Source: an uncultured Acidobacteriaceae bacterium (GTDB taxonomy: Bacteria > Acidobacteriota > Terriglobia > Terriglobales > Acidobacteriaceae). Taken from it: a stretch of DNA of 64,000 bases. The stretch covers positions 188,416 through 252,415 of the forward strand of contig CAVPPV010000001.1 of the NCBI GenBank assembly GCA_963707325.1. The letters are read 5' to 3'. The notes beneath the pieces are model-generated. The model was given only the letters and a program-made list of their open reading frames with translations, ran no database searches and was not told the origin of the DNA. Of the stretch, positions 1 through 64,000 are shown one piece after another. Position numbers and translations under genes: made by a program. Within the stretch, counting starts at the first letter, position 1. Each line of letters starts with the position of its first letter.

Positions 1-131
1 AAAACATTGTTGGCTAACATGTCCCAATAGAGGTATGCAATAGGTTATAATAGATATAGGGTAGAAATTAAGAATTTCGGGAACCTGTCCCGAAGAACCC
101 AACGTCGCGGCCTTTGAGGCCGCGTTTTTTA
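1..131 (+). promoter_or_regulatory. Conserved non-coding leader, copy 1, upstream of nuclease paralog; possible small RNA or attenuator
   Basis: 1-28 is identical to 3749-3776. TATAAT at 46-51; hairpin ttcggga/tcccgaa at 76-94; GC hairpin plus T6 at 106-131. The same blocks are conserved in copy 2 while the loops differ. Confidence 0.45.
106..131 (+). terminator. Intrinsic-terminator-like hairpin (cgcggcc-tttga-ggccgcg + TTTTTT)
   Basis: 7-bp GC stem followed by a T6 tract, about 25 nt before the ATG at 157. Confidence 0.6.
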
Positions 132-156
132 TTGGACAGCAGAATGAGGTCAAGCA

Positions 157-670
157 ATGAGGCGAAAGCCAGACCGGTTGGCGGGCGGCAAGTTAAAGGA
201 CCACAAAGCGCGTGGAGAGTGGGCAGAGCTCTACTTCATGATGCTGGCGGGCAGGGCAAGCAATGAAGGTCTCAAGACCGTTTGGCGTCACAAGATACGA
301 CGTCGGAGTCGACAACTCAACCCGGTCCCTGCGCGTGCAAGTGAAGTCCACAATTCACTGCCGCCCGGGTCACGGGTACAGCCTGAAGTTGGTTGGCTCA
401 AGACGCAAAAAATATGAGCCCGGCACCGTGGATTTTTTCGCCATCCTGCTAATCCCCATCGATGAGTGGTACATCATTCCCTTCGACCTGATCGGCGAAC
501 TGCACTGCAGTCTCCACTTTTCCCCGCGCAACCGAGGCCAGAAGTATGCCAACTATCGCGAGGCCTGGCATCTTCTGGAAGAAACGGGCCTGACCATTCA
601 AGCCTGTTGCGATGAGAACTGGCCGGAGGTCGCGGCAGGGACAGCGGATTCCTCCCTCCGGTCGGAATGA
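157..670 (+). pseudogene. PD-(D/E)xK-like nuclease paralog, copy 1, with apparent frameshift near 245-262
   Basis: ORF 157-417 gives RLAGGKL..GEWAELYFMM and ORF 263-670 gives MKVSRPFG..YDVGV..VQVKST..VDFFAILLIPIDEWYIIPF. Both align to the single ORF 3901-4431. One extra nt lies between MM and MKVS. Confidence 0.6.
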
Positions 671-989
671 CAATGTTTCTTAGTTACTAAAAGTGGGGTG
701 CCCCATGTCTCGCGTTCTTTGCCGGGTGCCCCATGTTTCGCGTTCTTTGCGAAACATGGGATTCGACGGCGCTATCCATCCTGGGTTTAGAATCCGGCGC
801 CTGATAAGATCGTAGCCGGGTGCCCCATCTTTCGCGCACTTTGCGAAAGGTGGGATTCCACGGCCCCGTCCGTCTTTGGGTTTGGGTTCAGCCATCCCTG
901 CGGGACGGGGCTCGATTTTATTGGCATGACCCGGCGTTGAAACGCCGGGCTATTGTCGGGTCGTCCCTGCAGGACTCGGCTGCATTCTC

Positions 990-1655
990 CGCGGGCAGAC
1001 CTGGGGCGCCCGTGCGAAAGACCTCCACGGGGGCTGAAGCCCGATTCCTTCTAGGACGCTTGACGCGGCGCTGAAGCGCCGCTCTTCCACGGTGCTGCAT
1101 GTGTCGGTGGTGGTCGGTCTCAGTTGCATTCCCCTGGGGCTTGCGGCACTCTTCGGCGCGCGTCGCTTGCTCAGGGCAGACTCTGGGGCACCCGCGCGAA
1201 AGACTTCCACGGGGGCTGAAGCCCGATTCCTCCTAAAACGCTTGACGCGGCGCTGAAGCGCCGCTCTTCCACGGTGCTGCATGTGTCGGTGGTGGTCGGT
1301 CTCAGTTGCATTCCCCTGGGGCTTGCGGCACTCTTCGGCGCGCGTCGCTTGCTCAGGGCAGACTCTGGGGCACCCGCGCGAAAGACTTCCACGGGGGCTG
1401 AAGCCCGATTCCTCCTAAAACGCTGGACGCGGCGCTGAAGCGCCGCTCTTCCACGGTGCTGCATGTGTCGGTGGTGGTCGGTCTCAGTTGCATTCCCCTG
1501 GGGCTTGCGGCACTCTTCGGCGCGCGTCGCTTGCTCAGGGCAGACTCTGGGGCACCGCGCGAAAGACTTCCTTGGGGGCTGAAGCCCGATTCCTCCTAAA
1601 GCGCATGACGCGGCGCTGAAGCGCCGCTCTTCCACGGTACTGCATGGGTCCATAG
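990..1655. repeat. Tandem array, about 3.6 copies of a 182-bp unit, each containing a REP doublet
   Basis: The string gctcttccacggtgctgcatgtgtcgg recurs at 1081, 1263, 1445 and, degenerate, at 1626. Each unit contains gggggctgaagccc and gcggcgctgaagcgccgc hairpins. Confidence 0.9.
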
Positions 1656-1963
1656 GTCGTTGGTCTCAGCGCCGAAAGCGCAGCTCTTGCACGGCGCCGC
1701 ATGTGTCTGTCTGCCGCATTGGCGCTCGGGATGGTAGCACCTTTTCTCTGCGCTGAGATCACGGCGATATTTTTCGATCCGGACGCTGGCGCGACCGTGG
1801 AAGAGCGGCCCTTCAAGGGCCGCGTCAGGTCGCGCAAAAACTTGCGGGCTTTAGCCCCTGTGGTCGTCTTCTGCGTCCTCTCTTCCCGATTTGGAAGCAA
1901 CTTCTTCTGGTGTGTGACAGATATCACACTCGATTTTATCTTCGCGATTCTACGATCCGGAGC

Positions 1964-2428
1964 ATGGACTCGCAACGTACGTTTTTCATCACGACAATTG
2001 CATGGCAACGCCTGCCGATCTTTCGCATCGAGGCTCGGGCGCGCCTCTTGATCGAAGTGCTGCTCGATTATCGTGACCAAGGAAGATACTTGCTGCATGA
2101 GTTTGTTGTCATGCCAGACCATATTCACGTGCTGCTCACGCCTGCGCTAGAAATCGCGCTGGAGCGAGCCATGCAGTTCATCAAAGGTGGATATTCGTAT
2201 CGCCTTGGGAAGACAGAGAAGGTTAAGGTTTGGCAGCAGAGTTTTACAAATCATCGGATTCGAGACGCGGAGGATTACGCGAGGCATTGCGAGTACGTGC
2301 GGTTGAATCCGGTTCGCGCGCGGTTAGTGAGGGCAGCGCCGGAGTATCCGTACTCGTCGGCAAGTCCAGGGCTACGGTTGGACGAGATGCCACAGGGGCT
2401 GAAGCCCGTTTTCCCCAGGAGCGCGTGA
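1964..2428 (+). CDS. REP-associated tyrosine transposase (RAYT; IS200/IS605-like Y1 HUH family)
   Basis: HUH motif in VVMPDHIHVLL. C-terminal Y..NP motif in CEYVRLNPVRARLV. The gene lies between the REP array and a REP doublet at 2395-2457. Confidence 0.85.
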   Translation: MDSQRTFFITTIAWQRLPIFRIEARARLLIEVLLDYRDQGRYLLHEFVVMPDHIHVLLTPALEIALERAMQFIKGGYSYRLGKTEKVKVWQQSFTNHRIRDAEDYARHCEYVRLNPVRARLVRAAPEYPYSSASPGLRLDEMPQGLKPVFPRSA

Positions 2429-2457
2429 CGCGGCGCTGAAGCGCCGCTCTTCCACGG
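2395..2457 (+). repeat. REP family A doublet (gggctgaagccc + gcggcgctgaagcgccgc hairpins)
   Basis: Same doublet as at 1029, 1209, 1389, 1569, 9695, 16348, 22740 and 35459. It overlaps the RAYT 3' end. Confidence 0.85.
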
Positions 2458-2785
2458 TGCTGCATGTGTCGGTCTTCCGCGTCAGCCCATGGGCCCCCGT
2501 CCTGGCATGCCTCTCTTTCACGTCATTGCATGGGCCGATTGGGGCCGCATTGGTCGCGTTACGGTCGCTGTTTTGGGTGTTGCCTGGATTGCGTAGCTCC
2601 GATCCACTGCGCGCGCAACCGTGGAAGGACCGCCGGGTGCCCCACCTTTCGCGTTCTCTGCGAAAGAGCCTGCCCTGAGCCTGCCGAAGGGTGGGAATCC
2701 ACGGACCCGTCCCTCTAGATATTTTGGGGAGCGGCACGACAACATTGGATGTCGGAACTGTCGATCAGAGGCTTATAATAACCAC

Positions 2786-3034
2786 ATGCGGCAACCGATC
2801 AGAGTCGACAACAGCCGGCCGGCAACGCCTTTCGATACGGCGCGGATTTTGGGCGTCTCGAAGAAGCGTACCGAGGCGATCATCCGGGCAGTGCGGCGGA
2901 TGATCCACAGAGATGCCGAGACTGGGAAAATCGTGATCCGGACTCGATGGGGAAAGACGGCTGGAAATCATAGCTCCCCCAATGGCACGAAAACCAGGAA
3001 AACAACTTCAGCGCGCCGCAAAACCTCGCGTTAG
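2786..3034 (+). CDS. Small hypothetical protein, possible HTH
   Basis: 82-aa ORF containing TARILGVSKKRTEAIIRAV. TATAAT at 2773-2778 sits 7 nt before the ATG, so the mRNA may be leaderless. Overlaps the next ORF by 53 nt. Confidence 0.3.
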   Translation: MRQPIRVDNSRPATPFDTARILGVSKKRTEAIIRAVRRMIHRDAETGKIVIRTRWGKTAGNHSSPNGTKTRKTTSARRKTSR

Positions 3035-3623
3035 GGAATCTGTCTTTCTCAACATCCCTTACGATGCGAGCTTTGAGAACCTTCTCCTCGCCTACATCGC
3101 CGGCGTCAGCGCTTTCGGCTTCACTCCGCGCGCCACTTTAGAAATTCCTTTCGGGCAGCGCCGTCTCGACCGCATCCTCTCGCTCATCCGCGAATCCCGA
3201 TACTCTATTCACGATCTTTCGCGGGTACAACTCGATCCAAACGCTCCGCGCACTCCGCGCTTCAACATGCCATTCGAACTTGGACTCACCGTTGCGCTGG
3301 AGAGGGCGGCCCATCCCGATCACTCCTGGATTGTGTGTGAGACGGTGCCGCATCGAATCAAGAAATCATTGAGCGATCTCGACGGCACTGACGCCTACAT
3401 CCACAGCGGAACCGTTGCCGGAGTATTCCGCGAAATCGGTAACGCGTTCGTGGGAAGCCGCCGCCAGCCAACCGTTACGGAGATGTCGCAAATCTACCGT
3501 TTGCTCAGGGCGCAACTCCGCAACATTCTCAAGAAAGCGGGAGCCCGTGATGCATTCAACGCCAGAGTGTTTAAAGAACTCTGTGTGCTGGCCAGCACCG
3601 CTGCGGATGAGCTGGCAGCGTAA
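2982..3623 (+). CDS. Hypothetical protein, possibly TIR-like / nucleoside 2-deoxyribosyltransferase-like fold
   Basis: VFLNIPYD beta-strand start, SIHDLS, and an acidic motif NMPFELGL that resembles the TIR-like/DUF1863 layout. Judged by eye only. Confidence 0.5.
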   Translation: MARKPGKQLQRAAKPRVRESVFLNIPYDASFENLLLAYIAGVSAFGFTPRATLEIPFGQRRLDRILSLIRESRYSIHDLSRVQLDPNAPRTPRFNMPFELGLTVALERAAHPDHSWIVCETVPHRIKKSLSDLDGTDAYIHSGTVAGVFREIGNAFVGSRRQPTVTEMSQIYRLLRAQLRNILKKAGARDAFNARVFKELCVLASTAADELAA

Positions 3624-3748
3624 GTGTTACCCAGGCCGTCTCAAAAACTCCGGGGGATCACCTTCCAGCGATGCCAAACTTGCTGAAAAATCCTGTCAAG
3701 GGGGTGACACGATACAAATCCGGGATATCGCCATGAAAGCAAAGGGAA

Positions 3749-3887
3749 AACATTGTTGGCTAACATGTCCCAATCATGGTATGCGAGGGGCTATAATTAA
3801 ATTATAGAGTAGAAAATTAAGAATTTCGGGAGGCTGTCCCGAAGAACTTTCACATCGCGGCTTTTCTGGCCGCGATTTCTATTTTTT
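3749..3887 (+). promoter_or_regulatory. Conserved non-coding leader, copy 2
   Basis: Same 28-nt box, TATAAT, hairpin at 3825-3843 and terminator-like hairpin at 3856-3874 plus a T tract. Confidence 0.45.
3856..3887 (+). terminator. Intrinsic-terminator-like hairpin before nuclease copy 2
   Basis: cgcggct-tttct-ggccgcg followed by atttctatttttt. Confidence 0.55.
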
Positions 3888-3900
3888 GGGAGGAAGAGTG

Positions 3901-4431
3901 ATGTGGAGGGCGGCGGATCGGCTGGCGGGTGGGAAGTTGCCGGGGTGCAAGGAGCGCGGGGAGTGGGCGGAACTTTATTTCATGATGCAGGCGGCGGGAC
4001 GGGGGATGAAGGTGTCGAAGCCGTTTGGGGAGGCGGGGAGATATGACGTGGGGGTAGAGGGGCGCTGCGTGGACAATCAGGGGAAGGTGCTGCGGGTGCA
4101 GGTGAAGTCCACGATTTACAGGCGGCGCGGGGATTGTTACAGCTTGAATGTGATGGGGCCGCAGCGGAAGAAGTATGTGCCGGGGACGGTGGATTTTTTT
4201 GCGGTGTTGCTGATCCCGGTCGATGAGTGGTACATCATTCCGTTCGAGGTGATGGGGAGGAAGAACTTGAGTCTGCACTTCACGCCGAAGAGCAAGCGGC
4301 AGAAGTATGGCGAGTACCGGGAGGCTTGGGATTTGTTGAAGCAGACGGGGTTGACGATTCAGGCGTGTTGCGATGAGGCGTGGCCGGAGGTGGGGACAGA
4401 AACCCAAGATTCCTCGCTCCGCTCGGAATGA
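3901..4431 (+). CDS. PD-(D/E)xK-like nuclease (PDDEXK_5/Hjc-like), intact copy
   Basis: GEWAELYF..RYDVGVE..LRVQVKST fits a D...(E/Q)xK core. GGAGG lies 7 nt before the ATG at 3901. The C-terminal SSLRSE comes from a REP. Confidence 0.65.
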   Translation: MWRAADRLAGGKLPGCKERGEWAELYFMMQAAGRGMKVSKPFGEAGRYDVGVEGRCVDNQGKVLRVQVKSTIYRRRGDCYSLNVMGPQRKKYVPGTVDFFAVLLIPVDEWYIIPFEVMGRKNLSLHFTPKSKRQKYGEYREAWDLLKQTGLTIQACCDEAWPEVGTETQDSSLRSE

Positions 4432-4559
4432 CAAAATTCCAGCAATGCCGCGGTATTGTCGCTCGGGAAAGAACGAAACGTCCGAGAAGTCCCACCCTTC
4501 GCAAAAAACGCGAAGGATGGGGCACCCAGATTTCTGTTTGATTCACTCTTCCTCAGAAC

Positions 4560-4991
4560 CTAGCGATGAACTGGCAGGTTGGAACTCCAGCAATCGGCGA
4601 CGATGAGCCAGGCGCCGAGGCGGCGCCAGGCTTTCACGTACTTGCCGCGATCGGCCTGGATGGTGCCGTCGGGCTGGCGAATGGCGACGGTGTAGCGGCC
4701 GATCTCCATGGCCATGTCGCCGGAGGTTTCGACGCGGATGGTTTCCAGGCGCAGGTCCTCGTATCCGGCCTCGCCGAACTGGCGGAGCAGGCGCTCGACC
4801 GCCTTGGGACCATAGGCGGGATCGTGATGCGGGGCCATGAAGGCGCCGTCCTGCGCGAAGAGCGCGGCCGCCTGATCGTAGTTGCCGGTGTTGAAGTTGG
4901 TGACGAAATCCTGAGCTAGGTTTCGGAGCAGCGACTGCACGTCCAGGAACGGACGAGAGTCCGCCGTGGAACTCGAATAGGGCCGAAACAT
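4560..4991 (-). CDS. SnoaL-like / NTF2-fold (DUF4440-like) protein
   Basis: 143 aa with an NTF2-like pattern: FVTNFNTGNYD..ALFAQDGAFM..YVKAWRRLGAWLIVADCW. Confidence 0.7.
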   Translation of the reverse strand: MFRPYSSSTADSRPFLDVQSLLRNLAQDFVTNFNTGNYDQAAALFAQDGAFMAPHHDPAYGPKAVERLLRQFGEAGYEDLRLETIRVETSGDMAMEIGRYTVAIRQPDGTIQADRGKYVKAWRRLGAWLIVADCWSSNLPVHR

Positions 4992-5377
4992 CTACTACCT
5001 CCTGGGGGAAGGCCAAGAGCGACGTCCACGGCCAGATGGACGTCGCTCTCAATGCACAGGCATTCTAGCGCAAAAATGGCTGTGGAAGTATGAAAGATTT
5101 TTGAATGGTCAAAGGAAAAAATTTGAGGGGGTGTCGGGCCCGACGAGGCCGCCAAACTCATGTAGGGACAGCCGCCCCGGCTGTCCGGCGGCCCGGAAGT
5201 GTCGGGCCGCAGCCTTGCCACGAAGACGCGGAATCTGCAGGACATCGTGCCGCGAAGCCGCCGCGAAACGCAGCCCACCTCCCACCCTGAGCTTGTCGAA
5301 GGGGCGACAGAGAATCTACGACACAGACTCCCTACGGACGGCACCACTCCCGCAGACTATTGCGCCGGGGAAGTCAG

Positions 5378-5611
5378 ATGTTCGATGAAGACAGTTTTCC
5401 ACTTGTGCGCAAGGTCTTGCGGCGGTATCTTGCGCGAATGAGCGAGCACGAACCGTCGGGGGAAGGAAATCGAACCGAAGTGAAACAGGTGGAAGTGGAG
5501 GGCCATCCCGAGCGCTTTTGTCCAAACTGTTCGGCGGAATTGAAAGAGAGCCGGTGCAAGCTAAGCTGTCCGCGCTGCGGGTTTTACCTGAGTTGCTCGG
5601 ATTTTTATTGA
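5378..5611 (+). CDS. Small zinc-ribbon protein (hypothetical)
   Basis: CPNC..x13..CPRC pair near the C-terminus. The start is uncertain (TTG 5360 or ATG 5378). Confidence 0.4.
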   Translation: MFDEDSFPLVRKVLRRYLARMSEHEPSGEGNRTEVKQVEVEGHPERFCPNCSAELKESRCKLSCPRCGFYLSCSDFY

Positions 5612-5870
5612 ATGGGAAGTTGCTCAGTAGTGGTCCAGTCTGCTTCCCGATGACATCTCTTGCGTTCAAGGGGCGTCATCCCGAAGCCCCGCGTTTTCAC
5701 CAGCGGGGCGAGAGCCTGCCCTGAGCGAAGCCGAAGGGGATCTCCCGTGCCCACACAGTCGCCCCGGGTCGAACTCCACTAACCCGGTCTCCATCCAACT
5801 GACACGCCGCGCAGTCTCCGTCTACAATGTTCAGGGATTTTAATTTCTTGATCATGATGAGGAGAATGCG

Positions 5871-6293
5871 ATGGAACGCAAGGCAAGCGCAGTGTGGAAG
5901 GGCGGGCTGAAGGAAGGCAAAGGAACGATTTCGGCGCCGGGCGGGGTACTGAAAGATACACAATATTCGTTCACGTCGCGGTTTGAGAATGGCCCGGGGA
6001 CGAATCCGGAGGAGTTGATCGCGGCGGCGCACGCGGCGTGCTTTTCGATGGCGCTGTCGGCGCAACTCGGCGGAGCGAATCTGACGCCGGAGAGCATCAG
6101 CACAAACGTTACGCTGACGATGGACAAGCTGGATTCCGGCTGGACCATTACATCGAGCCACATCGATGTAGTGGGCAAGGTCCCCGGAGCAGACGCGGCG
6201 GCATTTCAAAAGTACGCCGAGGCCGCCGAGAAGGGATGTCCCGTATCGAAGGTGCTGAACGCAAAGATTTCCATGACCGCGAAGCTGGGGTAG
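5871..6293 (+). CDS. osmC: OsmC family peroxiredoxin
   Basis: WKGGLKEGKGTIS..NPEELIAAAHAACFSMAL..GCPVSKVL is the typical OsmC signature. Confidence 0.92.
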   Translation: MERKASAVWKGGLKEGKGTISAPGGVLKDTQYSFTSRFENGPGTNPEELIAAAHAACFSMALSAQLGGANLTPESISTNVTLTMDKLDSGWTITSSHIDVVGKVPGADAAAFQKYAEAAEKGCPVSKVLNAKISMTAKLG

Positions 6294-6406
6294 ACGGCTT
6301 CCGGCATTGCGTCAGTGGTTTGACACTCTGAGGCAGGACTGTAAAATAGAAATGTTGGTCTTCCTGACGGCGGCCTCGCGGCCGCCGCTGCATTGCAATT
6401 CAGATT

Positions 6407-6493
6407 GCCATCGTGGCGGAATTGGCAGACGCGCATGGTTCAGGTCCATGTACCGGCAACGGTGTGGGGGTTCGAGTCCCTTCGATGGCACCA
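6407..6493 (+). tRNA. tRNA-Leu (anticodon CAG), CCA encoded
   Basis: Acceptor stem gccatcg/cgatggc. Anticodon stem catgg/ccatg with loop ttCAGgt. Long variable arm; T-loop gttcgagtc; 3' acca. Confidence 0.9.
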
Positions 6494-6873
6494 AAGATTC
6501 CCGGAATGGCGAGGTCCGTCGCTGTGCTCGGGATTCCCGCGCAGCGGCAAGTCAATTCCCGGTGAGCGAGGTTTTCTTCGGCAACATGCCCGTCCAAGGC
6601 GTTTTTCATTTTCGACAGTCATGGGGTGGTTCTCGCCAATCGTCTTACAGGAGATAGCATAGGCCCGGCCCATCAATAGGCGGGCACCGGCTACGTCGCT
6701 CTTAGGGCGCAGCAGTATGCTCTTCTACACAGGGCGCTATGCCGGACGCGCCGCTGCGCTCCGCTGGACAGCCGAGGCGGCTGTCCCGACATGAGCATCG
6801 TGACGGGTGAGCTGGCTGTCGCCACACGAGCATTCCCACATTTGCATTCTGGTGGTGAAGTAAACTCTTAACC

Positions 6874-7797
6874 ATGAAAAATCTGCTGCGATTGATTTGG
6901 CGGAGTGCCGGTGTGGGTGTGTTTACTGTGGGGCTTGCGGCGAACTGTGCAGGGCAGAAGCTGGCCATTACGTTTGACGATTTGCCGGCGAATGGGGCGC
7001 TGCCTCCGGGAGTGACGATGACGGAGACTGCGAAAAACGTTGTGGCGATTTTGAAGAAGCGGCCTGTGCCTCCGGTGTATGGGTTCATTAATGCGAAGAA
7101 GCTGGAGGGGAGTCCGGATGGAGCGGAGGCGTTGAAGGTGTGGGCGGCGGCGGAGCTGGTGGGAAATCATACCTACACGCATATGGACCTGGAGAAAAAC
7201 ACGGCCGAGGCTTACGAGCGCGAAATCGAGGAAAACGAACCGGCGCTGGAGTTGCTGGACGCGAAAGGGAACTGGCACTGGTTTCGGTATCCGTATTTGC
7301 ATGAGGGAGACACGGTGGAGAAGCGGCGGGCGGTGCGGGCTTATTTGAAGGCGCACGGCTACCGGATCGCGCAGGTGACGCTGGATTGGGAAGACTACTT
7401 GTGGAATTTTGCGTATGCGCGCTGCGTGGCCAAGGGCGATACGCAGTCGCTGGCATGGCTGCGGTCGAGCTATTTGGAGACGGCTTCGGAGTTTCTTGAT
7501 CTGGGGCGGGAGCAGGCGAAGCTGATTTACGGGCACGAGATCAACTACGTTTTGCTGATGCACCTGGGAGCGTTCAGCAGCACGATCCTGCCGGATGCGC
7601 TGCACCTGCTGAAGAAGAAGGGATTCAAGCTGGTGACGCTGGAAGAAGCCGAGAGCGACGCGGCGTATGAGGGCGATCCGGATGTGGGGTTGCACGATGC
7701 GGGCACGATGCTGGACCAGTGGATGCAGGTGAAGGGGATCAAGGAGCCGGCGCATAAGGAGAAGCCTTACAAGGAGATTGAGAGTGTGTGCCAGTGA
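6874..7797 (+). CDS. Polysaccharide deacetylase (NodB homology) family protein, secreted
   Basis: Signal peptide, TFDD motif, HTYTH motif. Confidence 0.85.
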   Translation: MKNLLRLIWRSAGVGVFTVGLAANCAGQKLAITFDDLPANGALPPGVTMTETAKNVVAILKKRPVPPVYGFINAKKLEGSPDGAEALKVWAAAELVGNHTYTHMDLEKNTAEAYEREIEENEPALELLDAKGNWHWFRYPYLHEGDTVEKRRAVRAYLKAHGYRIAQVTLDWEDYLWNFAYARCVAKGDTQSLAWLRSSYLETASEFLDLGREQAKLIYGHEINYVLLMHLGAFSSTILPDALHLLKKKGFKLVTLEEAESDAAYEGDPDVGLHDAGTMLDQWMQVKGIKEPAHKEKPYKEIESVCQ

Positions 7798-7886
7798 GAG
7801 GATTCTTCTCACCACGGAGGCACATGAGGGCGGTGGTTGTCGGTGAGCGAATTCCCGACAAAGGTCCCGGTTGTGATGAGTTGAAA

Positions 7887-7948
7887 GGGATCCTTCGACT
7901 GCGGTTGAGCTTCGCGTTCGCGAAGCACAATCCTCGCTCAGGATGACA
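7887..7948 (+). repeat. REP family B element (gggatccttcgactgcgg..gcttcgc/gcgaagc hairpin..gctcaggatgaca)
   Basis: Near-identical copies at 8970-9031, 15587-15648, 16883-16940 and 21328-21389. Variants near 26190 and 28440. Confidence 0.85.
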
Positions 7949-7989
7949 TTGTAACGATGACATTGTAATAAGGGCGGATGACATTGTAA
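7942..7989 (+). repeat. Three direct copies of GATGACATTGTAA upstream of trpC (possible promoter or operator)
   Basis: Copies start at 7942, 7956 and 7977. TTGTAA-N18-TAATAA lies 50-60 nt before the trpC ATG. Confidence 0.4.
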
Positions 7990-8047
7990 TAAGGTGGTCT
8001 GCTACGATTCGCGAATCATTCCTTCCCGTATAATTCAGGCACAGTTT

Positions 8048-8860
8048 ATGCCTGTTTCCCTTGATCAGATTGTGAACTCCACGCGCGGGAAGGTGGCTGC
8101 GGCCAAACGTGCGGCTGATCTTGGCGAGTTAGGGCGGCGGGCGGAACAGCATGTGCCGCGCGGGTTTCGGCGGGCGCTGGAGGAACGGAGCAGAGCTGGC
8201 TTGGCGGTGATTGCGGAGTTGAAGAAGGCGTCGCCGTCGAAGGGATTGATCCGAGCGGAGTTTCATGTGGAGGAGTTGGCGCGGGAGTTGGAGGCGGCGG
8301 GGGCGGCGGCGCTTTCGGTGCTGACGGATGAGGAGTTTTTTCAGGGATCGCTGGAGAATCTGCGGCTGGCTTCGGGGGCGGTGAAGGCGCCTTGTCTGCG
8401 CAAAGATTTTATTGTGGATGAATTTCAGTTGCTGGAGGCGCGGGCGAATTCGGCGGATGCGGTGTTGCTGATTGTGGCGGCTTTGACGAACGCGGAACTG
8501 AATCGGCTGGCGCTGGGCGCGGGTTTGCATGGGCTGGACGTTTTGTGCGAAGTGCACGATGAAGAAGAATTGCAGCGGGCTGTGGATGCAGGGTGCGATT
8601 TGATTGGCGTGAACACGCGCGATCTGCGGACGTTCCAGGTGGATGCGGAGACGGCGTTCCGGTTGGCAGGGCGGATTCCGAAGAATGTGGTGCGGGTGGC
8701 GGAGAGCGGGATTGGGTCGGGAGAGGACATTGCGCGGCTGCGGGCGGCGGGGTATCAGGCGTTTCTGATTGGTGAGTCGCTGATGCGGGCGGAGTCGCCT
8801 GGGGAAGTTTTGCGTGCTTTAGTTGCTGGTGCCGAGTACCGAGTGCCGAGTGGACGGTGA
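8048..8860 (+). CDS. trpC: Indole-3-glycerol phosphate synthase
   Basis: IAELKKASPSKGLI, LSVLTDEEFFQGS, IGVNTRDL motifs. Confidence 0.95.
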   Translation: MPVSLDQIVNSTRGKVAAAKRAADLGELGRRAEQHVPRGFRRALEERSRAGLAVIAELKKASPSKGLIRAEFHVEELARELEAAGAAALSVLTDEEFFQGSLENLRLASGAVKAPCLRKDFIVDEFQLLEARANSADAVLLIVAALTNAELNRLALGAGLHGLDVLCEVHDEEELQRAVDAGCDLIGVNTRDLRTFQVDAETAFRLAGRIPKNVVRVAESGIGSGEDIARLRAAGYQAFLIGESLMRAESPGEVLRALVAGAEYRVPSGR

Positions 8861-8969
8861 GCGGGTTGGTTTCTTGGTCGTGGCAGGGAACAGCAGGTTC
8901 CTCGCCGGCTTCGCCGGTTCGGAATGACAAGTATTTATTTTGTTGTGGGTGGTTCGGTCGCGAGTCATA

Positions 8970-9031
8970 GGGATCCTTCGACTGCGGTTGTGCTTCGCAT
9001 TCGCGAAGCACAATCCTCGCTCGGGATGACA
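8970..9031 (+). repeat. REP family B element
   Basis: Same sequence family as 7887-7948. Confidence 0.85.
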
Positions 9032-9040
9032 AGATCTGAA

Positions 9041-9703
9041 ATGACGTGGATCAAGATTTGTGGGATGACGAATTTGGAGGATGCGCTGGTGGCGGTTGAG
9101 GCCGGGGCGGATGCGGTGGGATTTGTGTTCTATGAGAAGAGTCCGCGGAATGTCAGCGTTGAGGCGGCGCGAGCGATTGTGGAAAAGCTGCCGGGGAGCG
9201 TGGAGAAGGTGGGAGTGTTCGTGAACGAATCGCCTGAGCGCGTGTCGGCGGTTGCGGGTGAGGTCGGCCTGACGGCAGTGCAGTTTCATGGGGATGAATA
9301 CGAAAACCCTGAGAAATACGCGGTCAGCCGGAAAGCGTTCTTTTGCCTCCCGGCAGTGGAGACCCTGCAGAAGTGGAAGAACAGTGTTTTCTTCACGTTT
9401 CAACATTTTCCAAATCTGGCCGGCGTGATGCTGGATTCCGGTACGGGCGAGGCTCGCGGTGGCACGGGCAAGACGTTTGCATGGGGAGAAGCGTATGGAT
9501 TTGTCAGGACGACGGGCGCGCTACATCCCGTCGTGATTGCGGGCGGGTTGACGCCAGCAAATGTTGAGTGGGCGATTGAATTTCTGGCTCCTTGGGGAGT
9601 GGACGTGGCGTCGGGAGTGGAGGCTCGGCCGGGGAAGAAGGATCCGGAGAAGGTGCGGGCGTTTGTGAAGGCGGTACGGGACGCGGAGAAGGCCGGGGGC
9701 TAA
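9041..9703 (+). CDS. trpF: Phosphoribosylanthranilate isomerase
   Basis: MTWIKICGMTNLEDA..GADAVGFVFYEKSPRNV..QFHGDE. Confidence 0.93.
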   Translation: MTWIKICGMTNLEDALVAVEAGADAVGFVFYEKSPRNVSVEAARAIVEKLPGSVEKVGVFVNESPERVSAVAGEVGLTAVQFHGDEYENPEKYAVSRKAFFCLPAVETLQKWKNSVFFTFQHFPNLAGVMLDSGTGEARGGTGKTFAWGEAYGFVRTTGALHPVVIAGGLTPANVEWAIEFLAPWGVDVASGVEARPGKKDPEKVRAFVKAVRDAEKAGG

Positions 9704-9757
9704 AGCCCTACTTCCTTATGCACCCTTACGCGGCGCTGAAGCGCCGCTCTTCCACGG
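9695..9757 (+). repeat. REP family A doublet; the trpF stop codon lies in the first hairpin loop
   Basis: gggggcTAAagccc ... gcggcgctgaagcgccgctcttccacgg. Confidence 0.85.
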
Positions 9758-9926
9758 CGCGGAGGCAGCTGTGGGTAGTGGCCGCGTGTCTGCTGACGGA
9801 GGCGACAGCGGGTTCCTCTCCGGCTTCGCCGGTTCGGAATGACAAAGGGCTCCGGTTAGGAATGACAAGGATTCCGCTTCGGAAATACAAGAGTTGAGGT
9901 GAGTTCGGAAAGACGGCGATTTAGAA

Positions 9927-11234
9927 ATGGCTACGCTTTCGACAACTACGAAGGTCAAAATCCCCATTTCTCGCGCACAAACCGCGCGAGAAATGGGGCA
10001 CCCGCGTTCGGAAAGTAATACGGCAGAGCCTGGGAGGTTTGGGGTTTATGGCGGGCGGTATGTGCCGGAGACTTTGATGGCTGCGCTCGAAGAACTCGAG
10101 CGGGAGTATGAGAAGGCGCGGCGCGATCCGAAATTTCAGAAGAGGTTGGAGGAGTTGCTGCGGACGTATGCCGGGCGTCCTACGGCGCTTTCGTTTGCGG
10201 GGCGCCTTACGGAGAAGCTGGGTGGTGCGAAGATTTATTTGAAGCGGGAGGATTTGCTGCACACCGGGGCACACAAGATCAATAACTGTTTGGGACAGGC
10301 GCTGCTGGTGGAGCGCATGGGCAAGCGTCGCGTGATCGCGGAGACCGGCGCGGGGCAGCACGGCGTGGCTACGGCTACGGTTTGTGCTTTGTTGGGATTT
10401 GAATGCGTGGTGTACATGGGGACCGAGGACATGCGGCGGCAGGAGTTGAATGTGTTCCGCATGCGGTTGTTGGGAGCGGAAGTGCGCGGGGTGGACGCGG
10501 GGTCGCGGACATTGAAGGATGCGATCAATGAGGCGATGCGCGACTGGGTCACGAATGTGAGGACGACACATTATTTGTTGGGGAGCGTGCTGGGGGCGCA
10601 TCCGTATCCGACGATGGTGAGGGATTTTCATCGGGTGATTGGGCGGGAGGCGCGGGCGCAGATTTTGAAGGCGGAGGGGAAACTTCCGGCGGCGGTGATC
10701 GCATGTGTGGGCGGGGGATCGAATGCGATTGGGATTTTTTATGAGTTTATAAAAGATAAGAAGGTTCGATTGATTGGAGTGGAGGCGGGCGGGCGCGGCG
10801 CGGCGCTAGGCGAACATGCGGCGCGGTTTCGAGGAGGGTCTCCGGGAGTTTTGCAGGGGACTTATTCTTACGTGCTGCAGGATGCGGCGGGGCAGATTGC
10901 GAATACGCATTCGGTTTCGGCGGGGCTGGATTATCCGTCGATCGGGCCGGAACATGCGGCGTTGCGAGATTCGGGGCGGGCGGAGTATGTTTCCGCGTCG
11001 GATGCGGAGGCGCTGGAGGCAACTACTTTGCTGGCGCGGACGGAGGGGATTATTCCGGCTTTGGAGTCGGCTCATGCGGTGGCTGAGGTAGTGAAACGGG
11101 CGCCTGGGATGAGGAAATCCGATGTGGTGATTGTGAATATTTCAGGGCGCGGGGATAAGGATATTGGGATTATGCGGGAGTCACTTTCGCTGGAAGGAAA
11201 GTCAAAGTCTTTACCACAGAGGGACACGGGGTAA
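9927..11234 (+). CDS. trpB: Tryptophan synthase beta chain
   Basis: [32 protein letters not shown]. An alternative start at 9993 lies inside a REP. Confidence 0.96.
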
Positions 11235-11254
11235 CACAGGGTAAAGCTTGGTGC

Positions 11255-12085
11255 TTGGCGATTTCGAATATGCCTTTATCTCTTTACAGGAAGCCGGGGC
11301 TGGTGGTGTATGTGACTTGCGGGGATCCGGATCTCGCGACCACGCGGGCGGTGGTGCTGGCTGCGATTGCGGCTGGGGCGGATGTGATTGAGTTGGGTGT
11401 GCCGTTCAGCGATCCGGTGGCGGATGGGCCGGTGATCCAGCGGGCTAGCGAGCGGGCGCTGAAGCACGGGACCTGCCTGGCGCAGGTGTTGACGCTGGCG
11501 GCGGAGGTGCGGGAACATGCGCAGTCGACGGGGCTGGTGGTGTTTTCGTATTTGAATCCGATATTGCGGATGGGGATGGAGAAGTTCTGTATGGTGGCGC
11601 GAGCCGCGGGAGTGGATGGCGTGCTGGTGACGGATTTGCCGGTGGAAGAGGCGGGAGAATATCTGCGGGCTATGCGGGCGCATGATCTGGCGCCGGTGTT
11701 TCTGGCGGCGCCGACCAGTCCAGATGAACGGTTGAAGCGGATCGCGGAAGCTTCGCGGGGATTTGTTTATGCGGTGTCGCGGACGGGAGTGACCGGGGCG
11801 CGGCAGAAGTTGGCGAGTGATGCGCAAAAGTTGGTGCGGCGGTTGCGGCGTGTGACTAAGTTGCCGGTCGCGGTGGGGTTCGGGATTTCGAATGCGGAAC
11901 AGTTTGCGGAAGTGGGTGAGTTTGCGGATGCAGTGGTGGTGGGGAGTGCGATTGTGGAGACGATCGAACGGAATCGCGGGCGGGAAGCGGCGGCAGTGGG
12001 AGAGTTTGTGAGGGGGCTGTCAGCTGTCAGCTATCAGCCATCAGAAGCTCGGCGTAGGACCTCGGACGTTGGACCTCCGACCTGA
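11255..12085 (+). CDS. trpA: Tryptophan synthase alpha chain
   Basis: YVTCGDPD..ELGVPFSDPVADGPVIQ..GFGIS. Alternative ATG at 11270. The C-terminus is encoded by word-repeat sequence. Confidence 0.94.
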   Translation: MAISNMPLSLYRKPGLVVYVTCGDPDLATTRAVVLAAIAAGADVIELGVPFSDPVADGPVIQRASERALKHGTCLAQVLTLAAEVREHAQSTGLVVFSYLNPILRMGMEKFCMVARAAGVDGVLVTDLPVEEAGEYLRAMRAHDLAPVFLAAPTSPDERLKRIAEASRGFVYAVSRTGVTGARQKLASDAQKLVRRLRRVTKLPVAVGFGISNAEQFAEVGEFADAVVVGSAIVETIERNRGREAAAVGEFVRGLSAVSYQPSEARRRTSDVGPPT

Positions 12086-12188
12086 GTCTGGAATCGCGCC
12101 TTCGCCAAAGAATGCAGCGGCGCGGTATCGCTGCATCCTGCCGATCATATTAGGGTTTGCTGACGGCTGATAGCTGAAGGCTGAGAGC
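12015..12188. repeat. Long imperfect palindrome built from cagctatcagc words
   Basis: The left arm at 12015-12044 lies inside the trpA 3' end. It is complementary to the right arm at 12160-12188. Confidence 0.7.
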
Positions 12189-12196
12189 TGGTTTTC

Positions 12197-12511
12197 ATGG
12201 ATATTGCGGATTGGCGGAAGAAGATTGATGAGGTCGACCGGCGGCTGGTGGAGTTGCTGAGCGAACGGGCGCGGGCGGCGGTGGAGATTGGGCGGCTGAA
12301 GCGGGATACGAATTTGCCGATTTACGAGCCGGAGCGGGAGCGGATTGTTTTTGAGAATGTGCAGGAGATGAATCGGGGTCCGCTGCCGGGGCGGGATTTG
12401 GTGAGGATTTTTGAGCGGATCATGGATGTGATGCGGAATGTGCAGAAGGAAGGGATTGGGGAGAAGGCGGAAGGGGCGGGGACGGAGTTGGATTCGGAAG
12501 TGGATGATTGA
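12197..12511 (+). CDS. Chorismate mutase (AroQ class)
   Basis: RKKIDEVDRRLVELLSERARAAVEIGRLK..PIYEPERE..IFERIM. Confidence 0.9.
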   Translation: MDIADWRKKIDEVDRRLVELLSERARAAVEIGRLKRDTNLPIYEPERERIVFENVQEMNRGPLPGRDLVRIFERIMDVMRNVQKEGIGEKAEGAGTELDSEVDD

Positions 12512-12514
12512 AAT

Positions 12515-12574
12515 AGCTTTCAGCTATCAGCTATCAGCCAAACACTGAAAGCTGATAGCTGAGAGCTGACAGCC
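12515..12574. repeat. Hairpin of cagctatcagc / gctgatagctg words
   Basis: agctttcagctatcagctatcagcc-aaacac-tgaaagctgatagctgagagctgacagcc. Confidence 0.75.
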
Positions 12575-12586
12575 AAGGGTTTCCCT

Positions 12587-13606
12587 ATGATTGTGGCGAT
12601 GCAGGACATTGCGGATGAGGGACAGATTCAGCAGGTAATTGAGCACCTAGTGAAGATGGGGTTTGAGGTGCACCGGTCGACCGGGGCGCGGCAAACCGTG
12701 CTGGGCGCGGTGGGAGCGGGGATTGATTTCGACATCCGCAACCTGGAGTTGCTGCCGGGAGTGCAGGAAGTCCATCGCATCAGTTCTCCGTACAAACTGG
12801 CGGGGAAAGGCTTTCGTCCTGAGGGGACGGTCGTCAGGCTGGCGAATGACGTGGCCATTGGAGGAAACGAAGTGGTGGTGATGGCGGGGCCGTGTTCGGT
12901 GGAGACGCGGGAACAGTTGTTTGCTACGGCGGAGGCGGTGGCGAAGGCCGGGGCGCGCGGGCTACGGGGCGGGGCGTTCAAGCCGAGGAGTTCTCCTTAT
13001 TCTTTTCAGGGGCATGGAGAAGACGCGCTGAAATTGCTGCGGGAGGCGGGAGACAAGTTCAAGCTGCTGGTGATCAGCGAGGTGATGGAGATCTCGCAGA
13101 TTCCGATGATGATGCCGTATGTCGACATCCTGCAGGTGGGAGCGCGCAACATGCAGAACTTCAATCTGCTGCGCGAGTTGGGAAAGGTGCGCAAGCCGGT
13201 GCTGCTGAAGCGCGGGATCGCGGCGACTTTGGAGGAGTTGCTGCTGTCGGCGGAATACATTATGGCGGGCGGAAATTATGAAGTGATTTTGTGCGAGCGC
13301 GGGATCCGGACGTTTGAAACTTACACGCGGAACACGATGGATATTTCTGCGATCCCGATTATTCATAAGCTGTCGCATCTGCCGATGACAGCGGATCCGT
13401 CGCATGGGACGGGGCGGCGCGATAAAGTTGCGCCGATGGCGCGGGCGTCGGTGGCGGCGGGAGCGGATGCGCTACTGATTGAAGTGCATTGCACGCCGGA
13501 TAAGGCGTGGTCGGACGGGGCGCAGTCGCTGTTTCCCGAGCAGTTCGCGAAGCTGATGGATGAGTTGCGGATGATTGCGCCGGCAGTGGGGAGGAAGATC
13601 GGGTGA
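12587..13606 (+). CDS. aroF: 3-deoxy-7-phosphoheptulonate (DAHP) synthase, class I-beta with N-terminal regulatory domain
   Basis: N-terminal ferredoxin-like domain followed by GPCSVE..LRGGAFKPRSSPYSFQG..DPSHG. Confidence 0.92.
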   Translation: MIVAMQDIADEGQIQQVIEHLVKMGFEVHRSTGARQTVLGAVGAGIDFDIRNLELLPGVQEVHRISSPYKLAGKGFRPEGTVVRLANDVAIGGNEVVVMAGPCSVETREQLFATAEAVAKAGARGLRGGAFKPRSSPYSFQGHGEDALKLLREAGDKFKLLVISEVMEISQIPMMMPYVDILQVGARNMQNFNLLRELGKVRKPVLLKRGIAATLEELLLSAEYIMAGGNYEVILCERGIRTFETYTRNTMDISAIPIIHKLSHLPMTADPSHGTGRRDKVAPMARASVAAGADALLIEVHCTPDKAWSDGAQSLFPEQFAKLMDELRMIAPAVGRKIG

Positions 13607-13738
13607 TTTTGCGATCGGGCCATCGGGCGATTGGTCCGAAAATTTGGGCGATTGGGCGATCGGGTCATCGGGCGATTGAAAACCGTCTCTGCCTCCTTCC
13701 TGTTCTTAAATTGCCCGATCACAAAATCGCGCAATCGC
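13605..13738. repeat. Palindrome built from gcgatcggg / cccgatc words
   Basis: gattttgcgatcgggc at 13605-13620 is complementary to gcccgatcacaaaatc near 13712-13727. Multiple cgattggg/cgatcggg words lie between. Confidence 0.65.
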
Positions 13739-13748
13739 TTAATTTCTT

Positions 13749-14612
13749 ATGCCAATTCGGCAAATCACGATTGTTGGGACCGGGTTGATCGGCGGATCGT
13801 TTGCGCTGGCGCTGCGGAAGCGACATTTCGCGGGGCGGATTGTGGGGTGTGACCGGGAGTCGGCGCTGAAGAAGGCGAAGATGCGGGGCGTGATCGACAG
13901 CGGGTTTGTCGAGCCCGGCGACGCGGTGCGCGGGAGCCAGTTGGTGGTGCTGGCTACGCCGGTGCTGGCCATTGTGGATTTGATTAGGCGGCTGGGGCCG
14001 GGGCTGCCTTCGACTACCTTGCTGACCGATGTGGGCAGCACGAAGGCGGCGGTGGCGCAACAGGCGCTGAACGTGTTTGGGAAGAATGCGGGGAAGCGGT
14101 TTCTGGGCGGGCATCCCATGGCAGGAAAGGAGCATAGCGGCGTGGATTATGCGGATGCCGACTTGTTTCAGAATGCGGTGTGGTTCCTGACGCCCCTGCC
14201 GGGACAGAATCTGCATGAAGGATTGTTCGCGGAATTTGCGGGATGGATCGATCAGATTGGGGCGCGGATTGCGATGTTGCCGGCGGAGGACCACGACCGG
14301 CTGTGTGCGTGGATCAGCCACTTGCCGCAGATGATTTCTACGGCGCTGGCGGCGGCGCTGGTGGATGAGTTTGGCGAAGAGGCGCCGTTGCTTCCGGCGG
14401 GTGGGAGGGCTTTGCAGGAAATGACGCGGATTTCGGCGAGCCCTTATTCGATGTGGCGGGATATTGCGATCAGCAACAGGGACAATCTGTCGGACGCGCT
14501 GTTCAAGGTAGAGCAGCGGCTGGCGCACATCCGGGAGAATTTGGCGACGCGGCAGTTGGCGGAGGAGTTTGAGCTGGCGCATGGGTTGAGGAAGACGCCG
14601 GGGAAAAAATAG
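13749..14612 (+). CDS. tyrA: Prephenate/arogenate dehydrogenase
   Basis: ITIVGTGLIGGSFALAL Rossmann motif, GGHPMAGKE. Confidence 0.9.
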   Translation: MPIRQITIVGTGLIGGSFALALRKRHFAGRIVGCDRESALKKAKMRGVIDSGFVEPGDAVRGSQLVVLATPVLAIVDLIRRLGPGLPSTTLLTDVGSTKAAVAQQALNVFGKNAGKRFLGGHPMAGKEHSGVDYADADLFQNAVWFLTPLPGQNLHEGLFAEFAGWIDQIGARIAMLPAEDHDRLCAWISHLPQMISTALAAALVDEFGEEAPLLPAGGRALQEMTRISASPYSMWRDIAISNRDNLSDALFKVEQRLAHIRENLATRQLAEEFELAHGLRKTPGKK

Positions 14613-14615
14613 AAC

Positions 14616-14800
14616 CTACCACGGAGACACGGAGACACGGAGGCACTGAGAAAATCAATTGCTGATTGTTGATTTCTGATTGCTGATTAGGATCAACTGT
14701 CGCTGAAGGAATTGGCTCACGGAATTCCGCTCTTCAATCAACAATCAGCAATCACAAATCAGCAATTTCTTTTTCTCGGTAGCTCCGTGTCTCCGTGGTG
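14616..14800. repeat. Nested palindrome of about 185 nt (outer ccacggagacacggag arms, inner ctgattg word arms)
   Basis: 14616-14650 pairs with 14770-14800. 14651-14688 pairs with 14736-14769. A small central hairpin is ggaatt..aattcc. Confidence 0.8.
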
Positions 14801-14824
14801 AATTTCATTTAGAATGCGGACGTT

Positions 14825-15532
14825 ATGAATAAAGTGGTGAGCAGTGCGGATGAGGCGATTCGCGATGTAGGGGATGGCTCGGTCATTATGATCGGGGGAT
14901 TCGGGCTGTGCGGGATCCCGGAGAATTTGATTCGCGCGCTGGTGCGCAAGGGATCGAAGAACTTGACGACCATCAGCAATAACGCAGGAGTCGATGGACT
15001 TGGACTTGGGTTGCTGCTGGCGGCGGGACAGATTCGGCGGCACATTGGAACTTATGTGGGCGAGAACAAGCTGCTGGAATCTATGGTGCTGACGGGGAAG
15101 GTACAGCTGGATTTGGTGCCGCAGGGGACATTCTCGGAGCGGATTCGGGCTGGGGGTGCGGGGATTCCGGCGTTTTTTACACCTACGGGCGTGGGGACTG
15201 TCGTGGCCGACGGCAAGGAGACACGGGAGTTCGATGGACGGCTTTACGTGATGGAGCGGTGGCTGAAGGCGGACTTTGCGTTTGTGCGGGCGTGGAAGGG
15301 CGACCGCATGGGGAATCTGGTGTACCGGAAGACGGCGCGGAATTTTAATCCCATGATGGCGACGGCGGCGACGGTGACGATCGCGGAGGTGGAGCAGTTG
15401 GTGGAGGTGGGAGAGTTGGACGGGGATGCGATCATTACGCCTTCGGTGTACGTGAAGCGGATTTTTCAAGGGGAGTTGTACGAGAGAAGGATTGAGAAGC
15501 GGACGGTGAGGAAGGCAGTAGTTAGTGGCTAG
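14825..15532 (+). CDS. scoA: 3-oxoacid CoA-transferase subunit A
   Basis: MNKVVSSADEAI..GDGSVIMIGGFGLCGIPENLI. Confidence 0.93.
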   Translation: MNKVVSSADEAIRDVGDGSVIMIGGFGLCGIPENLIRALVRKGSKNLTTISNNAGVDGLGLGLLLAAGQIRRHIGTYVGENKLLESMVLTGKVQLDLVPQGTFSERIRAGGAGIPAFFTPTGVGTVVADGKETREFDGRLYVMERWLKADFAFVRAWKGDRMGNLVYRKTARNFNPMMATAATVTIAEVEQLVEVGELDGDAIITPSVYVKRIFQGELYERRIEKRTVRKAVVSG

Positions 15533-15586
15533 TGGCTAATACCTAGTACCTAGTACCTAGTACGACCTCGGGTCTCAGGGAGGGTA

Positions 15587-15648
15587 GGCATCCTTCGACT
15601 GTGGTTGTGCTTCGCTTTCGCGAAGCACAATCCTCGCTCAGGATGACA
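15587..15648 (+). repeat. REP family B element
   Basis: Same family as 7887-7948. Confidence 0.8.
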
Positions 15649-15662
15649 GAGCTAAGAAAACT

Positions 15663-16337
15663 ATGGAAAAACCTGGTAAAGACGTGGAGAAGCGGGATCG
15701 GATTGTGAAGCGGATTGCGCGCGAGTTGCGGGATGGGTTCTATGTGAACCTGGGGATTGGGATGCCTACGCTGATCTCGAATCATGTTCCGGCGGGGATG
15801 GAAGTTATTCTTCAATCGGAGAATGGGATGCTGGGGATTGGACCTTATCCGGTGGAGGGGCAGGAGGATTCTGACCTGATCAACGCCAGCAAGGAAACGG
15901 TAAGCGAGATGCCGGGGACGTCGTATTTTTCGAGCGCGGATTCGTTTGCCATGATCCGTGGCGGGCACGTGGATTTGAGCGTGCTGGGCGCGATGGAAGT
16001 GGATGAGGCGGGAAACCTGGCGAACTGGATGATCCCCGGGAAAATGGTGAAGGGGATGGGCGGTGCGATGGACCTGGTGGCGGGGACGCGGCGGACGGTG
16101 GTGGCGATGGAACATACGACTCGCGACGGCGTGCCGAAGATTTTGAAGAAGTGTACTTTGCCGCTGACCGGCGTGGGCGTGGTGGATACGATTGTGACGG
16201 AGATGGCGTACATCCGGGTGACGAAGGAGGGGTTGGTGCTGGAGGAAGTGGCTCCGGGACTGACGGCGGAGGATGTGCAGCGGGCGACGGAAGCGAAGTT
16301 GATTGTGAGTAAGGGGTTGAAGGTGATGGAGAATTAG
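15663..16337 (+). CDS. scoB: 3-oxoacid CoA-transferase subunit B
   Basis: [31 protein letters not shown]. Confidence 0.93.
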
Positions 16338-16347
16338 GGCGGCCCTC

Positions 16348-16410
16348 GGGGGCTAAAGCCCTGTCTTTTTTCTAAGCTTTACGCGGCGCTGAAGCGCCGC
16401 CCTTCCACGG
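16348..16410 (+). repeat. REP family A doublet
   Basis: gggggctaaagccc ... gcggcgctgaagcgccgcccttccacgg. Confidence 0.85.
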
Positions 16411-16538
16411 TATTCCAGGCGTTCGGGGAGTTCCCACCCGACCTATTTGCGATTTCAACCCTTGCAATTCCTCCTCTTGCGGGGTCGCTACAATGCCGGA
16501 GTTTTCTCGCGCTTAACTCCGAACAGCCGTTGAGCCGC

Positions 16539-16739
16539 TTAGATCCGGAATGGGGCCGCTAGCAGGCGGAATGGGAGTGTGATCGCCAGGTAGATGATCT
16601 CCAACACGCCGTGGACGGCTACGCCCAGGATGCGGAACGGGAGCAGCAGCAGCCAGACGAATGGGTAGGCGACCAGCGCCAGAATGGCCAGGGGCCAGCA
16701 GAGTACGAAGAGGATGCACCACAGGAGGAAAGTGAACAT
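16539..16739 (-). CDS. Small hydrophobic membrane protein (hypothetical)
   Basis: 66 aa with two predicted TM helices. Strong AAGGAGG 7 nt upstream of the ATG. Confidence 0.55.
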   Translation of the reverse strand: MFTFLLWCILFVLCWPLAILALVAYPFVWLLLLPFRILGVAVHGVLEIIYLAITLPFRLLAAPFRI

Positions 16740-16957
16740 AATGAGGCCTCCTTATCTTTCTAGTTGATTGTACGGCGGCGGCGAGGGGAAAGTTCCGTTC
16801 ACGCCTTTGAGTTTGCAGAAGTGCGAAAAGCAATGAGCACATATGGAAACGCCTTGCGGAGCCAACGTGGCGCGGAGTGAAAGGGATCCTTCGACTGCGG
16901 TTGTGCTTCGCTTCGCGAAGCACCTTCGCTCAGGATGACAAACTTGCACTGTCACGC

Positions 16958-18320
16958 TTATTCGTAGCGTAGGGCTTCGGCGGGGAGGGTTCTGCCGGCG
17001 GACCAGGAGGGGTAGAGCGTCGCTATGAACGAGACTCCTATTGCTACCAGAGCTACCAATACTCCATCCATGAGGCGCGGGGCGAAGGGGACGTAGTCGA
17101 TGGAGTAGACCTCGGGGGAGAGCGAGATCATGTGGTAATGACCTCCTGCATACGAGATGGCATAGCCTAACAGCAGGCCGATGGCGGTGCCGATCACGCC
17201 GATTAGAACGCCTTGAGCGATGAAGATGTTGCGGACCTGCGACTTGCGGGTGCCCATCGACATGAGCACGGCGATGTCTTTGGTTTTTTCCATGACCATC
17301 ATGATCAGGGAAATCAGAATGTTGAGAGCGGCTACGAAGACGATCAGGCCGATGGTGATGAATGTGACCAGGCGTTCGAGGCGCAGGGCGTGAAAGAGGG
17401 CTTTGTTCTGCTCCATCCAGTTGGTGGCCATGAAGCCTTTGCCGGCTGCGTCTTCCAGGTCGCGGGAAACCTGGTCGGCTTTGTAGATGTCGTCGACCTT
17501 GAACTCGATGACCGAGATCAGGTCACCCAGGCCGAAGAGGCGCTGCGCGTCGGAGAGGCGCGTGAAGGCCCATGAGGAGTCGTAGTCGTAGAAACCTGAG
17601 TTGAAGATTCCTACTACGCGGAAGCGGCTGTATTTTGGGACCATGCCGAATGGGGTTAGTTCGCCTTGCGGGTCTGGTGACCAGGACTACGGAGCCTACG
17701 CTTGCGCCGAGGTTGTCGGCCATGTCTTTGCCAAGGATGATGGGAGGCATGGCGGCTACGCGGGCTTGGACTGCGGAGAGGGAGTCGGGGGAGTCTTCGG
17801 AGGGTGGTGCTGTGGTCGCTGGCGCTCCCTGGACGGCCGAGGCGGCCGTCCCCACATGGCCGTCCTTCGAGGCAGCCGTCCCCACATGATCTTCTTCTTC
17901 CAGAGCCTCGGCGGAACCTTCTTTTATGGTGTTGAGGAGGTCGCCTACTTTTCGTTCGTCGGCGGGGATCATGCCTTTGAGGACGGCGCCGCGGGCGCGG
18001 GGTCCGCGGGAGATGAGGACCTGCTCGAAAATTGCGGGAGCGGCGGCTACTACGTGCGGCTGTTTGGAGAGGCGAGTGAGAAGAGGCGGCCAATCTTTGA
18101 TGCCATCGTCGGCGATGCGGAGGAGGCTGACGTGGGAGGTGGATCCGATGAGGCGCTCCTGCAAATCCTGGCGAAAGCCGTTGTTGATGGCGAGGGCGAC
18201 GATGAGCGAGGCTACGCCGGCGGCGACCCCAATGATCGAAATGCCGGTGATGATGCCGATGAAGGCTTGCCTTCTTTTTGCTCGCAAGTATCGGGTTGCG
18301 ATGAAGAGTTCGAAGCGCAT
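16958..18320 (-). pseudogene. LolC/E-family (FtsX-like) ABC permease with apparent frameshift and in-frame REP insert
   Basis: ORF pieces are 17523-18320 (MRFELFIATRYLRAKRR..) and 16958-17644 (MVPKYSRFRVVGIF..). The frames join as VLVTRPQGELTPFGMVPKY if one G of the run at 17670-17672 is removed. Confidence 0.85.
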
Positions 18321-18470
18321 GGGAGCGGCTTTCAGCCAAGTCGGATTATAGCTAGTGAGTCTTCGAGTTGGGGGCGTAGGCAAAATAAAAGCTTTCAACG
18401 CAGAGGACACTGAGGACTGCCGCGGAGAACGCGGAGTTGGAGCCGGCTTGGATTGATTTGCTTGCGGCCC

Positions 18471-19076
18471 TCATCTTAGCTTGGGCAGAACGGCTGGTAC
18501 TGTGGATCGATAGCGGCGGTATTCTTCGCCGAAGCGTGTCTCCAGTTCTTTATCTTCCATTCTTATCATCACCGTGCCGGTTACGATTGCGAAGGCGGTC
18601 AGGGCCCAGCAGACGGCGAGGCCCGAGCCCAGGCTCCAGGCCAGCATCTCGCAGACGTGGCCGAGATAGACGGGATGGCGCACGCGGGCGCGGATGCCCG
18701 TGGTGACGAGGTGTTGGTGGCTGTGGTTAGGCAGAAGTTCGGGTAGTCCGCCGAGCTGTGTGAGGGTGAAGTGGGTCTGCGAGAACTTGTAGAGCAGCAG
18801 GCCGGCGCAGAATAGAGCGGCGGCAGGGATCCACATCCAGTTGCTTTCATAGAAGAACACGTTGCGCCATGGGTACGTAATCGCGGCCGCGAGCGCCCAC
18901 ATTGCGATCCAGAGGGGTAGGAGTATTTTGTAGGGCGAGGTGTGGCGGGCGCGCCAAGATTCTGCGCGGAGATGAATCAGGAGCCAGAACGCGGGGATCG
19001 TCGAGTAGACTACGCAGGCGATCCAGGCGATAGTGCGCAGCAGGGTCAGCATGAGTCGATTTTCTACAGCAGACAA
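18471..19076 (-). CDS. Isoprenylcysteine carboxyl / phospholipid methyltransferase family membrane protein
   Basis: Multi-TM protein with RHPVYLG motif. Alternative ATG start at 19052. Confidence 0.75.
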   Translation of the reverse strand: MSAVENRLMLTLLRTIAWIACVVYSTIPAFWLLIHLRAESWRARHTSPYKILLPLWIAMWALAAAITYPWRNVFFYESNWMWIPAAALFCAGLLLYKFSQTHFTLTQLGGLPELLPNHSHQHLVTTGIRARVRHPVYLGHVCEMLAWSLGSGLAVCWALTAFAIVTGTVMIRMEDKELETRFGEEYRRYRSTVPAVLPKLR

Positions 19077-19100
19077 TTGCTGCCTGAACGACTTGAATCG

Positions 19101-19496
19101 TTATGACAAGCGCGTAACTCCGGGAAAACCGTCGAAGCCGGTATCGAAAGTCAAAATGCGCTCGATGCCATGCTGCTCCATGATGGCAAGGTGCACAGCA
19201 TCCCGTGCGGATAACTGGCGTCGGCCGAGAACAATTTCTTTGGCCCGCTCGGCAGTTGCGCGATCCACGGCGAGCACCTGATCCACGACACCAAGCAAAA
19301 CGTCGAACGCGGGCTGGATAGCGTCGCGGCGATTGATGGCGACATAGCGGTGCAAGATTTCCTGCAGGACCTCGGCGTCAGTGACCAGGCGCTCGCGCTC
19401 GCTCACCAGTTTTTCGAGCCACCGTTGCGCGTCGTTTCTGTGGGGGTGTGAAACGCCAACGAGATACATGGGAACGTTGGAATCGACGAAAATCAC
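19101..19496 (-). CDS. vapC: PIN-domain toxin VapC
   Basis: [32 protein letters not shown] acidic PIN residues. 4-nt overlap with the upstream antitoxin. Confidence 0.85.
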
Positions 19497-19750
19497 GGCC
19501 GGAGACCAGTACCGTAGCCACTCTCGATTTCGGCCAGCATCCTGTCGATATCCCCGGTGGGAAAGTCGTGCTTGGTAGCGGCCCGGATGATTTCAAGTTT
19601 CTTCCCGGCATCGCCAAGAGGCTCGCGGTGACGGGCCCGGTCCAAGGCTTGCCGCACCCACTCGGCAAGGGTCATACGGCGCGAGCGCGCAATCCGCTGA
19701 ATTTCGCGGTATTCGGGGTCCTGAAGAATCACCTGAAGTCGTTTTGTCAC
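19493..19750 (-). CDS. vapB: Ribbon-helix-helix antitoxin (VapB-like)
   Basis: [36 protein letters not shown] overlap with vapC. Confidence 0.8.
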
Positions 19751-19874
19751 AAGATGAGCTTACTTGACTCATAGGGATGAGTCAAGTTGTATCCTGCCTA
19801 TATTACTCATAGTTTTCAAAAGGGACATGCGTTCGCGTGCGTTCTGTGGCACATTAGAGGATCACGTTAAAGCA

Positions 19875-21158
19875 ATGCCCGCATCTGCCGACTCCAGAGC
19901 TGGACGCATCGCGTTTACGCATCCGGACTTCGTGCTGTTTCAGATTGCGCGCTTCCTTATTGTGGCTGCCGTGGAAATGCAGGCGGTCGCGGTGGGATGG
20001 CAGGTTTACGACATCACGCATCGCGCTCTCGACTTGGGGCTGGTGGGGCTGGCGCAGTTTCTGCCGGGCATTTTGCTGTTTCTGGTTTCCGGGCATGCGT
20101 CCGATCACTTCGAGCGGCGGAAGGTGCTGGGAGCGTGCTATGCGGGATATGCGCTGTGTTCGGGACTGCTGCTGGTGATCGCGGAGCGCGGCGCGCATTC
20201 AGTTCGGCCCATCTATGCGGTGCTGATTCTGCTGGGCGTGGTGCGGTCGTTTAATGGAACGGCCAGCCGGTCGATTTTGCCGCAACTGGTTCCTGACGAA
20301 CATTTCGCCAATGCTGTGGCTTGGAATGCGACCACGTTTCAGGCGGCGACGATTCTTGGTCCGTCGCTGGGAGGAATTCTGTATGCGGCGTTTCGCGGGC
20401 CTTCGGCGGTTTATGCGACAGCGCTGCTGACGGCGGTGGGCGCGCTGGTGTCGATGTTCCGGATCAAGACGCGGCCGCAGGCACGGCGGCGCGAACCCAC
20501 GACGCTGAAGACGGTGCTGGCGGGATTGCACTTTATCTGGCGCGAGAAGATGGTTCTGGGCGCGATTTCTCTGGACCTGTTTGCGGTGTTGCTGGGCGGG
20601 GCGGTGGCGCTGCTTCCGGTGTATGCGCGCGAGATTCTGCACACCGGGCCGTGGGGACTGGGATTGTTGCGGACGGCTCCGGGAGTGGGTGCGGCGCTGA
20701 TGGCGGTGGCGGTGGCGCATCGTCCGCTGCGGGGACGGGCCGGGCCTACGCTGCTGTGGTCGGTGGCTGGGTTTGGAATCTGCACGATTCTTTTTGGCGT
20801 CTCGACCAGTTTGGCGCTGTCGCTGATTTCGCTGATCTTTTTGGGTGCGGCGGACATGGTCAGCGTGATCATTCGCGCCACGCTGGTGCAGTTGCGCACT
20901 CCTGATGAGATGCGGGGGCGCGTGATGGCTGTGGATATGGTTTTCATTGGGACGTCGAATGAATTGGGGCAGTTTGAGTCGGGAGTGACGGCGCAGTGGT
21001 TTGGCACGGTTCCGGCGGTGTTGCTGGGAGGAGTGGGGACGCTGGTGGTGATTGCTCTGTGGGCTTGGAGGTTCCCGGAGTTGCGGCGCGCGGGGAAGTT
21101 GCATGCCATGAAGAGTTTGGCGGAGGAGATGGCGGAGGAGGGGGAGAGGGTGCAGTAG
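19875..21158 (+). CDS. MFS transporter (EntS-like MFS_3)
   Basis: About 12 TM segments. FTHPDFVLFQIARFL..LDLGLVGLAQFLP. Confidence 0.85.
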   Translation: MPASADSRAGRIAFTHPDFVLFQIARFLIVAAVEMQAVAVGWQVYDITHRALDLGLVGLAQFLPGILLFLVSGHASDHFERRKVLGACYAGYALCSGLLLVIAERGAHSVRPIYAVLILLGVVRSFNGTASRSILPQLVPDEHFANAVAWNATTFQAATILGPSLGGILYAAFRGPSAVYATALLTAVGALVSMFRIKTRPQARRREPTTLKTVLAGLHFIWREKMVLGAISLDLFAVLLGGAVALLPVYAREILHTGPWGLGLLRTAPGVGAALMAVAVAHRPLRGRAGPTLLWSVAGFGICTILFGVSTSLALSLISLIFLGAADMVSVIIRATLVQLRTPDEMRGRVMAVDMVFIGTSNELGQFESGVTAQWFGTVPAVLLGGVGTLVVIALWAWRFPELRRAGKLHAMKSLAEEMAEEGERVQ

Positions 21159-21327
21159 CGAGGTTGGTTGTTAGGTACCTCGGGGGCTGAAGCCCACAAT
21201 CAAAGCGGAGTTTTATCAACGCGCTGGAAGCGCTGCGCCACCCAAAAGCGGAGTGCGTCGTAGAAATGCCTTGCTGGGCCACGGGTGCCGGCAAGGGAAA
21301 AGCGATCCCCTCGGCTTCGCTCGGGGC

Positions 21328-21389
21328 GGGCTCTTCGACTGCGGTTGTGCTTCGCATTCGCGAAGCCGCAACCTTCGCTCAGGATGACA
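21328..21389 (+). repeat. REP family B element
   Basis: Same family as 7887-7948. Confidence 0.8.
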
Positions 21390-21418
21390 GAGTTATAAGG
21401 GAACTTCCATTGATCGAG

Positions 21419-22705
21419 CGTTATTTTCGTCTTGCCGAGAACCAGACGACCATTCGCCGCGAGGTGATTGGCGGGCTTACTACGTTTCTGACGATGGCTT
21501 ACATCGTCGTCGTGAATCCGCAGATTCTCGCGCAGGCAGGGATGCCCGCCGAGGGCGTGGTTTTCGCGACTTGCATCTCTTCGGCTGCGGCTACGCTGGT
21601 GATGGGGCTTTATGCCAATTATCCCATCGCGCTGGCGCCGGGCATGTCGCTCAACGCGTATTTCACTTACTCGGTGTGCCTCGGCCTGCATGTTCCGTGG
21701 CGGACGGCGCTGGGCGTCATCTTCTTTTCTGGAGTGTTCTTTCTGATTCTCACGGTGACGCGGGTGCGGGAGCAGATCGTCAACGGAATCCCCGGATGCC
21801 TCAAACACTCCACGGCCGCGGGCATCGGCATGTTCATTGCTTTCGTCGGATTACGCAACGCGAAGCTGGTGGTGGCGAATCCGGCGACGTTTGTGGGGCT
21901 GGGGAATTTTTCCGATCACGAGGTGCAGGCGGCGTGCTTCGGTCTGGCTCTGGCGGTGGTGCTCATGGTGCGGAAGGTGAGCGGGGCGATCCTGATCAGC
22001 ATCTTTGCGACGACTTTGCTAGGGATTCTTCGCGGGATGGCGAATTGGCCGGCGGCAATTTTTTCTTTGCCGCATCCTTCTTATACCTGGTTGCAATTGG
22101 ACCTGCGAGGCGCAATGCATCTCGGGTTGCTGGAAATTATTTTTGTGTTTCTATTTGTGGATCTTTTCGACAACGTGGGCACGCTGGTGGGCGTTTGCGA
22201 GCAGGGCGGGTTCGTTCGGGACGGAAAGATTTCGCGCGTGGGGCGCGCCCTGGTTTCCGATGCAGTGGGAACGATCTTTGGGGCGCTGACCGGAACTTCA
22301 ACGGTGACGAGTTACATTGAGAGCGCGGCGGGAGTGGCTGCGGGGGCGCGAACCGGGCTGAGCAACGTGGTCGTGGCTGGATTGTTTCTTGCGGCTGCGT
22401 TCTGCTCGCCCCTGGCGACGGCGATTCCCGGCTATGCGACCGCTCCGGCCTTGATTCTGGTGGGGGCGTTGATGACGGAATCGATTGCGCGGGTGGAGTG
22501 GAAAGATTTCACGGAGGGGTTGCCCGCTTTTGTGACGATTGTGGCGACGCCGCTGACGTTCAGTATCGCTACGGGATTGAGCCTGGGGCTGATTTCTTAC
22601 ACTTTGGTGAAAGTGGCCGCAGGGAAGTTTCGCGAGGTCAGTCTGCTGCTGTGGATTCTTACCGGGTTGTTCATTTTGCGGTACATCTATTTGGCGGCGG
22701 GGTGA
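21419..22705 (+). CDS. NCS2-family purine permease (AzgA-like adenine/guanine/hypoxanthine)
   Basis: IERYFRL..TTIRREVIGGLTTFLTMAYIVVVNPQIL. A TTG start at 21419 is inferred, because the longer ORF runs through a REP. Confidence 0.88.
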   Translation, partial: RYFRLAENQTTIRREVIGGLTTFLTMAYIVVVNPQILAQAGMPAEGVVFATCISSAAATLVMGLYANYPIALAPGMSLNAYFTYSVCLGLHVPWRTALGVIFFSGVFFLILTVTRVREQIVNGIPGCLKHSTAAGIGMFIAFVGLRNAKLVVANPATFVGLGNFSDHEVQAACFGLALAVVLMVRKVSGAILISIFATTLLGILRGMANWPAAIFSLPHPSYTWLQLDLRGAMHLGLLEIIFVFLFVDLFDNVGTLVGVCEQGGFVRDGKISRVGRALVSDAVGTIFGALTGTSTVTSYIESAAGVAAGARTGLSNVVVAGLFLAAAFCSPLATAIPGYATAPALILVGALMTESIARVEWKDFTEGLPAFVTIVATPLTFSIATGLSLGLISYTLVKVAAGKFREVSLLLWILTGLFILRYIYLAAG

Positions 22706-22739
22706 GGTCCTGAAGGCCGTCTGGGATGTCGCACCCTCA

Positions 22740-22801
22740 GGGCTGAAGCCCGTGTCAAGAAGAGGATGCCTTTCGCCGCGCTGAAGCGCCGCTCTTCCAC
22801 G
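22740..22801 (+). repeat. REP family A doublet
   Basis: gggctgaagccc ... gccgcgctgaagcgccgctcttccacg. Confidence 0.8.
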
Positions 22802-22833
22802 TTACCGCACGCATCGGCGCCCGTGCGCGAAAA

Positions 22834-25185
22834 CTACTTTTGCCGGATCAGGGTTTTGGCGGCGCCGAGGTTTTCGTAGCGATCATAGACGCGGACTACT
22901 ACTACGTGTTCGGAAGACAGCCCGCCGTCTTTTGCCGCTTCGGGCGCTACCTTGAAGTCGTAATTTTCGATTTTGGCGTCGGAGAGCTGGCCTACCGGTT
23001 CGACGTACTTCCATTCACCGGCGTCAATGGAATATTCCGCGCGCTTGATAGGGGAGAAGCCGTCAGCGGCGCGGAAGGTGACGTGAATCTGTCCAGCTTC
23101 GACGGACGCCGCGAGATTTTCGATGCGCGGGGGAGTTGTGTCTACTTCGAAGCGGCGGCTTTCTCTGGACGCCGTTAAGGCTTCGCCGGGCGAGTGCGAG
23201 GGCGCGTCGGAGGCGACGACCTTCACCGTATAGCCGCCATCGGGCAGGAGGCTGGCGTCGAAGGAGTAGGCCTTGTCGGTGAGATTGTCTTTGAGGAGGA
23301 GCCAGCGGGATTCGCCGTCGCCGCGGTAGAAGAGGCTGTAGACGAGCTGGTCGTCGTTCTCGTCGTGGGCGCTCCACTTCACTCCGATGGAATCGCGATC
23401 GTGCGAACTAGGGGTTGGGGTTTCGAAATGCGCCCCGGAGGATCCGCCAAAAGGCGATCCACTGGAATCTGATCCCAGGCTGATGCCCGATGTTTTCGGC
23501 AATGGCAGATACTTGACCCCGACCTGTACGGTGACGTCGTCGATCTCGGGAGCGGCATTCTTGGGCAGGTAGTTCAGCGTCACGCTGTCCACGCCGGGGG
23601 CGGCGGATGCCGCGTGCAGCACGGCTTTCCATTGGGCGTAGCGGGCGGCGGGAATTCCGGTTTCGGCGTTCTTTGCCAAGTCGATCTTTTTCCAGGGGCT
23701 CCAGTTGCGGTCGGGATTGTCGACGTTGCCGCTGCGGGCAAAAAGTTCGACGCTGCCCGCACCGCGAAAGTCGGCGCGTCCCCAGCGGGAGAAAATCCTG
23801 GCGTCGAACACGTCGCTTTCATACTTGCCTTCGGCTTCTGGGCCCGGCCCCAGCACAAATAATTTTCCCAGATTGCTGGTAGCGGCATAGAGGCCGCCGC
23901 CGGGAGACTTGGCGAAGGCGGTGACCTGCGAGGCCGGAGCTTTCAGCAGATCGGAAAAATCGTCGAGGCCGGTGATGGCAAAGATGTGGCCACGATTGCC
24001 GGTGCCGGCCAGCAGGCGTGATTGCGAATCGAAGGCGAGGGCGTAGACGATATCCTCGTGGGAGGTCCATATTCTTGCGGGGGAACCGTCGGGAGCGATG
24101 CGGTAAACGTCGGAGCCCCCGCTGGCGCCGCCACCGGGGAATGGAAACGGGCCCGCAATTGGGGGCGTGCTGGGCGCGGTGATCGTGATGCCCGGAACCT
24201 GCGGCGTGGCACCCGCGGTGGGTGTGTTGGAGCCCAGGGTCAGAAGTGACGCGGCCATGCCGGAGGAAGTGGGCCCGGTTCCGCCGCGTTTCTCGCCCAC
24301 GGCTGCGGCGTAAATATTTCCCGCGCTGTCGAGCGCGAGGGCGGTGATTTCCTTCTTGGGTGCGCTGTAGAGGACGAATCCCTCGCCTGCAGGAGAGATG
24401 CGATAGATCAAACCGCTGCCGTCGGAGCCGGCAATCAGGTTGTCCTGCGTATCAAAGGCGAGTACGCGGATGTGAGTTTCATCGCTCTTGAAGAAGACGG
24501 AATGCTCGCCTTTGGGAGTGACGCGATAGATTTCGCCGTGGTCGCCGGTGGCTACGTAGAGATTGCCGGACTTGTCGAGCGCGAGGTCCCAGATATATTT
24601 TGTGCCGGGCTCGAAGTAGACGGAGGAAGTCCAGGAGGGATCGGCGGCGGGTTTGTCTTTGTCCTTATCTTTCTCGTCTTTGTCTTTTTCCTTGTCTTTA
24701 TCTTTATCTTTGTCGGGCGCTGCGGCTTGGGGCGGGTCTACTTTGGCCTGCGTCTTGGATCTGGGCTTGTGTTCGAGCTTGTAGACCTTGCCGTCGGGAG
24801 CGGTGGCGGCGTAGATGGCGCCTCCGGGAGCGGTCTGGAGAGCCTGTACCTGGAGTTCTTTGGGCTCGAAAATGATTGTGGCTTTGCCGTCGGGCGCGAT
24901 GCGGTAGACGCGCGCGGGCGCGCCTGCGGCGACGTAAACGTTGCCGGCGTCGTCGGATGCAATGGCCCAGATATAGGTGGAGGGGGTGGCATAGAGGCTC
25001 TTGAAGGTGGGCGCGAGTTCGAGGCCGCCAGTGCTGCGAATGGCGACGCCCGTGGGCGTGCCCTTGGTCAGCTCGTCAAATTTCGATTGCTCCCAGGTGC
25101 GCGTGCCTTCGGCGAAGGCGGGCGGAATGAGGGTCGTGAGAATGAAGGTGGTAAGGAAGAAGGAAAACTTTCGCGGACTGTGCAA
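22834..25185 (-). CDS. Secreted beta-propeller repeat protein with C-terminal Ig / Y_Y_Y-like domains
   Basis: Signal peptide. Repeated GN(V/I/L)YVA/YAA..G.(V/I)YR(I/V)..DG blades. DK-rich linker. LVYSLFYRGDGESRW motif. Confidence 0.75.
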   Translation of the reverse strand: MHSPRKFSFFLTTFILTTLIPPAFAEGTRTWEQSKFDELTKGTPTGVAIRSTGGLELAPTFKSLYATPSTYIWAIASDDAGNVYVAAGAPARVYRIAPDGKATIIFEPKELQVQALQTAPGGAIYAATAPDGKVYKLEHKPRSKTQAKVDPPQAAAPDKDKDKDKEKDKDEKDKDKDKPAADPSWTSSVYFEPGTKYIWDLALDKSGNLYVATGDHGEIYRVTPKGEHSVFFKSDETHIRVLAFDTQDNLIAGSDGSGLIYRISPAGEGFVLYSAPKKEITALALDSAGNIYAAAVGEKRGGTGPTSSGMAASLLTLGSNTPTAGATPQVPGITITAPSTPPIAGPFPFPGGGASGGSDVYRIAPDGSPARIWTSHEDIVYALAFDSQSRLLAGTGNRGHIFAITGLDDFSDLLKAPASQVTAFAKSPGGGLYAATSNLGKLFVLGPGPEAEGKYESDVFDARIFSRWGRADFRGAGSVELFARSGNVDNPDRNWSPWKKIDLAKNAETGIPAARYAQWKAVLHAASAAPGVDSVTLNYLPKNAAPEIDDVTVQVGVKYLPLPKTSGISLGSDSSGSPFGGSSGAHFETPTPSSHDRDSIGVKWSAHDENDDQLVYSLFYRGDGESRWLLLKDNLTDKAYSFDASLLPDGGYTVKVVASDAPSHSPGEALTASRESRRFEVDTTPPRIENLAASVEAGQIHVTFRAADGFSPIKRAEYSIDAGEWKYVEPVGQLSDAKIENYDFKVAPEAAKDGGLSSEHVVVVRVYDRYENLGAAKTLIRQK

Positions 25186-25454
25186 TTTCAGACCTCAGAG
25201 CGTCGTTGTGGGGATAGTTCAGGTTAACACGGGCGGCGGATTAGAACGACGCAGCGCTGAAGCGCTGCGGCACCCGAAGGCTGGGCCTGCCCAGCGCCTC
25301 GCTGCGCTCGGCTGGACAGCCGAGGCGGCTGTCCTCACACAGTACGAACTGAGGTCGGCGAGGCGCTCGTCCCCACACGAGCGGGTTGGACAGCCGAGGT
25401 GGGTGTCCCCACACGAGCACCTAGAATGATTCTCCGTGGTATCGTAAAGAATCC

Positions 25455-26123
25455 ATGCATTCCTCGCGCCAGGATTTGTTGCGCCTGCTTGCCTATAAGT
25501 CGTTCCGTCTGGGCGAGTTCAAGTTGTCTTCCGGCGGGACCAGCGACTACTACATCGACTGCCGCACTACGACTCTGGATGCCAAGGGTTCGCGCCTGAC
25601 TGGCGAAGTTTTTTGCGACGAGATCCGGCAGCGGGGGTGGAAGCCGCAGGCCATTGGCGGACTTACGATGGGGGCTGATCCGATTGTGGTGGCGGCTGCG
25701 GTGGTGAGCGGCGAACTGCACGGGTTTCTGGTGCGCAAGGCGGAAAAGCAGCACGGGACTGGGCAGCGGATCGAGGGCTTTCGCGTGAAGGGGGCGCGGG
25801 TGGTGATCGTGGACGATGTCTGCACGACCGGCGCTTCTACGGTGCAGGCGATTGAGGCGGCGCGCGAGTTCGGGTTCAACGTGGTTGGGGTGATGTGCCT
25901 GGTGGAGCGCGAAGAAGCAAAGGGACGGCCTGGTGTGGAGAAGGCTGCGGCGCCGGCGCCGTTTGTGTCGATCTTCACGGCGCGGGATGTTCGGGCGGAA
26001 CATATTTTGCAGACGGATGATACGGCACCGTCGGTGTTTGCGGTTTCGGCCGTGTGCGAAATTTGCGGGCGGCCGGCGGTGACGAATAATCCCCGGAATC
26101 TTTGTGAGGCGCATCGAGTGTAG
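25455..26123 (+). CDS. pyrE: Orotate phosphoribosyltransferase
   Basis: FRLGEFKLSSGGTSDYYID..VVIVDDVCTTGAST PRPP motif. Cys-containing C-terminal extension. Confidence 0.9.
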   Translation: MHSSRQDLLRLLAYKSFRLGEFKLSSGGTSDYYIDCRTTTLDAKGSRLTGEVFCDEIRQRGWKPQAIGGLTMGADPIVVAAAVVSGELHGFLVRKAEKQHGTGQRIEGFRVKGARVVIVDDVCTTGASTVQAIEAAREFGFNVVGVMCLVEREEAKGRPGVEKAAAPAPFVSIFTARDVRAEHILQTDDTAPSVFAVSAVCEICGRPAVTNNPRNLCEAHRV

Positions 26124-26286
26124 CGATCGCTGCGTTGCCATGCAACTGGTGGTGGGAACGCCTTGCCGGGCCAATGCTGGTGCAGGCGGGCAAGGGGTCC
26201 TTCGGCTGCGCATTTGCTCCCGCTTCGCGTGAGCAAATGCTTCGCTCAGGATGACAACGCGTTTTCGGAGGTTCAACAATACCTCA

Positions 26287-27342
26287 ATGATTCAAACTCT
26301 GGAATGGACGGAACAGGGCGTACGCTTCATCGATCAGACGAAGCTGCCTACGGAAGAAACCTACGTGACCTGCACGACGCATGAGCAGGTGGCTGATGTG
26401 ATCCGGACGATGGTGGTGCGGGGAGCGCCGGCCATCGGCGTGGCGGCGGCTATGGGGATTGCCTTGGGCGTGAAGAACTCTAAGGCAGAGACCGCCGGCG
26501 AGCTCAAGCGGGAACTCGACCAGATCTGCGACAACATGGGCAAGACGCGGCCTACGGCGGTCAACCTTTTCTGGGCCATCCGGCGCATGCAAGAGAAGTT
26601 TGAGCGGGTGCGCATTCGTCCTATCGCGCAGATCAAACAGGACCTTGTCGAGGAATCGCAACGCATGCACGCGGAGGACATTGCCGCGAACCAGGCCATG
26701 GGACGCCACGGTGCTACGCTGATGCCGAGCGAAGGCGGAGTGCTGACGCACTGCAATGCGGGAGCGCTGGCTACTGCGGGATACGGGACCGCGCTGGGCG
26801 TGATCCGCGCGGCGGTCGAGCAGGGGAAGAAGATTCACGTATACGCGGACGAGACGAGGCCATTTCTGCAGGGCTCGCGGCTGACGGCGTGGGAGCTGAT
26901 GAAGGATGGCATCCCGACCACCGTGATCTCCGACAACATGGCCGGGGCGATGATGAGCCAGGACAAGATTGACGCGATCGTGGTGGGGGCGGACCGGATA
27001 GCGGCGAATGGGGATGTGGCCAACAAGATTGGCACATATTCGGTCGCGGTGCTGGCGCGAGAGCACAGCATTCCCTTCTACGTGGCTGCGCCGATGTCGA
27101 CCATCGACTTTGCCTGTCCCGACGGCAGCAAGATTCCCATCGAGCAGAGGAATGCGAAGGAAGTCACGCACATTGGCGGGAAACAGATGACGCCGGACGG
27201 CGTATCGGTTGAGAACCCGGCCTTCGATGTGACTCCGGCAAAGTATGTGAGAGCGATCATCACGGAACGGGGTATTGCGCGGGAGCCTTATGAGGAGTCC
27301 TTGCGCAAGCTGGCTGGGGCAGAGGCCAAGGTGGGGGTTTAG
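26287..27342 (+). CDS. mtnA: S-methyl-5-thioribose-1-phosphate isomerase
   Basis: [51 protein letters not shown]. Confidence 0.92.
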
Positions 27343-27452
27343 AGGTTGTTATGTTGGCCGCCGTTGTGGATTTAAGCATATCGGGGAGTGATGTAGGTCA
27401 CATCCAGAGAGGGACAGCGGGAGTAGAGTTTGAGAGGCGCCCTTTTCCAGCA

Positions 27453-27490
27453 GGGAACTCGCAGGAGTACAGCGGCGAGTTCCCTTTGTG
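27453..27490 (+). terminator. Candidate intrinsic terminator downstream of mtnA
   Basis: gggaactcgc-N12-gcgagttccc followed by tttgtg. Confidence 0.4.
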
Positions 27491-27589
27491 ATCCTATGGT
27501 CCGAAGGTGCCATGGGGAGCACAGGCTCTGGTGTGAGAAGATGGCCCCACTTACTGTTTCCACCGGCGGCAACCTAGGGTCGGGACAGG

Positions 27590-28348
27590 ATGGACCGCGG
27601 GGGCAACGCAGTGCATCTAACGGAGCAGGTGACGGAAAGGGTGACGGAACAAGACGCGCTGCTCCGGGTTCAAGGATTGAAGAAGGTTTTCCGGTCCGGC
27701 GAATCGGACCTGGTGCTCTTTGAGAATCTATCGTTTGAGGTGAAGCGGGGCGAGATGCTAGCGATCGTGGGCGAGTCAGGAGCGGGAAAGAGTACCTTGT
27801 TGCACATACTCAGCGCCCTTGATCACGCTTCCGCGGGTGACGTATACTGCGCGCAATTGCGACTGAATGCGATGTCGGCGGACGAAGCAGCGGAGTTTCG
27901 CAACCGGGATGCCGGCTTCGTGTGGCAGTTCCACTATCTTCTGCCGGAATTCACGGCGGCGGAAAACGTGGCGATGCCGCTGCTGCAGCGGGGGCGCAGC
28001 TGGGCAGAGGCGGCGCCGGAAGCTTCACGCTGGCTGCGTGAGGTTGGGTTGGAGCAACGCGCGCGTCACCGCTCGGGAGAGCTTTCGGGCGGGGAGCAAC
28101 AGCGGGTGGCTCTGGCGCGGGCGCTCATCACCGGCCCAAAGTTGTTGCTGGCGGATGAGCCTACCGGGGACCTTGACGGACACACGGCGGAAGCGGTTTT
28201 CGAATTGATCGCGCGATTACATCGCGAGCACCAACTCACTTCCCTTATTGCAACGCATAACTTGTCGTTCGCGCGGCGCTGCCATCGGGTGTTGCGGCTG
28301 GAGCGGGGGCGCGTGGAAGAGATCAGGCCGGAGTCGCTGCAGTCGTAG
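27590..28348 (+). CDS. lolD: Lipoprotein-releasing ABC transporter ATP-binding protein
   Basis: Walker A GESGAGKST, signature LSGGEQQRVALARAL, Walker B LLLADEPTGDLD. Confidence 0.88.
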   Translation: MDRGGNAVHLTEQVTERVTEQDALLRVQGLKKVFRSGESDLVLFENLSFEVKRGEMLAIVGESGAGKSTLLHILSALDHASAGDVYCAQLRLNAMSADEAAEFRNRDAGFVWQFHYLLPEFTAAENVAMPLLQRGRSWAEAAPEASRWLREVGLEQRARHRSGELSGGEQQRVALARALITGPKLLLADEPTGDLDGHTAEAVFELIARLHREHQLTSLIATHNLSFARRCHRVLRLERGRVEEIRPESLQS

Positions 28349-28747
28349 GGGCGTGGGAGTGAGGAGAGAGCAAGATTAGTATGACAATGTGCAAGAAATT
28401 GAACAGGAGTAAGGTCTAATATGGAAGCGAGCCAAACGCGCCGAGGTTGCGTCGCAAAGAACGCGACGCTTCGCGCGGCTCGCCCAGATCCCTCGCTGCG
28501 CAAAGAACGCTTGCTCGGGATGACAGGGAAACTTGGTTTGTCGGTGGCCGGAGGGAAGTAGAATAGGTTCCTTCGGTAACATTACAGAAACGTTTGAGTA
28601 CTTGGGTTTGTTGGCCGTTTGATTGCATAATGAGATGGTGATGGGAAGCAGGATGCAAACCATAAACGCCACGGAACCAGGGTTTCAGTAGGGCCGGGCA
28701 GGAGCCAACGCCTTTTCGGCCGGAAGGGGTTCAGGGGGAAGGGCATT

Positions 28748-31198
28748 ATGTTTGAACGTTATACGGAAAAAGCCAGGCGCGTGATCTTCTTTGCGCGCTA
28801 TGAAGCCAGCCAGTTTGGGTCCCCTTATATAGAGACCGAGCATTTGCTGTTGGGTCTACTACGCGAAGACAAAGCCCTGACCAACAGATTCCTGCGGTCG
28901 CACGCCTCGGTTGAGTCCATCCGCAAGCAGATCGAGGGCCACACTACTATCCGGGAGAAGGTCTCGACCTCGGTAGATCTTCCGCTGAGCAACGAATGCA
29001 AGCGCGTGCTGGCCTATGCCGCGGAAGAGGCGGAGAGGCTTTCGCACCGGCATATTGGGACGGAACACCTTTTGTTGGGCCTGCTGCGGGAAGAGAAGTG
29101 CTTTGCCGCGGAGATTCTGCACGAGCGCGGACTGCGGCTGGCGACCATCCGGGAAGAGCTGGCGCGCACCAGCCAGGAAAAGGCGCAGCCGCAACGGCAG
29201 CGTGAATCTTCTCTCCTGAGCGAGTTTTCGCGCGATCTCACGCAGGCGGCGATGGACAGCCAGCTGGATCCGCTGGTGGGGCGCGATGGGGAACTGGAAC
29301 GCGTGGTGCAGATTCTATGCCGGCGCACCAAGAATAATCCCGTGCTGATCGGTGAGCCGGGCGTGGGCAAGACGGCTATCGTCGAGGGGCTGGCGCAGCG
29401 CATTGCCGATGGCGAGGTGCCATCATTCCTGGCGGACAAGAGAATCCTGGCGCTCGATCTCTCCCTGATCGTTGCCGGAACCAAGTATCGTGGACAGTTC
29501 GAGGAGCGGCTGAAGACCATCATGAAAGAGTTGATGGAGTCGCAGAACTCCATCATCTTTATTGATGAGCTGCACACGCTGGTGGGCGCGGGATCGGCAG
29601 AAGGGTCGCTGGATGCGGCAAACATCCTGAAGCCGGCCTTGTCGCGTGGCGAGATTCAGTGCATCGGCGCAACCACTCCTGGCGAATACCGGAAGTCGAT
29701 TGAGAAAGACCGGTCGCTGGAGCGGCGCTTCCAGGCGGTGAAAGTTCCACCGCCGAATGAGGCGGATGCGATCAAGGTGCTGTTCGGGATCAAGGACCGG
29801 TACGAAAAGTTCCACGCGGTCACTTATACCGACGACGCCATCAACTTTGCGGTGTCGCACTCGAACCGCTACATTCCGGACCGGTTCCTGCCGGATAAGG
29901 CGATCGATCTCGTTGACGAAGCTGGAGCGCGGGTGAAGCTGCGCCAGACCTCGCAGCCGGATGAGATTACCGAAGTGCAGAAGCGTATCAAGTTCATCGT
30001 GCACCGCATGGAGAACGCGATCGCGAACCATGAGTTCGAGAAGGCGCGTTTCTATTCGGATGAAGAGCGCAAGGAGCGCGAGAACCTGCGCGCGCTGCGC
30101 GAGAAATATCATCTCGACGAGTCTTCGACAGGCGTAGTGGGGCGCGAGGACATCGAAGATGTGGTTTCGCGCTGGACCGGCGTTCCCATCACCTCGATCA
30201 AAGAAGAAGAAACGCAGAAGCTGTTGCGCATCGAGGAAGAGCTGCACAAGCGGATTATTTCGCAGGATAAATCGATCAGCGCGCTGGCCCGGGCGATCCG
30301 GCGTTCGCGCGCGGGATTGAAGAGTCCGAACCGGCCCATTGGCTCGTTCCTGTTCCTGGGACCGACGGGCGTGGGCAAGACGGAAGTGGCGCGCACGCTG
30401 GCCCAGTTCATGTTCGGCACGGAAAAAGCTTTGGTACGCTTCGATATGTCGGAGTTCATGGAGAAGCACTCGGTGTCGAAGCTGATCGGCTCGCCTCCGG
30501 GATATGTGGGCTACGAAGAGGGTGGCCAGCTTACCGAGCGGGTGAAGCGGGCGCCGTATTCGGTGGTGCTGCTGGACGAAATCGAGAAGGCGCATCCGGA
30601 CGTGTTCAACATCCTGCTGCAGGTTTTTGAAGACGGCCAGCTAACCGACGGGCTGGGCAACACGGTCGACTTCAAGAACACGATCTTGATCATGACGTCG
30701 AACATTGGGGCGCGGCACTTGCAGAAGCGCGAGGGCTTTGGCTTCCAGTCGACCAAGGACGAAATGGTTTCGGGCAAGGTCGAGGAACTGGTGAAGGGCG
30801 AGGTGAAGCGCACCTTCAATCCGGAATTCCTGAACCGGCTGGACGAAATCATCCTGTTCCTGGCGTTGAGCGAGGCGGACCTGATCCAGATTCTGGAGTT
30901 GATGGTCACGCAACTGAACACGAACCTGGCGCAGAAGGCGATCACGGTGACGGTGGCGGATGAGGCCAAGAAGTGGATCCTCAGCCAAACGTTGACGGAC
31001 CGCTCGTATGGGGCGCGGCCGCTGCGCCGAGCGTTGCAGAAATATATTGAAGACCCGCTGTCGGAGGCGCTGATTCAGGGAACGATTACCACGCGTCCGG
31101 CATTTATCGAGGTTTTCCTTGAGGACAACAAGCTGTTCTACCGTCCGGTGGACGCGGAGAAGAGTGTTGAGGGTGTGTTGTTGTACGAGAACAGCTAG
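28748..31198 (+). CDS. clpC: ATP-dependent Clp protease ATP-binding subunit ClpC
   Basis: [16 protein letters not shown] Clp_N repeats. Two AAA+ modules ([16 protein letters not shown]). ClpB_D2-small tail. Confidence 0.95.
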
Positions 31199-31218
31199 GT
31201 AGGAGCTATCAGCTATCA

Positions 31219-31249
31219 GCCGTCAGCGCGAGCTGGCGGCTTTTGTTTT
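31219..31249 (+). terminator. clpC intrinsic terminator; overlaps the last codons of convergent arsR
   Basis: gccgtcagc-gcga-gctggcggc followed by ttttgtttt. Confidence 0.65.
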
Positions 31250-31534
31250 GCGGGTAACGGTTTTTCGGGCCATCTTGGCAAGAGCACGACCGTACTCGCG
31301 GATTGTTTCGGGCCGCGATCGCATGTAGATGAACTGTCCTTCGCGGCGAGTCTCAATCAGGTCCGCATCTGCTAAGACCTTGAGATGATGTGAAATCGTG
31401 CCCGGGGTCAGCTTGTACTTTTCGACCACCTGCCCGCAAAACATCTCCTTGCACGACGAAATCCCTTCGAAAATCCGCAAACGCGTGGGATCGCTTAACG
31501 CCTTGGAAACCCTGGCTAACCCCTTTTGATCCAT
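31223..31534 (-). CDS. ArsR/SmtB family transcriptional regulator
   Basis: LSDPTRLRIF..TISHHLKVLADADLI. Confidence 0.88.
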   Translation of the reverse strand: MDQKGLARVSKALSDPTRLRIFEGISSCKEMFCGQVVEKYKLTPGTISHHLKVLADADLIETRREGQFIYMRSRPETIREYGRALAKMARKTVTRKTKAASSR

Positions 31535-31668
31535 ATGTGTACTCCAGTGTAGCCGAAGTGCCGCAAAGATACTGCACCCTCTATACTTTGATGTTCATCA
31601 AAACATTCAAGTAAGTCAAGCACTGCGCCCGCCGGAAGGCTGGCCGCAAATTATGGTGGAGGAATCCC

Positions 31669-32421
31669 ATGAAGAAAAGGTTTGAAGGAAAGACGGTGGT
31701 AATTACGGGCGGCAACAGCGGCATTGGGCTGGCTACCGCCAAGCTGTTCAAGGACGAAGGAGCGAACGTCGCCATATCCGGGCGAGACCAGAAAACCTTG
31801 GATGAAGCCGTCCAAATTATCGGCAAGGACACTCTGGCTGTGAAGGCCGACGTCTCCAAGCTGGCCGATCTCGACCGGTTGTTCAGCCAAGTCTCGGCGA
31901 AGTTCGGCAAGATTGATGCGCTGTTTGCCAACGCAGGCATCGCGAAGTTCGCGCCAGCAACTGACAGCAGCGAGCAGTTATTCGACGAGACCTTCGACAT
32001 CAACGTGAAGGGATTGTATTTCACGCTGCAGAAGGCCATCCCATATCTAAACGACAACGCCGGGATTGTATTGAATTCGTCGGTGGTCAATTCGCAGGGT
32101 ACTCCGGGTGCGAGCGTCTATGCGGCCACCAAGGCGGCTGTGCGTTCTTTGGCGCGCACATTCGCGGCTGAGCTGGTAGACAGGGGTGTTCGCGTGAACG
32201 TGGTCAGCCCTGGGCCAATTGACACACCTATTTTCGGAAAGACCGGGCTACCGCAGGCGGCCCTCGATGACTTCGCGAATCAAATCAAGACAAGGGTTCC
32301 AATGAAACGGTTCGGCACGCCTGAAGAGGTGGGGCAAGCTACTCTGTTCCTGGCCAGCCCTCAGGCCTCCTACATTACTGGGGTGGACCTTAACGTGGAT
32401 GGCGGACTCGGCCAGATCTGA
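31669..32421 (+). CDS. SDR family oxidoreductase
   Basis: VVITGGNSGIGLA, NAG, Y..xxxK (YAATKAA). Confidence 0.9.
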   Translation: MKKRFEGKTVVITGGNSGIGLATAKLFKDEGANVAISGRDQKTLDEAVQIIGKDTLAVKADVSKLADLDRLFSQVSAKFGKIDALFANAGIAKFAPATDSSEQLFDETFDINVKGLYFTLQKAIPYLNDNAGIVLNSSVVNSQGTPGASVYAATKAAVRSLARTFAAELVDRGVRVNVVSPGPIDTPIFGKTGLPQAALDDFANQIKTRVPMKRFGTPEEVGQATLFLASPQASYITGVDLNVDGGLGQI

Positions 32422-32468
32422 TTTGTGGCCATGCGAGGTAGGTTCTTGACCGCAGGAACTGGCCGAAG

Positions 32469-32621
32469 TTTATCGAGGTCTTCCTCGAAGATTCAAGCTG
32501 TTCTACCGTCCGGTGGACGCGGAGAAGAGCGAGGGCGTGCTGACGTACGAGGACAGCTTAGCTGCGGACTTCAGACTTTGGACCTCAGGCCGTCAGCGTG
32601 AGCTGGTGGCTTTTGTTTTTT
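32469..32621 (+). pseudogene. Duplicated remnant of the clpC 3' end plus a second copy of its terminator
   Basis: Aligns to 31103-31250. It would encode [30 protein letters not shown], versus Clp[32 protein letters not shown]. Terminator copy at 32589-32621. Confidence 0.8.
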
Positions 32622-32630
32622 GGATAGATC

Positions 32631-33038
32631 CTACGGCTTGGTCCAGTCCTCGATCTTCAGCCCTTTCACTCTGCGGAAGACGCGGCCGTTGGTCACCAGG
32701 ACTACGTCCGCGGCGATGGCTTGGGCGGCGATCATGAGGTCTAGGTTGCCCATCGGTTCGCCGTGTTGTTCGAGCGCGGCGCGAAGGTGGGCGTAGTGTT
32801 GGGCGGCTGCCGAAGTCCAGGGGAGCACTTCTACGCGCAGCAGAAATTCCTCGACTGCGATTGCCAGCTTTGGCGCGTGCGGCAGCCGGGCGACGCCGAA
32901 ACGCAGTTCCGCTTCTGTGACCACGGAGATTCCAACCTCGCTGACGGGGATTCTCATGAGGCGCTCGCGGACGTGGGGAAAGTTTCCTTTGATGACGTAG
33001 CTGGCGATGTTGGTATCGAGAAGGAACTGGACAGGCAT
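32631..33038 (-). CDS. vapC: PIN-domain toxin VapC
   Basis: FLLDTNI..TEAELRFG..NLDLMIAAQAI..LVTNG. Confidence 0.88.
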   Translation of the reverse strand: MPVQFLLDTNIASYVIKGNFPHVRERLMRIPVSEVGISVVTEAELRFGVARLPHAPKLAIAVEEFLLRVEVLPWTSAAAQHYAHLRAALEQHGEPMGNLDLMIAAQAIAADVVLVTNGRVFRRVKGLKIEDWTKP

Positions 33039-33281
33039 CTAGAACAACCGGCGCTTTTGGGGCGGGGTATCTTTGCGATCCGCGAGGAAGTCTTCGGGGA
33101 ACTCGATGGTTTTCATCAGTTCGAAGAAATCCTTCCAGGAATCCGGACGGCGGGAAAGAATGACGTCGCCGGTCGCGGGATCGCGGCGAACGTAGACCTC
33201 CGAGCCTTCGAAGCGGTATTCCGAGGGCAAGCGGACGGCCTGGCTGCGGCCGTTGCGGAAGAGTTTGGCGGTCTTCGGCAT
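33039..33281 (-). CDS. vapB: AbrB/SpoVT-type antitoxin VapB
   Basis: [24 protein letters not shown]. Its stop codon abuts the vapC ATG. Confidence 0.85.
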
Positions 33282-33467
33282 GGTATATATCATGATATAG
33301 ACTACGCGAACGGTTGTCAATGCGTGGTCTTGTCGGGGGCGAACGTCAAAACATTAACGCAGAGGGCACGGAGAAAATCCGCGGAGGCCGCAGAGAGTTC
33401 TTTTGCGACCAATTTCACTCCGGGCGAATCTGGATATTGCGACGTATTCATCGTGAGGGAGCACAGC

Positions 33468-33827
33468 ATGTCCAAGGTCAACATTGCCGACAAGTTTGCC
33501 AAGATTTCGGAATACTGGAAGCCTTACATTGCCGCCGAATTGAACGGGCAGCACGTGAAGCTGGATAAGCTGAAGGGCGAGTTCGTATTTCATCATCACG
33601 AGCACGAAGACGAGATGTTCCTGGTGGTGAAGGGACGGTTTCGCATGGAGTTTCTCGACCGTCACGAATGGATTGAAGAGGGCGAGTTCATTGTGGTGCC
33701 GCGCGGAGTAGAGCATAAGCCCGTCGCCGAGGAAGAGTGCTGGCTGATTTTGTTTGAGCCGGCTTCCACGCTGAATACGGGCAACATCGTCAACGAGCGC
33801 ACGGTGGCTCAGTTGGAGCGAGTCTAG
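33468..33827 (+). CDS. Cupin domain protein
   Basis: FVFHHHEHEDEMFLVVKG..FIVVPRGVEHKP. The upstream part of the 354-aa ORF is antisense to vapBC. Confidence 0.85.
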   Translation: MSKVNIADKFAKISEYWKPYIAAELNGQHVKLDKLKGEFVFHHHEHEDEMFLVVKGRFRMEFLDRHEWIEEGEFIVVPRGVEHKPVAEEECWLILFEPASTLNTGNIVNERTVAQLERV

Positions 33828-33883
33828 GGGACTTGGCGGGAAGACGTGGCAAGCTACGTCTCTTCGACGATCATTGAAGACCT

Positions 33884-34141
33884 ATGGAACTTACTGTTTA
33901 CTCTGCCCCCTGGTGTCCGGATTGCCGGGAGGCCAAGCGCTTTCTGGCCAAGCACAGCATTCCTTACAAAGATATCGACATTGAGACTACGCCGGGGGCG
34001 GTGGGGGAGATCGTGAGGCACACGGGGAAGCAGGCCATCCCGCAATTTGTGATTGACGGCGAGTGGGTGCAGCCGTATGTGCCGGGGAAAGGGTTTCTGT
34101 ACGAGGAAATGGCTCGGCGGCTGGGGGTGGGGAAGCCCTAG
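33884..34141 (+). CDS. Glutaredoxin-like (NrdH-type) protein
   Basis: VYSAPWCPDCREAKRFL..IPQFVIDG. Confidence 0.85.
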   Translation: MELTVYSAPWCPDCREAKRFLAKHSIPYKDIDIETTPGAVGEIVRHTGKQAIPQFVIDGEWVQPYVPGKGFLYEEMARRLGVGKP

Positions 34142-34489
34142 ACTTAGGCACCTCAGGGGCTAAAGCCCGCGAATCTTTTGTGCGACGCGACGCGGCCCCT
34201 TCGGCAAGCTCAGGGCAAGCTCTGGAAGGGCCGCTCTTCCACGGTCGCGCGGGCGGCGGATTAGAGCGACACGGCGCTGAAGCGCTGCGCCCACCCAGAG
34301 TGGCGACTTGTGTGCCGCCGACGCCTCGCTGCGCTTGGCTGGACGGGCGAGGCGCCGGTCCCCACATGTCCCCCCACATGTTCCCCACATCTCCCACAGG
34401 GCCATCTCCTAAAGATACGTTCGCTATCCCTTGGACATCATCTTCCGTACCGTGGAAAAGGCTGGCTGGACGGGGGAAGATGAAGGTTC

Positions 34490-35452
34490 ATGTCCGAACC
34501 GGAGATTGCGCAGGAACCGAGCGAGGTTAGCGACAGCTGGCAGCAGGTGGTGCAGGCTGTGCTGGGATTGGTGCTGCTGATCGGCGCGGTGGCCATGTTC
34601 CATTACTATGCGCCCGTGGCGGCGCAGAGTGCCCCGCCGGATGAGTTGCAGAAGCAGGTGAAGCAGCTCACGCAGCAGGTGGCGGAACTCGAAAAAGAGC
34701 AGGCGATGCCGGCGCTGGTGATGAACCGGTACCGGAACTCCATTGGCTATATTTACGGCGTGTACCAGATTGGATTCGCCAACCAGCCGGCGGCGATTCG
34801 GGCGCGGGTTTCAGGAACGGGATTTCTGGTGGGGGACGGACTGCTAGCCACCAATCGCCACGTGGCCGAGCCCTGGTATGGCGACAGCGAGGCGGAAGAG
34901 TTGATCCATCGCGGCGCGACAGCGATGCTGGAGAATCTGGTCATCTTTTTTCCGGGAGCGCCAACGCCGGTGAACTTGACGCCGGGCGCGGTTTCCTCGA
35001 CGGGAGATCTGGCTGTGCTGCGCATCGAAGATAAAGATGCGGTGCGCGGAATTGCCGTGCTGCCGCTGGCTAAGGGCAAGGCTTCGCCGGGAGAACTTGT
35101 GACGGTGATTGGCTATCCGATGGGGATTGCGGGGATGGTGGCGAAGTCGCCGAGCGGGATTTACCAGCGGCTGGCGTACCGGCACAACGACATTACGGCG
35201 GCGAGTGAGTTGGCGGCGCTGTCGCTGATTCGTCCTTCAACCACGTGCGGGCATCTGGGCGATGTAGTGGGGGACAAGCTGATCTACGATGCGCCCACGG
35301 CGCACGGGGGTAGCGGCGGGCCGGTGTTCAACTCCAATGCGGAAGTGATTGGGGTGAATTCGGCTTACATCGATGGGTTCTCCGGGGGGACGTTGGGGGT
35401 TTCGGTGGAGGCCTTGCGGCCTTTGATTGAGGCGGCGGAGAAGAAGCCGTAG
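34490..35452 (+). CDS. Trypsin-like serine peptidase (S1C-like), membrane-anchored
   Basis: N-terminal TM segment. ATNRHV (His), DLAVLRI (Asp), HGGSGGPVFN (Ser). Confidence 0.85.
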   Translation: MSEPEIAQEPSEVSDSWQQVVQAVLGLVLLIGAVAMFHYYAPVAAQSAPPDELQKQVKQLTQQVAELEKEQAMPALVMNRYRNSIGYIYGVYQIGFANQPAAIRARVSGTGFLVGDGLLATNRHVAEPWYGDSEAEELIHRGATAMLENLVIFFPGAPTPVNLTPGAVSSTGDLAVLRIEDKDAVRGIAVLPLAKGKASPGELVTVIGYPMGIAGMVAKSPSGIYQRLAYRHNDITAASELAALSLIRPSTTCGHLGDVVGDKLIYDAPTAHGGSGGPVFNSNAEVIGVNSAYIDGFSGGTLGVSVEALRPLIEAAEKKP

Positions 35453-35458
35453 ACCACT

Positions 35459-35522
35459 GGGGCTGAAGCCCACTCCAATTCCTGAGCTTTTTACGCGGCG
35501 CTGAAGCGCCGCTCTTCCACGG
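35459..35522 (+). repeat. REP family A doublet
   Basis: ggggctgaagccc ... gcggcgctgaagcgccgctcttccacgg. Confidence 0.85.
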
Positions 35523-35758
35523 TTCTGGACGCGTTTCCTAGTTTGCTAAGGCATCAGATTGGCGGCCTTACGCCCGTGCATCAGTGGCGTTGCGGTTGTG
35601 CTGGCATTTCCTGGTTCGCCAGTGTTGGATGTAGTGCAGTCCAACCTTGCGTCAGATGTGGCGCTCTCCACGCCTCGCTGCGCTTGGCTGGACAGCCGAG
35701 GCGGCTGTCCCCACATTTGACCCTCTAGTTCGGCAGTACCTACACTAACTTCCAAATT

Positions 35759-37600
35759 CTAGGTTCCGACTTTTGCGGTTGGCTTCGTGGGGAACCAGCC
35801 TGGTTCGCGGACGTGTTCATCGTGGAAGCGGCGGAGGCGGGCGGCCATGACGGCTCTGCGGCCCAGGTAGCCAACGGCTTTGTGAGGGTCGGCGCGATCG
35901 ACTACCGGGAGGCGTCCAATGTCATTGCTCAGTATTTTTGAGGCGGCCTCGGAGACGAGTTCGTCGGGATAAGTGACGACCAGGCGCGTGCTGCCGGCTT
36001 GCTGAACGGTCATGGCTCCGGAAGAATCTTTGTCGAGGGCGCGGAGCAGGTCGCCGCGGGTGATGATGCCTACAAGTTGTCCGGCATCGTCGAGAATGAG
36101 CAGGGCCTGATGGCGCGCTACTGCGGGGTCATGCTCTGCAATGCGTTTTGCCAACGCACTCACTGTGGTGTCTGCAGGGATGACCGGCAAGTCTTTCTCC
36201 ATGGTGTCGGCGACACGAGCCTGGGAGAGGACATCGGTTTCGTAGTCCTGATGGACGCGCAAGCCGCGGCGCGCCAGTTTTTCGGTCATGATCGAGCTGT
36301 TGGGCATCAGAAGCATGGCGATGCCGTCGGCGATGACGCTGACCAGCATGAGAGGCAGGACGGAGTTGTAGTCGCGGGTGATTTCGAAGGCGAAAATGAT
36401 GAAGGTGAATGTGGCGCGCGAGGCTGCGGCAAAGACCGCGCCCATGGCTACCAGCGCGAAAGCTCCGGGGGAAAGATGTGAACCGGGCAGGAAGTGGTTT
36501 GAGAGCATGGCGAAGAGGCCGCCCATGGCGGCGCTCCACATGAAGCAGGGGGCCAGCAGTCCGCCGGAAGTGCCGGAGCCGAGCGAGACCGCCAGGGCCG
36601 CGGCTTTGGCCAGCATGACGATGAGCAGGAGCTTCCAGGCGAGCTGGCCGTTGAGAATGTCGCCGATGGTGTCGTAGCCGACGCCGAGCACGCGAGGCAC
36701 GAAGAATGCGATGATGCCCAGGCCGAGTGCGCCGATGGCTGGCCACCACAACTGGTCAATGGGAAGCTTGTCGAACTGATCTTCGACCCAGTAGAGCAGC
36801 TTGCTGAAGCCGACGGCGGCGAGGCCGCAGATCAGGCCGAGGACGAGATAAAAGGGCAGCGCGCGGGGAATGGCGAAATCCATGGGGCTGACCTGGAACA
36901 TGGGTCCCAAGCCCAGAAGCTGCATGTGGACTGCCGTGGCCAGGGTGCTGGCGATCACAAGCGGAATAAACGAACGCGACTTGAATTCAAAAAGCAGCAG
37001 TTCGATGGCGAGAATCACGCCGGCGATGGGAGTGTTGAACGTGGCAGACATGCCGGCGGCGGCGCCGCAGGCTAGCAGAACTTTGCGCTCGACCGCCGTG
37101 GTGTGAAAGGCCTGTCCGACCAGCGAGCCGATGGCGCCGCCGGTTTGGATGATCGGTCCTTCGGCGCCGAAGGGGCCACCGGTGCCGATGGCAATGGCCG
37201 CTGAAATGGGCTTGAGGATGGCCACGCGCGGGGCGATGCGGCTGCGGTTGAAGAGGACCGCTTCCATGGCTTCGGGGATGCCGTGGCCTTTAATTTTCGA
37301 GGTGCCGTACTTGGCCATGACGCCGACGATGAGTCCGCCGATGACGGGGATGACGATGACCATCCAGCCGAGGTGGTTGTGCTGGGCGCTGGTGAAGTCG
37401 GCTGACCAGCGATGGAAGAAGAACAGGTTGGTGAACAGGCCGATCAGTTTGTAGAGCGCGAAGGCCACGATGCCGGCGACCAGACCGATGGCGGCGGCGA
37501 GGAACGAGACCAGCAACATGCGGAACGTTGCGGGAGGCGGTGAGTCGATGGCCGCGAAAGAATTGTTTTGGGTTGAGATGGCGGGTGGGGAATCACTCAT
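35759..37600 (-). CDS. ClC family chloride channel / H+-Cl- antiporter with C-terminal CBS pair
   Basis: GHGIPE, GGPFGAEGPIIQ, GLLAP motifs. Two CBS-like repeats at the C-terminus. Confidence 0.9.
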   Translation of the reverse strand: MSDSPPAISTQNNSFAAIDSPPPATFRMLLVSFLAAAIGLVAGIVAFALYKLIGLFTNLFFFHRWSADFTSAQHNHLGWMVIVIPVIGGLIVGVMAKYGTSKIKGHGIPEAMEAVLFNRSRIAPRVAILKPISAAIAIGTGGPFGAEGPIIQTGGAIGSLVGQAFHTTAVERKVLLACGAAAGMSATFNTPIAGVILAIELLLFEFKSRSFIPLVIASTLATAVHMQLLGLGPMFQVSPMDFAIPRALPFYLVLGLICGLAAVGFSKLLYWVEDQFDKLPIDQLWWPAIGALGLGIIAFFVPRVLGVGYDTIGDILNGQLAWKLLLIVMLAKAAALAVSLGSGTSGGLLAPCFMWSAAMGGLFAMLSNHFLPGSHLSPGAFALVAMGAVFAAASRATFTFIIFAFEITRDYNSVLPLMLVSVIADGIAMLLMPNSSIMTEKLARRGLRVHQDYETDVLSQARVADTMEKDLPVIPADTTVSALAKRIAEHDPAVARHQALLILDDAGQLVGIITRGDLLRALDKDSSGAMTVQQAGSTRLVVTYPDELVSEAASKILSNDIGRLPVVDRADPHKAVGYLGRRAVMAARLRRFHDEHVREPGWFPTKPTAKVGT

Positions 37601-37606
37601 GGTGCT

Positions 37607-38071
37607 TTATGTCTTTCCTTTTTCGTGAGCCGGGGCAGGATGAAGGAAGGCGGCTCCGTTGCCAGCGTGCATGATGCGGCGAAGAGCGGCCACCAGCTCC
37701 GGCCCGGCCGAGCTGAGTTCGTCGTGATGGTGAAGCGCCAGTTCGGCGAGGACCTTCTCGCCTTTAGCAGTGAGGGCGAGCAGGACCTCGCGGCGGTCGT
37801 CCCGGGCGCGGGTACGGTGGACGAAGCCTCCGGCCTCGAGACGGTTTACCAGTTCGACGGCGCTGTGGTGGCGGATTTGCATGCGGTTGGCCAGTTCGCG
37901 GATGCGCGGCCGCACGCCGGACGGCATGCCCTTGATGGCCAGCATGAGCTGGTACTGGCCGCGCTCCAGACCGGCCTGCTTCACCACCTGCTCGCTGAAG
38001 TGGAGGAAGCGGCGGATCTGGTAACGGAACTCCGCGAGTGCCTGATAGTCCGACAGGGTGAGCTTCTTCAT
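37607..38071 (-). CDS. MarR family transcriptional regulator
   Basis: Winged-HTH pattern LTLSDYQAL..QYQLMLAI..IRELANRMQIRHHSAVELVNRLE. Lies 6 nt upstream of the ClC gene. Confidence 0.85.
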   Translation of the reverse strand: MKKLTLSDYQALAEFRYQIRRFLHFSEQVVKQAGLERGQYQLMLAIKGMPSGVRPRIRELANRMQIRHHSAVELVNRLEAGGFVHRTRARDDRREVLLALTAKGEKVLAELALHHHDELSSAGPELVAALRRIMHAGNGAAFLHPAPAHEKGKT

Positions 38072-38112
38072 GCCGCTGATTGTATCGTGCCGCGATCCAG
38101 TGGCCCTCCTAG

Positions 38113-38131
38113 TATATCGTATAACGATATA
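38113..38131. promoter_or_regulatory. Palindrome TATATCG-N5-CGATATA, candidate MarR operator
   Basis: Perfect 7-bp arms about 45 nt upstream of the marR start, in the divergent intergenic region. Confidence 0.45.
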
Positions 38132-38210
38132 GATGAAAACGATCTCCGAAAGATGCTGGGATGCCGGAAGCGCTGGTTAGGGTGCCGGAAGTGTGTGAGA
38201 CTAAGGCGGC

Positions 38211-38726
38211 GTGAAAATTCTCTGGATAGCGTGTTTGTGTCTTTCCTTCGGAAATGCCCTGGCGCAGTCGTCCGACAAGGGGCCTGCTGAGAAGGAGCCT
38301 GCCGCCATAGTCGAAATTGGGGGTGCTGCGTCTCAGAGCCTCACTGGAGATGGCTCGAGTTTCGGCCCTACGGTTGCGGTGGAAGTTACGCCGATCGAGG
38401 ACCGGCTGGAAGTTGAGGCGGGGGTTACATCGCTTTTCAGACGGCACTCGACCGAGTGGGATGCCGACCTTATTTTCAAGAAGCCCTGGACTCTGTCGAA
38501 GAAGGCGGAGTTTATGGTTGGCATGGGGCCGGAGTGGATTCATGCAAGACGCTACGGAATGACAACGAATGCAGTCGGGGCTGAAGTCTCGACCGATTTT
38601 ATGTATTGGCCGTCTGCAAAACGCAGGTTCGGCTGGTATGTCGAACCAGGTTACGAATACAGTTTTGGGCGCGGACATGAGCAATCGCTGGGCGTAAGCG
38701 GTGGCTTGCTGATTGCGATCCCGTGA
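38211..38726 (+). CDS. Secreted hypothetical protein (possibly small beta-barrel)
   Basis: Signal peptide MKILWIACLCLSFGNALA. Alternating beta-strand-like pattern. GTG start. Confidence 0.55.
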   Translation: MKILWIACLCLSFGNALAQSSDKGPAEKEPAAIVEIGGAASQSLTGDGSSFGPTVAVEVTPIEDRLEVEAGVTSLFRRHSTEWDADLIFKKPWTLSKKAEFMVGMGPEWIHARRYGMTTNAVGAEVSTDFMYWPSAKRRFGWYVEPGYEYSFGRGHEQSLGVSGGLLIAIP

Positions 38727-38759
38727 GAACGATTGCTCGGGATGACGATCAACCTGCGG

Positions 38760-39362
38760 TCAGAGGCGGCCGTTCATAGCTTGAGCTATCAAGAGCGCTC
38801 CAATGCCAGCCAAGCCGAGGTAGATGTATTTCAGGAAAGCGTCCCCCTGCATGCGATGGTTGATCATCCGGCCGAGGAAAACGCCGAGCAGCGTGACCGG
38901 AAGTGAGAGCAGAAAATAATGGGTTACGGCGTGAACCCAAAGTCCGGCCAGCCAATAGCCGCTCATACCGATGAGGCTGGCAGGTAGAAAATATCCCTGC
39001 AGAGTCGCCCGGAAGTGCTGGGCGGACCACCGCCGCATGGCTCCATAAATGACGAGGGGCGGGCCATTCATTCCGTAGGCTCCGCCCAGTACGCCGGCGA
39101 AGAATCCACAGGCGAAGAGCCATCCGCGACTGTCTCGCCGTAGTTGCGGGGGTGCGCGGCCGATCAAGGAGTAGAGGGAGAAGGCCACGATAATCACTCC
39201 CAGCACAGCCTTCACGACTCTTTGATGGGTGCTTGTCAGGAGCCAAAGGCCGAGCGGGATACCAAGAAGGGTGGAGAGCACCAGCCACACCGCGCTCCGG
39301 AGGTGGATTTTCTTCCAGTCCTGCACCACCACGATGCCGGCGATGGTAATGGAGACCAGCAC
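38760..39362 (-). CDS. TauE/SafE (DUF81) family anion exporter; N-terminus appears unannotatable
   Basis: Multi-TM protein with GVLGGAYGMNGPPLV. The hydrophobic in-frame sequence continues upstream to 39569 without ATG, GTG or TTG. Confidence 0.75.
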   Translation of the reverse strand: MLVSITIAGIVVVQDWKKIHLRSAVWLVLSTLLGIPLGLWLLTSTHQRVVKAVLGVIIVAFSLYSLIGRAPPQLRRDSRGWLFACGFFAGVLGGAYGMNGPPLVIYGAMRRWSAQHFRATLQGYFLPASLIGMSGYWLAGLWVHAVTHYFLLSLPVTLLGVFLGRMINHRMQGDAFLKYIYLGLAGIGALLIAQAMNGRL

Positions 39363-39686
39363 GACGAGTGGGGCCGCAACCTCCAGGGGGATGAAGAAAG
39401 CGAGCAGCGGAACTGCGATGAGAGCCTCGCCAAAGCCGAAGGCGGAGCGAATCAGCGTGGCGACAAAGACGATGACTAAGACCTCTAGTGTAGTCGCGTC
39501 GATTCGGATCTCCCGAGGCGAGCGGAATTTCCTGGCAGGCAGGCCCTCGCGTCCATGAAGGTTATTTTCTCACGATCCAAATCGTGCCAGGGGTGGGCGT
39601 GGCATCGTTCCCGCGCGCAATTGCCCTGTGTTACACTTTGTAATTCGCAGACAAGTTCCCGCTGATACAGGACATCCGACCCGCAC

Positions 39687-39965
39687 ATGCTTCTTTCCAA
39701 GGAATATGTGGGCTACCTGGCCCGCGAAGTTACCAAGAAATTGATTGCCGCCAAGGCCATCGAGACGTCGGCCGTGCCGAAGGTTACGGAGCGCGTGCAC
39801 GCGGCTCTGCTCGAGGAAATGACACTGGAAGACCGCATCAACGACGAAGTGCGGGTCATTCTCGAAGCGTATTCCGAAGAGATGAACAAGACCGGCGCCA
39901 ACTACCAGGAGATGTTCCGCAAGGTGAAGAGCGAACTGGTGCGCAAGTACAAGGCGGTGCTGTGA
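39687..39965 (+). CDS. DUF507 family protein
   Basis: 92 aa. Paired with its downstream paralog by a GTGA overlap. Confidence 0.7.
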   Translation: MLLSKEYVGYLAREVTKKLIAAKAIETSAVPKVTERVHAALLEEMTLEDRINDEVRVILEAYSEEMNKTGANYQEMFRKVKSELVRKYKAVL

Positions 39966-40237
39966 GACTGAGCCGCGACAAAGTGAATGTGCTGGCGCGA
40001 GCGGTGGCTGACGCGCTGAAGGCGATGGACGAAGTCGATTTCATCGAAGACCCCAACACCATCCGCCAGGAAACCCGCAAGATTCTCGAAGACCTGCTCA
40101 ACCACGAAGAACGGATCGACGTTGCCGCCCGGCAAAAGATCGAGAGCCAAAAGCGTACCATCCTTGAAGGCTCGCAGGAGTGGGACATCCTCTACCGCAA
40201 GTACTACAACGAGGAAGTGAAGAAGCTGGGAATCTGA
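39962..40237 (+). CDS. DUF507 family protein
   Basis: MRLSRDKVNVLARAV..EGSQEWDILYRKYYNEE is the typical DUF507 pattern as I recall it. Confidence 0.7.
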   Translation: MRLSRDKVNVLARAVADALKAMDEVDFIEDPNTIRQETRKILEDLLNHEERIDVAARQKIESQKRTILEGSQEWDILYRKYYNEEVKKLGI

Positions 40238-40275
40238 TTTCGGCTGGCGCGTCGCACTCAATGAGGGACCAACGA

Positions 40276-41304
40276 ATGACGAAACGTATTAGGACGCTGT
40301 TCTGTCTTGTTGGCTGCGCCGGGTTTTTCGCGGCAACTGCTCTGCCTTGCTCAGCCCAGTTCAAGGCCTGGGTCATGGCCAAACTTCCCGACACGCCTGA
40401 GGGCCTCGGAGTTGATGCGCACGGAAACCTCTATGCGACGCTGATGCATATTGGGGAAGTCGTCATGCTGAAGGAGGATGGCGGCTACGATCACATCGCG
40501 TGGGTTCCGTCAAAGGAAGAGAGTGGAAACGGAGACCTGATCGGGCTCGATCTCGACGAGGCCGGTAACATCTACGTGGCGTACACGGGCCATTCGAAAC
40601 GGGACTTCAGGAAAGACTTGGGCGATCCCTTCCATCCGGCTTGCCGCGATGCGACGGTAACCCGCTCCGGGGTTTATAAGATCGACGCCAAAACCCGAGC
40701 GGTCACGCCCCTCGCCACAAAAGCCGAGGGCTGGCCGTTCTGCTATCCGGACGACGTTGCGATTGATGCCAGCGGCAACGTCTACATGACGGACCTCACA
40801 TACTCGGGAATTTGGAAAATCTCACCAGACGGGAAAAAGGTAGACCTGTGGTCGGCCCACCCTCTACTCAACTGGTCGGCCACGCCTTATTCCGGATTTC
40901 CCCTGGGCGTTAACGATCTGGTGCTCGACAAGCAACAGAAGAACATTTATGCGGTTACGGACGGCGACCCGAAGATCGTCAGGATTCCGATCAAGGAAGA
41001 TGGGACGGCGGGAGAACCGGTTGCGTTGCCCTACGGCTTCTCAGCATTCGATGGGATTGAACTGGACGGCAAAGGCAACATCTACGTGTCCGAACTTTTG
41101 CTAAACCAGATATGGGTGCTTTCACCCGACGGTTCGCAGCGCATTCTGATCGCCACCAAGCAGAACGCGCCCTTGGATAACAACACCAGCCTGGTTATGA
41201 AAGGCGACGTACTTTGTACCGCGAATCTCGGCTTCCTCCACGCGAAGCTAGAGGAGGCGGACCGTACGGTTGTCTGCATGAAGGGGTTTCCGCTGCCGAA
41301 ATAG
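40276..41304 (+). CDS. Secreted six-bladed beta-propeller (SMP-30/gluconolactonase/NHL-like) protein
   Basis: Signal peptide. Repeated GN(L/I/V)Y(A/V).. blades. Confidence 0.7.
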   Translation: MTKRIRTLFCLVGCAGFFAATALPCSAQFKAWVMAKLPDTPEGLGVDAHGNLYATLMHIGEVVMLKEDGGYDHIAWVPSKEESGNGDLIGLDLDEAGNIYVAYTGHSKRDFRKDLGDPFHPACRDATVTRSGVYKIDAKTRAVTPLATKAEGWPFCYPDDVAIDASGNVYMTDLTYSGIWKISPDGKKVDLWSAHPLLNWSATPYSGFPLGVNDLVLDKQQKNIYAVTDGDPKIVRIPIKEDGTAGEPVALPYGFSAFDGIELDGKGNIYVSELLLNQIWVLSPDGSQRILIATKQNAPLDNNTSLVMKGDVLCTANLGFLHAKLEEADRTVVCMKGFPLPK

Positions 41305-41392
41305 CCGACGGCCGCCCAAAGGCCGCTACGCCCAAGGCTTGAGTTTTCAGGGCTTGTTTGCGGCACAGATCCTGGCTCGTGCTTCGAGTCGT

Positions 41393-42514
41393 ATGTTGCG
41401 ATCCGCTGAAATCACGGCTGTGGTTACGCGCGCCGCTACCGAGGCGGGTTTCGAGCTGGCGGGAGTCGCTGCAGTAGATGACGCCCCGGAGCTGGAATAC
41501 TTTCCCCGCTGGATTGCCGAGGGGCGCGGCGGCGAGATGAAGTATCTGGAAGCGCGCGACGAGCAGGGGCGACTGAAGCGTGCGTCTCTGGCGTATGCCG
41601 CGCCCTGGGCTCGCAGCGTAGTGGTGTGCGCCATCAACTACAACACGGCGCAGCCGTACTCCACGCAGGCGACGGATGCGAGCCGAGGCTGGATTTCCCG
41701 CTACGCCTGGAGCCAGCAGGACTACCACGAGTCAGTGATGCAACGGCTGCGGCGGGTTGAAGCGGCATTGAGAGATGCAGATGGGAGCGATGATCTGGTT
41801 ACACGCTGTTACGTCGATACCGGGCCGATTATTGAGCGGGTGGTGGCGAAGTACGCGGGCATTGGCTGGATCGGGAAGAATACCTGCATCATCAACCAGA
41901 AGCTGGGGTCCTGGCTTTTTCTGGGCGTGATTCTGACTTCGATCGAACTCGATTCTGATTTCGAACGAAGCCTGCCTGCGCCGGATCGTTGTGGGAGTTG
42001 CACGCGCTGTATCGAGGCGTGTCCAACGGACGCGTTCATGGCGCCTTATCGGCTTGATTCCAACAAGTGCATTTCCTATCTCACGATCGAAAAACGAGGG
42101 GCAATTCCTGAGGAACTTCGCGGCGGGATGGGGCGGCACGTATTTGGCTGCGATATCTGCCAGGATGTGTGCCCTTGGAACCGGAAGGCGCCGGCAACGA
42201 ACGCAGGTGAATTTCAGCCGCGGGCGGAGTTGGTAAATCCTGCGCTGGAATGGCTGGCCGAGATGAGTACGGAAGAATTTCGTGACACGTTTCGTGGGTC
42301 GCCGGTGCGAAGAGCGAAACGCGCGGGGCTGCGGCGGAATGCGGTGATCGCCATGGGGAATAGCGGGGACGGGAAGTTCCTTCCGCTGCTTGGCAAGCTG
42401 GCGGGGGATGAGGACGAAGTGGTGGCTGAGAGCGCTGCCTGGGCTATCCGGAAGCTGGCGGCAATCCAGTACGAAAAGAACACGACTTACCGCGGTAAAT
42501 TTAGAAAATCTTAA
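41393..42514 (+). CDS. queG: Epoxyqueuosine reductase
   Basis: CGSCTRCIEACPTDAF, CISYLTIE, GCDICQDVCPWN. C-terminal HEAT-like repeat. Confidence 0.92.
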   Translation: MLRSAEITAVVTRAATEAGFELAGVAAVDDAPELEYFPRWIAEGRGGEMKYLEARDEQGRLKRASLAYAAPWARSVVVCAINYNTAQPYSTQATDASRGWISRYAWSQQDYHESVMQRLRRVEAALRDADGSDDLVTRCYVDTGPIIERVVAKYAGIGWIGKNTCIINQKLGSWLFLGVILTSIELDSDFERSLPAPDRCGSCTRCIEACPTDAFMAPYRLDSNKCISYLTIEKRGAIPEELRGGMGRHVFGCDICQDVCPWNRKAPATNAGEFQPRAELVNPALEWLAEMSTEEFRDTFRGSPVRRAKRAGLRRNAVIAMGNSGDGKFLPLLGKLAGDEDEVVAESAAWAIRKLAAIQYEKNTTYRGKFRKS

Positions 42515-42585
42515 ACACAGGGGACCCTTCGGGTACTCTCAGGGCAGGCACAGAGGAGCACAGGGTGAACCCCTCAGTGCCGCGG

Positions 42586-45044
42586 TCAGCGGGCGGGGTC
42601 GAACTCCTCTTTGTAGGACTGCCAGCGCTGGCGGACGCCGGCCATGATGGACTGGTAGTCCGGGTCGGAGCGCAGGCTGTCGTAGTTCTTGTCACGCGCG
42701 AACCAGGGGTAGTTCACATCTCCGAGGGTGACCGCGCGTTTCAGGAAATGAAGTGCGTCCTGCCGGTCGCCGAGCAGGGCGTGGATGGCTCCGATCCAGT
42801 AGGCGGCATCGCCATCGATGAGCTGTTCGGGACGGTACCGCAATAGTCCGGCGTCGATCTTTTCCCGCTGGTGGCGCGATGCATAAAGAAAACCTGCCAT
42901 CGCCTGGGGGGTCCCGTCGCTTGAGTCGGGAGCGAGTAGAACGGCGCGATCCAGATGCGCTTGGGCCTCGTCAAGTTTGCCTTCGTAATAGAGTACTCCG
43001 CCGAGGTAGGCCAAGGCCTTGAATTGGTCCGGATTTTGCGCTACCACCTGCCGCATTTCCTGTTCCGCTTCCTGCGCTTTACCACTGTATAGCAACATGC
43101 GGGCGTGCATCCAGCGGGGCTGAGGAGGGTGGGATTCAATTCTACGACCCGGCGGTAGGACTGCTCGGCCAGTTCATTGAGTCCAGCGTAGTAGCGGGAA
43201 TATCCCAGAGCCAGCCAGTCGGTTTCGTTGTTGGGGGCGAGAGCAACAGCCTGTCTGAGAGTGCGGATTGCTTCTCGCTCCCGGCCCTCCTCACCATAAA
43301 TCGTTCCCAGCGCAATCAATCCTTCCGCCGACTGAGGATTGATCCGCAATGCGTTCTGGGCAGCCACCTCGGCGCGCTTCAGATTCGCCCCGGCATCGGG
43401 AAGAAAGTTTGCGCTCTGAAACGCATACAAATATGCCAGCAGGGCATAGGCGTCGGCGAAATTCTTGTCCAGGGAAATGGCATGCAAGAGGAGACGCTGG
43501 CCATTTTTGAGGCTCTCCACGCGGGAACTCATCGAGTATTCGTTCTGATAAAAGCGGGCTTCGAGGTAATCGTTGTAGGCATCTACGCTGGTGGTTACAG
43601 GCTGTTGTATCGACTTCTGCTCGGCTGGAGAGATTTCGATCTGGAGGCCTTCTACGACCTTGGTTGCGATTTGGTCTTCAAAGCTCAGTATGTCGGCGCT
43701 GTGCAGATCATAGCGTTGCGACCACCGGGTATTGCCGGTGTGGCCATCGATCAGTTGTACTGTCACGCGGATTACGTCGGAAGAACGCTGATACGTGCCT
43801 TCCAGGACGCTTTCCACGTTTAATGCCTTGGCCACTTCCGCTGGCTCGGGCGCGTCCTTGGCATACTTCAGGACGGATGTGGTTGGTCTGACGGCGAGGT
43901 TCTGCAATGAGGTTAAGCGGCTGATGATGGCGTCGGTAATGCCGATGCCCCAACTGTCAGTCGTGGCTGCGGAAATATCGCGGAAGGGAAGTACGGCCAT
44001 GGTTTCCGGAGCTTTTGAAACAACTTTTTCCGCCTGCGGGGAGTGAGAGGCGGGGCCGTACGCGCGGAATGCAACGGCGGCGAGAACCGCGACCAGCAAC
44101 GCTGCCGTAACCAGGATCAACGGCTTGCGGTATCGGCCTGCTGGCGACGACGCGGTTTCGGGGTTGATCTGCAGCCGCTGCGATTCGGTATCGCGCTTGA
44201 GTCGTTTCAGGTCGGCTTTCAACTCCGTGGCGGACTGGTAGCGGACGTCGCGATCTTTTTCCAGGGACTTGGCGATGATGTCTTCGAGCTTGGCCGGGAG
44301 ATCGGGATTCAAACGCACCCCGGCGGCGGGCTGTTTGTGAAGAATGGAATCGAAGATCACGCCCGAGGAGTCACCACGAAAGGGCAGGGTGCCCGTCGCC
44401 ATTTCGTAGAGCACCACACCGAAGGAAAAAAGATCGGTGCGGGCGTCCAAGTCCTTGGCCAAGACCTGCTCGGGCGACATGTAGGCGACGGTTCCCAGGG
44501 TGCTGCCGGGGCTGGTGAGATGCTCCTCGGCTACCAGCGTGGCAGTGGCTTCGATGGCGACAGCTTCGGGCTTGGGCGTGACCTTGGCCAATCCGAAGTC
44601 GAGAATCTTGACGTGACCGCGCGAGGTTACAAAGATGTTTGCCGGCTTGATGTCGCGATGAACAATGCCCTTGGCGTGCGCGGCCTCGAGCCCATCGGCA
44701 ATCTGGATGCTCAAGTCGAGGACGGTTTCGACCTGCATTGGCACGCCACCAATCCTGTGCTTCAGCGTCACTCCTTCCAGAAACTCCATGGCGATGAAGG
44801 CTTCGCCGTGCTGGTCGTCAATTTCATAAATGGTGCAGATGTTGGGATGATTCAGTGCGGAGGAGGCCTTGGCTTCGCGCTGGAAGCGGCTGAGGGCTTG
44901 CGGGTCTTTGGCTACATCGTCGGGGAGGAATTTAAGGGCGACAAAGCGGCCGAGCTTTATGTCTTCGGCTTTGTAGACCACACCCATGCCGCCGCCGCCC
45001 AGCTTCTCTACGATGCGGTAGTGCGAGATGGTTTGGCCGATCAA
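42586..45044 (-). pseudogene. Ser/Thr protein kinase with C-terminal TPR domain, apparent frameshift
   Basis: Kinase motifs [26 protein letters not shown]. ORFs 43041-45044 and 42586-43110 join as ..[21 protein letters not shown] if one base is added to the G run at 43116-43119. Confidence 0.88.
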
Positions 45045-45212
45045 GGGATGCGATCTCGTTCTGCGCGACCATATTAGGAGGGGCAGATGCGGCGCGTCAA
45101 TGAAGTGCGGGGGTGGGTATTGGCTGAAGTCTGCGCGCTAGAATGGTATTCAGGCACGACATCGGGTGGGCGCGCCCCCGAAAGCCGGCTTTTTCCAACG
45201 CACTCCATCTGC

Positions 45213-48200
45213 TTACTGGATATTCACGTTCACCACGAACACCTGTGGCGTACTGTAAAAAAATGGCTGAGTTGTACCGGCGTTTGGGGTGTACGCGCCG
45301 TCGACCATAAATTTGTAGATCCCAGGCGTTGTGCCGGGAATCGTCCGGCCACCTCCGCCGCTCGCACCACCGCCGCCACAGCTCACCAAGGCCATGCTCC
45401 CCGCCAGCACAATCAGCAAGCACAGAGCGGTCCCGTGGAGGCGAACGCGCCTTCGCAGCGGCCATGCAACCACGAGAATCCCGGCAACGAAGGTGAGAGA
45501 TTGCGCCGCGAGCCACCGCGGACTTTTGATCGTTTCCGCACGCGAGACCGTCGTCGGTCCCGTCGAGCTAATCGTCATGGCGGAGGTCACCGCAGTGGCG
45601 CTCGTCACATTCACCGATGCCGGAACCGAGCACGTGGGAAGATGCTGCGCTCCTGGCGGATAATATGCGATCGTACACGCAAAGTAGACTGGCCCGGTAA
45701 ATCCGTTAGACGGCGTCACCGTGAGCGCAGAAGTGTTGCCCGTGGTCGCGCCCGCTGCAAACGATACAGAACTCGCCGACGTTATGGTGAACATATTCAG
45801 CATCGTAACCGAGACGACAGTACCGCTGGGAGCATATGTCGAATCTCCGCTGTAGCTCACGTTCACAATGACCGTGCCGGGGCTCCAATAGCCGCCCCCA
45901 AAGTCAAAGCTGCAGGAACCATTCACCAAGGTGCAGCTAGCGCTGTAGCTTCCGCCGGGTCCATAAGCATACAAACCAGCGTATCCGGTCGGAGTCGGCT
46001 GCCCGCTCACCCCCGCAACATTGGCAGTGACAATCAGGTCCTGGGTCGGAAGCAGCGAGGACGCGTTCGCACTGGCAGTAAGAATGCCCGCCGACTGCTG
46101 CGTCACGGTGACTTGTACGGAATTGCTGGAATTCCCAGCATTATAGTTGCTATCCCCGCCATAGCTCGCTGTCACTGAACTCGTACCGACCGGCAGATTG
46201 CTCACTGTGATCGATGCGGCTGCAACGCTCGGATTGTAATAAGGGGGCGGCCCCAAGGTAGCCGTTCCAAGCGTTTTATTTCCCAAGTAAAACGTGGCCG
46301 TACCGGTGGGCGGCTCCGCCAACCCAGTGATCCCCACAATGAGCGTCAGTGTCACCGGGCTGCCGGACTCCACAGTTGCATTCAGTCCGAGGTTCGGACC
46401 TACTGCGAGATTGATCGCCGGTGAGATCTTAGTAATCGTGAAACTCAGCGGGGTTGAGCTTGAAGATGTATTGAAGCTGGCGTCGCCCGAATAGGTGGCA
46501 GCCACAGTGTGCGCTCCCACAGAGAAGCCAGTAGCGGGTGCCCACTCCGCTGTACCTGCGCCATTAAGAGCTAGCGGTCCGGAGGTGGAGTTCCCAGCCG
46601 CAGCCGTATCCGTGAAATTCACTGTGCCTGTTGCGATTCCATCAGTAGTGCCGGGCGCCGCATTGACTCCACCGGGCCGTGCGTCGATCGCAATGTAAGT
46701 ACCATAAGGGTAGCTGCTGCCGTTTGTAAGCGGCGTATAGGAAGTGGCACCGTAGGAATAGGTATTCCCGGACAGAGAGATGGTGCTATTCTCCGGCGCG
46801 ATATTCACCGATACCGGGTTGGAAGTGCTGGAAGCGAAAACACTGTCTCCACCGTAGCGCGCACTTACCTTATATTGGCCTCCGGGAAGACTGTTCACGC
46901 TGCCGCTTGCCGCTCCGCTCTGCAGGGTTAGGAGCTTTAGTCCCTCATTGTTCTGTGGAGTTGCGGTCGTAACCAGGGCCACACCCCCGGAGGGAGTCCC
47001 ACCGCTCCCAGTTACACCGACATTTACCGTGATCGGAGTGCCATGCGTGAAGCTAGTCTGGCTGAGGCTGAGGTTGGTCGAGGTTGACTTAAAACTAAGC
47101 GCGTTCCAGTTGTTAAACAGCTGATTCGCGTCCACGCTGCCCAACCCAGTCGCCAAGTCGTATCCCGTACCCGCATAGTACCCGAACGTGTAATAGCCCT
47201 TTGTGTTGTCGCTGGCTGTGCTCAGAGTGCAATTCGGTGTGCCCTGCTGGCATGGCACGATGTTGCTCCCAGTCGTGATGTCGTGAAATGCGGAAGGGTG
47301 CTGCGCTGCCAAGGGGTAGAGTATGTAGTTGGCTTGTCCCTGCGGTCCATATTTCTGTTCGATTAACGCCAGAATGCCCGCCATTGCCGGAGACGATGCC
47401 GATGTACCTCCTACGATCCCAATCGTGAGATCGCCGTCGGAAACGACGCAGTAGCCCTCCCCCGGGCAGAAGGGATAGAAGGTGTCGTTCTCGCCCGCCG
47501 CGGCAAACAACGACACGTCAGGAAGATCACGGACCCCGTCGTTGGGAACACCTTTTCCCGTCTGCCACGAAGGCTTGGGATATCCAGCGGAGCACGAACT
47601 GTAAGTGCCATCGGAAGCGTCGGTCCCGGTCGCGCAACTGCTCGGTCCGCCACTGCCCGCAACGATAGTGGGGATGCCGGAGTTGTAAACGCCGCCATCC
47701 GCAAGATTCAGTCCGAACGGTTCGTTCCACGCTTGCTCCGGCACAGGTTGCAAAAGAGACGTCGTAGGGAAAATAGTTTGGACCGTGTCCCAATAAGTCG
47801 CCAGCTGAGTTTGCTGTGCTGACGAAGTTTCGTTGTAGCTGCTGTAATAGAAGTCGGTGCCACCCACAGAAACGTTCCAGGGAGTGGAACTGAACCCGTT
47901 CATGGCAATCCCGTACTGCGCCGGCTGAGCTTCGTTGAAGTTGTCGCAGCCTGCTGACCCACCGTCCCCGGCCGAAACAAACGAGGTCTGCCCTTGCGCC
48001 GCTGCCTGCTCCCACAAGGAATACCAGAACTGGTTTCCTGCCGAGCCCAGATCTTGTTCGCACAAACCGTAGCTCGTGCTGAGGATTGAGGCTTGATCGT
48101 CGTCCACGGCTCTTTGCGCGGCCAGATACAGTCCAGATTGCACCGAGGTGTCGGCCGCGGTGTATAGGTTGATGGTTGCTCCCGGGGCGACAGCACCACT

Positions 48201-49115
48201 CAGTTCGACATCCAGATACGATTCGCCGGCGGCGTCGTTTTCTCCCGGATCACTTCCGTCAATAACGACGTTGAGCGGGTTCGCCGGCAATCCAAAAAAC
48301 GAGCGATAGTTAGCCACAGCCGTCGGATCAACGTTGGATGCGCCGATTAGCCCGATGGTAATGCCGCTGCCTGTAATACCCGCTGCATAAAGCGGGCCGA
48401 GGTCGTATTGCAGAGCGAAGTCGCCAGGCCCCAAGTCCAACGAGTCCTGCCCTGCAGGAAAAGTCCAGTCCGCAACAAATTTCTTACTCCTGCTGTCGTA
48501 GACCGCATTGCCGAAATTTCTTATGTAAGACTTCGGACGAAAGTCGTTGATCGGAGTGATGCCAGCAATCACCGGCGCCAGCGCTGCCGGGATCTGCGGA
48601 TCGACATCATTGGCGTAATGCTCCTGTCCGTTCACGAGGTAAGCGTGAATGTGCGTGTGGAACGTGGAGCGCACTCCACCGGCGGTGCCCGAAAACTCGA
48701 TTGCGGTCCTGGCTCGATTGATTCGGCTGACCGCGAATCCGTGCTCTTGCAGCCAGCCACTGACCGTAGCGATCTCGGAATCGGTAAGTCCGTACAGTTC
48801 GCCAAATTGATCGGGCTTGATCCATTTGTGAAAAGTAGGAGAACCCGGCCTGTGTGCGTCTTGCAGAAATTGCTGCAGAGCCGCTTCGCGCTCCGGCGAA
48901 CGCTGTAACAGCAGCACCATTCGCGAGGCGGGGAATGAATCGGGGACTGTGCCCAGATCGTAGCGGGCCTGCGCCAGCGGATGAACGTTGCCGTGAAGAG
49001 TAACGACTTTCGCTTCGTCGATAGGTTCGGTAATGAGCGGCTTTTCCGGTTTCTGGGAAATGGCCGAAGTCGATAGCGCGCTCACTAGGGCTAACAGCCA
49101 CATTGTCCACTTCAT
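45213..49115 (-). CDS. Sedolisin (S53) family peptidase with pro-kumamolisin-like prodomain, multiple Ig-like repeats and C-terminal membrane segments
   Basis: Signal peptide. Activation-domain-like N-terminus. GGTSASSPAMAG catalytic Ser motif. Roughly 600 aa of Ig-like repeats (YGGDS/YSGDS). Confidence 0.85.
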   Translation of the reverse strand: MKWTMWLLALVSALSTSAISQKPEKPLITEPIDEAKVVTLHGNVHPLAQARYDLGTVPDSFPASRMVLLLQRSPEREAALQQFLQDAHRPGSPTFHKWIKPDQFGELYGLTDSEIATVSGWLQEHGFAVSRINRARTAIEFSGTAGGVRSTFHTHIHAYLVNGQEHYANDVDPQIPAALAPVIAGITPINDFRPKSYIRNFGNAVYDSRSKKFVADWTFPAGQDSLDLGPGDFALQYDLGPLYAAGITGSGITIGLIGASNVDPTAVANYRSFFGLPANPLNVVIDGSDPGENDAAGESYLDVELSGAVAPGATINLYTAADTSVQSGLYLAAQRAVDDDQASILSTSYGLCEQDLGSAGNQFWYSLWEQAAAQGQTSFVSAGDGGSAGCDNFNEAQPAQYGIAMNGFSSTPWNVSVGGTDFYYSSYNETSSAQQTQLATYWDTVQTIFPTTSLLQPVPEQAWNEPFGLNLADGGVYNSGIPTIVAGSGGPSSCATGTDASDGTYSSCSAGYPKPSWQTGKGVPNDGVRDLPDVSLFAAAGENDTFYPFCPGEGYCVVSDGDLTIGIVGGTSASSPAMAGILALIEQKYGPQGQANYILYPLAAQHPSAFHDITTGSNIVPCQQGTPNCTLSTASDNTKGYYTFGYYAGTGYDLATGLGSVDANQLFNNWNALSFKSTSTNLSLSQTSFTHGTPITVNVGVTGSGGTPSGGVALVTTATPQNNEGLKLLTLQSGAASGSVNSLPGGQYKVSARYGGDSVFASSTSNPVSVNIAPENSTISLSGNTYSYGATSYTPLTNGSSYPYGTYIAIDARPGGVNAAPGTTDGIATGTVNFTDTAAAGNSTSGPLALNGAGTAEWAPATGFSVGAHTVAATYSGDASFNTSSSSTPLSFTITKISPAINLAVGPNLGLNATVESGSPVTLTLIVGITGLAEPPTGTATFYLGNKTLGTATLGPPPYYNPSVAAASITVSNLPVGTSSVTASYGGDSNYNAGNSSNSVQVTVTQQSAGILTASANASSLLPTQDLIVTANVAGVSGQPTPTGYAGLYAYGPGGSYSASCTLVNGSCSFDFGGGYWSPGTVIVNVSYSGDSTYAPSGTVVSVTMLNMFTITSASSVSFAAGATTGNTSALTVTPSNGFTGPVYFACTIAYYPPGAQHLPTCSVPASVNVTSATAVTSAMTISSTGPTTVSRAETIKSPRWLAAQSLTFVAGILVVAWPLRRRVRLHGTALCLLIVLAGSMALVSCGGGGASGGGGRTIPGTTPGIYKFMVDGAYTPNAGTTQPFFYSTPQVFVVNVNIQ

Positions 49116-49262
49116 GGAAGACTCCTACTTCTTAAACAAATCGAGTTTCGCAGTCGAGGTAGCCTTCAGGTCGTCCGACGGGACCCGATGTGGTCAATTA
49201 TGCCCGCGGAGAGAGCTCAGCGCATGGGTCCGAGGTCACGAGGGTACGTGATGACTATCACA

Positions 49263-49668
49263 TCATGGCAAAAGAACCTGAATACTCTCCCCAACCAAGA
49301 GTTTGGTTCCGTCCTTGAGCCTGAAGAGGATCCGGCCGTTCTCTATCTCTTCTTTCGGGACCGCTGGCCACAATTCCGACGGAAAGCCGGCCTCCCATGC
49401 CTTGCGGTACTGAGGACTCAAGCGTTCCCGGCGAGCCGGCTCTTTTTCCGCCAGCCAACTTGGCACATAGAGGTGCATGCGGGGCTTGCTTGAAGCGATT
49501 GCCATGCAGAGGGCACTTCACTCTGTCGGCGATTGGCATCTCAAAGGACGAACAGAAAAAAGGCTGCTCCTTCTCCGGGAAGCAGATGCAGTCTGGAAAG
49601 AAGATCGACTGCGCCTTCAGGGCTTCCTCTGCGCGTTCGAACCGTTTTAAGAGGGTTCGGATCCCCAT
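49263..49668 (-). pseudogene. Hypothetical Cys-rich small protein with apparent frameshift
   Basis: ORF 49258-49668 (MGIRTLLKRFE..CPLHGNRFKQA) continues in ORF 49263-49505 (..RMHLYVPSWLAEKE..). The frame switches at the G run 49481-49484. Confidence 0.4.
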
Positions 49669-49681
49669 AGTTCACGAGGGA

Positions 49682-49987
49682 CTACCGTCCCAATTTCACG
49701 AGCCGGTCCCGATTAGATGTCATCGAAATCCATCTCTTTCCTCCTTGTTCGCTGTCCGGCGGGCTCGATTGCAAGAAAGCACGCTCTTCTCCTCGTTGCG
49801 CCACCTCAAGCGCAGCCATTCGGCTTTCCAGGTCGGGCACCTCGATAGCGCGCAGCAAACTCATGGCAAGGTAGGCCAGAGTGGTTGCCGTTCTGGCATC
49901 CATCTGGCGGGCGTGAACCTGAGCCATCGTGTTCGCGCGGGCATCCCGGACTTCGCCGGCAGTTTTCGGCGGTTCCATCGGCGCCAC
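49682..49987 (-). CDS. Hypothetical protein
   Basis: 101-aa ORF with a GTG start, 13 nt upstream of the next ORF. No recognisable motif. Confidence 0.35.
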   Translation of the reverse strand: MAPMEPPKTAGEVRDARANTMAQVHARQMDARTATTLAYLAMSLLRAIEVPDLESRMAALEVAQRGEERAFLQSSPPDSEQGGKRWISMTSNRDRLVKLGR

Positions 49988-50106
49988 GTCCGAGTGAGAC
50001 GGACGTCTGGCTGGGCGTCCATCAATTTGCTCTCTCCTCGAAAAAAAGAGTCCTAACCATCGAATAAATCATCTCTGGTTATAGTTCACTAACTTGGAAC
50101 AGAGCC

Positions 50107-51381
50107 ATGGCAGCCAGTCCAAACTTCGCGGCACCGCTTCCCTCGAACCCTCGCCTCCTTGATCTCGATCAGGTTGAGGACCTCCTCAAACTGCAAAAAG
50201 CCGCTCAGAAAATCAGCTCGATCCTTGACCTCGACCAGCTCGTTGACAAGGTCGTGAACGAGATCGCCCGTTCCTTCGGATGCCTGGATTCTGACATCTA
50301 CCTGCATAACGAACAGCGCGGCGAACTGGCGCTGGTGTGCGCCCACGGTTGCACCGGCTGCGAACTCCACGGCCCCGGCCACAGCCTGAAGATCGGGAAA
50401 GGCATGGTCGGATACGTTGCTTCGACTGGCCAGATGCACTACGCGCCCGATGTGCGCCAGGACCCTTATTACATTGGCTGCGAAGAATCCACGCTTTCGG
50501 AAGTTGCGATTCCCCTCCATGTGGAAGGGCAATTGGTAGGAGTATTCACCGCCTGCCACACCGAACTCGATGGCTTCAGCCCCTGCCAGCTGCGGCTGCT
50601 CCAAGCCCTGTGCAGCGATGTGGCAGTGGCCGTGCACAACGCTCGGCGATTTCAGCAGGAACAGCGGCAACGGGAACAAATGACTCGTGAGGCGCGGGAG
50701 GCACGCGTCATTCAGCAAGCACTCCTCCCCAAAGCCGCTCCCTCCATTCCCGGTTTTACCGTATCCGGGCTTTCCATTCCTGTGGGCGCCGTGGGCGGCG
50801 ACTGGTACGACTTCATTCCCATGGACAAAGGCCGTTGGGGACTGGTGCTGGCCGACGTTTCCGGCAAGGGAACCGCCGCAGCGTTGCTCATGTCCGCCAC
50901 TCGTGGCATCCTGCGATCCCTGGCCGAGGCCGCCTGCACTCCGGGTGAAGTGCTGGCCAAGCTGAATCGCCTTCTGGTCGAGGACTTTCCCGCCGGCCGT
51001 TTTGTCACCATGGTATATGCCGTGCTTGATCCTGCGAAGCGGACTCTGACCTTCGCCAACGCGGGTCACCTGCGGCCGCTCCTGATCACCGGCAATTCAG
51101 CTCAGTTCCTCGACGTGGAGCGCGGAATTCCTCTGGGACTGGGACCGGGCGATTTCTCGGAGGTCGAAGTGAAGCTTCCCGTAGGTTCTCGCCTGGTGTT
51201 TTACAGCGACGGAATTACCGAGGCGGGAAACCCGGCGGACGAAGAGTACGGGTTGATGCGTCTTCAGCAACACTTTCTGCGAACCGACGCTTCCGCCGAG
51301 AGCCTGCTCGATGACGTCCGCTCGTTCGCCGACGGTGCGGGTCTGCACGATGACGCCAGCGTCATCCTGGTGAAGGGTTAA
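50107..51381 (+). CDS. GAF domain-containing PP2C (SpoIIE/RsbU-like) phosphatase
   Basis: GAF region (GKGMVGYVASTG..AIPL). PPM motifs GGDWYDF, LADVSGKG, FYSDGITE, DDASVILV. Confidence 0.88.
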   Translation: MAASPNFAAPLPSNPRLLDLDQVEDLLKLQKAAQKISSILDLDQLVDKVVNEIARSFGCLDSDIYLHNEQRGELALVCAHGCTGCELHGPGHSLKIGKGMVGYVASTGQMHYAPDVRQDPYYIGCEESTLSEVAIPLHVEGQLVGVFTACHTELDGFSPCQLRLLQALCSDVAVAVHNARRFQQEQRQREQMTREAREARVIQQALLPKAAPSIPGFTVSGLSIPVGAVGGDWYDFIPMDKGRWGLVLADVSGKGTAAALLMSATRGILRSLAEAACTPGEVLAKLNRLLVEDFPAGRFVTMVYAVLDPAKRTLTFANAGHLRPLLITGNSAQFLDVERGIPLGLGPGDFSEVEVKLPVGSRLVFYSDGITEAGNPADEEYGLMRLQQHFLRTDASAESLLDDVRSFADGAGLHDDASVILVKG

Positions 51382-51599
51382 GGGTCACAACGTTTCGACG
51401 GCGGTAGCCCATGTTTGTCCCTGCTGGCTCAATCTGAAATCTTCGATCATCGCACCCCTCCGGCGTCATCCCGAAGTCCCGCGTTTTTACCGGCGGGACG
51501 AGGGATCTCCCGCCAGCACACGTCGTTCGGATCAAACTGCAACACTACCGTTTGTCAGGGCAGTTGGACGACGGCCCCCACTCGAAGTATCCTTGCCAA

Positions 51600-52250
51600 G
51601 TGTCATCTCTGGACGAATCCTATCTCGACGCTGAGCGGGAGCGTCGCCGCCTGGCAGACAACTACGCCGCCATGACCGACGGCGAGTTGCAGCGCCTGGC
51701 GCGCAATGCCGAGTCGCTGACCGAGCCTGCCTGGGATGCCCTCGAAGATGAACTGGATCGCCGGCACCTTGAATTTTCCGACGACACTCCGTCGGAGCCG
51801 CGGCAGGAACTAGAAGTGCGCGAACTCGTGACCATCCGCCAGTTTCGCGATCTGCCGGAAGCCTTGCTGGCCAAGGGCAGTCTGGAGTCGGCGGGCATCG
51901 AATGTTTTCTGGCCGACGAAAACCTGGTTCGCCTCGACTGGTTCATTTCCAACTTCATCGGCGGCATCAAGCTCAACGTGCGGCCTACCGATGTTGCCAA
52001 CGCGCAGAAACTTCTCGACGAACCGATTCTCGAAGGCCTCTACGTGCAGGGCGTTGGCCTCTACGAGCAGCCCCGCTGCCCCAAGTGCCAGTCGCTGGAT
52101 GTGAACTTCCAGGAACTGGACCGTCCCATCGCCTACATGAGCGCCTTCCTCCGCCTGCCCATGCCCGTGCAGCGCACGGGATGGCACTGCCATGCGTGTG
52201 ATGCAGAGTGGGAAGACGACGGGAGCGATGGCCCCCGCTCCGTCGCTTGA
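51600..52250 (+). CDS. DUF2007-like (putative signal-transducing) domain protein with C-terminal zinc ribbon
   Basis: LVTIRQFRDLPEALLAKGSLESAGIECFLADEN. CPKC..x..CHAC. Start uncertain (TTG 51552 or GTG 51600). Confidence 0.6.
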   Translation: MSSLDESYLDAERERRRLADNYAAMTDGELQRLARNAESLTEPAWDALEDELDRRHLEFSDDTPSEPRQELEVRELVTIRQFRDLPEALLAKGSLESAGIECFLADENLVRLDWFISNFIGGIKLNVRPTDVANAQKLLDEPILEGLYVQGVGLYEQPRCPKCQSLDVNFQELDRPIAYMSAFLRLPMPVQRTGWHCHACDAEWEDDGSDGPRSVA

Positions 52251-52283
52251 GTCCAAAACATCAATCCCGCATCTACGAAAAGC

Positions 52284-52974
52284 ATGGAAACCATGACGGA
52301 ATTCCGCCTCTCTGAAGCCAATCGCAATTCTCACCCGCACTCCCGCCACCCTCGACGCGCTCTTACGCGGGATGCCCGACCTGTGGGCGCGCGGCAACGA
52401 AGGACGCAATAACGAAGGAAAAGATACATGGAGCCCGTTCGACATCGTAGGCCACCTGATCGTCGGCGAGCGCACCGACTGGATGCCGCGCGCGCGCATC
52501 ATCCTGCAGCACGGCGAAGCGCGGCCATTTGATCCCTTTGATCGCTTTGCGCAGGCGAAAGAGAGCCAAGGCAAGTCGCTGGAGCAACTCCTCGACGAAT
52601 TCGCCCGCCTGCGGAGGGAAAATCTGGCTGCGCTGCAGGCATTGAATTTACAGCCGGAAGACTTGGCCCGGCGCGGAACGCATCCGGAACTGGGAGTGGT
52701 GACGTTGTCGGAACTGCTGGCGACGTGGGCCGTTCATGACCTCACGCATCTGCATCAACTATCCCGCGTGATGGCCCACCAGTATCGCGACGCAGTCGGT
52801 CCGTGGAGCGCCTATCTGGGCGTGCTGCACTGCAAACGGTCACAGCGCGTAGGCAATCGAGCCTGGCGCCAGGTTCGGGCCGCACGCCTTTGCGGAGAAC
52901 CTATTCTGCCGGGCCGAATTTCACTTCTGCTACCTGGCGCGATTCATGCGGCGCAGGTTCCCATCTCCACTTGA
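52284..52974 (+). pseudogene. DinB-family protein with apparent frameshift near 52320
   Basis: MTEFRLSEA is in one frame, then IAILTRTPATLDALLRGMPDLW..HDLTHLHQ is in the ORF 52372-52974 frame. The unusually long C-terminus overlaps the convergent gene. Confidence 0.7.
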
Positions 52975-53245
52975 GCACGGCGTTCACCGCCGCCTGCGCC
53001 AGCACCGGATGGCCGCCCTTGACCTCCACCGTCTTCACGCTGCCGTCGGGAGCAACGACCGCCTCCACCCGCACAGTTCCCGACAGCCCCATGCTTCGCG
53101 CCAACGCCGGATAGGCGGGCGCACTTCGTTCCACCACCCGCCGTCGACTGGAGGAGTCTTGCTGGGCCCATCCGGACAATGAAGAGAAGAGCAAACACAA
53201 GACGGCTAGAACTGCCAACCACAAAGAACGTCGAATGAGTGCCAT
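52901..53245 (-). CDS. TonB C-terminal domain protein
   Basis: N-terminal TM segment. YPALARSMGLSGTVRVEAVVAPDGSV..VLKWRWEP. Confidence 0.8.
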   Translation of the reverse strand: MALIRRSLWLAVLAVLCLLFSSLSGWAQQDSSSRRRVVERSAPAYPALARSMGLSGTVRVEAVVAPDGSVKTVEVKGGHPVLAQAAVNAVLKWRWEPAPHESRQVAEVKFGPAE

Positions 53246-53356
53246 ATATCCGTAATTATCCCGTGAGTCGGCTTGAGCCAACCCGTGAGTGTAAGGCGGC
53301 TCTAACCCCACCAGAAGATTACGAAAGTCACGCTGCGGGATTAGTGGAACTGCGCA

Positions 53357-53809
53357 CTATTGCACGCTGAAAGCCTGATCAGAGGCAAGTTTGGCGAATC
53401 CTTTGCGGATCACCTCGAGCGTATCTTTCGCCAGGTTCAGCCCCGGCAACTCTTCCCGGCTGAACCACCGCACTTCGGCGGCGTCGCTGGCGGCGGCCAG
53501 ATCTCCCGCAACCCGGCGGCAGAGAAAATCAATCAAAACATAGTGATATTGCACGCGCTTGTCGCCGTCGCGCAGAACGCGGTCATAGACGCCGAGCAGT
53601 TCGCCGGCCTCGACGGTGAGTCCGGTTTCCTCGCGGGCCTCGCGGATTGCCGCTTCGCGCACCAGTTCGCCGACTTCGAGCACGCCTCCGGGAATGGACC
53701 ACTCGCCGTGCAGAGGCGGGTGGCCGCGCTTCACCAGAACCACGCGAGCGTCTTCGATAATGATCGCGCCAACTCCGACCAGCGGCACCTCAGGAAATTC
53801 GCGTTGCAT
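53357..53809 (-). CDS. NUDIX hydrolase
   Basis: Nudix box GGVLEVGELVREAAIREAREETGL. Confidence 0.9.
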   Translation of the reverse strand: MQREFPEVPLVGVGAIIIEDARVVLVKRGHPPLHGEWSIPGGVLEVGELVREAAIREAREETGLTVEAGELLGVYDRVLRDGDKRVQYHYVLIDFLCRRVAGDLAAASDAAEVRWFSREELPGLNLAKDTLEVIRKGFAKLASDQAFSVQ

Positions 53810-53959
53810 AGGTGCAAGGATTCTAAAGCATGCTGGCGGTCCTTGGTCGCTGGTCGTTAGTCGTTAGCCAGACCATCCGTGGCGGCGTGGTTTTGCTAAC
53901 GACTAACGACCAACGACTTTCTCCGTGACTCAGTGTCTCCGTGGTTAAATGGTGTTGCC

Positions 53960-55843
53960 ATGGCCCTGGAAGAATACAAACGGAAACGCCGGTTCGAATC
54001 AACGCCCGAGCCTCCCCCGAAAGTCGAAACCAAAGCCGGCCACCGTTTCGTGGTCCAGAAGCACGACGCCACCCGCCTGCACTATGACTTTCGCCTGGAG
54101 ATGGAAGGCGTGCTGAAATCCTGGGCGGTGCCCAAGGGCCCCTCGCTCGATCCCGCGGACAAACGCCTCGCCATGCAGGTCGAGGATCATCCGGTTTCCT
54201 ATTTCGATTTCGAGGGCATCATCCCGGAAGACAACTACGGCGCCGGCACGGTGATGGTGTGGGATGTAGGCACGTGGCAGCCGCTCTCTCCGGTTGCGGT
54301 TCAGGGAAAGTATGTGCCCGGCACCGAGGCCGAAGCCGCCGCCATGCTGGCCAAAGGCGATTTGAAATTCCGTCTGAAGGGCAAGAAATTAAACGGCGAC
54401 TTCGCGCTGGTCAAGATGAAGGGCCGCCGTCCGGGAAGCAAGGGCAACGAATGGCTGATGATCAAGAAGTATGACAGCCACGTGGTCGAGGGCTATGACA
54501 TCGATGACTATGACGAGTCTGTGCTCAGCAAACGCAGCTTGGCGGAGATCGCCGGAGACGCCGGCTCGGCAGAGTGGAGAAGCCGTCCCGCAGGCGGCGG
54601 CAAGCTGAAGGCGGCGTGGCTCGCCGATGCGATAGCAAGACTGGATCAAAAAAAAAAGCAAAAGCCAAATACAAGAGACACAGAGGAACATAGGGGAAAG
54701 TCAAAAAAAAAGACCAAAGCTGAGCCTGCAAAGGCTCCGGTGACCATAAACGCGGCTGCCCCATCCGAGGCTAAGACCTACCCTGTGTCCCCCGTGCCCC
54801 CTGTGGTAAAGGTTTTTTCTTCGCCGGAGTCACCGACCGGCCCCGTGAAGCGCCCCATGCCCACCACAATTCACCCCATGCTGGCCACATCCGTGAACGA
54901 ACCCTTTGACAGCCCGGACTGGCTCTTCGAAATCAAGTGGGATGGCTATCGCGCCATCGCATTCCTCGAAAACGGCACGGTACGACTGGTCTCGCGCAAC
55001 CAGACCGATCTGACGCCGCGATTTCCTGAGCTGAAAGACCTACCGAAATCTATCCAAGCGAAGAGCGCCATCCTCGACGGCGAAGTAGTAGCGCTCGACG
55101 AACAAGGTCGCGCCTCTTTCACCCTCATGCAACAGCGCACCGGATTCCGTCCCGGCGGCCGCCGCGCCGCCACCAATGCCGACGTGCCCGTGCTGTACTA
55201 CGTTTTCGATCTGCTCTATCTCGATGGCTACGATTGGCGGCGCGTCTCGCTCGAGCAACGCAAGAAAAAGCTCGCTTCCCTGCTGAACCCGGGCGACTCG
55301 GTTCGCTATTCCGATCACTACGAAAAGCAAGGCAAGGCGCTGTTCGAGATGGCGCGCGCCAAGGGCCTGGAAGGCATTCTCGCCAAGAAGCGCGACAGCA
55401 TCTATCAGGAGTGCCGCTCCAGCGAGTGGCTGAAAATCAAGATCACGCACCGCCTCGAATGTGTGATCGGAGGCTACACCGAGCCCGAAGGCAGTCGCGC
55501 TCACTTCGGCTCGATCGTACTGGGCCTCTATGACAAGCAAGGCCGCCTGATTCATGTAGGACAAGCAGGCAGCGGCTTCGACCAGAAGTCGCTGGAAGAA
55601 ATCTGGAAGCTGCTGAAGAAACGCGAGACGAAAAAGAACCCGTTCTACGGCGGAGTCGAGGCGCTCAGAAAAGTGTACTGGGTGAAGCCGGAGCTAGTGG
55701 CCGAGATCGAATACGCCGAGTGGACAGGCGGAGCCAGCGCCGGCAGCGGCCCCAAGCTGCGAGCCCCGGTATTCCTGGGCCTGCGCGATGACAAAGATCC
55801 AAGGGACTGCCTGCTGGAACGGGAACTGGTCACTGAACACTAA
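53960..55843 (+). CDS. ligD: DNA ligase D: 3'-phosphoesterase plus ATP-dependent ligase domains, no polymerase domain
   Basis: HRFVVQKHDATRLHYDFRLE..WAVPKGPS is the PE domain. EIKWDGYR is the ligase motif I lysine. Confidence 0.9.
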   Translation: MALEEYKRKRRFESTPEPPPKVETKAGHRFVVQKHDATRLHYDFRLEMEGVLKSWAVPKGPSLDPADKRLAMQVEDHPVSYFDFEGIIPEDNYGAGTVMVWDVGTWQPLSPVAVQGKYVPGTEAEAAAMLAKGDLKFRLKGKKLNGDFALVKMKGRRPGSKGNEWLMIKKYDSHVVEGYDIDDYDESVLSKRSLAEIAGDAGSAEWRSRPAGGGKLKAAWLADAIARLDQKKKQKPNTRDTEEHRGKSKKKTKAEPAKAPVTINAAAPSEAKTYPVSPVPPVVKVFSSPESPTGPVKRPMPTTIHPMLATSVNEPFDSPDWLFEIKWDGYRAIAFLENGTVRLVSRNQTDLTPRFPELKDLPKSIQAKSAILDGEVVALDEQGRASFTLMQQRTGFRPGGRRAATNADVPVLYYVFDLLYLDGYDWRRVSLEQRKKKLASLLNPGDSVRYSDHYEKQGKALFEMARAKGLEGILAKKRDSIYQECRSSEWLKIKITHRLECVIGGYTEPEGSRAHFGSIVLGLYDKQGRLIHVGQAGSGFDQKSLEEIWKLLKKRETKKNPFYGGVEALRKVYWVKPELVAEIEYAEWTGGASAGSGPKLRAPVFLGLRDDKDPRDCLLERELVTEH

Positions 55844-55879
55844 TCACGGTCACTGAACACTGATCACTGGCCACTGCTT

Positions 55880-56881
55880 CTACTTAATCTCCTTCACCGC
55901 CATCAGCGTCCCATAATCCCGGCCGCTGGGATCCACAGCGCGCGCAACCACAGCGGCAAAGCCATCCCGCAACTCCGGATACTTCGCCACCAGCGCCTTC
56001 ATCACCGCAACATTATTCTGATAAGCCTGCGCGGTGTTGGAAACATCCGCCGCCTGATATTTCACGATCAGATCCAGATCATTGCCCACCACCAGAAGAA
56101 AAACTGCAGTCAGCTTGTAGGTAGCAGTTCCGGCCATAAGATCTGCGGTCTTTCCTTCCCCCGGAAAATCCGCCGGCCGCGCCTTCTGCGATTCGTCGTA
56201 AAGTTTGTCAGAGACCGCGGTGGCCATGAACGGCACCGGCGACTCCAGCGAGATTGCCTCCAGATAGTACAACCAGGCATCGTGCGACTGGCCTTTGGCT
56301 CGGAAGTCGCGAGCCCGCGTGGCAAACCACGCTCCATCGTGGCCGGCAGGTTGTGCGGCCTGAATATAAAGGCCGCCCAGCTTCCAGTCGGAACCTTGCT
56401 GCTGCAGGAACTCGGAAACCGTATACGCACCCTTGGCGGACGCTGCATCGAGGATCACGACGCCATATTTTCCCGGAGAAAGATTGTTCAAGGTGAAGAC
56501 AGCACTGTCGTGGGTTTGGCCGTTCGCTCCGAAAACACCACAGAAAAATTCCGCACGCGCGATGGGCGCGCTACCCTCCGCCACCAGCAGAAAAGGCGCC
56601 CGAGCCGTAGCCTTCGACCCATCAAGAGCCGGCTGATTGTCCTTGGCGATCGCTTCAATCCCTGAGAAATCACTGGCCACGCTGGCAACCGCGCTCTGCC
56701 GGAGCGCCGCCGTATCGCCCTTGGCGACCAAGCCGAAGTAGCGAAGGGCCGCGGTGCTGAGCGCCGTGCGCGTGGCATCGTCCATATCGCTGGAGGTTGC
56801 ACAACTTTCCGCCGTAGCAATCGATGACGTGAACATCAGCAGAGCAATGGCGGCATAGCTGAACAACTTGAAGATCGTCAC
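55880..56881 (-). CDS. Secreted hypothetical protein
   Basis: GTG start at 56881 gives signal peptide VTIFKLFSYAAIALLMFTSSIATA. The longer ORF runs through a REP. Confidence 0.55.
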   Translation of the reverse strand: MTIFKLFSYAAIALLMFTSSIATAESCATSSDMDDATRTALSTAALRYFGLVAKGDTAALRQSAVASVASDFSGIEAIAKDNQPALDGSKATARAPFLLVAEGSAPIARAEFFCGVFGANGQTHDSAVFTLNNLSPGKYGVVILDAASAKGAYTVSEFLQQQGSDWKLGGLYIQAAQPAGHDGAWFATRARDFRAKGQSHDAWLYYLEAISLESPVPFMATAVSDKLYDESQKARPADFPGEGKTADLMAGTATYKLTAVFLLVVGNDLDLIVKYQAADVSNTAQAYQNNVAVMKALVAKYPELRDGFAAVVARAVDPSGRDYGTLMAVKEIK

Positions 56882-57276
56882 CGATTGCGCCCCTCCGCCG
56901 TCATCCCGATGTCCCGCGCTTTCACCAGCGGGACGGGAGCCTGCCCTGAGCTCGCCGAATGGGATCTCCCCTAAGCATTCAGCCGCCTCAAGTCGAACTG
57001 AGCCACTACCGTCTGCGTCAAACACTTTTTTCCGTCCCCCAGAGGAAAATTGTACGCTCCAAGCCATTTCCAGTGAGTGCAAGACGTTGCACATCCCGCC
57101 CTGCACCTGATATAGAACTTCCACCTGCAAGAACGTAAAGTCAATCCGTTCTATTGAGTAGACATCCTCGCAGATCGCTGGTTACGGTCGTTACCACGGG
57201 GAAGCGGTGCTAGAATTGCTCTTAGATACCCACCGTCTCCCCAAATTGACCCAAGATTGAAAGCGGAGGGCTTTTC

Positions 57277-58092
57277 ATGAGCGCGGGAATGAAGCTGACA
57301 GGGTTGCTGGTGGTGGGCGTGCTATGCCTGCCAGTTGCGGGGCGGGCCGACACGCAGACCACGCACCGGACGCATAAGGCAGCAGTAAAGAAGCCAGCGC
57401 CATTGCCCCCTCCACTGCCTTCTGGGACGCAAGGCCCTGTGCCCCAGATTCCGCTCGACGCCATCCCGGCGGTCGCGCCGCAAGTCAGCTATCAGGATGG
57501 AATGCTGACCATTGTCGCGCCCAACTCCACGCTGGGCGACATCCTGCGCGGCGTGCGCAAGCACACCTCTGCCGACATCGAAATTCCGCCCACAGCGAGC
57601 GAGCGCGTGGTCACGCGCCTGGGCCCCGGCCCCGCGCGCGAAGTTGTGGCCGAGCTGCTGAATGGCTCAAAATTCAATTACATCCTGCTCGGCTCGCCGG
57701 AAGACGCCAACCAACTGGTACGGGTAGTGCTGGTAGCCAAGACACCCGACACGCCAAGTGGTACGCCTGCTGTGGCCGGTAACGCTCCAGCCCCTACTCA
57801 GGACGCCAGCGCGGAAGCTCCCGACGCCGATGCAGCGGACGACACCACCGACGACACCACGGACCAGGCCGCGACCGAGCCGGAACAACCGGCGCCTAAC
57901 CCGAATCCTGGGGAACAGCCTGGCATGCGCACTCCTCAGCAAATGTTGCAGGAGATGCAGCAGCGGCAACTCCAGATGCAACAGCAGCAGGGTGGACAGC
58001 CCGGACAACCGGGAGTCTATCCTCAGCCGCCCGGCTTGCCCATCCCGCAGCGGCCGCCGCAACAGCAGCCGCAGCAAGACCAGCAACAATAA
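57277..58092 (+). CDS. Secreted hypothetical protein with Pro/Gln-rich C-terminus
   Basis: Signal peptide. Globular core (MLTIVAPNSTLGDILRGV). Low-complexity Q/P tail. Confidence 0.55.
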   Translation: MSAGMKLTGLLVVGVLCLPVAGRADTQTTHRTHKAAVKKPAPLPPPLPSGTQGPVPQIPLDAIPAVAPQVSYQDGMLTIVAPNSTLGDILRGVRKHTSADIEIPPTASERVVTRLGPGPAREVVAELLNGSKFNYILLGSPEDANQLVRVVLVAKTPDTPSGTPAVAGNAPAPTQDASAEAPDADAADDTTDDTTDQAATEPEQPAPNPNPGEQPGMRTPQQMLQEMQQRQLQMQQQQGGQPGQPGVYPQPPGLPIPQRPPQQQPQQDQQQ

Positions 58093-58322
58093 GCCGTCCG
58101 CCGAAGTTGCGGAGGTTGCGGAGAAACTGGGTTAGTTTACCCCTCGGGAAGGGCACGAGTTCCACTCGTGCCGTAAACCGTGCAACATCCATGCGGCTTC
58201 CAGCCGCTGAGGTTTCGCTCTTCCTCCTGCGGGACTTTTTCAGCTACCGCGCAAGCCGCGGGTCCAAAGCGAAGGAAAGAATCAGCCCCGAAGGGGCGAA
58301 AGAGAAGGACAATACAGATTCA

Positions 58323-59705
58323 CTACGGTCGGTTTCCGCTGCTCTCGGCGCGCGCCTGTGCGCCCGGCTGCAGCGGTTTGCGGGTGCGCACCGCCACTTC
58401 AGCCTCTGAGCCGTTCAGGGCTTTGTGCAGAAGCTCCCAGTCGCGCGTAACGTCACTTTCAGAAACCTTGGGTGGATTCCCGCGCCTCAGTTCGTCATGC
58501 AACCGGGCCTCAAGCAACTGCTGCACCAATTGCCCCGGCGCGTTATCGGCCAGGATGTTGCTCCCGGAAACGCCCACACTCACCACTTCTTCTCCCAAGT
58601 GTATCCGTAGGATCGGCCTTCCCTGAGCATCGAGATCCGGCGCGGTGTTGCGGAACAGGTGTCCCCATCGTTCGATGCGCGCTCGGTTGCTGTCGGAAGT
58701 CGGATCGGCCACCAGATGTTTCAGTTCGATCTCGTAGGCCCGGCGATCCTCAGCTCCGATCGGCGGCTCCAGCGTGCGCTGGGCGTTGAAAACCAGCGCC
58801 TGCCGCGCCGGATCAAAGTGGCCCGCGCCCGTCCCTACATATACCGCGGCTACACAACCCGCAAAGATCGGACTCGCCACGGCGCTGGGAACAATGTATT
58901 TCTTCGATTTCAAGAACGATTCCACCACTCCATGCGCTTGCGAACTGCGTGCCATGCTGCCCGGCACCTGCGGAATCACGTAGCGCGAGAACTGCAATTG
59001 CGGATGGTGCCCGCTGAACTTGATCAGGGTCTTCGCCATCTGCTTGGGTGTGGTGATTCCGATATCGGCGATCACGCTCCGGTGCAGCGATTTCGGGTAG
59101 TAAAAGTTGATGACGTCTTTGGCAAAGTCGGCGCAGTTGCGGTAGCTGAGATGAAAGCGTGACCGGTTCGGCGCCGAGTTATATCGCTCGATGAAGGCCT
59201 GGTCCTGCTCAGAAGTGGTTTCAATTTCAAATGCATAGACGGCGCGGTCGTAAGAAGAACCAACCAACTCATACCAGTTGCCGCCCGGAGTTTCTCCGTT
59301 GTCCCGGTCCGGCGCCACACTCTCCAGATGTTTGCGGCGGTATTGATCACGCAGAAACAGCGCCATCTTCGCATCGACAAACAGCGGAATATCATCCTGC
59401 CGCTCGACCGCATAGAGATAAGGGATCAGCGGGATCGCCACCCAGTCATACCCGCCCACTCCGTCATAACGGCTGATCACGGCCCCCAGTTCTCCCGGAG
59501 CGCAGGCGCGCAGCACCAGCGGAGTTTCGGCACACACTCCAGACAAATACACGGCCGCATGTCCAGTCGCGGTGAAGAATCCCATCTTGCCGTAAGGCTC
59601 TTCGAGAAAAAGCGTAGCCGACGACGCGCCAGCCAGGCAGGCGGACCCCGCCACCAGCACCAACAACGTGCCCACCGCGCGCCGTATTCTCCCCAGACAA
59701 GGCAT
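58323..59705 (-). CDS. Conserved-looking hypothetical protein with N-terminal signal/anchor
   Basis: 460-aa ORF with a normal codon pattern. No motif that I recognise. Confidence 0.6.
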   Translation of the reverse strand: MPCLGRIRRAVGTLLVLVAGSACLAGASSATLFLEEPYGKMGFFTATGHAAVYLSGVCAETPLVLRACAPGELGAVISRYDGVGGYDWVAIPLIPYLYAVERQDDIPLFVDAKMALFLRDQYRRKHLESVAPDRDNGETPGGNWYELVGSSYDRAVYAFEIETTSEQDQAFIERYNSAPNRSRFHLSYRNCADFAKDVINFYYPKSLHRSVIADIGITTPKQMAKTLIKFSGHHPQLQFSRYVIPQVPGSMARSSQAHGVVESFLKSKKYIVPSAVASPIFAGCVAAVYVGTGAGHFDPARQALVFNAQRTLEPPIGAEDRRAYEIELKHLVADPTSDSNRARIERWGHLFRNTAPDLDAQGRPILRIHLGEEVVSVGVSGSNILADNAPGQLVQQLLEARLHDELRRGNPPKVSESDVTRDWELLHKALNGSEAEVAVRTRKPLQPGAQARAESSGNRP

Positions 59706-59895
59706 GGCTATTCCCTAGTAAGAACCCCCTCTGGAAAGATTAGTTGCCGCTGGTCACGAACGCGAGTTACCGAAGTCAGAAAGTTAACCAAGATTCGGGC
59801 TGGCAGCGCGTATTTGATAGAAAACTCAACAGATAACAGAGTGTGAAAGGAATGTTAAATCTGCATCACGACCCTCCGGAACTGGAAAAATCTGA

Positions 59896-60141
59896 TCGCC
59901 AAAATTCATTTTTTCGATAGCACTTGATAAACCGGGAATCAAGCGCCGTGGCTTGAATGTGTTCTGCCACACTAGTGCGTCCTTCATGGACAGGTTGAAT
60001 ACGCCCATGACGGTTCGCCAGGAGAGGCTCGGTCATGCTCCGGGTTCTCCCGTAAACCTGGCTCACTACACGCATTCGGTGGGCGAGGACAACCGGAAAG
60101 TGGCCGATCAAATGGGAGCGGCTTGGGGTATGGTGAACTAA
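59896..60141 (+). pseudogene. Tyrosine recombinase (phage integrase family) C-terminal remnant
   Basis: GLNVFCHTSASFMDRLNTPMTVRQERLGHAPGSPVNLAHYTH matches the (R)HT..AS..LGH..Y catalytic end. The N-terminal roughly 250 aa are absent and the box Arg is replaced by Cys. Confidence 0.7.
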
Positions 60142-60180
60142 CCTTGAAATTCTGGCCCTAGGTTGGACTCAAAAGCGACT

Positions 60181-60222
60181 GCCTTAAACGACAAACGACC
60201 CGCAAGTTTTTGAACCTGCGGG
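60181..60222 (-). terminator. Outward-facing terminator-like hairpin at the left end of the inverted element
   Basis: On the minus strand: cccgcaggttcaaaaacttgcggg followed by tcgtttgtcgttt. Confidence 0.5.
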
Positions 60223-60455
60223 CCGTCCGGTGGACTGTTTGGGATTGACCAAGAGGTGGTCACTCTACGTGGCCTCTCACGGCGACTCCCGGGTCGGGGC
60301 CGAAGCCCAAGGATGGCAGCCTTCGCACGACCGACGCGATGCCTTCATCCAAACTCACCGGCTAGTGTGCGGGCTGTAGCTGCGGCGCGATCTGACTTTT
60401 TAGATCAGGTCTGCGTCCGAAGCCCCGCTTAGAGCAACCAGCTCTAACTCTCAGC
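60199..60455 (-). ncRNA. Left copy of inverted structured element; candidate 3'UTR RNA of the zinc-ribbon operon (or a terminal inverted repeat)
   Basis: The 55-nt core 60223-60277 is the reverse complement of 62052-62106 with one mismatch. Further shared blocks at 60369-60380 and 60418-60455. Confidence 0.45.
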
Positions 60456-60864
60456 TGTTATCGCTGTACGGGTAATCGTCGATGATGTGCCGCTTGACGA
60501 ACCTCTCCCACCAAGTCCGCGCTGGTGGGCTATCCACGGCTATCCTGGTTACAGGTATTCTCTGTTGCCGGGCAGTGGGTGGCAACTGTTTCGCCTCTGG
60601 TGTGTGCGTTCCATGTGGCTCTGCGGGCGCTGCACTCGGCTGTTGTCTGGGCCTCTCAACTCGGCGAACCCTGATCCTACCATTGGTACCGTAGCCATAG
60701 TAGGTAACTGCGTCGCGGCGTTGTTGTCGGTGCCGCCTAACCCGGTGAACCCCGAGCGTCACACCACAGCCGGTACATCTCACCGTCCGCTCGCCCGTTA
60801 CCATCGTTGCACCACAGAAGCAGTGAAAATGGAATTGTCGCTCGACGGAGACTTCCGGTGGCAT
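60451..60864 (-). CDS. CFCG zinc-ribbon protein paralog 3 (hypothetical)
   Basis: FHFHCFCGATMVTGERTVRCTGCGVTLGV followed by an Arg-rich tract. GGAGG 5 nt before the ATG at 60864. Confidence 0.6.
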   Translation of the reverse strand: MPPEVSVERQFHFHCFCGATMVTGERTVRCTGCGVTLGVHRVRRHRQQRRDAVTYYGYGTNGRIRVRRVERPRQQPSAAPAEPHGTHTPEAKQLPPTARQQRIPVTRIAVDSPPARTWWERFVKRHIIDDYPYSDNS

Positions 60865-60882
60865 GTCGTCCTCCAATCGCTC

Positions 60883-61389
60883 CTACCAATGCAGCAGATC
60901 GTACACGTAGTACAGCAACACAGAGAAAAGGGCCAGGTAAACCAACAGCGTCTTGATGTCCCATGCTTGCAGGTAACCCCAAGTCTCCCGGTGCGGGGGC
61001 ATGTTCCAGTCCAGGCCCCTAAGCAGGCCAATCTCGACGGTCTTTCCACACTTGGCACAAGTCACGACCTTGGCCCGGCTCACGGTCTCTCCCGTCGCTG
61101 GGAGAGGGGCACCACAGAAACATTGAAAATCGCAATTGCACTCGGAAACGATTTTCTCTGTCCCGAATTCTCTCCACCAGGTCAGTCTTTCAGGAGTGAG
61201 TTTCGAGTGCGAGCGGAGGCCATACACCTTCGCTCTCAAGAACACCCTGAATAACGCGAGGCCACCCAAGCCGTAAAGCAACTGACGCCAGCCGCGGTGA
61301 TAAAGAAAAAGGAGGAAGGGCGAAGCTACAAGCGTGACAGCGACAACCTCGCGGAGGGATCGTCCTGTGGAAGTATCACGCGAGGTCAT
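60883..61389 (-). CDS. CFCG zinc-ribbon membrane protein paralog 2 (hypothetical)
   Basis: N-terminal TM segments, CDFQCFCGAPLPATGE..VTCAKCGKTVEI, and C-terminal TM tail LLVYLALFSVLLYYVYDLLHW. GGAGG before the ATG at 61389. Confidence 0.6.
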   Translation of the reverse strand: MTSRDTSTGRSLREVVAVTLVASPFLLFLYHRGWRQLLYGLGGLALFRVFLRAKVYGLRSHSKLTPERLTWWREFGTEKIVSECNCDFQCFCGAPLPATGETVSRAKVVTCAKCGKTVEIGLLRGLDWNMPPHRETWGYLQAWDIKTLLVYLALFSVLLYYVYDLLHW

Positions 61390-61422
61390 GTGCCTGCCTC
61401 CAACCAAGCGTTTTGCTGACTC

Positions 61423-61704
61423 CTAGCAACTCAGCAAGTCGTACAAGTAGTATGCCAACAAAGAGTACAGGATGGAGTAGGTCATCGGCTTTTCGACCAG
61501 TTGCAGCACATCGTCAGCACCTATACGCGCAGCTGAGTACCAGCGGTGGTGGGTGCGCTTCCGGCGGTGTCGGTGAGCGCGCCGCCGAATCTCGAAGGTC
61601 AGGCCACAGTTGGCACAACTCGCCGTCTTTTCGGTCGCTACGATGGGCGCACCGCAGAAGCATTGAAGGTGATACTCGACAACGGTTTCCGGTGCCGGAG
61701 TCAT
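61423..61704 (-). CDS. CFCG zinc-ribbon tail-anchored protein paralog 1 (hypothetical)
   Basis: YHLQCFCGAPIVATEKTASCANCGLTFEI, RRRAHRHRRKRTHHR, and C-terminal TM tail YSILYSLLAYYLYDLLSC. Confidence 0.6.
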   Translation of the reverse strand: MTPAPETVVEYHLQCFCGAPIVATEKTASCANCGLTFEIRRRAHRHRRKRTHHRWYSAARIGADDVLQLVEKPMTYSILYSLLAYYLYDLLSC

Positions 61705-61806
61705 TTCGTGGCGCTCCAACTGGACTGCTTACGGCACAGCATACGCCCGGGGAGCCCTAGTGGGAATGTATTTGTTCAGCAAGGGTGACCCGGCACCAGA
61801 GTGTCA

Positions 61807-61835
61807 TTGACACAAAATGCGAGAGCGGATAATCT
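61807..61835 (+). promoter_or_regulatory. Sigma70-like promoter (TTGACA-N17-TAATCT, or N15-GATAAT) facing the right element copy
   Basis: TTGACA at 61807-61812; GATAAT at 61828-61833; TAATCT at 61830-61835. Confidence 0.5.
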
Positions 61836-61841
61836 GCGCTT

Positions 61842-62144
61842 AACACCGGAAAGGAGGTGGTCGGATGACAAGTTCAGAAGGCAGTAGTAGACGTACCCAA
61901 AGACCGGGTGAGGTGGCTGAGACTTAGAGCAGGTCGCTCTAAGCGGGGCTTCGGGCGTTTTTCGACGTTCGAGGCTACAGCCCGCATACTATCGGTGAAT
62001 AAGGATTGATTCCGCCTGACGCAGGTCGGTCAGGAGCCCGGAGTAGCCAGTAGAGGCCACGTAGAGTGACCACCTCTTGGTCAATCCCAAACAGTCCACC
62101 GGGCGGCCCACAGGTTTAATAGCCTGTGGGCTGTTCTATTTTTC
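61842..62144 (+). ncRNA. Right copy of inverted structured element; candidate RNA of about 300 nt from promoter to terminator
   Basis: Homology to the left copy spans 61915-62130. Hairpin ttagagc/gctctaa. The 55-nt core. Terminator hairpin at 62107-62130 plus ctgttctattttt. Confidence 0.45.
62107..62144 (+). terminator. Outward-facing terminator-like hairpin at the right end of the inverted element
   Basis: cccacagg-tttaatag-cctgtggg followed by ctgttctattttt. Confidence 0.55.
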
Positions 62145-62255
62145 ACCGGGGCAGAAGGCCGCCCGGAATTTTCAATGAGCGCTAAAGCCCTGATTTCGAC
62201 AATAAGCTTTGGCTCGGAGTACCCTTCACAGAAGTAATTCTGCCGAGGCCCAACT

Positions 62256-62828
62256 ATGTGGGACAACGCCAAGTCTGTGGAAGCGGCAATCAAGCGACTG
62301 ACCCGCGAGATCGAGGAAATTGATGACTTCTTCTACAAGGGCAAGGAAAACGATGACCGCGTCCTGTATGCCGGGATGCTCGAACGCAAGCGTGATGATG
62401 TGGTGCGTTCGGCAGTGTTGCAAATGCATACGGCCATCGAAGACCTTCTGAACTCGCTCATCACTTTCCACATTACCGGGGACACTCGTCGCTGGCGCTC
62501 CCCGCGCAGCCTGTCAGCGCGAGCGTTGCGCAAAATGCTTGTTGGTGCCGGCAGCCTTGGTTTCGAGATGAAACTTAACTTTGCCCTTGCGCTTAGGGTT
62601 ATCAACAACAAAACAAAAGAAAGACTTGCCATCTTGAACACCGTACGCAACAAGTGCAGCCATAATTGGGTGCTCAAAGTACCTGTGCGCTATGGGAAAC
62701 GACCTGCGCAAAAAAAACCTCCTCTACTTCTCTATGAAGGCCGCGATCTTCACAGCGTCGCGGCGCTCAAAGACTTCACGAGCGAATACGGCGGTATTTA
62801 CGTCAGGCTGTACATGGAAATCCCTTAG
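62256..62828 (+). CDS. HEPN-like (Rx4H motif) protein, hypothetical
   Basis: All-helical-looking 190-aa ORF with LNTVRNKCSHNW (R-x4-H, RN..H.W as in DUF86-type HEPN). Codon usage looks lower in GC than the core genes. Confidence 0.55.
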   Translation: MWDNAKSVEAAIKRLTREIEEIDDFFYKGKENDDRVLYAGMLERKRDDVVRSAVLQMHTAIEDLLNSLITFHITGDTRRWRSPRSLSARALRKMLVGAGSLGFEMKLNFALALRVINNKTKERLAILNTVRNKCSHNWVLKVPVRYGKRPAQKKPPLLLYEGRDLHSVAALKDFTSEYGGIYVRLYMEIP

Positions 62829-63073
62829 CTGGGTTCCTCCTGCTTGCTTCCCTTGTGCAGAGTCTATGGGTTTTTCTGTGACTGTTAGCTTGACTATTAG
62901 AGAGTCTGGAAGCGAGTTGTGCGGCTAGAATCCTTTGATTCTGCTAGAGATAGTGTGGAAGTGTGCGTCAATCGCACATTAGTACGAAATCGGCCTGTGC
63001 GTCAACCGGCACGAAAGTGGGTGTCGAGAGTTGCAACCCCCCGGTCCTGTACGTCGCGCTGAACAAGAAAAAT

Positions 63074-63183
63074 CCACCACGGAGACACGGAGGCACGGAG
63101 GAAGATCGAGAAAGGACCTGTCACGCAGAACCCTGATCTGAAGTTCCAGCATGGCTTTTCTCCGTGACTCTGTGACTCCGTGG
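63074..63183. repeat. MITE-like palindromic element (ccacggagacacggagg arms)
   Basis: Left arm 63074-63101 is complementary to right arm 63160-63183. Same arm family as 14616-14800 and 53925-53945. Confidence 0.7.
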
Positions 63184-63209
63184 TAGATTTTGAATTTGGT
63201 GCTGGATCG

Positions 63210-63593
63210 ATGACGATGGGAACCGCCTCAAAGCCGTCAACGGTGGGAGATATTCTGCGCCAGCGCTGTCCGCGCTGCCGCATGGGAAACATCTATCGTT
63301 ATTCCATCTTCCGGGGATTTCCCAAGATGCACGAGCGCTGTCCCGTCTGCGATCTCAAGTTTGATCGTGAGCCGGGCTACTTCCTGGGCGCGATGTATGT
63401 CAGTTACGGTTTGGGGATCGTAATGGTTGGGCTGATCGCGGCGCTGCTGTGGTGGGTGACCGGATGGTGGATCACGAAAGATACGATCTGGGCCGTGGTG
63501 ATATTCCTGCCGCTCGCGCCTACGATCACACTGTTGGCGCGCGTGCTCTGGATCTATCTTGACCAGACTGTCGATCCGGAACGGCGGCCCTAG
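63210..63593 (+). CDS. DUF983 domain membrane protein
   Basis: CPRCRMG..x..CPVCDL zinc ribbon followed by two TM helices. Confidence 0.75.
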   Translation: MTMGTASKPSTVGDILRQRCPRCRMGNIYRYSIFRGFPKMHERCPVCDLKFDREPGYFLGAMYVSYGLGIVMVGLIAALLWWVTGWWITKDTIWAVVIFLPLAPTITLLARVLWIYLDQTVDPERRP

Positions 63594-63785
63594 CGGAAAT
63601 TGCGCGTTTACGAGAACTGTCACGGAGTTTTTACTTATTTTTACGTTCGGGCTTGCAACCCGCCTGCATGCTGGAGCGTTCATAGTTGGGTTCACAGATA
63701 CAATCGGAGGGGCATCCGCGAACGCACCCGTTTCCCGGGATGTGAATCGCCGGGATGCGCTATGCTCAAAAGGGAGAAACGTGGA

Positions 63786-64000
63786 ATGAAGCGCTGCGCG
63801 CTCGCAACGATTACTTTGATGGTCATGATTGGCTCGCCGGCTTGGGCCCAAGATTCGACGCCGAAGGTGCAGGTGTTCGGCGGATATTCGCTGATGCACA
63901 CGCCCTCGGGAGGATTGACGGGCCCGGATGTGGACGCGGCCCTGCACCAGAATTACGGCACGTTCGGACTGAGGAGCGCCTTCAATGGCTGGAGTGTGGA
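63786..64000 (+). CDS. Outer-membrane beta-barrel (porin family) protein, 5' partial at the window end
   Basis: MKRCALATITLMVMIGSPAWAQ signal peptide, then KVQVFGGYSLMH first strand. The ORF is still open at the window end. Confidence 0.6.
   Translation, partial: MKRCALATITLMVMIGSPAWAQDSTPKVQVFGGYSLMHTPSGGLTGPDVDAALHQNYGTFGLRSAFNGWSV

Follow-up and report, generated by a model that had tools for sequence, protein, structure and literature searches.

The 64 kb stretch of DNA analysed here (the window) carries two copies of one element, placed in inverted orientation, and no further copy. A repeat search of the window found three pairs of inverted arms, at 60194–60303 and 62026–62135 (110 nt, 84% identity), 60363–60380 and 61974–61991 (18 nt, 94%) and 60414–60455 and 61916–61957 (42 nt, 90%). 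A 43 nt core is identical between the copies, is absent elsewhere in the window and was matched by 0 of 100 shuffles. On pairwise alignment the left and right copies share conserved blocks, with intervening segments of unequal length. At the outer ends lie hairpins in which the copies differ at paired positions (CCCGCAGG versus CCCACAGG), each with a T-rich tract on its outward side. A preliminary description of this DNA had reported the inverted near-identical core, the homologous blocks and the length-variable spacers, and all of these are reproduced by the repeat search and the alignment; the outer hairpins and T-rich tracts are confirmed as well, the right one being called as a terminator (62101–62136). 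The boundaries that it drew have to be moved. The pair is real, but the right copy is longer than described, at about 61843–62145, and includes an ORF that had been placed outside it, while the left element, also real, is truncated at 60455.

A complete RNA gene in the right copy

Full-length alignment to 111 homologues, together with a sub-threshold Rfam match, delimits the right copy as an RNA gene of about 300 nt on the plus strand, from ACACCGG to the T-tract (61843–62145). A promoter-like site precedes it on the same strand (61807–61833), with TTGACA at 61807–61812, a 15 nt spacer and GATAAT at 61828–61833. This pair of hexamers was read by eye, the promoter scan being silent here because a 15 nt spacer is outside the scanner's range; it supports the earlier suggestion that transcription of the right copy proceeds along the plus strand from a promoter at 61807–61835. 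In all members of the family, homology to the window begins at 61829/61830, within the −10 region, where the family consensus is TACTAAT/GATAAT. Downstream of the start lies an extended Shine–Dalgarno sequence, AAAGGAGGUGGUC (61850–61862, plus strand; GGAGG at 61853–61857), which is invariant in 62 of 62 aligned homologues and which we take to be complementary to the 3' end of 16S rRNA. It is followed by a small ORF of 20 codons and a TAG stop (MTSSEGSSRRTQRPGEVAET; 61865–61927, plus strand), the frame of which is kept in all 111 Terriglobia homologues.

In the minimum-energy fold the E-V-A codons of this ORF form the 5' strand, GGUGGCUG (61912–61919, plus strand), of a closing helix, P1, and pair with 62092–62100. 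The 3' strands of P2'', P2' and P1 make up an ultra-conserved 3' core of 39 nt, UAGAGUGACCACCUCUUGGUCAAUCCCAAACAGUCCACC, with a AAUCCCAAA bulge (62062–62100, plus strand), nearly invariant across more than 100 species. The gene ends in an intrinsic terminator (62101–62145, plus strand), identified by the terminator scan and by covariation of its stem. The order of these parts is that of the family consensus: −10 element, ACACCGGAAAGGAGGUGGUC, ORF, core and terminator.

The highest identity of the right copy, among the matches listed, was 88.8% (to locus L074), and identity to the syntenic relatives was about 70–75%. Its sequence is of the kind 'type B' and is therefore foreign to this lineage. 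The right copy is a complete gene, and its sequence type occurs in other Terriglobia lineages.

The left copy and the 2514 bp segment

The left copy (60186–60455, minus strand) begins with GCUGAGA and aligns with the single gene of relatives as the 3' 270 nt of a resident, 'type A' gene. Its promoter, Shine–Dalgarno sequence and ORF up to GGUGAGGUG are missing, as is the GGUGG half of the 5' strand of P1; its terminator is made up of the hairpin at 60199–60222 (minus strand) and the T-tract. The corresponding 3' portion of the gene in L095, L025, L036, L047 and L079 is 81–88% identical, downstream flank included, and the outer flank of the left copy is this conserved native downstream flank. 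Only one of 77 highly conserved positions is changed, a C to G in GAGAC.

The missing part of the resident gene can be accounted for by comparison with relatives. Read against L036, L025 and L079, the junctions fall at 60455/60456 and 62969/62970, and a segment of 2514 bp (60456–62969) stands in place of the first 88 nt or so of the gene. Directly beyond it, on the minus strand, lies an orphaned promoter (62970–63005) with TTGACG at 63005–63000 and TACTAAT at 62984–62978, ending in GCGAUU at 62970. In L036, L079 and L025 the collinear stretch is the promoter region that immediately precedes ACACCGG. The next gene, a DUF983 gene (63180–63593, plus strand; Pfam DUF983, E = 9e-8), is a conserved neighbour and serves as synteny anchor: in 23 relatives it lies upstream of the RNA gene in divergent orientation, and in L025, L036, L079 and L095 an uninterrupted gene lies between DUF983 and the same downstream flank. 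Collinearity with these loci indicates that the left copy is a remnant of the resident gene, that the resident promoter is stranded beyond the far side of the 2.5 kb segment, and that this segment brought in three zinc-ribbon ORFs (60451–60876, 60883–61407 and 61423–61719, minus strand), the second RNA gene and a 190-aa ORF (62256–62828, plus strand). An inversion between the two copies was rejected as the origin of the arrangement, because the right copy is of the foreign type in its 5' part as well (its peptide starts MTSSEGSSRRTQ..., like that of L038) and no resident 5' part is present.

The preliminary description had remarked that each copy starts where an ORF stops. The positions do coincide, but the causes differ: in the right copy the ORF that ends there is a conserved part of the RNA, and in the left the remnant merely supplies the TGA for a zinc-ribbon ORF that reads into it.

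The zinc-ribbon proteins have almost no relatives, and an element travelling with their genes was rejected, as the only relative, P0002 (46% identity), occurs in four loci that are without the element. A module of the 190-aa gene and the RNA was likewise rejected; homologues of this gene are abundant, and in three other contexts (loci L125–L130) they do not adjoin the RNA. Searches of the cargo proteins and the small-ORF peptide against Pfam, NCBIfam and PADLOC returned nothing significant. No recombinase or integrase was found inside the 2514 bp segment, and no target duplication around the replacement. An ORF at 59953–60141, outside the segment, was considered as an integrase, a reading that was rejected for want of Pfam or PDB support.

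Conservation, structure and relation to Ms_IGR-5

A genome scan with a 19-base pattern from the core listed at least 120 loci, at least 116 of which are true homologues, all in different Acidobacteriota/Terriglobia assemblies and with one match per locus. Judged from these matches, which cover at least 116 genomes, the RNA gene is normally present once per genome in Terriglobia.

The small ORF is kept throughout. In 111 of 111 Terriglobia homologues an ATG stands 7 nt after GGAGG and the stop is TAG; there are six lengths, 18–23 aa, all in frame, with the pattern MTSS...RPGEVAET. Relatives from metagenomes have an ORF of the same design in 119 of 120 cases (12–18 codons, starting with ATG, GTG or TTG), with exactly five codons from GAG to the stop (E-V-A-x-x-stop). 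The E-V-A signature (GAG GUG GCN), five codons before the stop in all 111 Terriglobia and in 119 of the 120 metagenome sequences, was recognised in the present analysis and is absent from the Rfam description of Ms_IGR-5. ORF length varies solely by multiples of three, with at least 10 lengths across two phyla. The mini-ORF is apparently translated. Where residues of the peptide are conserved, the third codon positions are invariant too; the middle of the peptide is hypervariable, the peptides being hydrophilic and rich in Ser, Gly and Cys, and the residues common to both phyla (R/W-T/P and E-V-A) fall on helix strands. RNA pairing alone suffices to explain why the peptide is conserved, and since every conserved residue lies on a helix the act of translation probably outweighs the peptide.

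Both copies fold far better than shuffled sequences, with z = −5.8 for the right copy and −3.9 for the left; a further fold of the right copy gave −4.8. The predicted minimum-energy architecture is the same for Terriglobia and Actinobacteria (z −4.8 to −5.8). In this fold a long interrupted helix (P1, P2' and P2'') has the final five codons and the UAG as its 5' strand and the 3' core as the opposite one; variable hairpins occupy the tip of this rod, and the intrinsic terminator follows directly after P1. A short ttagagc/gctctaa stem had been proposed earlier. It is possible, but is only one of two compatible pairings, and the long-range rod is favoured by the minimum-energy fold and by the actinobacterial homologues.

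Covariation was found for part of this structure. In the terminator stem 10 of 10 pairs are changed on both sides across homologues, and P3 covaries in the Terriglobia alignment. The earlier view of structured RNA gene copies with outward intrinsic terminators is supported. The core helices, by contrast, are invariant in Terriglobia (P1 is 99.8% paired in alignment A2), and P1, P2' and P2'' therefore have almost no covariation of their own there; the sole compensated core pair (94–445) fits a local hairpin (390–445) equally well. In the Actinobacteria alignment, A3, the homologue of P1 has four pairs changed on both sides, with 96.4% of cells paired, and 0 of 500 shuffles were as good. Other pairings fared less well. 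One between the Shine–Dalgarno sequence and an anti-Shine–Dalgarno (AGGAGGUGGUCG with UGACCACCUCUU) is possible on paper and invariant, but is absent from the minimum-energy fold and uncompensated in the L053 clade; CACCGG/CCGGUG pairings are broken in L023 and L060 and were rejected; and a local stop-codon hairpin in Actinobacteria was no better than shuffles.

A scan of the whole window at the Rfam gathering level reported a tRNA and Acido-Lenti-1 elsewhere, and nothing at this locus. Below threshold, however, the element, which the preliminary description could assign to no known RNA family, is related to Ms_IGR-5 (RF02471). The window matches this model over 61843–62139 with 19.3 bits, against a gathering cut-off of 45 bits, and three of eight Terriglobia loci tested score 24.7–27.5 bits, with nothing reported for the other five. 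These sub-threshold matches are always full-length and in the same register. The actinobacterial metagenome relatives score 60–180 bits.

The two groups of RNAs have in common a 5' ACAC..GGAAGGAGGUGGUC motif, a Shine–Dalgarno sequence, a short ORF ending in E-V-A-x-x-stop, and a closing helix, GGUGGCUG/CAG(U/C)CACC, directly before the terminator, with an AAUYCC bulge on its 3' strand. In Terriglobia the 5' motif, ACAC-NN-G(G/A)AAGGAGGUGGUC, is invariant in 62 of 62 sequences, and its register matches both the Rfam consensus and A3. Both are stand-alone genes with their own terminator and the same predicted architecture. They differ in size, the Terriglobia RNA being about 300 nt and Ms_IGR-5 about 180 nt, in the extra variable internal hairpins (P3–P5) and the 39 nt invariant core that are particular to Terriglobia, and in the ORF, of 18–23 codons in Terriglobia and 12 in Ms_IGR-5. 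Ms_IGR-5 belongs to Actinobacteria and the window and its relatives to Acidobacteriota, and the gene neighbourhoods differ: in Actinobacteria the RNA lies between an aminotransferase-IV (pabC-like) gene and a nitrobindin-like gene in convergent orientation (names judged from the sequences), and in Terriglobia the neighbours are DUF983 and others. From the shared motifs and register we conclude that the Terriglobia RNA is a distant branch of the Ms_IGR-5 of Actinobacteria, scoring below the cut-off. Ribosome footprints on Ms_IGR-5 have been reported (PMC4974804). The literature that mentions Ms_IGR-5 gives no function for it, and a search for ncRv0812-type names returned no matches.

Possible function and alternative explanations

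Several known systems resemble this RNA in part. Attenuators of the trpL and hisL type have a very short translated ORF, codons of which take part in alternative RNA helices, with an intrinsic terminator after them, and the position of the ribosome decides the fold. The Terriglobia RNA likewise has a short ORF within helices and a terminator, but it has no conserved downstream gene on the same strand (in Actinobacteria the gene that follows is convergent, and in Terriglobia it varies, the commonest downstream ORF, among the matches listed, occurring at only 44 of about 116 loci), it has no run of regulatory codons, and its terminator lies 150–250 nt from the ORF. Dual-function sRNAs with a small translated ORF, such as SgrS/SgrT, SR1/SR1P and RNAIII/hld, are similarly stand-alone, structured and terminator-ended; here, however, the ORF lies inside the main structural helix and the middle of the peptide is hypervariable. 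The peptides are hydrophilic, unlike the small hydrophobic membrane peptides of type I toxin mRNAs, with their hok-like fold-back. As for the rearrangement, elements that integrate at tRNA or tmRNA genes also use a conserved small RNA gene as insertion site and carry a replacement copy. The replacement in the window, in contrast, is a whole inverted gene and not a directly oriented 3' fragment that restores the target; the segment contains no integrase, and about 88 nt of the target are lost.

We consider it likely that the pair consists of an intact foreign copy and a beheaded resident copy of one structured RNA gene, a relative of Ms_IGR-5 that would act as a riboregulator opened by translation. 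The free Shine–Dalgarno sequence would recruit a ribosome, and translation of the short ORF to its stop codon would have to melt the closing helices. This melting could switch the conserved 3' core and its bulge between a closed and an open state, and the activity or stability of the RNA would then follow translation. A broader proposal, which we offer tentatively as possible, is that these RNAs are a new class of stand-alone translation-sensing riboregulator in Actinobacteria, Acidobacteria and further lineages. In this class, transit of a ribosome through an ORF of 12–23 codons (with a Shine–Dalgarno sequence of about 13 nt and almost always UAG as stop) would unzip the closing helix, and the 3' core would report translational capacity or RF1-dependent termination to a partner.

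The inverted pair itself had been explained in two other ways. One takes the copies as functional paralogous structured RNAs, the left being a selected, 3'-UTR-derived RNA of the zinc-ribbon operon. The present position of the left copy does agree with the 3' end of that operon, immediately past the stop of the 141-aa ORF, and its well-formed fold, its terminator and the 76 of 77 highly conserved positions that it retains are what such a reading would expect; a recent event explains the high similarity equally well, however. Two equivalent paralogues are not borne out, since the gene is single-copy and uninterrupted in relatives and the left copy is without the promoter-proximal 88 nt or so, having lost the Shine–Dalgarno sequence, the greater part of the ORF and the GGUGG half of the 5' strand of P1, which are all invariant in the family. 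Moreover, its single change is at a position at least 97% conserved that lies in both candidate helices, and none of at least 116 relatives, among the matches listed, has the same arrangement. We regard this reading as unlikely. The other, that these are long terminal inverted repeats of a non-autonomous mobile element carrying the three-gene operon, draws on the inverted repeats bracketing accessory genes almost without homologues and on a possible recombinase fragment nearby (59953–60141, seen by eye only). Transposon or MITE repeats would be dispersed, but this element occurs once per genome, at conserved syntenic positions, in at least 116 loci from as many assemblies. A comparison of the outer flanks (before 60186 and after 62145) gave no shared direct repeat and hence no target-site duplication at the outer ends, and BLAST of plasmid and phage collections and a pattern scan of viral contigs gave no match to the element. 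The right arm, furthermore, has the promoter, ORF and terminator of a complete gene, and the only relative of the zinc-ribbon protein is in loci without the element. We therefore reject a mobile element, the chance of which seems to us vanishingly small.

Two further readings concern the nature of the RNA. It might be an ordinary mRNA for a small protein, with a functional 20-aa peptide and a stabilising 3' UTR as its conserved downstream part; the perfectly conserved frame, start and stop, the very strong ribosome-binding site and the ribosome footprints reported for the actinobacterial relative would all suit it. We nevertheless think it improbable, because conservation is much stronger in the non-coding 3' core than in the middle of the peptide, third codon positions of conserved residues are themselves invariant, the cross-phylum residues coincide with helix strands, and searches of Pfam and NCBIfam gave no match for the peptide. 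Conversely, the RNA could be a purely non-coding sRNA with an incidental ORF, its 'Shine–Dalgarno' being a structural or target-binding element. RNA pairing does account for all conserved codons, and on paper the Shine–Dalgarno sequence pairs with GACCACCUCUU of the 3' core over 11–12 bp. That pairing, however, is outside the minimum-energy fold and acquires an A-C mismatch in the L053 clade, in which other pairing partners do show compensation; in addition, ORF length changes only in multiples of three, over at least 10 lengths and two phyla, the start codon is always correctly spaced, and an internal stop never occurs. A purely non-coding role is in our estimation very doubtful.

If, as we favour, a resident gene was beheaded and a complete foreign copy supplied, the inverted repeat marks a rearranged locus in which the incoming DNA both interrupted a small-RNA gene and carried its replacement, and the organism may therefore need one working copy. 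Ms_IGR-5, hitherto an Rfam name without a function, appears to be part of a much wider family that reaches Acidobacteria and further lineages. At its cut-off, the present Rfam model misses the Terriglobia branch. All branches have a frame-conserved mini-ORF, codons of which form the closing helix, and this provides a concrete functional idea that can be tested in the tractable M. smegmatis and Streptomyces, for which footprints of ribosomes on this RNA have already been reported.

The inverted pair and its distribution

A repeat search of the window found three collinear inverted-repeat blocks, at 60194–60303/62026–62135 (110 nt, 84%), 60363–60380/61974–61991 (18 nt, 94%) and 60414–60455/61916–61957 (42 nt, 90%), and pairwise alignment gave a mosaic layout with segments of unequal length between the conserved blocks. 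The two copies share one perfectly matching stretch of 43 nt, which is absent elsewhere in the 64-kb window and matched in none of 100 shuffles. The inverted mosaic pair reported in the preliminary description is therefore present, as are its outer hairpins, which differ at paired positions and are each followed outward by a T-rich tract; a terminator scan called the right one as a terminator (62101–62136). Folds compared with shuffled controls gave z = −5.8 for the right copy and z = −3.9 for the left.

That description favoured two paralogous structured RNAs and offered, as the alternative, the terminal inverted repeats of a mobile element. When one genome per species was scanned with a 19-base core pattern, at least 120 loci were obtained; among those listed, 116 are clear homologues and four are chance matches within unrelated sequence. 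The homologues represent 116 different assemblies, with exactly one match per locus among the matches listed; nearly all their record titles are Acidobacteriota, Terriglobia or Candidatus Sulfotelmatobacter, and they occupy conserved syntenic places. Sequence searches of plasmid, phage and viral contig collections gave no match to the RNA element. A single copy per genome among the matches listed, together with syntenic position, rules out a dispersed mobile repeat, and with it the terminal-repeat reading; the homologues belong to a family of genes rather than of repeats. The proposal of structured RNAs with outward terminators held, but the two copies are not equivalent paralogues: the left (60186–60455, minus strand) is a 3′ remnant of the resident gene, and the right (61843–62145, plus strand) is a complete gene of foreign type.

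Rearrangement of the resident gene

BLAST of the region against the loci of the homologues showed one uninterrupted RNA gene in relatives including L025, L036, L079, L095, L016, L047, L068 and L118 (loci from other genomes or metagenomes). The left copy matches the 3′ 270 nt of this gene at 81–88%, and in L025 and L079 the match reaches the downstream flank; window positions 62970–63040 match its promoter region, and 63180–63593 the divergent DUF983 gene of the relatives. Reading the junctions against L036, L025 and L079, we found that the resident promoter (TTGACG ... TACTAAT ... GCGAUU) stops at 62970 and that the resident RNA picks up again at GCUGAGA (60455). The resident gene lacks ∼88 nt between these points (ACACCGG ... 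GGUGAGGUG), in place of which stand 2514 bp (60456–62969). Only one of 77 highly conserved positions has changed in the remnant, and therefore either the replacement was recent or the remnant is under continuing constraint.

There is no target duplication at the inserted segment; at the right junction, 11 nt of the promoter's −35 region recur. The segment's first bases (minus strand TTGACGCACAC) repeat this −35 region as a 13-nt direct repeat with one mismatch (62962–62974 and 62996–63008), which may be a trace of junction formation. The orphaned resident promoter (62970–63005, minus strand) now faces the segment, antisense to a 190-aa ORF, and could conceivably drive an antisense transcript. 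Just before and at the DUF983 start lies a 35-nt inverted repeat of CACGGAG-like heptamers (63069–63103/63157–63191). On the other side, a 62-aa ORF (59953–60141, plus strand) looks by eye like a tyrosine recombinase C-terminus (..CHTSASF..LGH..YTH..), a reading without Pfam or PDB support; since L025 and L079 have this DNA conserved downstream of their RNA genes, it is older than the insertion.

Other family members are homologous to the right copy over the gene only, the shared stretch beginning in the −10 region and ending with the terminator. The right copy encodes the same peptide as L038, and its highest identity is to L074 (88.8%), as against ∼70–75% to the syntenic relatives. This difference in sequence type from the resident gene rules out an inversion between the copies as their origin, and marks the right copy as a foreign copy (xenologue) rather than a local duplicate.

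Besides the complete right copy, the segment holds three paralogous zinc-ribbon ORFs (60451–61719, minus strand; C-x-C-G ... C-x-x-C-G) and the 190-aa ORF (62256–62828, plus strand). Two of the three zinc-ribbon proteins end in a hydrophobic YY(L/V)YDLL tail; the last ORF borrows its TGA from the RNA remnant and is probably truncated, because it lacks the C-terminal tail of its paralogues. The single distant relative of these proteins among 5.8 billion is encoded at a locus that also carries an integrase fragment, a resolvase and the gene pair Gp49/HTH_37, which we read as toxin–antitoxin genes. The 190-aa protein has more than 550 close homologues, no Pfam domain and no PADLOC match. Its gene is not adjacent to the RNA in three other genomic contexts (L125–L130), where its neighbourhoods are varied; in L127 and L128, for example, the neighbours encode an N6_N4 methylase and a ResIII helicase. 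The gene may belong to an accessory set or a defence island. Two ∼1-kb contigs from other sequencing runs (L251, L252) carry an identical 190-aa gene; L251 ends ∼170 nt before the gene begins, which would place the break inside the repeated RNA core, as expected if the inverted repeat halts assemblers. Elsewhere in the window, an Acido-Lenti-1 RNA (RF01687; 930–976, plus strand; 41.7 bits, above the cut-off) and a tRNA-Leu(CAG) (6407–6493, plus strand) fit an acidobacterial origin.

Gene anatomy and predicted fold

When 112 homologous loci and both window copies were aligned (114 sequences), conservation proved to begin well upstream of the element as first outlined. From 5′ to 3′ it comprises a −10-like TACTAAT/GATAAT, ACACCGGAAAGGAGGUGGUC, an ATG 7 nt past GGAGG, a short ORF, GGUGAGGUGGCUGAGACUUAGAGC, variable hairpins, the core UAGAGUGACCACCUCUUGGUCAAUCCCAAACAGUCCACC and the terminator. 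The right copy (61843–62145) has the full set, and its ORF (61865–61927, plus strand) encodes MTSSEGSSRRTQRPGEVAET. The frame is kept in 111 of 111 homologues, always with an ATG start and a TAG stop; the ORF has six lengths (18–23 aa), all in frame, and the distance from GAG to the stop is always exactly five codons. Towards its middle the peptide is hypervariable, with many Ser, Gly and Cys residues. Length change in multiples of three only is hard to explain without translation.

Minimum-energy folding of the complete right copy left the Shine–Dalgarno (SD) region largely free, with the end of the ORF paired to the 3′ core as a long interrupted rod. This consists of P1 (GGUGGCUG : CAG-U-CCACC), a bulge on the 3′ strand (AAUCCCAAA), P2′ (GACUUAGAG : CUCUUGGUC) and P2″ (GGUYGCUCUA : UAGAGUGACC), with variable hairpins at the tip and the terminator abutting P1. 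On A2, the Terriglobia alignment (62 sequences), the predicted structure was 97.6% paired and the observed covariation was reached by none of 500 shuffles; its source is the terminator (both-side changes in 10 of 10 pairs) and the variable hairpin P3, the rod itself being nearly invariant. Alternative local hairpins, namely the CUUAGAGC/GCUCUAAG stem of the preliminary description and AGAGG/CCUCU, fit A2 equally well. Column 445, the sole compensated position (U to C in the L053 clade), is partnered by G in either model. Rod and local hairpins cannot be separated within Terriglobia. Short variants (e.g. L017, L066, L111) lack P3 altogether, and L049 and L062 have additional hairpins inserted; structured RNAs with variable stems at their periphery typically behave in this way.

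Kinship with Ms_IGR-5 and a possible role for translation

Rfam gave no match at the locus at gathering level. A permissive search returned the actinobacterial sRNA Ms_IGR-5 (RF02471) as the sole match there, at 19.3 bits over the full model length (61843–62139), and three of eight other family members tested gave full-length matches in the same register (24.7–27.5 bits). A metagenome scan for GGAAGGAGGTGGTC, a gap of 15–40 nt and GTGAGGTGGC yielded at least 120 loci. All eight high-GC loci submitted to Rfam scored 60–180 bits for Ms_IGR-5; two L133-type loci were below its cut-off. In 119 of the 120 loci listed there is an ORF built to the same pattern, M-x3-(W/R)-T-x-E-V-A-x-x-stop; it is mostly of 12 codons, starts with TTG, GTG or ATG and stops at TAG in 113 of the 119. 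On A3, the actinobacterial/metagenome alignment (56 sequences), the helix GGUGGCUGCG/CGCAGCCACC was 96.4% paired, as good in none of 500 shuffles, with both-side changes in four pairs (UA/GC, GC/AU, CG/UA and CG/GC); a local stop-codon hairpin tested in the actinobacterial relatives was without support. At minimum energy an actinobacterial member folds into the same architecture as in Terriglobia: the SD is free, P1 is followed by a bulge of 8 nt (AAUUCCC type) and P2, and an apical hairpin and the terminator complete the structure. Further lineages share the plan with other sequences (L133, GGUGGCC/GGCCACC; L175, GUGAGGUGGCCG/CGGCCGCCUCAC), and L165 and L174 are Acidobacteria-like versions of it. 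These comparisons lead us to place the Terriglobia RNA in the Ms_IGR-5 family as a divergent and enlarged branch, although by Rfam's criterion it is not a member.

The lineages sharing this design (L133, L161, L243, L245; L175, L177, L209, L217; L165, L174) have differing peptides (MGSINPTASEVAAS, MSTGSSKPSEVADC, MQSSDCHSCSRPGEVAET), and L133 and L243 are below Rfam's cut-off. Ms_IGR-5 is given in the literature as a conserved, expressed sRNA, with ribosome-protected reads in M. abscessus and M. smegmatis (PMC4974804); the literature found reports no function for it. On two actinobacterial metagenome contigs, c-di-AMP riboswitches lie 2 kb from Ms_IGR-5 (L145, 790–963; L157, 1467–1659), a proximity that is probably coincidental.

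The 5′ AAAGGAGGUGGUC, unpaired in the predicted folds, is complementary to the 3′ end of 16S rRNA (anti-SD) over ∼13 nt. Because the last five codons and the stop sit inside P1 and P2′ in the predicted fold, a ribosome at the stop codon would have to open the rod, and the invariant core and bulge would be released; we infer that the RNA probably works in this way. The peptide residues conserved between phyla all coincide with helix strands: E-V-A with P1, the last two codons and stop with P2, and R/W-T/P with a small helix that involves the 3′ flank of the SD (by-eye reading and RNAalifold fold). Translation as such is therefore a likelier functional requirement than the peptide it yields. The near-universal UAG may reflect helix sequence or RF1 dependence. 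No same-strand downstream gene is conserved among the Terriglobia and actinobacterial loci compared, so a classical attenuator is unlikely and a trans-acting or ribosome-associated role more plausible. The family behind the locus is an RNA present once per genome among the matches listed; its core hardly varies, it has an apparently translated mini-ORF built in, and it is kin to a known but uncharacterised actinobacterial sRNA. The interest lies in this RNA family, the local arrangement being an ordinary if instructive genome rearrangement.

Follow-up and report, generated by a model that had tools for sequence, protein, structure and literature searches.

Three small zinc-ribbon genes of an apparently undescribed Terriglobia family within a composite insertion at a conserved sRNA gene

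Small free-standing zinc ribbons such as HVO_2753_ZBP, DUF7129, DUF5817, Zn_ribbon_3, DmmA-like_C and LysW contain a C4 two-hairpin ribbon of ~30 residues, and in this fold and in their small size they resemble the three proteins (par1, par2 and par3) considered here; however, they display neither the SVERQF motif, the RRVRRHRQ tail and the tail anchor, nor the A-then-B operon, of the family to which these proteins belong. The ZAS anti-sigma factors (zf-HC2) combine an N-terminal cytoplasmic zinc site with a membrane anchor behind it, as predicted for this family, but they are helical and use an HxxxCxxC motif, whereas the family presents a beta-ribbon with CxC...CxxC. Spt4/Spt5, eL21 and other zinc-ribbon ribosomal proteins represent pairs of a zinc ribbon with an SH3/KOW-type domain in the transcription and translation machinery, and the B-type relatives of par3 join a basic zinc ribbon to an SH3-like barrel; the likeness to the Spt5 KOW domain and eL21 is at fold level only (Foldseek E 3e-3 to 8e-2), and par1-3 themselves have no barrel. 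The zinc-binding domain of the RNA polymerase beta-prime subunit contacts nascent RNA and upstream DNA. In E. coli (residues ~68-103) its cysteine spacing is identical to that of par1 and par3, C-x-C-G-x11-C-x2-C-G-V (C-x-C-x12-C-x2-C), with a basic stretch at equal distance; the family ribbon and the beta-prime/gamma domain have CGV...RVRRHR in common, and the cyanobacterial gamma subunit carries exactly the RVRRHR of par3. Conversely, par2 is unlike this domain, as its inter-Cys loop is x18 and the basic stretch is absent, and the family proteins differ from beta-prime in being free-standing, 90-260 aa long, and equipped with membrane anchors or other C-terminal modules.

In this work, we analyzed a 64-kb window, i.e., the whole stretch of DNA under study, which carries par1, par2 and par3 as a compact cassette (Table 1). 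The genes are separated by 33 nt (par1/par2) and 18 nt (par2/par3), with GGAGG located 6-7 nt 5' of the ATGs at 61389 (par2) and 60864 (par3), and a TTG at 61719 provides an alternative upstream start for par1 that would yield 98 aa. All three products share a C-x-C-G...C-x2-C-G zinc ribbon. In par1, the ribbon (C15, C17, C30, C33) is followed by the tract RRRAHRHRRKRTHHR and by a weakly hydrophobic C-terminal tail ending in ...LLAYYLYDLLSC. In par2, two hydrophobic segments occupy the N-terminal part, 6 residues are inserted between the Cys pairs of the ribbon, and the C-terminus forms a strong predicted anchor ending in ...LLYYVYDLLHW; this protein lacks the Arg-rich tail that follows the ribbon in par1 and par3, and has GLLRGLDW instead. 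In par3, the N-terminal SVERQFxF precedes the ribbon, which is followed by HRVRRHRQQRRD, a YYG...VRRVER repeat, a disordered linker and the C-terminal peptide WWERFVKRHIIDDYPYSD, conserved in the homologues P0012, P0020 and P0022. These elements (gaps, GGAGG, ribbon strings, Arg/His tracts and tails) had been listed in a preliminary description, and on re-reading every one of them proved exact. Upstream of the cassette, the last ~50 nt before the par1 ATG (GGGCGTATGCT...) are partly common to the cassette of the closest relative according to a by-eye comparison, the BLAST homology between both cassettes beginning only 9 nt inside the par1 gene. The cassette promoter may be located within these ~50 nt; no consensus sigma-70 match was found in the upstream region.

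Table 1. Positions of the cassette genes and the surrounding features in the analyzed window.
Feature	Positions	Strand	Details
Presumed tyrosine-integrase C-terminal remnant	59953-60141	plus	62 aa; 53 nt from the 3' end of X'
X' (native X, 5'-truncated)	60194-60455	minus	X positions ~97-330 plus terminator; left inverted-repeat arm
par3, type-B zinc-ribbon protein	60451-60864	minus	137 aa; ORF and translation
par2, type-A variant (P0005)	60883-61389	minus	168 aa; ORF and translation
par1, type-A zinc-ribbon protein (P0001)	61423-61704	minus	ATG start, 93 aa; ORF and translation
Cassette upstream region	61705-61806	minus	between par1 start and promoter of the intact X copy
Intact foreign X copy	61807-62140	plus	right inverted-repeat arm
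HEPN-like gene	62256-62828	plus	190 aa; Rx4H motif (RNKCSH) in sequence
Native X promoter remnant and first few nucleotides	62970-63019	minus	TTGACG-N17-TACTAAT at 62978-63005
DUF983 gene	63180-63593	plus	Pfam DUF983, E 9e-8; normal divergent neighbor of X

A profile of the ribbon matched only par1-3 in the six-frame translation of the window (E 1e-19 to 1e-26). A search of 5.8 billion proteins retrieved 45 homologues, with E down to 1e-43, and a search of 1.84 billion proteins retrieved 132 cluster representatives at E<=1e-3, a few of the weakest being multi-stretch matches in long proteins (597-912 aa) that resemble the C2H2 artefacts described below. Family members (~130 representatives) apparently all come from Terriglobia and soil metagenomes. 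Among 43 sequences, the ribbon columns E8, C15, C17, G18, C30, C33 and G34 are invariant. The dN/dS ratios against orthologues are 0.24-0.43, i.e., well below 1, which indicates that the ORFs are conserved as coding sequence under selection; the closest orthologue of par1 displays 92.8% nucleotide identity and a dN/dS of 0.26. Further, an identical 1.5-kb cassette with both junctions is present in two contigs (L016 and L017) from two other read sets. Given the homologues, the invariant columns, the dN/dS values and the visible ribosome-binding sites, we judge from sequence that par1-3 are real, selected genes of a small undescribed family apparently restricted to Terriglobia.

No profile in Pfam, PADLOC, NCBIfam or PHROGs matched par1-3 above its cut-off, and PADLOC gave no match at E<=1 for either par1-3 or the HEPN-like neighbor. 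Single family members matched small-ribbon Pfam families weakly (E 1e-2 to 4e-4), none at the curated cut-off. DmmA-like_C, matched by 22 members with a best E of 0.0018, was rejected because the matches span only the Cys knuckles; likewise, PDB matches to C2H2 arrays (E to 1e-14) were discarded as artefacts in which a linker-like half-motif, 'TGEKxxxCxxCG', is matched repeatedly over 15-20 columns. The earlier reading of the three proteins as a zinc-ribbon family holds, the family being genuine and of the C4 type with basic tails, and the statement that no described family or system could be assigned also stands. Terriglobia are abundant soil bacteria whose lineage-specific genes are almost entirely uncharacterized, and the family now defined is compact and testable, with a fixed A-then-B operon logic. 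If nothing else holds, the result is a new family of small zinc-ribbon proteins with unassigned function.

Two protein types can be distinguished. Type A, represented by par1 with par2 as a variant, carries one to three C4 ribbons together with an Arg-rich stretch, and ends in a predicted hydrophobic anchor. Type B, represented by par3, displays the SVERQF motif, the same ribbon, RRVRRHRQ...YYG...VRRVE, a disordered linker and an exchangeable C-terminus. Most relatives have an SH3-like barrel in this last position and some have a TM helix, while par3 has the peptide WWxRFxKRHIIDDYPYSD. The A-then-B gene pair occurs in ~15 distinct loci, including multi-ribbon and fused forms, and the par1-type (A) and par3-type (B) proteins form distinct subfamilies (38% and 31% identity). 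P0002 is a fusion in which a par1-type ribbon precedes a par2-type part. The closest relative has a two-ribbon form in place of the middle gene, and its B gene is frameshifted to 34 aa, so B is dispensable at least there. The preliminary description had regarded the three genes as amplified in situ, an idea that we reject on this subfamily structure, as A and B are old, distinct subfamilies paired in ~15 loci, with the par1 and par2 types fused in P0002. Judged by these comparisons, the paralogues are ancient and the cassette is one copy of an old operon type.

Regarding the fold, the AF2 model of par3 is confident only at residues 11-40, where it forms a two-hairpin ribbon with four short strands (residues 11-38, pLDDT ~90), the rest of the protein being disordered; the CxC and CxxC knuckles formed by the invariant C15, C17, C30 and C33 correspond to a C4 ribbon. 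Foldseek searches with this model returned 13 PDB matches, all of them generic ribbons with LysW on top. The SH3-like C-domain of the B-type relatives resembles eL21, the Spt5 KOW domain, PetP and nitrile hydratase beta, and is also found alone. By hydropathy, par2 has three hydrophobic segments (11-32, 37-53 and 142-168; KD17 up to 1.98), which agrees with the extra N-terminal TM segments described earlier, while par3 has no hydrophobic or TM segment. The C-terminal tail anchors previously attributed to par1 and par2 hold in different degree: that of par2 is clearly predicted (KD17 1.96), and that of par1 is only probable, its tail (77-93) being marginal with a KD17 of 1.21. Orthologous A-type tails reach KD17 values of 1.3-3.0.

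The cassette forms part of a composite insertion of 2.5 kb (60456-62969), which comprises the cassette, a mobile HEPN-like gene and a foreign intact copy of X, a strongly conserved sRNA gene of ~310 nt present in at least 120 species-representative genomes. On the left side, the truncated native copy (X') lies directly 3' of par3 in sense orientation, and keeps the same order relative to the integrase remnant that is seen in L042 (86.5% identity). The nearest relatives of X' are L042, L120 and L054. On the right side, the native X promoter remnant still adjoins DUF983, as in related genomes, and defines the right edge of the insertion, which replaced ~90 nt of native X. The intact X has its nearest counterparts in the X of L122, L099, L084 and L097 (88.7-89.7% identity) rather than among the relatives of X'. 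As read from these junctions, the insertion split native X and brought in an inverted intact X of different ancestry, which explains the ~260-nt inverted repeat that surrounds the cassette. The truncated native X now supplies the par3 stop codon, a TGA in X'-derived sequence, as well as the only terminator that can be recognized 3' of the operon. The same arrangement was found in independent assemblies, and the operon context in this genome matches none seen elsewhere; a native X that is split and functionally replaced by a foreign copy is an unusual and informative rearrangement.

Other origins of the repeat were considered and rejected. An invertible DNA switch does not agree with the single orientation that two independent assemblies show at both junctions, with arms that are only 84-90% identical and contain indels, or with a 62-aa remnant as the only recombinase gene. 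ARAGORN and Rfam found no tRNA or tmRNA near the cassette, and a multi-copy MITE was discarded since the repeat occurs just twice in the window and once in each 8-kb locus elsewhere. Neither simple site-specific integration nor the Campbell type accounts for inverted copies.

The HEPN-like gene stands in the block with the lowest GC of the window (62-63 kb, 0.524). Its product matches Pfam Abi_2 at E 0.19 (12 bits, cut-off 25.6) and has 558 homologues, with no Pfam domain in any of the best 120; this large unannotated family is encoded elsewhere by solitary genes in unrelated contexts. The 62-aa remnant near X', which we take to be the end of a tyrosine integrase from its C-terminal sequence pattern, had no match in a Pfam search of the fragment, and is 93.5% identical to the remnant of L042, located there 61 nt from X. 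No full-length integrase ORF exists in L042 either, and since the remnant is present in L042, which has no cassette, it predates the insertion; on the same grounds, an integrase-driven island was rejected. In 17 of 19 related loci, the 5' end of X and the start of DUF983 are 65-170 nt apart. The insertion map and the RNKCSH motif uphold the earlier placement of the cassette in inserted DNA beside a gene with a HEPN-type motif (Rx4H). A functional link to the flanking elements finds no support, given that none of 120 X loci contains a family member and none of 60 family loci (441 kb) contains X, the HEPN-like gene, the integrase remnant or DUF983, and the HEPN-like gene is consequently rejected as a partner of the cassette.

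The sole reproducible similarity of the family ribbon, and the only one over its full length, is to the RNA polymerase beta-prime/gamma zinc-binding domain, and it is sub-threshold. Matches to this domain in the PDB (E 0.037-0.056) include the best full-length PDB match, and in NCBIfam the beta-prime/gamma zinc region is the only match for the B-type ribbons of par3 and P0017 (E 0.055-0.073). In hhalign, the ribbon aligned with the beta-prime domain at 87% over 36 columns, and two control ribbons gave 11% and 53%, in short stretches only. A spacing test showed that par1 and par3 fit beta-prime, par1 having RRRAHRH where par3 has RVRRHR, and when cysteines were fixed only 1-6 of 2000 shuffles reached the real score (p ~0.0005-0.003), the similarity itself having been noticed post hoc. 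No beta-prime chain was among the Foldseek matches, a weak test for a small domain in a 1400-residue chain. The family ribbon is the only thing we found that resembles this nascent-RNA-contacting zinc domain outside the polymerase itself; a real resemblance would point to a novel link between transcription and the membrane.

The explanation that we place just on the probable side is that of a selected Terriglobia family with a recurrent A-then-B operon, found here in a composite insertion, whose products are proposed to constitute a membrane-tethered module for nucleic acid or RNA polymerase; binding of nucleic acid or of the transcription machinery at the membrane would be the most likely guess as to what the family does. 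The ribbon and its Arg-rich tail would form the working surface, whose polyanionic partner would most probably be RNA, DNA or the transcription apparatus; the A proteins would hold this activity at the cytoplasmic membrane face; and the homologous B ribbon may pair or compete with A, the variable B C-terminus serving as input or output. The A-B interaction is something we infer purely from paralogy and gene order. Among the alternatives, an offshoot or mimic of the beta-prime zinc domain, with A and B as membrane-tethered transcription regulators analogous to anchored anti-sigma factors, seems unlikely, although the similarity appeared in three independent searches and in the shuffle test, ECF sigma genes and an M50 site-2-protease/receiver/GerE fusion gene adjoin the pair in several loci, and the B-type C-domain is fused to receiver domains in some relatives. 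Against it, every E-value is >0.03, Pfam RNA_pol_Rpb1_1 is absent among the families listed at E<=0.1 for 43 members, zf-HC2 is absent among the 25/28 Pfam families listed for the same members, as is its HxxxCxxC motif, and in the window no ECF sigma gene adjoins the cassette nor does any sigma gene lie near it, while neighborhoods elsewhere are inconsistent (dnaA, GH3 glycosidase, integrases). Such a mimic would bind, or compete for, a normal partner of the RNA-exit face of RNA polymerase, e.g., nascent RNA, upstream DNA, a termination factor, or a sigma or anti-sigma factor. We consider it quite unlikely that the ribbon is a detached copy of the beta-prime zinc domain, with A and B as a new class of membrane-tethered transcription regulators acting as a decoy of the RNA-exit-channel surface, and that the element bearing the cassette inserts into the sRNA gene while carrying a replacement copy; such a decoy would capture nascent RNA, an anti-terminator, or a sigma or termination factor.

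A mobile toxin-antitoxin, abortive-infection or defense module, i.e., a membrane toxin with a soluble ribbon regulator and possibly the HEPN-like gene, would fit the location of the cassette in inserted DNA beside an Rx4H gene, the occurrence of relatives beside integrase fragments, an IS91-type transposase, a resolvase and HigB/HigA-like genes, the sharp boundary with varying left flanks shared by the loci L189-L193, and the fast remodelling of gene content. It is distinctly improbable, however, as PADLOC gave no match, the IMG/VR scan and plasmid tblastn revealed no viral or plasmid family member, the HEPN-like gene never accompanies the family elsewhere, and three ribbons are present in some homologous A proteins, which do not resemble toxins; moreover, other copies are apparently chromosomally stable, e.g., directly after dnaA, where the family protein is indexed in 61 collection blocks and the arrangement holds in 6/6 places listed. 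Zinc- or redox-switched holdase-type chaperones, or envelope-biogenesis accessories, acting at the membrane in exosortase, exopolysaccharide or Tad-pilus loci, are very unlikely: the ribbon with a long disordered region recalls the precedent of M. tuberculosis Ruc, reported as a chaperone with a zinc ribbon and a disordered tail (PMC7448276), and genes for exosortase EpsH/EpsI, DUF3857-transglutaminase, T2SSF or RcpC are present in roughly one in two of the loci surveyed, but similarity to Ruc-type ribbons does not go beyond generic matches, the window copy has none of these neighbors, and the strong conservation of the Arg-rich motif favors a polyanion over unfolded protein as the partner. 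It is extremely unlikely that the ORFs came with the insertion as passengers and are decaying or non-functional; the junction did cost par3 its own stop codon and terminator, B is a pseudogene in the closest relative, and par3 is recorded only from a Logan assembly and not in NCBI/ENA, which suggests that the deposited annotation skipped the ORF, at least with this start. Yet the three frames are intact with ribosome-binding sites, dN/dS is well below 1, and the C-terminal peptide of par3 falls short of its orthologues by no more than about one or two residues.

Concerning X itself, it is not in Rfam above threshold although strongly conserved. The Rfam model of the actinobacterial sRNA Ms_IGR-5 (RF02471) matches it end to end at 61843-62139, with 19.3 bits (gathering score 45) and E 0.022 in a 421-nt search, i.e., below threshold. 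Both have in common the 5' ACAC-GGAAGGAGGUGGUC, GUGAGGUGGCUG, AAUCCC...CAGUC-ACC and a terminal hairpin; they differ in ~110 extra nucleotides in the middle of X and in its conserved ORF of 18-22 codons. The intact copy displays a promoter-like TTGACA-N17-GATAAT at 61807-61833, a 5' end at ~61843, a 20-codon ORF (MTSSEGSSRRTQRPGEVAET) at 61865-61927, an SD-like GGAGGTGGTC that pairs with GACCACCTCT (62068-82), and an intrinsic terminator at 62101-62136.

Three tightly spaced minus-strand open reading frames, par1, par2 and par3 (together, the cassette), were present exactly as the preliminary description had reported, all quoted peptide strings being correct, with spacers of 33 nt and 18 nt and GGAGG ahead of the second and third ATG. 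In a MAFFT alignment, the invariant columns clustered in the proposed common core (C-F-C-G-A...C-x2-C-G-x-T), and identity to par1 was 38% for par2 and 31% for par3. Hydropathy analysis upheld the claimed C-terminal tail anchors in part: par2 has a strong hydrophobic tail and that of par1 is only marginal. The extra N-terminal membrane segments attributed to par2 were also recovered (three hydrophobic segments, one being the strong C-terminal one), and par3 displayed none. A ribbon profile searched against the six-frame translation of the whole window matched only these three genes (E 1e-19 to 1e-26), and reads of two further sequencing runs (L016 and L017) independently assembled into an identical cassette that includes both junctions.

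Coordinates of the cassette and of neighbouring features in the window
Feature	Position	Strand	Remarks
par1	61423-61704	minus	93 aa counted from ATG
par2	60883-61389	minus	168 aa
par3	60451-60864	minus	137 aa
Integrase remnant	59953-60141	plus	62-aa tyrosine-integrase C-terminus; counterparts in L042 (~4030-4240) and L103
X' (native sRNA gene copy, positions ~97-330)	60194-60455	minus	5'-truncated
Extra DNA	60456-62969		2.5 kb
Intact X	61807-62140	plus	with own promoter
190-aa HEPN-like gene	62256-62828	plus
Native X promoter and first nucleotides	62970-63019
DUF983 gene	63180-63593

The ribbon proteins form an undescribed family that is restricted to one lineage. When 5.8 billion proteins were searched with a profile, 45 relatives emerged; nearly all of those with a source name bear the label 'hypothetical protein', and not one of the 45 has a precomputed Pfam domain. 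HMMER run exhaustively over 1.84 billion cluster representatives returned only 132 at E<=1e-3, a few at the weak end being multi-stretch matches in long proteins that resemble C2H2 artefacts. The earlier view that the family was unrecognised agrees with searches of Pfam, PADLOC, NCBIfam and PHROGs, where nothing scored above threshold, and IMG/VR and the PLSDB plasmids yielded no member. Within the ribbon, E8, C15, C17, G18, C30, C33 and G34 are invariant. Coding conservation was evident in related genomes, with dN/dS of 0.24-0.43 against orthologues at other loci (Nei-Gojobori) and 0.26 against the closest relative (92.8% nucleotide identity); the genes are therefore under purifying selection, and par1-par3 are real genes.

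The three paralogues had been regarded as amplified in situ; the alignment instead separates two subfamilies, A (par1, with par2 as a variant with additional hydrophobic segments at its N-terminus and 6 residues inserted in a loop) and B (par3), encoded in an old A-then-B operon. Type A proteins, typically of 90-100 aa, read ...VVE-Y-x-F-x-CFCGAP-I-V-A-T-E-K-T...C-x2-CG...IRRV+R... and then carry a hydrophobic tail, frequently ending in YDLL. Type B proteins start with M-x-SE-I-SVERQFRF-x-C-S-CGAT and continue after the ribbon with RRVRRHRQ-x3-D-S-V-A-YYG...LPVRRVE and a variable C-terminus; the par3 ending, WWERFVKRHIIDDYPYSD, recurs in P0012, P0020 and P0022. With ribbon and C-domain profiles run over all family loci, an A gene was found directly before a B gene at about 15 distinct loci, the only clear exceptions lying mostly at contig edges, and this arrangement is ancient. 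Lengths of the A and B products vary, being 112 and 221 aa in L003, 97 and 121 aa in L007, 228 (par1-type fused to par2-type) and 216 aa in L012, 211 (three ribbons and a tail) and 168 aa in L138, and 90 and 220 aa in L142. A further unannotated module, comprising a hydrophobic helix and RLPE-QRERF-EEW-SH...G-R/K...GC, forms the N-terminus of some A- or B-type proteins (P0051, P0083, P0095 and P0098).

The family loci share no single conserved neighbourhood. The A-B pair lies directly 3' of dnaA, a position that holds dnaN in many bacteria, at all six listed places of the homologue P0017 (indexed in 61 blocks); in one Terriglobia lineage (L001-L006 and L144), dnaA, the A-B pair and a DUF3857-transglutaminase gene follow one another. 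Elsewhere, the pair follows a GH3 glycosidase or sits between integrase and resolvase fragments and HigB/HigA-like genes, and about half of 14 representative loci have ECF sigma factors, an M50-protease/receiver/GerE fusion, DUF3857-transglutaminase/TPR, exosortase EpsH/EpsI and Tad-type genes nearby. The closest relative of the cassette (L189-L193) consists of an A gene (95 aa), a different middle gene with two ribbons and a tail and without N-terminal membrane segments, and a B gene frameshifted to 34 aa. These loci share a sharp boundary 137 nt upstream of A (L189 position 3948), which may be an attachment or insertion site; their left flanks differ between samples, one carrying an IS91-type transposase and an integrase, and integrase fragments lie on the right side. 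The cassette thus occupies variable DNA and undergoes quick remodelling. A 99-nt segment (L189 3948-4046) occurs twice in L193.

In AlphaFold2 models built with the family alignment, a ribbon fold of four short strands was confidently predicted for par3 residues 11-40 (pLDDT ~90), the remainder being predicted as disordered, and Foldseek matched this ribbon only to generic ones such as LysW (E>1). The family is a new one on a well-known fold, its operon logic being distinctive. Most B-type relatives additionally have a C-terminal domain, missing from par3, confidently predicted as an SH3-like barrel of about 70 residues (P0017 ~140-207, GVHVKVGPTRPDGKPHPHAGKTGRIT...FIWVSL-CLE-LPE; also P0067, P0077, P0089 and P0100). 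The closest folds are those of the nitrile hydratase beta C-terminus, eL21, PetP, YorP and the Spt5 KOW domain; the barrel domain has no Pfam model, and occurs after a B-type ribbon, alone, in tandem loci or fused to response-regulator receiver domains (L153-L182).

Three independent searches picked the zinc-binding domain of RNA polymerase beta-prime (cyanobacterial gamma), over the whole ribbon and basic tail. Searching PDB with the family profile (hmmsearch) gave many polymerase entries (E 0.037-2), always at chain residues ~68-102; par3 alone (phmmer) matched at E 0.056, aligning fhCfCGatmvtgertvrCtgCGVtlgvhRVRRHRq with weCwCGkykrvrhrgivCerCGVevtesRVRRHRm; and only rpoC1 models of NCBIfam matched par3 and P0017, over the same residues (E 0.055-0.073). 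An hhalign comparison gave 87% probability over 36 columns for the E. coli beta-prime segment, against 11% over 16 columns for Rpb12 and 53% over 11 columns for LysW, the two control ribbons. In a shuffle test with fixed Cys positions and preserved composition, 1-6 of 2000 shuffled polymerase segments scored as high as the real one (17.5-18.2 bits; shuffle mean 0-2, sd 4.6). This likeness, post hoc and under every significance threshold, is a suggestive lead, and fits the nucleic-acid binding proposed for the ribbon and Arg tail; the beta-prime domain sits at the RNA exit and upstream DNA. Much stronger PDB matches to C2H2 arrays were discarded as artefacts of a 'TGEKxxxCxxCG' half-motif.

By comparison with L042, L054, L022 and L103, the cassette was found to sit in a composite insertion that splits a conserved sRNA gene, X. 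Within the extra DNA lie par3-par2-par1, an intact X and the 190-aa gene, in keeping with the earlier proposal of a foreign-looking island next to a HEPN-like gene. An inverted repeat surrounds the cassette (arms 60194-60455 and 61916-62135, 84-90% identical, with indels). The native X' is closest to L042, L120 and L054, and the intact X to L122, L099, L084 and L097 (88.7-89.7% identity); this marks the intact copy as foreign, and it presumably stands in for the disrupted one. Given the junction (...GATAACA|GCTGAGAG), the par3 stop codon is X-derived, and the X 3' domain and terminator follow the operon in sense. The integrase open reading frame is also a remnant in L042 and is therefore older than the insertion. 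Neither simple site-specific integration nor a single crossover accounts for the inverted arrangement; no sign of cassette inversion was seen in the two available independent assemblies.

Disrupted and replaced here, X is at least as interesting as the zinc-ribbon proteins. Exact copies of its 25-nt repeat core occur in at least 120 species-representative genomes, nearly all Terriglobia/Acidobacteriota, with one copy per locus (L018-L137). Aligned copies span ~310 nt, with 25-50-nt stretches identical across genera, a promoter-like TTGAC-N17-TAnnAT, a 5' GGAGGUGGUC pairing with a 3' GACCACCUCU, other invariant long-range helices, variable hairpins, and a terminator with a covarying stem. An SD-like sequence is sequestered by long-range helices. 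X also encodes an SD-ATG and an 18-22-codon open reading frame, MTSS[D/E]-variable Cys/Ser/Gly-RPGEVAET (window 61865-61927, plus strand), found at the same position in 97 copies; its variable part measures 18 to 30 nt, in multiples of three only (85 copies). This pattern makes X a candidate dual-function RNA, or else a small-protein mRNA whose structured 3' part is highly conserved; NGT-triplet slippage could account for the pattern instead. No Rfam family scored above threshold, the sole match being end-to-end to Ms_IGR-5, an actinobacterial sRNA (19.3 bits; gathering score 45) that the three papers naming it just list among Rfam matches. DUF983 usually lies divergently at 65-170 nt from the 5' end of X; past the 3' end, some genomes have an integrase remnant at 61-71 nt, and homologues of the window's 460-, 271-, 416- and 636-aa proteins come next. 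Such remnants, 53-71 nt from the X 3' end in several genomes, suggest that X served as an integration target, like tRNA/tmRNA genes.

The 190-aa protein has an Rx4H motif (RNKCSH), an Abi_2 E-value of just 0.19, and belongs to a family of >550 unannotated proteins (no Pfam domain, and 62-87% identity, among the best 120 of >550). Its gene, in the 1-kb block of lowest GC in the window, is elsewhere solitary in unrelated places (L183-L188), once beside a type III restriction-modification system, with DNA homology limited to the gene and 64 nt upstream; the gene appears to be a mobile single-gene HEPN-like module. Co-occurrence with the cassette's neighbours failed in both directions: none of 120 X loci had a ribbon-family member, and none of 60 family loci (441 kb) had X, the 190-aa gene, the integrase remnant or DUF983. 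Their proximity in the window is thus accidental to this insertion and does not make them a system.

With regard to function, the ribbon and its Arg-rich tail would bind either nucleic acid (RNA or DNA) or the transcription machinery. The A-type proteins would tether this activity to the membrane, and B-type proteins may use their homologous ribbon to partner A or compete with it, their variable ends being putative effector or sensor parts. We lean modestly towards this overall picture of selected A-then-B genes, a composite insertion and membrane-tethered binding of nucleic acid or transcription machinery, the uncertainty lying mostly in the ligand. A beta-prime-derived, anti-sigma-like transcription regulator would draw on the polymerase resemblance, intriguing but unproven, and is rather unlikely. 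A mobile toxin-antitoxin or defence module, for which the HigB/HigA-like and HEPN-like neighbours might be cited and against which the co-occurrence counts stand, is less probable again, and a redox- or zinc-switched chaperone or envelope-biogenesis accessory, exosortase genes near some loci notwithstanding, is improbable. That par1-par3 are decaying passengers, as the frameshifted B gene of the closest relative might suggest, is very improbable beside their purifying selection.

Other features of the window include a 35-nt inverted repeat (63069-63103 and 63157-63191, 86% complementary, 53 nt apart) just upstream of the DUF983 gene and overlapping its start; in the DUF983 protein itself, membrane segments come after a CxxC...CxxC motif. 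An Acido-Lenti-1 RNA (Rfam RF01687, 41.7 bits; 930-976, plus strand) and a tRNA-Leu(CAG) gene (6407-6493, plus strand) are consistent with an acidobacterial chromosome.
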